Positions 1 through 20,215 of a DNA stretch of 20,215 nt are shown piece after piece. The notes below the pieces were generated by a model that was not told where the DNA came from, did no database searches, and was given only the letters and a program-made list of their open reading frames with translations. A program made the translations under genes and the position numbers. The first letter of the stretch is position 1. The number at the start of each line of letters is the position of its first letter. The DNA is from Candidatus Anstonellales archaeon (GTDB taxonomy: Archaea > Micrarchaeota > Micrarchaeia > Anstonellales > J096): contig JAVYLQ010000008.1 in assembly GCA_038740615.1 (NCBI GenBank), forward strand, positions 1-20,215. Reading direction: 5' to 3'.

Positions 1-1581
1 TGATTCGGAAAATGTGGGTTCTATATCATCTATTGATATCGGTAGGTTATATTTTTCTATTAATCTTTTCAATTCCTTCTTTTCTTCATCATTTAATGAT
101 TTTGGGTTGTCTAATAGTTTTCTTAATTTTCTTAGCTCATTCAATTTATTATTTAATTCAGTTTTCTTTCCTAATAAGATTTTATTGGCCTCCCTAAGTG
201 CCTGAATTACCTCTCTACCTAAATCTCCTGTTGCAGCTTTCATTGCCAGTTGGAAGTGCTCAATAGTTTTTAGATCCAATCCCGCATATGCTAGAAGAGT
301 TCCTTTGGTAAAATGTTGTATTGTTAATGATAGAGCTGTTAGAAATGCACCAAAGTGTGTTATTTTTGTTTCTGGTTTTTGCTCATTTCTCTCAGTAGAA
401 TCAGTTGTTCTATCTACAACTTTCTTTGAAGCCGTTTCAATGCTCAATAAATCATTCACAAACTCATCAATTTTATTATCCACCCAGAGTAATAAGTCGT
501 TTATAAATTTAAATGGGGCGGATATAATCCCACTGATTTCATAAGCAACTCTCTTGAAACCAAATCCACTCTGCTCTTCAAAATTTGATGAAGAGGATGC
601 TTTTCCACTTTCTTGCTCAGCAATTGGTTGAGCAGATTCTTTCTGTTCTTGCTCAGTTGTATTCTCACTCATCAAATCTTCTGGAACTGTAGATTCAGAT
701 TTCTTCTTATTAGTACTTTTATTAACATTCTGATTAAGAACAGCTCTATCTAGAAAATCTCCAACATTTACTAATAAACTAGATGCTTGTCCAACCAATA
801 CATTTGTTTTTGTGTAAGTCTCTCCAATACTCTGAACCACACTCTTCTGAGTTAATTCTTTCTCCGCCTCATCCTGTATTGTCATTATATTATCTGGAGC
901 AAATCCCACATTTCCCTTGTTAGCGTACAACCCTATTCTATATGCATCATTAGGGTTATATATGAATTTAGAAAAGTCTAACCAACCCAAAAATCCTGGA
1001 TTCTTAGATAACCACAATCCACCTAATCCTAACAGAGCTAGAAATAGAATAGTGAGGGCATCATTATTCTGACTACCCGAGAAGTTCAAGCCCGTGAATA
1101 TATTGAATAGTTTTCCTTGTGTCCTATACCAAACTCTCCAATCTACACCATCAGGAGAGGGAATCATATCCATGTTTATATTTGTAGGACTTCCTGCACA
1201 TGGATTTAAGCTTTCTCCTGGAGGAGTCATGAATTTAACCTCAAATTCTATATAAGGATTGTTTATCGATGGATTACTTGCCAACTCTGCGGAGAATGGA
1301 AGTAGATAATAGTTTGCTGATCTAAACTGACCTACGTTTAGAGTAACATAACCATTATTACCGATTTGAAAATAACATGCCCGTTCAGTTCCATCAGATA
1401 GAGTATATCTAAATATCCCCATCATCCCCTGTGGAATATATCTTGAATTTCCATCAGTTATATTTACATAAATAGTGATCTGATTATTGTTTATACTATA
1501 GGTCGATTCTACCCCCAGAATCTGTCTGTGATCGGATATATAGGAATGAGTAATAATGATTAGAAATAGTATCCAGATCAT
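1..1581 (-). CDS. Large hypothetical membrane protein (partial, >=527 aa, runs off the left edge)
   Basis: Hand-translated open frame from ATG at 1581 to base 1 with no stop; absent from the ORF track. N-terminal MIWILFLIIITHS is signal-peptide-like. It is followed by a beta-rich domain with two Cys, a TM-like ALTILFLALLGLGGLWLS, an S/E/Q-rich linker and a helical/coiled-coil region (KKTELNNKLNELRKLRKLL). Confidence 0.85.
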   Translation of the reverse strand, partial: MIWILFLIIITHSYISDHRQILGVESTYSINNNQITIYVNITDGNSRYIPQGMMGIFRYTLSDGTERACYFQIGNNGYVTLNVGQFRSANYYLLPFSAELASNPSINNPYIEFEVKFMTPPGESLNPCAGSPTNINMDMIPSPDGVDWRVWYRTQGKLFNIFTGLNFSGSQNNDALTILFLALLGLGGLWLSKNPGFLGWLDFSKFIYNPNDAYRIGLYANKGNVGFAPDNIMTIQDEAEKELTQKSVVQSIGETYTKTNVLVGQASSLLVNVGDFLDRAVLNQNVNKSTNKKKSESTVPEDLMSENTTEQEQKESAQPIAEQESGKASSSSNFEEQSGFGFKRVAYEISGIISAPFKFINDLLLWVDNKIDEFVNDLLSIETASKKVVDRTTDSTERNEQKPETKITHFGAFLTALSLTIQHFTKGTLLAYAGLDLKTIEHFQLAMKAATGDLGREVIQALREANKILLGKKTELNNKLNELRKLRKLLDNPKSLNDEEKKELKRLIEKYNLPISIDDIEPTFSES

Positions 1582-1631
1582 AGATAATAAATTTATATTT
1601 GTTTTTTTAAAGCTATCTATCTAACTAAACT

Positions 1632-2261
1632 ATGAAGCTAGCAGCACTATATAGTGGTGGTAAAGATAGTCATCTAGCTACATCCATATATTTCGATCAA
1701 ATTGAATACTTGGTAACGATAATTCCAAAGAGCAGATTTCCGTATATGTATCACCCGATTAATCTACATATTCTTGACAGACATGCTCAGAGTATGGGTA
1801 AGGAGATTCTAAAATTTGAACAGAAGGGAGAGGATGAACTGGAGATACTAAAGGAGGCTATGGCTGAATTGAAATCACATGGTGTTACAGGGATTGTTAC
1901 TGGTGCTATAGCTAGCAATTATCAATACTCAAGAATCTTTAGATTAGCTGAACAATTCAATCTAAAGGTGATTGCCCCATTATGGCATATTGATATAGAT
2001 GATTATCTGAGACTCTATAGAGATTATGGATTAAAGGCTATTATCGTTGGTGTGTATGCGTATCCTTTGGACGATTCGTACCTATTGAGAGAATATGATA
2101 GAGAATTAGCATATTATTTTAACACAATCTCTATAAATCCGTATGGGGAGGGGGGAGAGTTCGAGACCTTTGTATATCAGAGTAATATAATGCCAAGAAT
2201 AGAATTTAGGATTAACAGAATTGAGGGGAAGAATAATTCTTGGACAGCATATTTAGAATAG
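1632..2261 (+). CDS. dph6: Diphthine--ammonia ligase (diphthamide synthase, PP-loop ATPase)
   Basis: SGGKDS PP-loop, GAIASNYQ, PLW and GEGGEFET motifs. Confidence 0.9.
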   Translation: MKLAALYSGGKDSHLATSIYFDQIEYLVTIIPKSRFPYMYHPINLHILDRHAQSMGKEILKFEQKGEDELEILKEAMAELKSHGVTGIVTGAIASNYQYSRIFRLAEQFNLKVIAPLWHIDIDDYLRLYRDYGLKAIIVGVYAYPLDDSYLLREYDRELAYYFNTISINPYGEGGEFETFVYQSNIMPRIEFRINRIEGKNNSWTAYLE

Positions 2262-2276
2262 TTTTAAAAATATATT
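2262..2276 (+). promoter_or_regulatory. Putative TATA-box promoter element upstream of EF-1alpha
   Basis: TTTTAAAAATATATT in the short intergenic gap; an identical 15-mer lies at 7815-7829. Confidence 0.55.
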
Positions 2277-2303
2277 TGATCTTAATATAAAGCGGTGAAT
2301 ACT

Positions 2304-3575
2304 ATGGCTAGAAAAGAACACCTTAATATAGTGTTTGTAGGACACGTAGATGCAGGTAAGAGCACTACTGTAGGAAGAATTCTGTATGAGACTGGTAAGG
2401 TACCAGAGCAGATAATAGCTAAGCTAAGAGAAGAGGCACAGAGATTAGGTAAGGCTACATTCGAGTTTGCTTATGTAATGGATAGGATGAAAGAGGAGAG
2501 AGAAAGAGGAGTTACTATTGATATATCCCACCAGGAATTCGAGACTAATAAGTATTTCTTCACTATTATAGATGCTCCTGGTCACAAGGATTTCGTTAAG
2601 AATATGATTACTGGAGCTTCACAAGCTGATGGAGCTGTTCTAGTTGTGTCCGCAAAGGATGGTGTTCAGCCTCAGACAATTGAGCATGCAGCTCTTCTGA
2701 AGGTTCTGGGAATCAATCAATTAATAGTTCTTATTTCAAAGATGGATGCAGTTAATTATGATAAGGCTACATATGAGAAGGTTAAGACTGATGTACAGAA
2801 TCTGCTAAAGAAATTTGCTTACAAAAATGTAGAGCAGATCCACATCATCCCCGCATCTTCATATTTTGGGGATAATCTAGTTAAAAAGTCTGATAAGATG
2901 CCTTGGTATACTGGACCTACTCTGTTTGAAGCTCTAGATACATTTACACCTCCTAAGAAACCTACAGATAAACCATTCAGGATGCCTATTCAGGATGTGT
3001 ATAATATTCAGGGATTTGGTGTGGTTGTAGTTGGTAAGATGGAGGCTGGTGTTCTTAAACCAGGTATGAAAGCCGTTATAAATCCTGGTAACTTTGTAGT
3101 TGAAGTTAAGAAAATTGAAACTCATCACCAAGAGTTACCAGAGGCAGTGCCTGGAGATAATATAGGAGTTAATGTGAAAGGTATAGAGAAGAATCAAGTA
3201 AAGAGAGGATACGTACTAGGAGATATAAATAATCCACCAACAGTAGTAAAATCCTTTAAAGCTCAGATCGCAGTATTAAATCACCCTAGTGCTATAGGAG
3301 TCGGTTATACTCCTGTATTCCATGCACATACTACACACTTCCCTGCTAAGATAGTTGAGATAATAAGCAAGCTAGACCCTAAAACTGGTCAGCCTATGAA
3401 TGAGAAAGTTGAGTTCCTAAAGAATGGAGATGTGGCAATTGTTAAGATAGAGCCCCTGAAACCAGTGGTTATAGAGAAGGCTCTAGACTACCCAGCTCTA
3501 GGTAGATTTGCAATAAGAGATATGAATCAGACAGTTGCAGCAGGTATTGTGATTGATGTGGAGAAGGCACAGTGA
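2304..3575 (+). CDS. tuf: Translation elongation factor EF-1alpha
   Basis: GHVDAGKST, ERERGVTID, DAPGHKDFVKNMITGASQAD, LGRFAIRDM. ATG 2304 is preferred over GTG 2295 because GGTGA just upstream is an SD motif. Confidence 0.98.
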   Translation: MARKEHLNIVFVGHVDAGKSTTVGRILYETGKVPEQIIAKLREEAQRLGKATFEFAYVMDRMKEERERGVTIDISHQEFETNKYFFTIIDAPGHKDFVKNMITGASQADGAVLVVSAKDGVQPQTIEHAALLKVLGINQLIVLISKMDAVNYDKATYEKVKTDVQNLLKKFAYKNVEQIHIIPASSYFGDNLVKKSDKMPWYTGPTLFEALDTFTPPKKPTDKPFRMPIQDVYNIQGFGVVVVGKMEAGVLKPGMKAVINPGNFVVEVKKIETHHQELPEAVPGDNIGVNVKGIEKNQVKRGYVLGDINNPPTVVKSFKAQIAVLNHPSAIGVGYTPVFHAHTTHFPAKIVEIISKLDPKTGQPMNEKVEFLKNGDVAIVKIEPLKPVVIEKALDYPALGRFAIRDMNQTVAAGIVIDVEKAQ

Positions 3576-3579
3576 TGAT

Positions 3580-3900
3580 ATGGCTAGTAAGATATGGATA
3601 AAAATTGAATCCGAGAATCTTGATAGTATAAAAGAGGTAGAAACTCAAATAAAACAACTGACACAGATGTATAATCTAGAGCTGAATGGCCCAATTCCTC
3701 TGCCAATCAAAGAGCTGAAAGTGACTGTTAGGAGAACTCCATGTGGGGATGGTTCTGATACATATGAGACATGGAGGAAAAGAATATATAAGCGAATTAT
3801 CATAGTTAAGGGGGAGGATAAGGATATAAGAAATGTACTGAAAATGAAAGTACCTACTGATATCAGCATAAAGGTAAAACTATTACCGGTGAGCTCATGA
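3580..3900 (+). CDS. rps10: 30S ribosomal protein S10 (uS10)
   Basis: GPIPLP and RRTPCGDGSDTYETW motifs; canonical position after EF-1alpha; start set at ATG 3580. Confidence 0.95.
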   Translation: MASKIWIKIESENLDSIKEVETQIKQLTQMYNLELNGPIPLPIKELKVTVRRTPCGDGSDTYETWRKRIYKRIIIVKGEDKDIRNVLKMKVPTDISIKVKLLPVSS

Positions 3901-4424
3901 ATCTCTGGAGAGACATCCCCCCAGGAACTCCTGACAAGGCAAATATAGTTATAGAGATCCCTAGAGGTAGTAGAAATAAGTATGAGTATAATCGGGAGAC
4001 TGGGGTAATAGAACTTGATAGAGTATTGTTCTCCTCAATGCACTACCCTACAGATTATGGTTTCATCCCACAGACATACTATGACGATGATGACCCTATA
4101 GATGCTTTATTTTTCTCCCCATTCTTCTCAGTAACCTACCCAGGAGTAGTAGTAAAGGGGAGATTGATAGGAGGGTTTAGAATGGAAGATGAGAAAGGTG
4201 TGGATGATAAGTTAATATTTGTACCCTATGAAAAAGTATTTCCTCATCAGAAGAGAGCTACTTTAGAGCATCTGTCAGATTCATTAAAAGAGGAGATTAA
4301 GTACTTCTTTAGTAGATATAAAGATTTGGAGAATAAGAAGGCTGAGTTCAAAGGATGGATTGATCTGGAGCAGGCTACACAGATATTCAATAGAGCAGTA
4401 CAACTATACAAGGAAAGGTTCTAA
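3897..4424 (+). CDS. ppa: Inorganic pyrophosphatase (family I)
   Basis: IEIPRGSRNKYEY, LDRVL, YPTDYGFIPQT, DDDPID, DEKGVDDK; ATGA overlap with rps10. Confidence 0.95.
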   Translation: MNLWRDIPPGTPDKANIVIEIPRGSRNKYEYNRETGVIELDRVLFSSMHYPTDYGFIPQTYYDDDDPIDALFFSPFFSVTYPGVVVKGRLIGGFRMEDEKGVDDKLIFVPYEKVFPHQKRATLEHLSDSLKEEIKYFFSRYKDLENKKAEFKGWIDLEQATQIFNRAVQLYKERF

Positions 4425-5348
4425 TCTGATTTTCAGCTCTTTTAATCTATTTTTATAATATTCTCCATCTATATTGAATCGATCTCTGAAAATCTCTCTA
4501 GCAATTCTATAATCGCTATCTGAAATTGATCTTATTATGTTTACCCAATTCTCCAGAGTATCCTCCTGAACTATCCATTCTTCTGGTAGTTCATCAGCTA
4601 GCCCTATGTTTCTGTAACACACACATGGCAGATGAGCACTTAAACCCTCAACAATTACATATTCAATAGCTCCTCTATCTGCTGGATGTAACAACATCTT
4701 AGAATTTTTCAGCAGATTGAATTTTGTATCCTCATTAGGATCCACCACTAATTTAACATTATCGTATTCCTTACTCATATTAAGAATATGCCTAAAGTAC
4801 CTCTGATCCGATGAGGGTTTGGTGATTATTACAAAATTCTCATCTCTTAATATATTTGCGATTCTGAATACCAGTTCCAATCTCTTGATAGGGTGAGCTC
4901 TGGCTATAGTTGTTATATACAACCTCCTACTATTCCCTACTTCCTCCCTAGCAGGAGGCATATGTAAATTATCCAAACCTAATGATTGGAAATATCTACT
5001 ACTTCTCATAGTAGATGTGATAAGAATAGCTTTTGGATGTTTGTATACTACTTTGAACAGATTCCTAGTGATTTTATCTATAACTCTATTCTTGTTCCAA
5101 CTCTCTTCCATATACAATACTACTCTATTTTTGAATAACAATTCTAGAGATCTGGGATTGATCAGGAATGAATGAGATAGATGGAATATATAATTATCTC
5201 TTATATCTCTGATAGCTATATAACTATTCCCTAAGTCTATATTATACAATACCTTGTCTAACCTGTCAATATTGAATCCAATTGTTTCAAGAGCTCTATA
5301 AATACTATAATAAACTGGATGATCTCCTATATATGATATCAATTTCAT
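4404..5348 (-). CDS. Glycosyltransferase, GT-B fold (GT4-like, divergent)
   Basis: C-terminal IARAHPIKRLE and LLHPADRGAIEYVIVEGLSAHLPCV resemble the GT4 nucleotide-sugar binding segments. Confidence 0.7.
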   Translation of the reverse strand: MKLISYIGDHPVYYSIYRALETIGFNIDRLDKVLYNIDLGNSYIAIRDIRDNYIFHLSHSFLINPRSLELLFKNRVVLYMEESWNKNRVIDKITRNLFKVVYKHPKAILITSTMRSSRYFQSLGLDNLHMPPAREEVGNSRRLYITTIARAHPIKRLELVFRIANILRDENFVIITKPSSDQRYFRHILNMSKEYDNVKLVVDPNEDTKFNLLKNSKMLLHPADRGAIEYVIVEGLSAHLPCVCYRNIGLADELPEEWIVQEDTLENWVNIIRSISDSDYRIAREIFRDRFNIDGEYYKNRLKELKIRLEPFLV

Positions 5349-6298
5349 AAGTAACTCATTTCGATTATCATGGCTACTAATTGAATATAGGGATTAGTAC
5401 CTATAGTTATTCTGTAGTGATACTCAGAGATTATTCTAGTTAAATTTGCTCTACGGGTTTCATCCATATTTGGATATAAATCTATGGCTCTGAGTAATCC
5501 TTGGATAATCTCTTCTGGATCATTCCCCTCCTCTAATAGTGATATAATTTTCTCCCTAGCTTCAGTCCGTTTCTTAGCTAAGATTAATGATAACAACTCT
5601 TTAGCTCTCTCTATTCCAACTTTACCAGAAATTTTCTCTATCAGATTCTCATCTATAATATTACCATTACTTGCATAATGGGCACTCTGGAGTATTGTTA
5701 TTATCTTTCTCAAATCCTCTCTAGCGATCTCTATCAGACTTCTCTTAGCATCCTCAGTTATCAATACTTTCTCCGTCTGTATTATTCTGTCAACTAACTT
5801 TTCAATCTGATCAATTGGTAGAGGTGCAAATCTGATCACAGCTACTCTGCTCTGGATAGGGGGAATGATTCTGTTTATGTAATTGCAGCTAAGAATGAAC
5901 CTTGTATACTTAGAATATAACTCCATCATCCTTCTTAGGGCCTGCTGAGCATCTGTGGTTAGAGCATCAGCTTCATCTAAGAATACGATTTTGAAACCTA
6001 CTTCATTATCAGGTAATAGCTTTGCAAATTCCTTTACTTTATCCCTTATCGTATCTATCCCCCTCTCATCACTTGCATTCAGCTCTAGGAAATTACCAGA
6101 CAGCTTATCGTTATAGAATGCTCTAGCTAGTATTAATGCTGTGGTGGTTTTTCCTGTTGAAGGAGGACCTGCAAACAGAAGATGTGGGATATCTTTCCTT
6201 CTAATAAATCCAGTTATTAGTTCTTTGATACTTTCACTACCTAAGAGTTCATCAACCGTTTTTGGTCGGTATTTTTCTATCCAAGGTATATTACTCAT
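5345..6298 (-). CDS. rfcS: Replication factor C small subunit
   Basis: PWIEKYRP, GPPSTGKTT, LELNASDERGID, LDEADALT, AQQALRR, IQSR. Confidence 0.96.
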   Translation of the reverse strand: MSNIPWIEKYRPKTVDELLGSESIKELITGFIRRKDIPHLLFAGPPSTGKTTTALILARAFYNDKLSGNFLELNASDERGIDTIRDKVKEFAKLLPDNEVGFKIVFLDEADALTTDAQQALRRMMELYSKYTRFILSCNYINRIIPPIQSRVAVIRFAPLPIDQIEKLVDRIIQTEKVLITEDAKRSLIEIAREDLRKIITILQSAHYASNGNIIDENLIEKISGKVGIERAKELLSLILAKKRTEAREKIISLLEEGNDPEEIIQGLLRAIDLYPNMDETRRANLTRIISEYHYRITIGTNPYIQLVAMIIEMSYL

Positions 6299-6327
6299 GA
6301 TTTATATTGAGTGGCCATGTTTTAAAA

Positions 6328-6735
6328 TCATATCACAGAAATAACAATGTCCCCGTCAACATTAGTAATGTTCAATACTATATTCCCAACAATTCGTCCA
6401 GAGGTGATATTAACTCTAAATGGATAGATTTTGACAATATCTCCATAATCAGATATATTGAATATCATTATAGTATTATTACCCTGGTGTCTCACTGTGA
6501 TACTCTCCAATTTTATAGGATAATCGTATTTCTTAACAATGTAACTACCATTCCCTTGATACTTTATATTTTTTATATCGGAATCTAAATCAATTATCCA
6601 ATTAGCCGAATTCAGATTGTTTACATTATTCATCATAGAAGCATACTCTGACAGGATCAGAGAGATTATTGGTAAGATTAGAACTAATATAACACCAATT
6701 AATAGGAAATATTCTGTAGCTATCTGAGCCCTCAT
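6328..6735 (-). CDS. Class III signal peptide (type IV pilin-like) protein
   Basis: MRA/QIATEY followed by a long hydrophobic helix: prepilin-peptidase-type site with Gln at +1 and Glu at +5. Confidence 0.8.
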   Translation of the reverse strand: MRAQIATEYFLLIGVILVLILPIISLILSEYASMMNNVNNLNSANWIIDLDSDIKNIKYQGNGSYIVKKYDYPIKLESITVRHQGNNTIMIFNISDYGDIVKIYPFRVNITSGRIVGNIVLNITNVDGDIVISVI

Positions 6736-6757
6736 GCTATTTTTATCAATCTTCTAT

Positions 6758-7792
6758 TTAAATATCTGTATCAACATTTTTCTTACCTTTCTTCTTTCTT
6801 GATATTCGATTCATTATAATCCCTATTAAATTTCTTATTAGAATACCTGGATCATGAGCTACATCTTCAGCTATCAATATAGGGTAATTATCGCTGTGTA
6901 CTGTTAATTTCCCCTCATATATTTTGGACTTTTTGAATCTTGCTGTGATTCTAGGATTTTTTAGCATTCTGTTAAGCTTATTCTCAAATTCCACTAGCTC
7001 CCTCATTACCATGCTGTAACTATATCCGTCGTTTAGTCCAAATATACTTATATTTGATGTGGTATATCTAAGGTTTCTAAGGACCATTCTTAGAACATCT
7101 TTTCTCTTAATAACTCCTTTGATCACTCTATCATATACAACTGCAACATCATAATCAAGTACCTCTGATATAGGTGTTTTCATAGACACACTAGGTAGTT
7201 CTTTGAGTAATATATCACTGACTCTCTTAACTAATTTTCCAACTCTTTCAAAATCCTTCCTCCCTGGTCTATTAGATAGGATATCAGCTAAAAGAACCTC
7301 ATCATAAGATATAATCCCTATAGGTTTCTTCTTCTGATCTATTACTATTACATAATCTAATCCCTCTCTAAACATGAGTAGTTTGATGTTTTCCAAATCT
7401 TCCTTATCAGAAACAGTTGATATATTGGTATCCATAACATCTCTTACAGTTACATCTGAAGGTATATACCTCATAATTTCATCTTTGATCTCTGATATGT
7501 GTATTGATTTGATTGGTTTACGCTCACTATCCACCACAACTATGAACTCTCCATGCTCTAGAAGAGCTTCGATTATCTTCTGCATATTATCTAGCTCATG
7601 CTCAGTTAGAGCGACTATAGATTTAGTAACTCTCTCTACCTTGGTATTCTTATAATTCCTGTATATATTCATAGCTCTCTTGTCCACTACTCCCAAGAAT
7701 CTGCCTTCAGAATCAACCACTACCACATCTTTATCCGCAAGCACATCATTAACTATCTCCCGTATCTCCTGATCAGATCTTACTATTATCAT
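6758..7792 (-). CDS. Tandem CBS-domain protein with C-terminal HPF/RaiA-like domain (candidate ribosome hibernation factor)
   Basis: CBS signatures VVVVDSEGRFLGVV, VVVDSERKPI, TVRDVMDTNISTVS, VIVIDQKKKPIGIIS, VIKGVIKRKDVLR. The last ~95 aa follow a beta-alpha-beta-beta-beta-alpha pattern with a basic tail. Confidence 0.8.
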   Translation of the reverse strand: MIIVRSDQEIREIVNDVLADKDVVVVDSEGRFLGVVDKRAMNIYRNYKNTKVERVTKSIVALTEHELDNMQKIIEALLEHGEFIVVVDSERKPIKSIHISEIKDEIMRYIPSDVTVRDVMDTNISTVSDKEDLENIKLLMFREGLDYVIVIDQKKKPIGIISYDEVLLADILSNRPGRKDFERVGKLVKRVSDILLKELPSVSMKTPISEVLDYDVAVVYDRVIKGVIKRKDVLRMVLRNLRYTTSNISIFGLNDGYSYSMVMRELVEFENKLNRMLKNPRITARFKKSKIYEGKLTVHSDNYPILIAEDVAHDPGILIRNLIGIIMNRISRKKKGKKNVDTDI

Positions 7793-7814
7793 ACTCTTAT
7801 TCTTAAGAAAAAAC

Positions 7815-7829
7815 TTTTAAAAATATATT
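7815..7829 (+). promoter_or_regulatory. Putative BRE/TATA promoter in the divergent CBS / rpoE1 gap
   Basis: Purine-rich AAGAAAAAAC precedes TTTTAAAAATATATT; same 15-mer as at 2262. Confidence 0.55.
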
Positions 7830-7854
7830 CACTCTATAAAGATGGGTGAGTTTA

Positions 7855-8427
7855 GTGTATAGAGTAGTCGAGGTTGAAGAGTATGTTAGAATTCCTCCAT
7901 CGATGCTGAAGATGAATAAAGAGGAGGCTGTTAAGGAAGTTCTAATCAGCCAATATAAGAATAAATATACTGATGCATTTGGATTAGTATTGGATATAAT
8001 TGATATAAAAGTGGAGCAGGAAAATGTAATCGTAATAAACGATCCTAAGATATATTTCAAAACCAGATTTAAGATACTATCGTTTACAATCGATAGGCGT
8101 GAAGTAATGTTAGGTATAGTTAAGGATATAGTTGATTATGGTGCCTTTGTGCTAATAGGTCCTTTTGAAGGTCTAGTTAATATTGCGCAGATATCTGATG
8201 AGAAATTCACTTTTAATAAGGAGAAAAAGAGATTAGAGAATGCCGATAAAACTAAAACAGTAGAAATAGGGGATAAATTATATGTTAAAGTAGGAACAGT
8301 ATCTATGAGAGATGGTCCTGCCAAAGCAAAAATATCGTTATCATGCAGGGGACCGGGTTTGGGGAATCTGAAATGGATAGAGGAGATTCAAACTCCAAAG
8401 AATAGTAAAAAGGGGAGAAGTAAATGA
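7855..8427 (+). CDS. rpoE1: DNA-directed RNA polymerase subunit E' (Rpo7)
   Basis: VRIPP, DYGAFVLIGPFEGLVNIAQI S1 domain, GPGLGNLKWI. Start GTG 7855 follows a GGTGA SD (alternative GTG 7846). Confidence 0.95.
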   Translation: MYRVVEVEEYVRIPPSMLKMNKEEAVKEVLISQYKNKYTDAFGLVLDIIDIKVEQENVIVINDPKIYFKTRFKILSFTIDRREVMLGIVKDIVDYGAFVLIGPFEGLVNIAQISDEKFTFNKEKKRLENADKTKTVEIGDKLYVKVGTVSMRDGPAKAKISLSCRGPGLGNLKWIEEIQTPKNSKKGRSK

Positions 8428-8603
8428 AAGCTTGTAAGAATTGTAAAGCTATTGTTTATGAAAAGAAATGTCATGTGTGTGGAAGTACTAACTTAGCAAA
8501 GAAATTCTCCGGTCTGATAATAATCTTAGATGAGCAAAATTCTATAATATCTAGAAAGCTAAACCTGAAACAGGGAGAATGGGCAGCTCAGATAGATGAA
8601 TAG
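8424..8603 (+). CDS. spt4: Transcription elongation factor Spt4 (RpoE'')
   Basis: Hand-translated, 59 aa: MKACKNCKAIVYEKKCHVCGSTNLAKKFSGLIIILDEQNSIISRKLNLKQGEWAAQIDE; ATGA overlap with rpoE1, canonical synteny. Confidence 0.93.
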   Translation: MKACKNCKAIVYEKKCHVCGSTNLAKKFSGLIIILDEQNSIISRKLNLKQGEWAAQIDE

Positions 8604-8648
8604 CTTTAAATTAATTTAAGTAATATTAAAACTAGGAAGGTGTGTTTG

Positions 8649-8864
8649 ATGGGAAGAGGAAGAGAACCTCTGGTAACATGTGATGCATGTGGAAGAACTG
8701 TGCCCAGAGATAAAGCAGTGGAGTATGTGAAATCTTCTATTGTAGATATCGATCAGAAAGATGTAGTTATAGATCTAACCAAGAGAAAAGTATACTATTG
8801 TATTAGCTGTGCTAAACACAGGAAGATCTTCGAGAAGAAAAAGAGAATGTTTAGGAAAGAATGA
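8649..8864 (+). CDS. rps26e: 30S ribosomal protein S26e (eS26)
   Basis: GRGREPLVTCDACGRTVPRDKA and YCISCAKHRKI zinc-finger motifs; ATG 8649 after GGAAGGTG. Confidence 0.88.
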   Translation: MGRGREPLVTCDACGRTVPRDKAVEYVKSSIVDIDQKDVVIDLTKRKVYYCISCAKHRKIFEKKKRMFRKE

Positions 8865-9166
8865 GAGAGCAGGAGAGAAGGTTTATTGAGGAAGTGCTGG
8901 GCAGGGTTCTAATGATAAATATAGGCAATTTACCGATGTTTATATACAAATCCACAAAAAGACCTGGATATATAGTTAGCTATTACTTGGATATAAGTGC
9001 TTCGGATAAGGTTGGGGATGTTGCTGCTGTATGTGGTGCTGTGAGGAGCAAAGAGGAATTTTTGAGAGCAAAGCTCACAGCTGTAACCAGCTGGGCAGAG
9101 AAGATAGGCTTGAAATCTGGAATGCAGGTTAAGAGAGCTATCAAAATACTTGAAGAATATAAGTAA
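8861..9166 (+). CDS. DUF1805 / YunC-like protein
   Basis: GYIVSYYLDISASDKVGDVAA...L.A..TAVT..AEKIGLKSGM pattern recognised as DUF1805-like. Confidence 0.7.
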   Translation: MREQERRFIEEVLGRVLMINIGNLPMFIYKSTKRPGYIVSYYLDISASDKVGDVAAVCGAVRSKEEFLRAKLTAVTSWAEKIGLKSGMQVKRAIKILEEYK

Positions 9167-9200
9167 TATTTATAAATACTATTCCTATAATTAAGAGATT

Positions 9201-9485
9201 ATGAAGATACCAGCTAATCTTACTACATTCTGTCCATATTGTAATAAGCATACTGAGCATAAAGTAAGTAATTACTCTCCAGGTAAGAGAAGGAGTTTAG
9301 CATTTGGAAATGTTAAGTTTGAGAATAAGCTAAAGGGACATGGGGGTAAAAGGGCTGGAAAGAAGAGTGTGAAGAAGCAGGGAAAGAGACAGGTGGTGGT
9401 ACTTACCTGTAGCGAATGTAGTAAAAAACAGATGAGAGTTTATATTAAAACCAGAACCAAGAAAAAAATTGAGGTGAAGCGATAA
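9201..9485 (+). CDS. rpl44e: 50S ribosomal protein L44e (eL42)
   Basis: MKIP..TFCPYCNKHTEHKV, GHGGK, LTCSEC; heads the canonical L44e-S27e-aIF2alpha-nop10 cluster. Confidence 0.95.
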   Translation: MKIPANLTTFCPYCNKHTEHKVSNYSPGKRRSLAFGNVKFENKLKGHGGKRAGKKSVKKQGKRQVVVLTCSECSKKQMRVYIKTRTKKKIEVKR

Positions 9486-9652
9486 TGAGCGGTTTTATAA
9501 AGATAAGATGCAGAAAGTGCGGTACTGAAATGATAGTATTCTCACATGCATCCAGAAACATCAGATGTCCTAAGGATAATGAACTTGTAGTCCAATCCAC
9601 TGGAGGGAAGGTAAATATTGTGAACGCAGATATAATACAGACTTATGGATAG
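9485..9652 (+). CDS. rps27e: 30S ribosomal protein S27e (eS27)
   Basis: Hand-translated, 55 aa: MSGFIKIRCRKCGTEMIVFSHASRNIRCPKDNELVVQSTGGKVNIVNADIIQTYG; TGGK motif and synteny. Confidence 0.93.
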   Translation: MSGFIKIRCRKCGTEMIVFSHASRNIRCPKDNELVVQSTGGKVNIVNADIIQTYG

Positions 9653-10376
9653 AGATAAGTATAGAGTTGTAAAAGTCACAAGAATCGAGGAGTTTGGAGT
9701 TTACTGTGATGTATTAGACCAACCCGGTTATCAGGGATTTGTCCCTAGAGGCGAAGTATCCTCAAGTTGGATAAGAGATATTAGTAGAGATATACGCGTT
9801 AATGAGATAAGAGTTGGTAAGATCCTTTCTATAGATCACAATTCAAAGATAATTGAACTGTCTTTTAGAAGAGTGGGTGAAAGGGAGAAAGCAGAGATAT
9901 TACAACATTACAATAATGAACAGACAGCCATGAATATACTCAGGAGCTCTATGAGTAGAGCTCGTATCAAAAGGAGTATTGAGAGTATAGTGGAATCAAT
10001 AAGATCTAAATATAATAGTATATATGAATTTTTCAGAGCAGCATCTCTAGATGAGTCTGTTCTAGAAACAGTAGATCTACCAAAGACTCTAAAAACATAT
10101 CTAAAGGAAGAAATATCAAAGAGATTCAGCCATATTATCTATAGGATCAGATTGGATATATCAGCAATATCTTATGCAGAGGATGGTTTAGATAGGATAA
10201 AGCAGCTTTTCCAGAATGTGACAGCTAAATACATTGGTGGAGGTAAATACATAGTAAATCTAGAACACAAGAATCCTAAAGAGCTTAGAAAAATGGGGGA
10301 ACAGCTAGGTGAGGAACTGTCTAAAAGAGCTAAAGAATTAGATATTGAATTTACATACAATCTCTTAGAGAAATGA
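9645..10376 (+). CDS. eif2a: Translation initiation factor 2 alpha subunit
   Basis: N-terminal S1 domain (GFVPRGEVSSSWIRDI, IELSFRRV), DGLDRIK, YIGGGKY; synteny. Confidence 0.92.
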   Translation: MDRDKYRVVKVTRIEEFGVYCDVLDQPGYQGFVPRGEVSSSWIRDISRDIRVNEIRVGKILSIDHNSKIIELSFRRVGEREKAEILQHYNNEQTAMNILRSSMSRARIKRSIESIVESIRSKYNSIYEFFRAASLDESVLETVDLPKTLKTYLKEEISKRFSHIIYRIRLDISAISYAEDGLDRIKQLFQNVTAKYIGGGKYIVNLEHKNPKELRKMGEQLGEELSKRAKELDIEFTYNLLEK

Positions 10377-10492
10377 AGATCAGGAAATGTAGATTGTGTA
10401 AATCATATACATTAAAGTTATACCATTGTGGGGTTCCTACTGATAAGGCCAATCCTCCAAATCTAAAATTCAAATATCTTAACAACACCTAA
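10373..10492 (+). CDS. nop10: Ribosome biogenesis protein Nop10 (short, 39 aa)
   Basis: Hand-translated MKIRKCRLCKSYTLKLYHCGVPTDKANPPNLKFKYLNNT; CxxC-xYTL-CG-T-PP pattern and ATGA overlap with aIF2alpha. Confidence 0.8.
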   Translation: MKIRKCRLCKSYTLKLYHCGVPTDKANPPNLKFKYLNNT

Positions 10493-11302
10493 TAGTATTG
10501 TCCCAACAAACATAATAATTCTCATCATCTCATGGATTTTCCTAAAATCAGATTTTCCAGATGATATCAAAATCTTAAACTTCAGATACATTAGGAACAT
10601 TATGAGGGGAATTGTAATTATTATCGATACAGGTTTCAGCAAGCTAAGATACACTATTGAAACTAAATACATATAAATCATTATTATAATCACGAGTTTT
10701 GTACCAGTAACTCCTATTACGACCGGTAATGTCCTTATCCCTTCTTGACTATCTCCTTCCACATCTTCCATGCTCTTCACTAATTCTCTGATAACTCCAA
10801 ATATAGCTACAGCTACAATAAACACGTTCAGAAAATTATCAGATAATTCTGATGAGATGTATAAGTAAGGATATATGAATGGGGCTGTCATAGTTAGTGC
10901 AACCACAACATTCCCCACAATCGGAAGTCTCTTGAAAATATAATTGTAAAGAATAGATATTATCAGAAATAAAATATTGAATGCTATTACGTATTGATTT
11001 GAGAATAGCATCAGAATCAAGGAGATCACAATCAATATACCTAGGATGGTATATGTCTCCCCTATAGAAATCTTTCCGGATATCAATGGCCTATCTAATC
11101 TTCTATTCTTCAAATCAGTTCTATAGTCGATTATATCATTTACTACAAATGCTATATATTGTATTATTACTGGTAGGATTATGCCTATAATACCTATGTA
11201 GAGAGGATCTCCATTCAGATAGTAGCTAGTTAGCATTATAGCTAGTACAGTAAATATTGCTCTATCAGCTCTAACTAGATCTACTATAGCTCTGATATCC
11301 AT
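10463..11302 (-). CDS. UbiA-family prenyltransferase, probably DGGGP synthase (archaeal ether lipid synthesis)
   Basis: Multiple TM helices; NDIIDYRTDLKNRRLDRPLISG and RELVKSMEDVEGD..GIRTLP aspartate-rich motifs. Confidence 0.85.
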   Translation of the reverse strand: MDIRAIVDLVRADRAIFTVLAIMLTSYYLNGDPLYIGIIGIILPVIIQYIAFVVNDIIDYRTDLKNRRLDRPLISGKISIGETYTILGILIVISLILMLFSNQYVIAFNILFLIISILYNYIFKRLPIVGNVVVALTMTAPFIYPYLYISSELSDNFLNVFIVAVAIFGVIRELVKSMEDVEGDSQEGIRTLPVVIGVTGTKLVIIIMIYMYLVSIVYLSLLKPVSIIITIPLIMFLMYLKFKILISSGKSDFRKIHEMMRIIMFVGTILLGVVKIFEF

Positions 11303-11946
11303 CTATCAACTACCCCAGTGACATCTCTGTGGAAGATCCTACCTAAGTTGGATACATCTCTAGTTAGCAGATCGACAAGTTTTGGATCAAATCTGACAGA
11401 TTGTCCGAAATCTATTATATACAACCTATCCCCTACCAGAATATTATACTCACTTAAATCTCCGTGTATATAGCCTGCTCTAAATAATCTATATATCTTA
11501 TCCAAAAGTTCATCAAACCATCTCTCATCTTTAGTTTTTATGTCGTGTAGTTTGGGATAGGGTATTCTATTCTCACCCAAGAAACTCATCACAATGATAT
11601 TATCCTCTTGATAAATCGGTACAGGTACATCGTGAATTGTAGTATATGCTATCTCTAGATTCTTAAACTCTTTTCTTGCATAGGCCACCGCTATTTCAAA
11701 GTCACTATTGTACTCTCTATTTATGTATTTCTTTCTGGAATTGAAGAATCTACTAGTTTCTGGTTTGTAGATCTTTATAACTCTCTCCTGTCCCTCTCTG
11801 GTAGCTAGGAATACTGCTGCCTCTTTACCCTCAGCTATTTTCCCAACAATCTCTGTTATTATCCCCTTTTTTATTATTCTACTAAGTGCCTTTAGACTCC
11901 TCCTATCAAATACTAAACTCTCAATTTCCCTATCTTCCCAGAGCAT
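11284..11946 (-). CDS. rio1: RIO1-type serine/threonine protein kinase
   Basis: GKEAAVF, IKIYK, EFKNL, IHGDLSEYNIL, IIDFGQSV. Confidence 0.92.
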   Translation of the reverse strand: MLWEDREIESLVFDRRSLKALSRIIKKGIITEIVGKIAEGKEAAVFLATREGQERVIKIYKPETSRFFNSRKKYINREYNSDFEIAVAYARKEFKNLEIAYTTIHDVPVPIYQEDNIIVMSFLGENRIPYPKLHDIKTKDERWFDELLDKIYRLFRAGYIHGDLSEYNILVGDRLYIIDFGQSVRFDPKLVDLLTRDVSNLGRIFHRDVTGVVDRWISEL

Positions 11947-12904
11947 TTCTGTACACCCTTATAGTCTGTTCTGCAATACTATCCCAGGATAATATTTCAA
12001 GTTTCTCTCTAGCTCTCTTGAGTTCTGCACTAAGATCCAGACGATCTAACTTATCTATGATCTTTCCAATATCATCATCTATCAGATATTTCTTGTATTC
12101 ATTTCCAAACAGATATTCTAGAAATGTAGGGATTTCCCCAACAGGAGTGGCTATGAAAGGCCTTTCACAAGCTATACTCTCAACCATTACCATTGGAAAA
12201 CCTTCATATCTAGAAGGCAATACAACATATCTACTATTACAATATATTTCTACAATCTGCTCATAATCAACCTCTCTAAAAACAACATTACTTCTAGACC
12301 TGGCTTTTAGTTCATTTATGAAACCATCTTCATCAGATCCAACTACCATTATATCTCCTGCATATTCGTCTATCAACCTATCTACCCCTTTATCTCTATC
12401 TAATCTACCTATATAAGTTACATACCTTGATTCTCTGTAAGATCTGTTACATTTGAATCTATCCAGATCAATTCCATTATATATCAGAACATAATTCTTG
12501 TGTATCATCTCGATCTTTCGAGAGACACTTATTACCTTAGCTCTCCTGAGTAAATGGATTGCTATGGCGTTGTAAATTTTGAATAGTTTATGTCTATCTG
12601 GAATCCCATGAACAGTCCATACCACAGGTTTTCCACGTAACATCCCAATAAAAGCTCCAATAATCGAAAACAGATTTCCATAACCATGCACATGAATGAT
12701 ATCGTATTTTTCAGTTATCAATTTTACAACAGACTTAATATCTGGTAATGGAGTCGATAGACCTGGTATTCTGATAGGATTTTTAGGGTATACTACCTCT
12801 ACATCAATCTCCTTTTTCTGTAGAGATTTTGTAAGGTTGTATATGTGTATAGCTATACCATCCTTATTTGGATAGTAAGTATGTGAGAAAATCAACACTT
12901 TCAT
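11930..12904 (-). CDS. Glycosyltransferase family 4
   Basis: YDIIHVH, TVHG, NGID, YIGRLDRDKG, PSRYEGFPMVMVESIAC, ATPVGEI, SWDSIAEQT. Confidence 0.92.
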   Translation of the reverse strand: MKVLIFSHTYYPNKDGIAIHIYNLTKSLQKKEIDVEVVYPKNPIRIPGLSTPLPDIKSVVKLITEKYDIIHVHGYGNLFSIIGAFIGMLRGKPVVWTVHGIPDRHKLFKIYNAIAIHLLRRAKVISVSRKIEMIHKNYVLIYNGIDLDRFKCNRSYRESRYVTYIGRLDRDKGVDRLIDEYAGDIMVVGSDEDGFINELKARSRSNVVFREVDYEQIVEIYCNSRYVVLPSRYEGFPMVMVESIACERPFIATPVGEIPTFLEYLFGNEYKKYLIDDDIGKIIDKLDRLDLSAELKRAREKLEILSWDSIAEQTIRVYRNALGR

Positions 12905-13359
12905 TGTCTTCTGCTTCTAACCTCATCAACTATAGCCAACCAGCTATCTCCAATCTTGTTCAGATAATTTCCAAAAGTCTTAGAGATAGTTATTTTCAGC
13001 TTTCTGCTCTTCTTATTGATATCAGAGAACTCTCGTTCTATCTTTATCAATCCAAATGCTCTGAGCTTTACTAATACTCTATTATAGAATGTGGCCTTGC
13101 TTATACTATTGTTTCTAACAAACTCTGCTATATCTGTAGAGTATAACTCTCCATTCTTCTGTATCAGTAGATTTATAAATCTGTTAGCTATTGTGTTGTA
13201 TTTGGGGCTGATCTCTGGGGGAAATACGAAAAACAGAACCTCCTGTAAGGAGAATAGATTCTTGGTAGGTCCTTCATTCTCATCTTGAAATCTCCTGAGT
13301 GTTGGATCATAATGAGCGGGTAAGTATAATATATTTTTAGACTTAACTTTCTTTATCAT
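12901..13359 (-). CDS. Hypothetical protein, probable winged helix-turn-helix
   Basis: STDIAEF...SISKATFYNRVLVKLRAFGLIKIE resembles a wHTH recognition helix and wing; ATGA overlap with the downstream GT4. Confidence 0.65.
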   Translation of the reverse strand: MIKKVKSKNILYLPAHYDPTLRRFQDENEGPTKNLFSLQEVLFFVFPPEISPKYNTIANRFINLLIQKNGELYSTDIAEFVRNNSISKATFYNRVLVKLRAFGLIKIEREFSDINKKSRKLKITISKTFGNYLNKIGDSWLAIVDEVRSRRQ

Positions 13360-13362
13360 AAA

Positions 13363-13434
13363 CGCCCTGGGCAGGATTCGAACCTGCGACCTTCCGGTTA
13401 ACAGCCGGACGCTCTACCTCTGAGCTACCAGGGC
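13363..13434 (-). tRNA. tRNA-Asn (GTT)
   Basis: GCCCTGG acceptor stem, TAGCTCAG D arm, CCGG-CTGTTAA-CCGG anticodon arm, GGTTCGAATCC T arm; no intron, CCA not encoded. Confidence 0.97.
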
Positions 13435-13521
13435 TACTTATTTAAATTGCAGCTAATGTTTAAAAATCTATTCAGCTATGGAAGAGTAATGTTTTTAAAC
13501 ACTTTTGTATATTATAAATAC

Positions 13522-13746
13522 ATGGACAGCAAAACTGCTGAACAGAAAATTGCCGAAATGAATAACGAAGAAAATATAATAAAAGTACTAGATCCAAATT
13601 TTAATAATAATATAACTGTTTTTGAAAATCCAATAGATGCCCTATCTGGTTTAAATAAATTTTTAAGTGAATCTAATAATCAAGAAAACCAAGAAGAATT
13701 AAAGAGACTAGAAGAATTGTTAAAGAATTTATTGTTAAACAACTAG
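13522..13746 (+). CDS. Small acidic Asn/Glu-rich hypothetical protein (74 aa)
   Basis: Open frame between the two tRNAs; ATG 13522 lies ~25 nt after TTTTTAAA; C-terminal amphipathic EELKRLEELLKNLL. Confidence 0.5.
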   Translation: MDSKTAEQKIAEMNNEENIIKVLDPNFNNNITVFENPIDALSGLNKFLSESNNQENQEELKRLEELLKNLLLNN

Positions 13747-13782
13747 TATTTTTAAAAAGCTTGTTTCTGATCATTAACTGGA

Positions 13783-13857
13783 AGCGGGGTAGGGTAGCCT
13801 GGAGTGCCCGCCGGGCTCATAACCCGGAGATCGGTGGTTCAAATCCACCCCCCGCTA
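13783..13857 (+). tRNA. Initiator tRNA-Met (CAT)
   Basis: AGCGGGG/CCCCGCT acceptor stem with A1-U72, anticodon arm CCGGG-CTCATAA-CCCGG with three consecutive G-C pairs, GGTTCAAATCC T arm. Confidence 0.97.
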
Positions 13858-13912
13858 TTAAACACTTTTCACAACATAAATATTTTTAAATAGTTGTAAA
13901 TAATATAAAACC

Positions 13913-16495
13913 ATGGAGCTATTAAGAACCGATGGAATTAGTGCTAATGGGGTTTTTTTGGTAGGTAACAGAGAGATAAGAATTGTAGATAATAAACAGG
14001 AGATGGGGATGCTATTTATACCGGCAGAATCAATTCCGAAATCTTTGGAATTGAGTAATAATGTATCATACAAGGGTAATGCTAAGATAGTATCTCTTGA
14101 AGTAATAGATTCTACTGGAAAGAGGAGGAAGTTAGATCTGCTGGTTGCAGGTAATATCGTGTTCTTCAGATTTGATCAGGAGAGTAGATGGACAGTATAT
14201 AGCCCAAATGTACTTCCATTAGATCAGTATCGAATCGAACTGAATGGCAGATCTGTTCAATTATCAAATGTTATCTCTATTGAAGATAGAGTATCACCAA
14301 GAGTCAGAATTCCAGGATATAGACAGAGAATTTATGATACATTGGTAATTAAACCTGAATTTAAAAACTCTATCCCTGTTCAATCTCTAGAACTCAAAGA
14401 TTCAGTAGTATTAAATGAGCTTAGACCCACAAAGATGACTTCTCAGAAAACTGAAGATTCAAAGAGATCTACAAATAATTTACCTCAAGTAATCAGTAGC
14501 ACACAAGGGACTTTTGTTGTGAATGGAACTAGTATAAGATTGGTTAAAGATTTTCATATCACTAGCATGTTCTCCCCTGCAAATACTATCCCCCCATCGA
14601 TGGTGTTAAATGATAACGTATACTTTTCAGGAAAGGCCAAAATAGTATCTCTGGACGTTTATGATTTAAATGGTAGATTAGTAGAATTGCAATTCCTGGT
14701 AGCTAATAATATTGTGATGTTCCGATTCAATGGGGATAATAGATGGTTTCTTTACACTCCAGAAGCATTAGCTTTAGATAATTATAGAGTGAGATTGAAT
14801 GGTAGAGATGTGAAACTATCTGAATTGATAGATATCCGAGATCAATTACAGACTGTTGGTAGTAGAAAAATATATGATGCGATTTTCATAAAGCCGGAGT
14901 TGGCAAATCATCTAAATTCTTCAGGTAAGATTAAAGAGTATACTTTAGAGTCCGTATCTCTGAACTCTCTCATATCTACTAATGTTAAGAACGAGCAAGC
15001 TAAGAGTACAGCTCAGATAGAAAAACCAGGTAATACGGATAGAACTCCATCCCAAAAGGAAACTGTGCAGAAACCCAAGAGATCACCTATGCTTGAACAG
15101 TTGTATAATTCAATTAATAGAGTAGATCGGGATAATGTTGTTGCGGCTGTGGAATCCCTATTGAATGGAAAATATAGATGGATCTGGTTCGGAATTGCAA
15201 AGAGAGATTTACCTACTGTTCAGAAATGGTTCAGGGAAAACTTTGGAGATAAATATGTGTTATCAATCTTGGAGGATAGGGGTAATAGAGTAAGAGTGAG
15301 GGTAGATCCTAAACAGGTATCTCAACCATCTAAGATTCCTCCACAAACCACCACTCCTAAACCTTCTAGTAAAGAATCCCCTAAAGCATTAGATAATATT
15401 CAATCTAATTTAGACTCTCAGAAACAGACTATACCTTCAACTAACCAGACTGAACAACCCCAGGGAAGAGAAAGAGGGGATATGTTAGGAATTGAATTCA
15501 CTAGACAGTTCTCTCAGCATTATTCTGAATTATTGAAGAGTAGAGATATATCTAAGCAACATCTACAGAGAGCTAAAGATATGTTAAGTAGATATTCTGA
15601 AAGGGATATTTATGCGATGTTAGGATTGAATCCTGAACAGATGATCAAGAATAGAGAGATGTTGGCTAGAACAGATCGCAATCTGAAAAGGCCAGAGCTT
15701 ACTGTAGAACAGCATCTAGCTATTGTCTTGATGGCTCTAGATAGAACTGGTGTAAACAGGGGAGAGAATCTGGCTAGAACTGTTATCGAAAATCCTAATT
15801 CTCTGGAGAAAACTGGAGTAAATAGACAGGAGAATCCTATAGTAGATCAGAGAGAAGAACAACTTCAGAAAGCAGAGCAGACTGTTGAATTATCTCAGGG
15901 AACTAGACGAATGTTAGCAGTAGGTAATACAAATGTAGAAGTGTATCTATCTGGAAATCTACTCGAATTAACATTGAATAATCAAAAGTACTATTTGGGT
16001 TTACCTAACAGCGTGGAGGAATTGGAGAGATTGAGGGAAATGGGATTAGAAGAAGCTGTTCCAGTGATAGTGATATCAAAAGAAGGAGCAAATCTCCACG
16101 TTCTAGATCCTAATAGATTAGATGAGCTACAGAAGCTACAGGATGGTGGGGATGCATATTTACTGATCGTTAATGTCTCTGACAGAGGAGTAACTGTATA
16201 TACCACCAAGTTAGATAGAATAGCTCCAGTAATCAGATCCTTGGATGATGTGGTATCTGAACTGAATACTCCGGATTGGATAAGAGATGTTGTTTATAAT
16301 ATAGATAGAAATCCAGAGCAAATAGATCCAAAAGTAGTACCTGGAAAATTAGAATCCTATTACTCAGATGAGGAAATCAGATTGTTGAATCAGATATATG
16401 AGATGTATTTCAAAAGTAGAATGAGTTGGGAAGAATTCGTGGGTTTTGCAATATATTATTTTGAAAAACCTGTTGTTGATGTTGAGGTGAGATAA
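13913..16495 (+). CDS. Large hypothetical protein with duplicated N-terminal beta-rich domain and P/Q/S/T linkers
   Basis: 860-aa ORF; TTTTTAAA about 25 nt upstream; internal repeat visible by eye; no family recognised. Confidence 0.85.
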   Translation: MELLRTDGISANGVFLVGNREIRIVDNKQEMGMLFIPAESIPKSLELSNNVSYKGNAKIVSLEVIDSTGKRRKLDLLVAGNIVFFRFDQESRWTVYSPNVLPLDQYRIELNGRSVQLSNVISIEDRVSPRVRIPGYRQRIYDTLVIKPEFKNSIPVQSLELKDSVVLNELRPTKMTSQKTEDSKRSTNNLPQVISSTQGTFVVNGTSIRLVKDFHITSMFSPANTIPPSMVLNDNVYFSGKAKIVSLDVYDLNGRLVELQFLVANNIVMFRFNGDNRWFLYTPEALALDNYRVRLNGRDVKLSELIDIRDQLQTVGSRKIYDAIFIKPELANHLNSSGKIKEYTLESVSLNSLISTNVKNEQAKSTAQIEKPGNTDRTPSQKETVQKPKRSPMLEQLYNSINRVDRDNVVAAVESLLNGKYRWIWFGIAKRDLPTVQKWFRENFGDKYVLSILEDRGNRVRVRVDPKQVSQPSKIPPQTTTPKPSSKESPKALDNIQSNLDSQKQTIPSTNQTEQPQGRERGDMLGIEFTRQFSQHYSELLKSRDISKQHLQRAKDMLSRYSERDIYAMLGLNPEQMIKNREMLARTDRNLKRPELTVEQHLAIVLMALDRTGVNRGENLARTVIENPNSLEKTGVNRQENPIVDQREEQLQKAEQTVELSQGTRRMLAVGNTNVEVYLSGNLLELTLNNQKYYLGLPNSVEELERLREMGLEEAVPVIVISKEGANLHVLDPNRLDELQKLQDGGDAYLLIVNVSDRGVTVYTTKLDRIAPVIRSLDDVVSELNTPDWIRDVVYNIDRNPEQIDPKVVPGKLESYYSDEEIRLLNQIYEMYFKSRMSWEEFVGFAIYYFEKPVVDVEVR
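13949..14970 (+). repeat. Two diverged tandem copies of a ~155-aa protein domain
   Basis: GNAKIVSLEVIDSTG/GKAKIVSLDVYDLNG, LVAGNIVFFRF/LVANNIVMFRF, LDQYRIELNGRSVQLS/LDNYRVRLNGRDVKLS, RIYDTLVIKPEF/KIYDAIFIKPEL. Confidence 0.9.
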
Positions 16496-19400
16496 ATGGT
16501 GCAGATTAATGCAGTTGCAGTTGAACCTAAGGAGGTATATCTAAGACCAACTGATGAATTTGTAAATGAAAAAGGTGTAAAAGTCTATGATAATGGGAAA
16601 TGGGTAGAGCTAAAAGATAGCAGACAACTCAAACCTGGAGCAAAAATAAGTATAGATGGACACGTATACGTAGTTACAGATCAGAAAACTGATTATACAG
16701 TGAGTATGTATAATAAATATACTCTAGCTGATGGGAGAACGGTTTATGAATTACCTGGTAAGAGATATCTACTTGTATCTGGAAATTCTCAATCTTCAAT
16801 ATCAGAGGCAAGATTCAAGACTCTTATAGAATCCGCTAGAAGTGTGGAAACAATTGTATACGTTAGCAATTCTGTATATCAACACAACAAACAGAAAGAT
16901 AAACCTTCCCAACCATCAGAACAGCAAAAAACAGATCCTAGACAGGAGCAGAGAGCTATTCCACAACCTACCAGCCAGGAACAGAAACCTCAGTCTACTA
17001 GCCAGATGAGCAGACAGGAAACTGCAAGATTCTTACACACAGGAGCATATCTACTGAGTGGTATTGATATTTATGTAAATGATCCTGCTCTATACTCAAG
17101 GACTTTCGGAGAATGGTTAGATGAGGTAGATAAGGCTACTGGTGGTAAGTACTCCAAATCTCTAATGGAGGCTTTAGGTATAGATAGTAAGCAGCTAGAG
17201 GAGCTTAGATCGAAATCTCTAGCAGAAATAATGGCAGCTAGAAGAGATCTGGGAAGTTTATTAACTTCCAAAAGTGTTAAGGAGAGTGATCTTGATACTC
17301 TAAGAGGAAGGTACGGAGATGCTCTATTGTTAGTACTACTGAGAGCTACTACTGGAGATAGGAATCTAACTCTAGATGATGTTAGAGAAGCCATAAGATT
17401 TGTTGGTAGTGATACTTACAGATCTGCTCATAGGGAGATTAGAGATATATCAGCAAGAGCTGCAGATCAGTTAGAACAGAGGAATATACTAGAAAGATAT
17501 TACTTTGTTAAATACGCTTGGCCAGCAATCAAGAGAATGGATGGAATGAGCTATGTGGAGAATAATCTCTATATGGAATTCAGCCTGAACAGTACTAAAG
17601 GGGCTCAGTTCTTAGAGAGAGTGTTAGGTCAGAATTTCTCAAATAACTATCTGAGTTACAGATATGGTTTACCATTCATGATCAGAACAAATTCATCTTT
17701 TGATAATCTGATAGCTATGCTATCAGCAGTTGAGCAGGTAAACCTGGGGATTATGAACAATCCTACCGCTCTGGGTTTAAATAGAATGGAGCAATTTAGA
17801 TATTACACTTCAGAATTGCCTAGAATAGTAGCATCATTATATGCTAACTATGCTGCAGCTCTTGAACCTAGACTCAGATCAGGATTATTAGGTGATTTTG
17901 AAAGCAGATTAAGGCGATATACTTCAGCTACATCTGGAATGAGATTTGATCAGGTTGAGGAAGTTGCAAAGATCATAGAGGATTTTGTTAGAGCTGGAAA
18001 GGATCTAAGAATCCCTTCGGATAATACCTTTGGAGCTCGAGGTAATGTTAGGGCCTCACCAGTCTTAAGAGAACCTCAATTAAATCTGCTAACACAAGGG
18101 TTGATAATGAATATGGGACAGCTAATCTCAAGATACAATCCAAATGCAGGATACTTCTTCTCCCTACCTCAAGAGTGGTTAGATCTCAGAGGTAATCTAT
18201 ATTATGAAGCTACAGAGAGTAGTGCTAGAGGTTCTGGTAGAGTAGAACTCAGAGGAACCAGATCCTATGTAGCAACCAGTATTGATAATGATAGATTGCA
18301 ATTTTTGGCTAGAAATATAGAGATGCTAAGGGAACTAAGAGGAACAGTCTCCCCTACCAGAGTAGAAGTGGAATTAGAGGCTCAATTAGATAGAGAGTTT
18401 AGGGGAGCAAATGTAGGAGTAGTATTTAGGAGAGAGAATGGTAAAATGGAGGGGATTCTATATGCAAAGATAGATGGTAATTGGTATAGAATAGGAAGAG
18501 TGGATAATTCTTGGTTACTTGGTATGGATGTAGTTATCCCAGGATTAGCTAATGCAATTGGAGAGGTGAGAGTTGGTGATAGTGGTAGTGTTGTGGGTAG
18601 TATAGGAATCGCTATGCCACAACTATCAGGATGGGTTGTGAAAACTGAAGAGGATCTGTTGGCTATAGGTGCATATCTGTTGAATGGTAATCAGTTGGCT
18701 GCAGGAACTTTTGCTAATCAGAATGTTACTGCTCCAAATTTAGTATACGCAGGATTCTACAACGGTAATGTATTATTAGGTGGACAATACCTAACCAAAG
18801 ATTACTCTATTAGTGGTATGGGAATTTTAGGTAATGGTCTAGGTATAGAGGTGACTTTCGGAACTAGGACGATTGTATTACAAGGAGGTTATGCTAACTT
18901 CGATGGATTATCTAGTGTTTATGGAGCTGCAAAGGCCATAGTAGGAGATATGAGAGTATTTGCCGCATATATTGCATCTGGGGAGAGAATGTTCATGGGT
19001 GCTGCTGTGGAGAGAGATGGATTTGCTCTACAGGCTTATAGAATGTCCAAGGTTGATCCAAAGATCTTTGGAATGTACAGCAATTTCTTCAGGGATGCCA
19101 GTTCATTCACTGGTGCAATTGCCCTTTGGGGAAGAAACTATGCAGAGCTAATAGTTGCACAGACCCCTGAGGATTTGAGGATTTTACTAGGAGGGGGTTA
19201 TAGTGTAGAAGGAGGTGTGGAGCTTAGTGGTGCGGTGGGTTTTGGGAATGGTGAGAGAATGATTGCAGCCAGAGCCACCCTACCTATAGGAATATGGTTG
19301 GCATCAGCAGGTGTTCTATATCAGAGTAATAAATTACTATTTTCCGCATCAGCTCAAAATCAGCAATGGTTCTTCGGAGCAGCATATAACACATCAACAG

Positions 19401-19693
19401 GAGTATTAGGAGTAAAGGTTAGATACGGGGACTCAGATAGGACTATAGGGGTATACACATCTTTTTCTAATAGGAGTATAGGAATAATTGGTGAATATGG
19501 GTTCTTCCTGAATGAGGCCATATTCTTATCACTGAGTGCTGCATATGCAACTGGAGAATCAGGAGGATGGTATGTTGGTGCTAGAGCAAGCTATAATCAG
19601 GCCAACTCTAATTTAAATGTGGAGATTCAATACGGGGAGCAGGGCGAGAGAAGGAGGATCAGAATAGGGGCAAGTATGGTATATGCATTCTAA
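16496..19693 (+). CDS. Large hypothetical protein with putative C-terminal membrane beta-barrel
   Basis: 1065-aa ORF with GAGGTGA SD upstream; residues ~620-1065 are consecutive Gly/aromatic-rich alternating strands ending in YAF. Confidence 0.85.
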   Translation: MVQINAVAVEPKEVYLRPTDEFVNEKGVKVYDNGKWVELKDSRQLKPGAKISIDGHVYVVTDQKTDYTVSMYNKYTLADGRTVYELPGKRYLLVSGNSQSSISEARFKTLIESARSVETIVYVSNSVYQHNKQKDKPSQPSEQQKTDPRQEQRAIPQPTSQEQKPQSTSQMSRQETARFLHTGAYLLSGIDIYVNDPALYSRTFGEWLDEVDKATGGKYSKSLMEALGIDSKQLEELRSKSLAEIMAARRDLGSLLTSKSVKESDLDTLRGRYGDALLLVLLRATTGDRNLTLDDVREAIRFVGSDTYRSAHREIRDISARAADQLEQRNILERYYFVKYAWPAIKRMDGMSYVENNLYMEFSLNSTKGAQFLERVLGQNFSNNYLSYRYGLPFMIRTNSSFDNLIAMLSAVEQVNLGIMNNPTALGLNRMEQFRYYTSELPRIVASLYANYAAALEPRLRSGLLGDFESRLRRYTSATSGMRFDQVEEVAKIIEDFVRAGKDLRIPSDNTFGARGNVRASPVLREPQLNLLTQGLIMNMGQLISRYNPNAGYFFSLPQEWLDLRGNLYYEATESSARGSGRVELRGTRSYVATSIDNDRLQFLARNIEMLRELRGTVSPTRVEVELEAQLDREFRGANVGVVFRRENGKMEGILYAKIDGNWYRIGRVDNSWLLGMDVVIPGLANAIGEVRVGDSGSVVGSIGIAMPQLSGWVVKTEEDLLAIGAYLLNGNQLAAGTFANQNVTAPNLVYAGFYNGNVLLGGQYLTKDYSISGMGILGNGLGIEVTFGTRTIVLQGGYANFDGLSSVYGAAKAIVGDMRVFAAYIASGERMFMGAAVERDGFALQAYRMSKVDPKIFGMYSNFFRDASSFTGAIALWGRNYAELIVAQTPEDLRILLGGGYSVEGGVELSGAVGFGNGERMIAARATLPIGIWLASAGVLYQSNKLLFSASAQNQQWFFGAAYNTSTGVLGVKVRYGDSDRTIGVYTSFSNRSIGIIGEYGFFLNEAIFLSLSAAYATGESGGWYVGARASYNQANSNLNVEIQYGEQGERRRIRIGASMVYAF

Positions 19694-20215
19694 ACAGGTA
19701 GAACAGCAATTATTTGGGGATCTTCTTAAACTTGATGATGATCTACTGAAACGTATAGAGGAATTTAATAGAGATAGGGAAGATTCTAAAAAGATAAAGG
19801 TGATTGAACGTTCGGGTGTACGCTATGCAGTAATTGATAATAATTTTATAGAATTTTTCAGAGCACAGGACTTAAGAGAGAGATATGAAATCAGAGTTGA
19901 GCAGGAGCAGAATGGTTCTAGAGTATTTGTAGCCGTTCAAAAGAAAGAGAGGAAGATTGGGGCGGGACTAAGTCATGATAGTCAAGGTTTTGGAGCTGAA
20001 TTGAGTGTTCAAACACCTGAGTTGGGTAAGATAGCCGTTAGTGTTGGCTCTTCACAAACATCATTGCATGCAAATGCATTTAGATTAGAGGGATCTCGAT
20101 TAGGAAGTGTGTACCCTAAGATCTCTGCAGTATGTTTGGGAATTCTCTGCTGGAATGATGGTAGATTTGGACTTTCCCTGCCAACATTTAGTGGATTTCT
20201 AGATTTCTTTATAGC
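19683..20215 (+). CDS. Hypothetical protein (partial, >=177 aa, runs off the right edge)
   Basis: Hand-translated from ATG 19683, overlapping the previous gene by 11 nt: MHSKQVEQQLFGDLLKLDDD...KIGAGLSHDSQGFGAELSVQTPELGKIAVSVGS...; no stop before the window end. Confidence 0.8.
   Translation, partial: MHSKQVEQQLFGDLLKLDDDLLKRIEEFNRDREDSKKIKVIERSGVRYAVIDNNFIEFFRAQDLRERYEIRVEQEQNGSRVFVAVQKKERKIGAGLSHDSQGFGAELSVQTPELGKIAVSVGSSQTSLHANAFRLEGSRLGSVYPKISAVCLGILCWNDGRFGLSLPTFSGFLDFFI

Follow-up and report, generated by a model that had tools for sequence, protein, structure and literature searches.

A genus of hot-spring Micrarchaeota with strongly reduced genomes carries an operon of four genes (A, B, C and D) that, judging from sequence comparison, is native and vertically inherited. 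The prediction for the C-terminal ~500 residues of protein B is a very large beta-barrel of the transmembrane type, with at least 22 strands and of the bacterial outer-membrane kind. Our main reading, to which we assign a probability of about 45%, is that A-B-C-D encode a membrane-pore complex that is exported without Sec. A giant porin-like barrel is a protein type unexpected in archaea: outer-membrane-type beta-barrels are regarded as a bacterial and organellar invention that depends on Sec export and on Omp85 insertases. If the reading is true, it bears on how DPANN symbionts physically tap their hosts, on whether BAM is dispensable for the origin or the insertion of large membrane barrels and on whether Micrarchaeota have an outer membrane, a point on which TEM (PMC4243693, PMC8784108) and cryo-ET (PMC11329633) disagree.

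The window, that is, the whole stretch of DNA that was analysed, is the entire contig C8 of 20,215 nucleotides, and its right end cuts gene C. It contains the following features of the locus:

13783..13857, + strand: tRNA-Met (CAT) with initiator-type features, immediately 5' of the operon (ARAGORN; sequence)
13883..13892, + strand: TATA-like element TTTTTAAATA, about 25 nucleotides 5' of the ATG of A (sequence)
13913..16495, + strand: gene A, 860 amino acids, cysteine-free, no signal peptide, modular
13940..14374, + strand: repeat 1 of A (amino acids 10-154; BLASTP against repeat 2)
14498..14914, + strand: repeat 2 of A (amino acids 196-334; BLASTP against repeat 1)
16496..19693, + strand: gene B, 1065 amino acids, cysteine-free, no signal peptide; conserved protein at the core of the operon
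16523..16885, + strand: N-terminal beta-rich domain of B (amino acids ~10-130; AF2 pLDDT about 80-89)
17009..18145, + strand: helical domain of B (amino acids ~172-550), after a Q-rich linker (amino acids 136-171) (AF2 helices; composition)
18176..19690, + strand: predicted C-terminal beta-barrel domain of B (amino acids ~561-1065), 32 predicted strands, terminus ...MVYAF (AF2)
19683..20215, + strand: first 177 codons of gene C, which runs off the contig (774 amino acids at full length in genome G001)

The original prediction had described three co-directional, coupled reading frames behind an initiator tRNA, and the coordinates agree with it: A (13913-16495, 860 amino acids), B (16496-19693, 1065 amino acids) and the 3'-open start of C (19683-20213, 177 amino acids) all lie on the + strand, the TAA stop codon of A (16493-16495) is followed without a gap by the ATG of B at 16496, with a GAGGTGA shortly 5' of this ATG, and B and C overlap by 11 nucleotides (19683-19693). 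The locus continues beyond the window: contig C27 of the same genome carries the remainder of C (amino acids ~223-774), gene D and a PduO-like gene, and the order is uncut in G001 (95% identical), with 886, 1064, 774 and 209 amino acids for A, B, C and D, respectively. The end of contig C8 falls at a strain-variant bubble in metagenome runs. The operon measures about 8.8 kb in a genome of about 0.6 Mb (about 1.5% of the DNA), and the genomes of the genus are the smallest among the relatives sampled (0.5-0.6 Mb versus 0.6-2.0 Mb); for the genus with the smallest genomes still to devote this share of its DNA to the operon speaks for its importance in the way of life.

The tRNA-Met has an A1:U72 pair and GGG/CCC beside the anticodon loop, in the anticodon stem, which we take to be the marks of an initiator tRNA, and its sequence is the same in G001 and G004. 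A TATA-like element had been noted just after this tRNA; it is present as TTTTTAAATA at 13883-13892 and is kept in G001 and, in the form TTTAAAATA, in G004, even though protein A of G004 is only 35% identical. This element is the probable promoter of a leaderless polycistronic mRNA: as the single TATA promoter behind the initiator tRNA it would probably place A-B-C-D on one such transcript, and the downstream genes would be translationally coupled, by the TAA-ATG adjacency with the Shine-Dalgarno-like GAGGTGA and then by the 11-nucleotide overlap. The 19 public runs listed as matching the locus are all hot-spring DNA, with no RNA run among them.

For the C-terminal half of B, structure prediction (AF2, with Foldseek and VIA searches) yielded a barrel, in line with an early guess. 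Modelled from an alignment of 9 rows, the C-terminal domain has 32 strands in AF2, predicted strands of B are 8-14 residues long and the final ~200 amino acids reach a pLDDT of 75-92. The five domain models have mean pLDDT values of 66, 55, 54, 49 and 42, and residues ~608-847 stay below 50 in the full-length model; in the helical domain the pLDDT is 85-95 (amino acids ~200-350) and 55-88 (amino acids ~351-440) and is low beyond 443. With the domain model, Foldseek returned 194 PDB matches at E <= 1e-3, the best of them to FimD/PapC ushers (1.9e-9), LptD, VDAC and porins, and transmembrane barrels make up all 50 best VIA rows as well as the best Foldseek rows, for a model of only moderate pLDDT. 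The full-length model of B gives the same class of structural matches; its fold searches were filled by barrel matches and barely probed the N-terminal beta domain. B scored at most 0.89 in the ESM Atlas, where a porin cluster at 0.85 is a lead only and C had no match.

The sequence of B also shows a barrel-like periodicity. Within strands, hydrophobic and other residues alternate with a value of 0.398, compared with 0.261 +/- 0.036 for shuffled strands (0 of 1000 shuffles reach 0.398), and positions assigned as 'out' are 64-77% hydrophobic versus 37-41% for 'in' positions in 8/8 other B homologues, down to 25% identity. Amphipathic strands occur in soluble sheets also. The final residue is F or W in seven of ten distinct homologues, the remaining three ending in Q, R and K; an aromatic residue at the end of the C-terminal strand is the beta-signal of bacterial and organellar outer-membrane proteins.

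Sequence searches placed the four proteins in no recognised family, as had been proposed. Searches of Pfam, PHROGs, NCBIfam and PADLOC with the four proteins yielded no usable match, none of A-D fitting a PADLOC defence-system protein model, and PDB sequence profiles searched with all four alignments gave no match below E 0.03 (for B, no match at all). Across nine B homologues, no family profile matched at E <= 0.05 save one chance-level DUF2857, and no outer-membrane protein, usher, autotransporter, TPR or RHS family of Pfam or NCBIfam matched B above its curated cut-off. The only significant match among the neighbours is the PduO-type domain of gene E. When 1.84 billion representatives were searched with the profile of B, seven matches were returned: six belong to the family (a fragment among them), and the seventh is a spurious saposin-repeat protein. 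Full-text literature searches found no description of the A-D family, nor of transmembrane beta-barrels in DPANN.

In its modelled fold, residues ~561-1065 of B resemble the long antiparallel meander barrels of TonB-dependent and SusC proteins (22 strands; 5t3r_D, 6v81_A, 3efm_A) and the barrels of FimD/PapC ushers (24 strands; 9fy9_D, 2vqi) and LptD (26 strands; 5ixm_G). Features that B, as modelled, would share with these large outer-membrane barrels are the hydrophobic outside, the polar inside and, in most members, an aromatic last residue. B differs from them in its archaeal host and in having neither a sequence relation to them, nor a signal peptide, nor an Omp85 in its genome; it adds an N-terminal beta domain and a helical domain, and no TonB box, plug, usher or LptE-type partner was recognised. 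Likeness to the chaperone-usher pathway, in which the usher is accompanied by a periplasmic chaperone and pilin genes in the operon, is restricted to the barrel; A, C and D match no family. The TPR-plus-barrel exporters of exopolysaccharides (BcsC, 6tzk_A; PelB, 9h80_M; AlgE, 4xnk_A) have barrels of 16-18 strands; B is modelled with more strands and has no TPR match, and its operon has no synthase genes. Type Va autotransporters (NalP, 1uyo_X; EstA, 3kvn_A; AIDA-I, 4mee_A) have barrels of 12 strands that require a Sec signal and BAM, whereas B has neither and its predicted barrel is far larger. The 19-stranded barrels of VDAC and Tom40 (6g6u_A, 9eih_F, 9jvq_A) occur in eukaryotes and depend for their insertion on the SAM complex, which is of the Omp85 type; no Omp85 was found in the genome that encodes B.

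As a membrane-pore complex, A-D would have B as their core, with its small N-terminal beta domain, Q-rich linker, helical domain and giant barrel. C would be the constant partner of B. Accessory parts, present in one subtype, would be D (209 amino acids) and A, which has tandem beta domains and evolves among the fastest. What speaks for one complex is that the genes are kept next to each other and are coupled. The barrel would be placed in a lipid layer and form a wide channel there, through which uptake or exchange would take place; it would be held, gated or aimed by the soluble domains and the partner proteins. The layer would be either the cell's own outer envelope layer, as reported by TEM for Micrarchaeota, or the host cell's membrane. 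The delivery route would need neither a Sec signal nor an Omp85/BAM insertase. No signal peptide or transmembrane helix was found in A, B, C, D or their homologues (polar N-termini, no hydropathy peak), and upstream start codons are impossible because stop codons precede. Omp85/BamA (PF01103) had no match in the genome (G000), which is 83% complete; the control was positive in 7/14 reference genomes. Inner and outer membranes are reported for ARMAN and ARM-1 (PMC4243693, PMC8784108), and in cryo-ET of ARM-1, a cultivated micrarchaeon, the outer layer was read as an S-layer and not as a membrane (PMC11329633). A far-reaching version of the membrane-pore reading, which we regard as doubtful, is that with B a giant transmembrane beta-barrel is met in Archaea for the first time, made without a Sec signal and inserted without BAM, and that A-D are a self-inserting translocon. 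An extremely genome-reduced DPANN symbiont would place it in the membrane of its host or in its own outer envelope layer, with a wide channel for taking up lipids, metabolites or macromolecules. If true, this would be a cell-cell conduit of a new kind and would give molecular access to the disputed 'outer membrane' of Micrarchaeota.

The lack of signal peptides and transmembrane helices in all of A-D would suit a cytoplasmic, non-membrane assembly, in which the four proteins form a large soluble cage or tube and the hydrophobic face of the barrel is buried against its own copies or against A and C. Protein-cage-like intracellular bodies, unexplained, with a length above 100 nm and a width of 50-70 nm, are described from cryo-ET of ARM-1 (PMC11329633). 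We consider such an assembly unlikely: a predicted barrel of at least 22 strands whose polar inside contrasts with a conserved, hydrophobic outer face carries the signature of a lipid-embedded barrel, and every best structural match of B is lipid-embedded. Moreover, there is no known link between A-D and the cages of ARM-1, and the operon was found in none of 13 other genomes of the same family, which may or may not include the lineage of ARM-1.

Also unlikely, and slightly less probable still, is that the barrel is a modelling artefact, that the Gly/Ala/aromatic-rich C-terminal half of B is another beta-rich structure (a solenoid, stacked sheets, a fibrous or a surface-layer-like protein) and that the gene products serve as structural or scaffold proteins in an unrelated function. 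The alignment is shallow with its 9 rows, only one of the five domain models reaches a mean pLDDT of 66, confidence in the middle of the domain is low, and no kinship to outer-membrane proteins was found at the sequence level. However, the full-length and the domain runs are independent and agree on the class of match, the final ~200 residues have the high pLDDT given above, and the strand lengths of 8-14, the dyad pattern and the aromatic C-terminus suit a membrane barrel.

Of 41 related genomes, six contain B, and the same six contain C (5/5 of the same genus, 0/35 of other genera), and a triad of 28% identity (730, 1012 and 733 amino acids) is encoded on a 204-kb metagenome contig of a more distant archaeon. 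The anticipated conservation of gene order was confirmed: B and C are adjacent in all six genomes, and on the metagenome contig too. A is present in 3/5 genomes of the same genus; the first gene of locus L014 resembles A in its tail only, and not significantly. Relative to G001, dN/dS is 0.21 for A, 0.13 for B, 0.22-0.26 for C and 0.20 for D, versus 0.00-0.12 for neighbouring genes, and indels in C across hot-spring metagenome contigs are in-frame only; the substitution pattern indicates that A-D are real genes under purifying selection. A native codon style had been noted, and it is borne out by a GC3 of 0.27-0.29 in the operon (genome mean 0.285 +/- 0.029) and by AGA, CTA and ATA usage near the genome values, with overall codon-frequency distances of A (0.96) and B (1.16) in the upper range of long reading frames (median 0.69, maximum 1.29). 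There are three locus types, all among archaeal housekeeping genes.

It is highly improbable that the operon is a module for the structure or the entry of an integrated virus or other mobile element. The position directly behind tRNA-Asn and tRNA-Met (classic integration sites), the large, fast-evolving orphan proteins and one weak PHROG match of B (phrog_12548, of unknown function, E 0.0031) might speak for it, but the test for a provirus came out negative: there is no integrase and no second copy of the tRNA 3' end within 20 kb, the PHROG search for A-D gave structural matches for 0/5 proteins, BFVD yields nothing but porins carried by phages, the GC3 of the operon is that of the genome, the neighbours are housekeeping genes, the position is common to three genomes with proteins of 35-46% identity, and core genes without tRNAs surround the other two locus types.

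Outside the barrel, the proteins are built as the original prediction had it, from modular domains separated by Q/P/S/T/K-rich linkers, four in A (160-202, 351-402, 460-525 and 626-650) and one in B (118-182). A contains tandem domains of ~145 amino acids (46% identity over 145 amino acids, E 2e-40, BLASTP of repeat 1 against repeat 2) as well as small modules, helical ones and a C-terminal tail that is conserved. An origin of the long B of G002 and G005 by fusion of A and B was considered and rejected, with hhalign probabilities of only 2-3%. The composition of C (774 amino acids) is mainly that of a helical protein, and its N-terminus has a beta-like stretch rich in Gly; a comparison of this N-terminus with the barrel of B found no relation. 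The two complete proteins A and B contain no cysteine, as had been counted by eye, and the fragment of C contains two; the absence is less unusual than it seems, because 37% of the 274 reading frames of at least 250 amino acids in the genome are also cysteine-free, as are 4 of the 19 of at least 800 amino acids.

The four genes of the operon are here called A to D in their order. An ORF scan found the first three in the window exactly where they had been predicted from the sequence: the stop codon of A (TAA, 16493-16495) is directly followed by the start of B at 16496, and an 11-nt stretch is shared by B and C. C is represented in the window by its first 177 codons only and is open at the contig end; its remainder, followed by D and a gene E, is on a second contig of the same genome (C27). 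G001, a genome with 95% identity, has A (886 aa), B (1064 aa), C (774 aa) and D (209 aa) in this order; they are followed by a homologue of PduO-type adenosyltransferases (gene E), GatE on the opposite strand, a gene resembling PCNA and the cas genes of a type I system. Another genome of the genus (G004) has the same operon order behind the same two tRNAs, and a third (G003) has A, B and C together on a single short contig. Contigs from hot-spring runs span the operon in long segments of 5418 and 4831 bases, each with four differences. They show a bubble of variants where the window ends, with two alternative contigs at 20162-20215, and at 19985 and 20056, in the 5' part of C, they carry indels that keep the frame (+GAT, -3). 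The assembly break is probably caused by this strain micro-diversity.

Genes downstream of the operon (L009 is the G001 locus, G000 the genome of the window)
L009 12306-12791; in G000, C27 3934-4419, minus strand: gene E, PduO-type ATP:cob(I)alamin adenosyltransferase homologue (PF01923, E 5e-28)
L009 15258-19776: type I CRISPR-Cas genes (Cas6, a 580-aa unknown, Cas7/DevR, Cas5-like)

Gene E starts 30 nt behind D, in a genome of 0.6 Mb, and scores under the NCBIfam equivalog cut-off. In the very small genome of G001, some 3 kb separate the operon from the CRISPR-Cas genes downstream.

Of 41 related genomes, many of which are incomplete, six have B, and these are also the six that have C: by rank, they occur in 5/5 of the genus, 0/13 of other genera of the family and 0/22 of other families of the order. 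A and D are found in three of the five same-genus genomes. A second subtype, present in G002 and G005, combines C with a B lengthened to 1246 or 1540 aa and has Hjc and further core genes as neighbours. On a 204-kb metagenome contig (L014), a third and more distant form is flanked by S6e/Cbf5 and MCM; its three genes (730, 1012 and 733 aa) are likewise tightly coupled, none of their products contains Cys, and its B is 28% identical. A profile search with B in 1.84 billion representative proteins returned six relatives only. Where database relatives of A and B carry a name, it is Micrarchaeota or Anstonellales.

Searches of sequence libraries assigned none of the four proteins to a recognised family, and none of them has a signal peptide or hydrophobic helix. 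A contains a tandem duplication of a domain of about 145 aa (46% identity, E 2e-40). In the AlphaFold2 model of full-length B, built on a 9-row alignment, the N-terminal beta domain (aa 10-130) is confident and a helical domain reaches a pLDDT of 95, with a low-confidence beta meander from about aa 560 onward. When aa 520-1065 were modelled separately, 32 strands were predicted with a mean pLDDT of 66 (75-92 in the last ~200 residues; the other four models were poorer, with 55, 54, 49 and 42). Foldseek with this domain model matched 194 PDB chains at E <= 1e-3; FimD/PapC ushers (1.9e-9) top the list, with LptD, VDAC and porins next. Along the predicted strands, and independently of the geometry of the model, hydrophobic residues alternate with polar or small ones far more than in shuffled sequences (0/1000 reach the observed value). 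Across all eight other homologues, the two strand faces so defined remain 64-77% and 37-41% hydrophobic, and the last residue is F or W in seven of ten distinct homologues. As the predicted barrel is too wide to have a hydrophobic core, its hydrophobic outside would point to contact with lipid or a buried protein interface.

We give a probability of roughly 45% to the reading that the operon encodes a putative pore complex around the predicted B barrel. C would be the constant partner of the barrel, A and D would be accessory parts, and all four would be expressed as a single coupled unit. Serious obstacles are that the operon proteins have no Sec signals and that no Omp85 was found in the genome (83% complete). 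A further obstacle is that the nature of the micrarchaeal outer layer is disputed: it is a membrane according to passages in Klingl 2014 (PMC4243693) and Sakai 2022 (PMC8784108), and an S-layer according to a passage in Johnson 2024 (PMC11329633). A cytoplasmic assembly of the operon products, unlikely as we consider it, is for these three reasons a real rival, and would fit the unexplained cage-like bodies that part of the latter paper describes in cells of ARM-1, a cultivated micrarchaeon imaged by cryo-ET. Slightly less likely still is a modelling artefact.

As a putative pore, B would be similar in its working to the known OMP families and has fold-level features in observed or predicted form (the strand alternation, a predicted barrel, an aromatic last residue in most homologues), but it belongs to none of them: it differs in having no signal peptide, no BAM found in the genome and no profile membership. 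A full-text literature search found no description of transmembrane beta-barrels in DPANN or Micrarchaeota; two papers naming both are on other subjects. New here would be a predicted archaeal membrane-barrel channel that has no signal peptide, is fused to unknown domains and whose gene shares a conserved operon with those of three orphan partners.

Between G000 and G004, identity is 35% for A, 46% for B, 33% for C and 55% for D, and 75% for the neighbouring PduO-like gene. The dN/dS values between G000 and G001 (0.13-0.26 for A to D, 0.00-0.12 for neighbours) indicate that the genes are real and constrained, yet change at about twice the rate of the adjoining genes. The native codon style originally predicted is borne out by a GC3 equal to the genome mean; the linkers and the absence of Cys from the complete A and B were also confirmed, Cys-free proteins being frequent in this genome (37% of ORFs of at least 250 aa). 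Nothing suggests a mobile-element origin, as there is no integrase, no repeat of the tRNA end was found within 20 kb, there is no structural PHROGs match, and the BFVD matches are phage-borne porins only.

Directly upstream of the operon are tRNA-Asn (minus strand) and tRNA-Met (plus strand); the latter has an A1:U72 pair and GGG/CCC adjoining the anticodon loop, which we take to be initiator features. About 25 nt upstream of the ATG of A is the TATA-like element TTTTTAAATA, retained in G004 despite only 35% identity of protein A; its position and conservation fit a probably leaderless first cistron. No SD-like motif precedes A (13893-13912) and the internal gene B has GAGGTGA at 16481-16487, which corresponds to the pattern of leaderless first genes and SD motifs before internal genes known from other archaea. 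Between the two tRNAs is an ORF of 99 aa with a TTG start (13447-13746, plus strand), present in G001 with dN 0.03 and dS 0 over 97 codons. It matches no family and may not be a gene; the AT-rich spacer could hold promoters instead.

The window is an entire contig (C8, 20,215 bp) of a 542-kb genome (31 contigs, 83% complete). A Pfam scan found families in 14 of its 18 other scanned ORFs, among them aEF-1alpha, S10, L44e, RFC, Rpb7/RpoE, aIF2-alpha and RIO kinase, which mark the organism as archaeal.

Three further ORFs of the window without Pfam family
1-1581, minus strand: 527 aa, open-ended
6328-6735, minus strand: 135 aa
12901-13359, minus strand: 152 aa

The 152-aa protein is 100% identical in G001, at a dS of 0.10. 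The operon-carrying genus has the smallest genomes among the sampled relatives: 0.5-0.6 Mb (G000-G005, 77-88% completeness) versus 0.6-2.0 Mb in the related genomes of other genera (G006-G040).

Follow-up and report, generated by a model that had tools for sequence, protein, structure and literature searches.

A predicted porin-like beta-barrel protein encoded in a genus-restricted operon of Micrarchaeota

The window, by which we mean the whole stretch of 20 215 bases that was analysed, carries genes encoding aEF-1alpha, S10, the RFC small subunit, RpoE/Rpb7, L44e, aIF2-alpha, a RIO kinase and UbiA, and its host is an archaeon with a genome of 0.54 Mb (symbiont type, 83 % complete). Next to these genes lies a conserved operon of four genes (A, B, C and D), with tRNA-Asn and tRNA-Met just upstream of gene A. 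The operon features located in the window are as follows.

13913..16495, + strand: gene A, an open reading frame for an orphan protein of 860 aa, whose stop codon abuts the start of gene B
16496..19693, + strand: gene B, 1065 aa, the whole protein carrying the barrel candidate
16529..16864, + strand: B residues 12–123, N-terminal all-beta domain, confidently modelled, without a clear structural match
16886..17035, + strand: B residues 131–180, linker rich in Gln, Pro and Ser (Q 24 %, P 12 %, S 12 %), predicted to be disordered (pLDDT 29–32)
17036..18175, + strand: B residues 181–560, predicted all-helical domain, its core (200–440) confidently modelled
18176..18739, + strand: B residues 561–748, the first 8 predicted strands and segment 671–748, a candidate plug or gate
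18740..19690, + strand: B residues 749–1065, 23 consecutive antiparallel strands, the putative core of a porin-like barrel according to DSSP and fold matches
19649..19690, + strand: B residues 1052–1065, the final, amphipathic strand RRRIRIGASMVYAF, which ends in Phe (pLDDT about 77–86)
19683..20213, + strand: 5′ part of gene C (complete product about 774 aa), overlapping the end of gene B by 11 bases

Gene A encodes tandem beta domains (residues 10–154 and 199–337; internal repeat E 6.7e-33) together with linkers of low complexity, and its product is helical towards the C-terminus. The remainder of gene C lies on another contig of the same assembly (G000:C27:5075-6775(-)), and a full orthologue is available as P0013 from L002; residues 90–180 of the protein form a Gly-rich beta segment, while the rest is helical. 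The operon is flanked by archaeal housekeeping genes in L002 (39.5 kb contig) and L003 (35 kb) as well, two independent assemblies that keep the order A, B, C, D; the contig is thus not a chimera. Genes encoding a PduO-type adenosyltransferase, GatE and PCNA are located 3′ of the operon, with no polysaccharide synthase among them. Gene A is found 5′ of B in L002, L003 and L004, syntenic loci that belong to Candidatus Micrarchaeota, while the gene upstream of B in L006 shows only weak C-terminal similarity to A (E 0.006). A homologue of C follows B in L002, L003, L004, L005, L006 (E 3e-26) and L010 (E 7e-07), and the linkage of B and C is kept down to 21–28 % identity, also in a different chromosomal neighbourhood. 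The products of A, C and D may bind that of B, as gene linkage suggests for the pair B and C. For the long, 1540-aa form P0011, a fusion with gene A was considered and set aside, since its N-terminal extension matches A only at E 0.04.

The region initially proposed to encode an outer-membrane-type barrel (18359–19693) corresponds to gene B residues 622–1065 plus the stop codon. All the peptides quoted in that proposal were found in the gene B translation, as was its C-terminal end, RIRIGASMVYAF. Gene B is present in one copy in the host genome, with no barrel paralogue detected there, and comparison with a 95 %-identical orthologue yields a dN/dS of 0.13 overall and 0.19 for residues 561–1065; gene B is a real gene under purifying selection. 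The linker at residues 131–180 varies in length across homologues. Neither a TPR nor another known fold was detected in the helical domain (181–560), which also had no usable match in the ESM Atlas, and the N-terminal half, with its beta and helical domains folded together, matched no known fold among solved structures, a result that falls short of demonstrating a new fold. The highest conservation is found further downstream: identity to the relatives that share 45–47 % with B reaches 56–75 % in region 561–748, compared with 40–48 % elsewhere in B. Segment 671–748 is the best-conserved one in the family, with numerous invariant residues at 673–747, and it is modelled as low-confidence helices (pLDDT 33–58 for residues 131–210 of the 541–1065 model). 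Residues 621–1065 contain 14.4 % Gly and 10.8 % Ala.

Structure prediction of gene B was performed with AF2 in two parts, residues 541–1065 and 1–560, using an alignment that stayed at 9 sequences because all searches returned few homologues. The model of residues 541–1065 has a mean pLDDT of 62.1 and a pTM of 0.44, with pLDDT below 50 in 135 of 525 residues and 80–86 in the last ~100. DSSP assigns 31 strands to this model, 8 in residues 561–706 and 23, linked by hairpins, in residues 749–1065, so that the earlier estimate of more than 20 strands is plausible. The 23 strands have a mean length of 9.7 residues and are joined by turns of 2–4 residues, apart from two 19-residue links. A Foldseek search of the PDB returned 181 matches at E≤0.001, headed by the FimD/PapC ushers, ZnuD, LptD, OccK, AlgE and VDAC/Tom40, with low TM-scores (0.13–0.30) and rmsd values of 10–25 Å. 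The best 50 matches among 48,161 chains were all outer-membrane barrels, and these 50 included no sandwich, solenoid, propeller or RHS/Tc shell. The best VIA superpositions over at least 250 residues gave an rmsd of 7–8.7 Å, while superpositions of model residues 13–525 cover whole 18-strand barrels at 3.6–4.1 Å, and the latter suggest that the sheet may close into a barrel. The claim of a large beta-barrel is partly supported: in a model of moderate confidence, the predicted up-and-down beta meander matches barrels of the outer-membrane type only. A protein-language-model look-up placed B with a Porin_4 cluster (score 0.90), which serves as a lead only.

The arrangement of side chains along the predicted strands is consistent with a membrane location. 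All 10 two-residue hairpins of residues 749–1065 agree on which side the hydrophobic face lies, and only 1 of 62 central strand positions on this face is charged, compared with 10 of 68 on the opposite face. All 9 family members share the charge-poor hydrophobic face (1–4 charged of 60–62). Because this face is almost free of charge, the barrel can be placed in a lipid membrane, with the hydrophobic face presumably directed outwards. The charged fraction of residues 749–1065 (0.148) is close to the median of the 56 multi-TM ORFs of the genome (0.147) and below that of all 253 ORFs without hydrophobic segments, charged residues making up 23–33 % of the soluble proteins of the genome. The second strand face is 40 % hydrophobic (mean KD −0.19), a fairly high value for the lining of a lumen filled with water. 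The sheet has short turns at both edges, unlike typical bacterial OMPs with their long outer loops. By the crude measure of a period-2 hydrophobic moment, strand alternation is modest, with z=1.9 for residues 622–1065 (reached by 31 of 1000 shuffles) and z=2.0 for residues 749–1065 (30 of 1000), compared with z=0.2 for the helical region 181–560. When 362 ORFs were screened crudely by composition, B had the sole non-helical, charge-poor, Gly- and aromatic-rich tail in the top 15.

The C-terminal aromatic signature, here a final F or W preceded by hydrophobic residues at −3, −5, −7 and −9, is present in the B protein (P0001) and in two other of the 454 ORFs of at least 150 aa in the genome, both of which end in uniformly hydrophobic, helix-like tails. 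Of the 9 family members, 7 terminate in F or W and 6 carry the full signature. The earlier note also proposed a beta-signal, and its definition of this mitochondrial-type motif (Po-x-G-x-x-Hy-x-Hy) was adopted. The octapeptide R-I-G-A-S-M-V-Y is indeed present in P0001, but its position is not conserved: the motif Gly is missing from the aligned column in the 45–47 % relatives, and 5 of the 9 members have a looser version of the motif at some point in their final 20 residues.

The N-terminus of B reads MVQINAVAVEPKEVYL. Judged by Kyte–Doolittle hydrophobicity, neither a signal peptide nor a membrane helix was found in B (maximum 19-residue value 1.52, at residue 923), its 8 relatives or genes A, C and D, while 27 other ORFs of the same genome have clear signal peptides. 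A search of the 83 %-complete genome for Omp85 (PF01103), POTRA (PF07244) and TamB (PF04357), for which the controls were positive in 8, 12 and 6 of 14 known genomes, respectively, returned no match at E≤1; their absence, judged from profile searches of a genome of this completeness, is not proven. The C-terminus, if read as an Omp85-type signal, thus has no partner. Porin_4 (PF13609) and OMP_b-brl (PF13505) had no match anywhere in the genome.

Comparison of A, B, C and D with Pfam, PHROGs, NCBIfam and PADLOC yielded nothing significant. No Pfam family was assigned to P0001 at E≤0.01 or to 5 relatives at E≤0.1, and over all 9 members at E≤5 the only hit was PelB_C (E 0.15, one member); the only PHROG match was to a family of unknown function (E 0.0031, residues 21–62), and the best PDB sequence-profile match reached E 1.2. 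HMMER retrieved 6 proteins at E≤0.001 from 1.84 billion representatives, with no bacterial homologue among them. Further homologues were obtained from word-indexed searches (5 and then 3 proteins), genome contigs (3 loci) and metagenome contigs (2 loci). Within the phylum, the family was found in 6 of 401 genomes, all from one genus of 0.5–0.6 Mb Micrarchaeota. All 5 other genomes of the genus have the gene, compared with 0 of 11 genomes that represent the remaining genera of that taxonomic family, and since it was not found in Micrarchaeota genomes outside this genus, B cannot be a general outer-membrane component. Sequence comparison indicates that B evolves much faster than EF-1alpha, with identities of 95, 46, 45, 21 and 21 % in genomes where EF-1alpha retains 100, 92, 86, 78 and 78 %. 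The gene occurs in runs from 7 hot-spring studies, with no RNA run among the 19 listed.

We read the B protein as a putative sequence-orphan membrane barrel of the porin-like type, joined to two domains without a clear match in solved structures. That residues ~561–1065 would form a large single-chain barrel of the outer-membrane type, fused to these two domains and partnered with A, C and D, has about an even chance of being correct. Such a barrel, resembling a porin, an usher or a TonB receptor, would be embedded in a lipid membrane as a wide conduit. Segment 671–748, with a 19-residue helical link, could serve as a plug or gate within the lumen or at its mouth, and the proteins A, C and D, whose genes are translationally coupled, may be the working partners of the barrel. 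The rapid evolution of the operon and its restriction to a single genus suit a function at the cell envelope or in host contact in an obligate symbiont; DPANN symbionts are reported to depend on cell contact (PMC8784108, PMC8975820). The organism's own outer membrane is put first among the candidate locations, owing to the inner and outer membranes reported for ARM-1, a cultivated hot-spring Micrarchaeon (PMC8784108). Together with the double membranes reported for ARMAN cells (PMC4243693), this literature agrees with the statement in the earlier note that archaeal double-membrane envelopes exist, while one membrane and an S-layer are reported for the cultivated Ca. Micrarchaeum harzensis (PMC8975820). 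A non-Sec route or self-insertion would bring the barrel to the outer membrane, and self-insertion would be made easier by the uniformly tight turns. The cytoplasmic membrane, with insertion from inside, would rank second and the host membrane at the contact site third.

The absence of a signal peptide or membrane helix from all four proteins would be expected if the C-terminal half of B were a soluble beta structure (a large sandwich, a solenoid, or a closed shell enclosing a partner or another part of B) and A–D a cytoplasmic, lineage-specific complex, an explanation that we regard as possible but not probable. The barrel-like AF2 model would then be a product of amphipathic hairpins and a 9-sequence alignment. 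Amphipathic strands are also present in soluble sheets, and the modest model confidence, the low Foldseek TM-scores, the fairly hydrophobic second strand face with period-2 z of about 2 and the lack of matches to Omp85, POTRA and TamB all fit this explanation. Opposed to it are the uniform identity of the best 50 structural matches as outer-membrane barrels, a charged fraction lower than in any soluble-type ORF and the paucity of charge on both faces, which is unusual for a solvent-exposed sheet, as well as the 23 next-neighbour hairpins with one hydrophobic side and no obvious covering layer. If, by contrast, the barrel is a membrane protein, one special case would be a self-inserting pore or conduit for the host membrane at the contact site. 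Restriction to a genus and very fast divergence, both displayed by B, are typical of host-interaction genes, and tight turns on both sides might lower the cost of spontaneous insertion. The symbiont-type genome and the reported need of DPANN symbionts for cell contact (PMC8784108, PMC8975820) point the same way. However, B would have to exit the symbiont, yet the operon has no export signal or dedicated secretion gene; moreover, nothing ties B to a host, and no viral or phage relative hints at an injection device, which makes this special case improbable.

The position of four fast-evolving orphan genes beside two tRNA genes could also be explained by a virus or mobile-element remnant, in which B would be a structural protein of a virion or transfer apparatus. 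This origin is highly improbable, as none of 95 pattern matches in IMG/VR was confirmed, tblastn against 50,697 phage records gave no match, the single PHROG hit is uninformative as to function and the flanks contain no integrase or other hallmark gene. The 7 weak BFVD matches at E≤0.001, several of them porin- or SusC-like, include no confident structural-protein fold. Furthermore, genomes whose EF-1alpha identity is 92 % have the operon at the same site between housekeeping genes, and B is present in all 6 searched genomes of the genus. The G+C content climbs from ~0.34 to 0.40–0.42 in the last 2 kb of the window, and the fold is otherwise bacterial, as might be expected of bacterial DNA misjoined to an archaeal contig. 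Nevertheless, the rise fits Gly- and Ala-rich coding, the gene was recovered in runs from 7 studies and no bacterial homologue was found among the representatives searched; for practical purposes, an assembly chimera is refuted by the synteny in L002 and L003 and the homologues in the 5 further genomes of the genus.

Transmembrane beta-barrels are generally seen as characteristic of the outer membrane of bacteria and of organelles with bacterial ancestry. No description of a beta-barrel membrane protein family in Archaea was found in the literature, as represented by titles and abstract openings, although several archaea, Micrarchaeota among them, are reported to possess double membranes. The full proposal, that B is a native archaeal single-chain barrel channel, independent of bacterial OMPs, dispensing with a signal peptide and an Omp85-type machine and working as the membrane-spanning piece of a four-protein, genus-specific apparatus in a double-membraned envelope or at the host contact, is rather unlikely. 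If true, Archaea would have a native family of beta-barrel membrane proteins, the first of its kind, and the porin architecture would have been invented convergently. Should the barrel be real and embedded in a membrane, the content of an archaeal outer membrane and the route to it without Sec signals or BAM would become directly testable, and DPANN symbionts would gain a specific candidate component of their envelope or of the machinery for host contact. If the model is wrong, the locus is one more fast-evolving orphan operon in a reduced symbiont genome.

Among known systems, FimD/PapC ushers are 24-strand outer-membrane barrels with an internal plug. Their structures (PDB 3ohn, 2vqi, 3rfz) align with the B model at 7–12 % identity (TM-scores 0.19–0.33, rmsd 18–25 Å), with no sequence similarity or Pfam match, and B differs from them in that it lacks a signal peptide, comes from an archaeon and has neither chaperone nor pilus genes in its vicinity, as well as in a plug that is only presumed. 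The 18-strand channels OccK/OprD and AlgE (PDB 4frt, 3sys, 3rbh) have fewer strands than the 31 assigned by DSSP to the B model; they have long outer loops instead of tight turns on both sides, show no sequence relation to B and differ further in that B has no signal peptide and its genome no Omp85 match. PgaA, PelB and BcsC (PDB 4y25, 9h80, 9b8h), polysaccharide exporters composed of a helical domain and a barrel, are among the systems closest to B, although the operon includes no polysaccharide synthase and A, C and D belong to no Pfam family. The mitochondrial VDAC/Tom40 barrels have 19 strands, an N-terminal helix in the lumen, short turns and a last-strand motif, and their synthesis in the cytosol involves no cleavable signal. 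B has 23 consecutive predicted strands in residues 749–1065 alone (31 in all), no sequence similarity to them, a Po-x-G-x-x-Hy-x-Hy position that is not conserved and no Sam50/Omp85 found in its genome, and the Foldseek matches to VDAC/Tom40 (PDB 6g6u, 7nie, 9eih; E 3e-5 to 6e-5) reach a TM(target) of only 0.29–0.31. Nevertheless, VDAC/Tom40 and B are alike in three respects, namely an N-terminus without a signal peptide, short turns on both sides of the sheet and a motif in the last strand.

The C-terminal half of gene B, the second gene of the A-B-C-D operon, is best read from its structural model as a porin-like barrel with some 20 strands or more, a reading with roughly an even chance of being right. 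The coding features concerned are the following.

16496-19693, + strand: gene B, a single ORF of 1065 aa
18359-19693, + strand: candidate barrel stretch pointed out in the earlier note, B residues 622-1065 plus the stop codon
19683-20213, + strand: 5' part of gene C, its first 177 codons, at the window end
C27:5075-6775 (another contig of the same genome, G000), - strand: remainder of gene C, about 567 codons, then gene D, at the contig end in reverse

The earlier observation at 18359-19693 is confirmed, as all the peptides quoted there and the C-terminal ending RIRIGASMVYAF are found in the B translation. The window is the entire contig C8 of an assembly of 541,905 bases in 31 contigs (83 % complete) and carries archaeal housekeeping genes (aEF-1alpha, S10, RFC, RpoE/Rpb7, L44e, aIF2-alpha, RIO kinase and UbiA). 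Since gene C is split between their ends, C8 and C27 are neighbouring contigs. Gene B also occurs in sequencing runs of seven studies, all labelled as hot-springs metagenome except for one row with a coded organism name. Compared with the 95 %-identical orthologue at locus L002, its dN/dS is 0.13 (0.19 for residues 561-1065), that of gene A is 0.21, and those of four housekeeping neighbours are 0.03-0.12. Gene B is single-copy in its own genome, where no paralogue of the barrel part was found.

A chimeric contig, in which bacterial DNA carrying the barrel gene had been joined to an archaeal sequence, would speak against the earlier proposal. The G+C content does rise at the window end, which fits Gly- and Ala-rich coding. 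However, in both orthologous loci L002 and L003 the genes A (860-946 aa), B (1064-1096 aa), C (774-804 aa) and D (209-215 aa) follow one another in this order between housekeeping genes, with neighbouring stops and starts in the A-D operon abutting or overlapping, and parts of this order are visible in L004 and L005. At L006, where B is 28 % identical, the trio lies among other archaeal genes (S6e, Cbf5/TruB and MCM) and its third gene resembles C (E 3e-26), while at L010 the gene following a 1540-aa form of B still matches C (E 7e-07). On the evidence of these loci, a bacterial chimera is excluded, its residual probability being negligible.

Just 5' of gene A, tRNA-Asn (13363-13434, - strand) and tRNA-Met (13783-13857, + strand) flank a small acidic ORF (13447-13746, 99 aa) with no family match, which is retained in L002 (102 aa); L003 has no ORF of at least 90 aa there. 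L002 also contains a Cas6 gene and a Csa2/DevR-type (Cas7) gene (19117-22711) some 6 kb downstream of the operon, a pair that points to a CRISPR-Cas locus of type I in a genome of 0.6 Mb.

The search of 1.84 billion representatives with the family profile returned, at E<=0.001, six proteins. Of the 401 phylum genomes searched, six have gene B, namely its own and all five others of the genus (genome sizes 0.5-0.6 Mb); it was found neither in the 11 genomes that belong to other genera of the family nor in the 384 that remain. B is 95, 46, 45, 21 and 21 % identical to its relatives; the corresponding EF-1alpha identities in the five other genomes are 100, 92, 86, 78 and 78 %. This distribution, together with the two sets of identities, marks B as genus-restricted and fast-evolving but constrained. 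As only this one genus yielded family members among the 401 genomes, B is no general component of the Micrarchaeota envelope. The EF-1alpha match of one genus member (G313:C3:10012-11280, - strand) has one in-frame TAA, which sequencing error, gene breakage or recoding could explain. In two species, the B proteins are much longer (P0011, 1540 aa, L010 619-5241; P0012, 1246 aa, L011 1498-5238, - strand), with an N-terminal extension of 400-580 residues containing K/E/Q/P/T-rich linkers. Upstream of B in L010 there is only a 188-aa ORF with an open 5' end, and gene A may have been fused to B to give the extension, although the similarity is non-significant (E 0.04).

None of B, A, C and D has a family match in Pfam, NCBIfam or PADLOC. 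The sole Pfam match at E<=5 over the nine family members is PelB_C, in one of the nine (E 0.15), and the best hit of a sequence-profile search of the PDB has an E of 1.2. A viral origin of the operon is improbable; the PHROG matches of its proteins are marginal only and of unknown function. Gene A (13913-16495) begins with a tandem duplicate of a beta domain of about 145 residues (residues 10-154 and 199-337, E 6.7e-33 between copies), and its residues 234-260 give a non-significant NCBIfam match to a T9SS sorting domain (E 0.043). Contig C4 encodes an orphan of 396 aa (20513-21760; L014 1078-2268) that shares the C-terminal helical motif of gene C (E 8.9e-06); by eye this motif also resembles the gene A C-terminus. 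Next to this orphan lie further modular orphan proteins, built of small beta domains and linkers rich in Q/S/T and all lacking a signal peptide, which together with the gene C motif may form a lineage-specific family of docking modules.

The AlphaFold2 model of B residues 541-1065, built from a nine-sequence alignment, has a mean pLDDT of 62.1 and a pTM of 0.44, with pLDDT reaching 80-86 in blocks of the last ~100 residues and 77-82 at residues 561-580; the conserved stretch 671-746 and two links are poorly defined. DSSP assigns 31 strands, the last 23 of which (residues 749-1065) form consecutive hairpins with a mean strand length of 9.7 residues and turns of 2-4 residues, save for two 19-residue links. 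Foldseek against the PDB gave 181 matches at E<=0.001, with TM-scores of only 0.13-0.33; among the top matches listed, all are membrane beta-barrels, nearly all from bacterial outer membranes, and the barrels matched are FimD/PapC ushers, ZnuD, LptD, OccK, AlgE and FecA, plus VDAC and Tom40. From the superpositions we infer that the predicted sheet closes into a barrel; how many strands it has and which way its hydrophobic face points are likewise inferences. Residues 671-748 (window 18506-18739) are better conserved in the family than any other stretch (56-75 % identity versus 40-48 % elsewhere), rich in invariant Gly, Pro and aromatic residues, and the stretch modelled worst (pLDDT 33-58); this stretch may need a partner, lipid or the barrel lumen to fold.

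The main rival, in which a soluble beta structure has been wrongly modelled as a barrel, is the less likely account but carries appreciable weight. It draws on the modest mean model confidence, on a raw period-2 signal only z 1.9-2.0 above shuffles, and on the N-terminus of B, which has no signal peptide. The second strand face is, moreover, rather hydrophobic for a lumen filled with water. Membrane embedding is favoured by the sequence of the 23 strands: their more hydrophobic face is 75 % hydrophobic (mean KD 1.48), keeps to one side of the sheet in all ten two-residue hairpins and has charged residues at 1 of 62 central positions, against 10 of 68 on the other face, a pattern kept in all nine family members. 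The charged fraction of residues 749-1065 (0.148) equals that of multi-TM ORFs in the genome (median of 56, 0.147) and is below all 253 ORFs that lack hydrophobic segments (5-95 % range 0.227-0.334). By charge, B 1-560 (0.245-0.30), A (0.267), C (0.292) and D (0.292) resemble soluble proteins, a range that does not tell their membrane side because it overlaps the organism's secreted proteins. The main difficulty for the membrane-barrel reading is the route to any membrane other than the cytoplasmic one, as no signal peptide or membrane helix was found in B, its eight relatives, A, C or D; 27 ORFs of the genome have clear signal or lipobox N-termini.

B closes with an amphipathic strand whose final residue is Phe; seven of the nine members end in F or W, and six have hydrophobic residues at -3, -5, -7 and -9. 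Only three of 454 genome ORFs share this C-terminal pattern, the other two being plain hydrophobic tails. The mitochondrial-type motif behind the proposed Omp85 beta-signal does fit the protein from the window, but the aligned column does not conserve its Gly, and no Omp85, POTRA or TamB match was found in the 83 %-complete genome (controls were positive in 8, 12 and 6 of 14 known genomes, respectively). Most simply, the 'signal' would be no more than the final strand of a barrel, with no insertase recognition implied. The archaeal outer-membrane-type barrel originally proposed is in part supported: the porin-like barrel stands as the best reading, and the Omp85 signal is left without support.

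A literature search at listing level returned no paper that deals with membrane beta-barrels in Micrarchaeota or in any other archaea. As far as the excerpts cited here go, the literature on the Micrarchaeota envelope is split: inner and outer membranes have been described for the cultivated hot-spring Micrarchaeon ARM-1 (PMC8784108) and likewise for ARMAN cells (PMC4243693; PMC8871954), whereas Ca. Micrarchaeum harzensis is described with one membrane plus an S-layer (PMC8975820).
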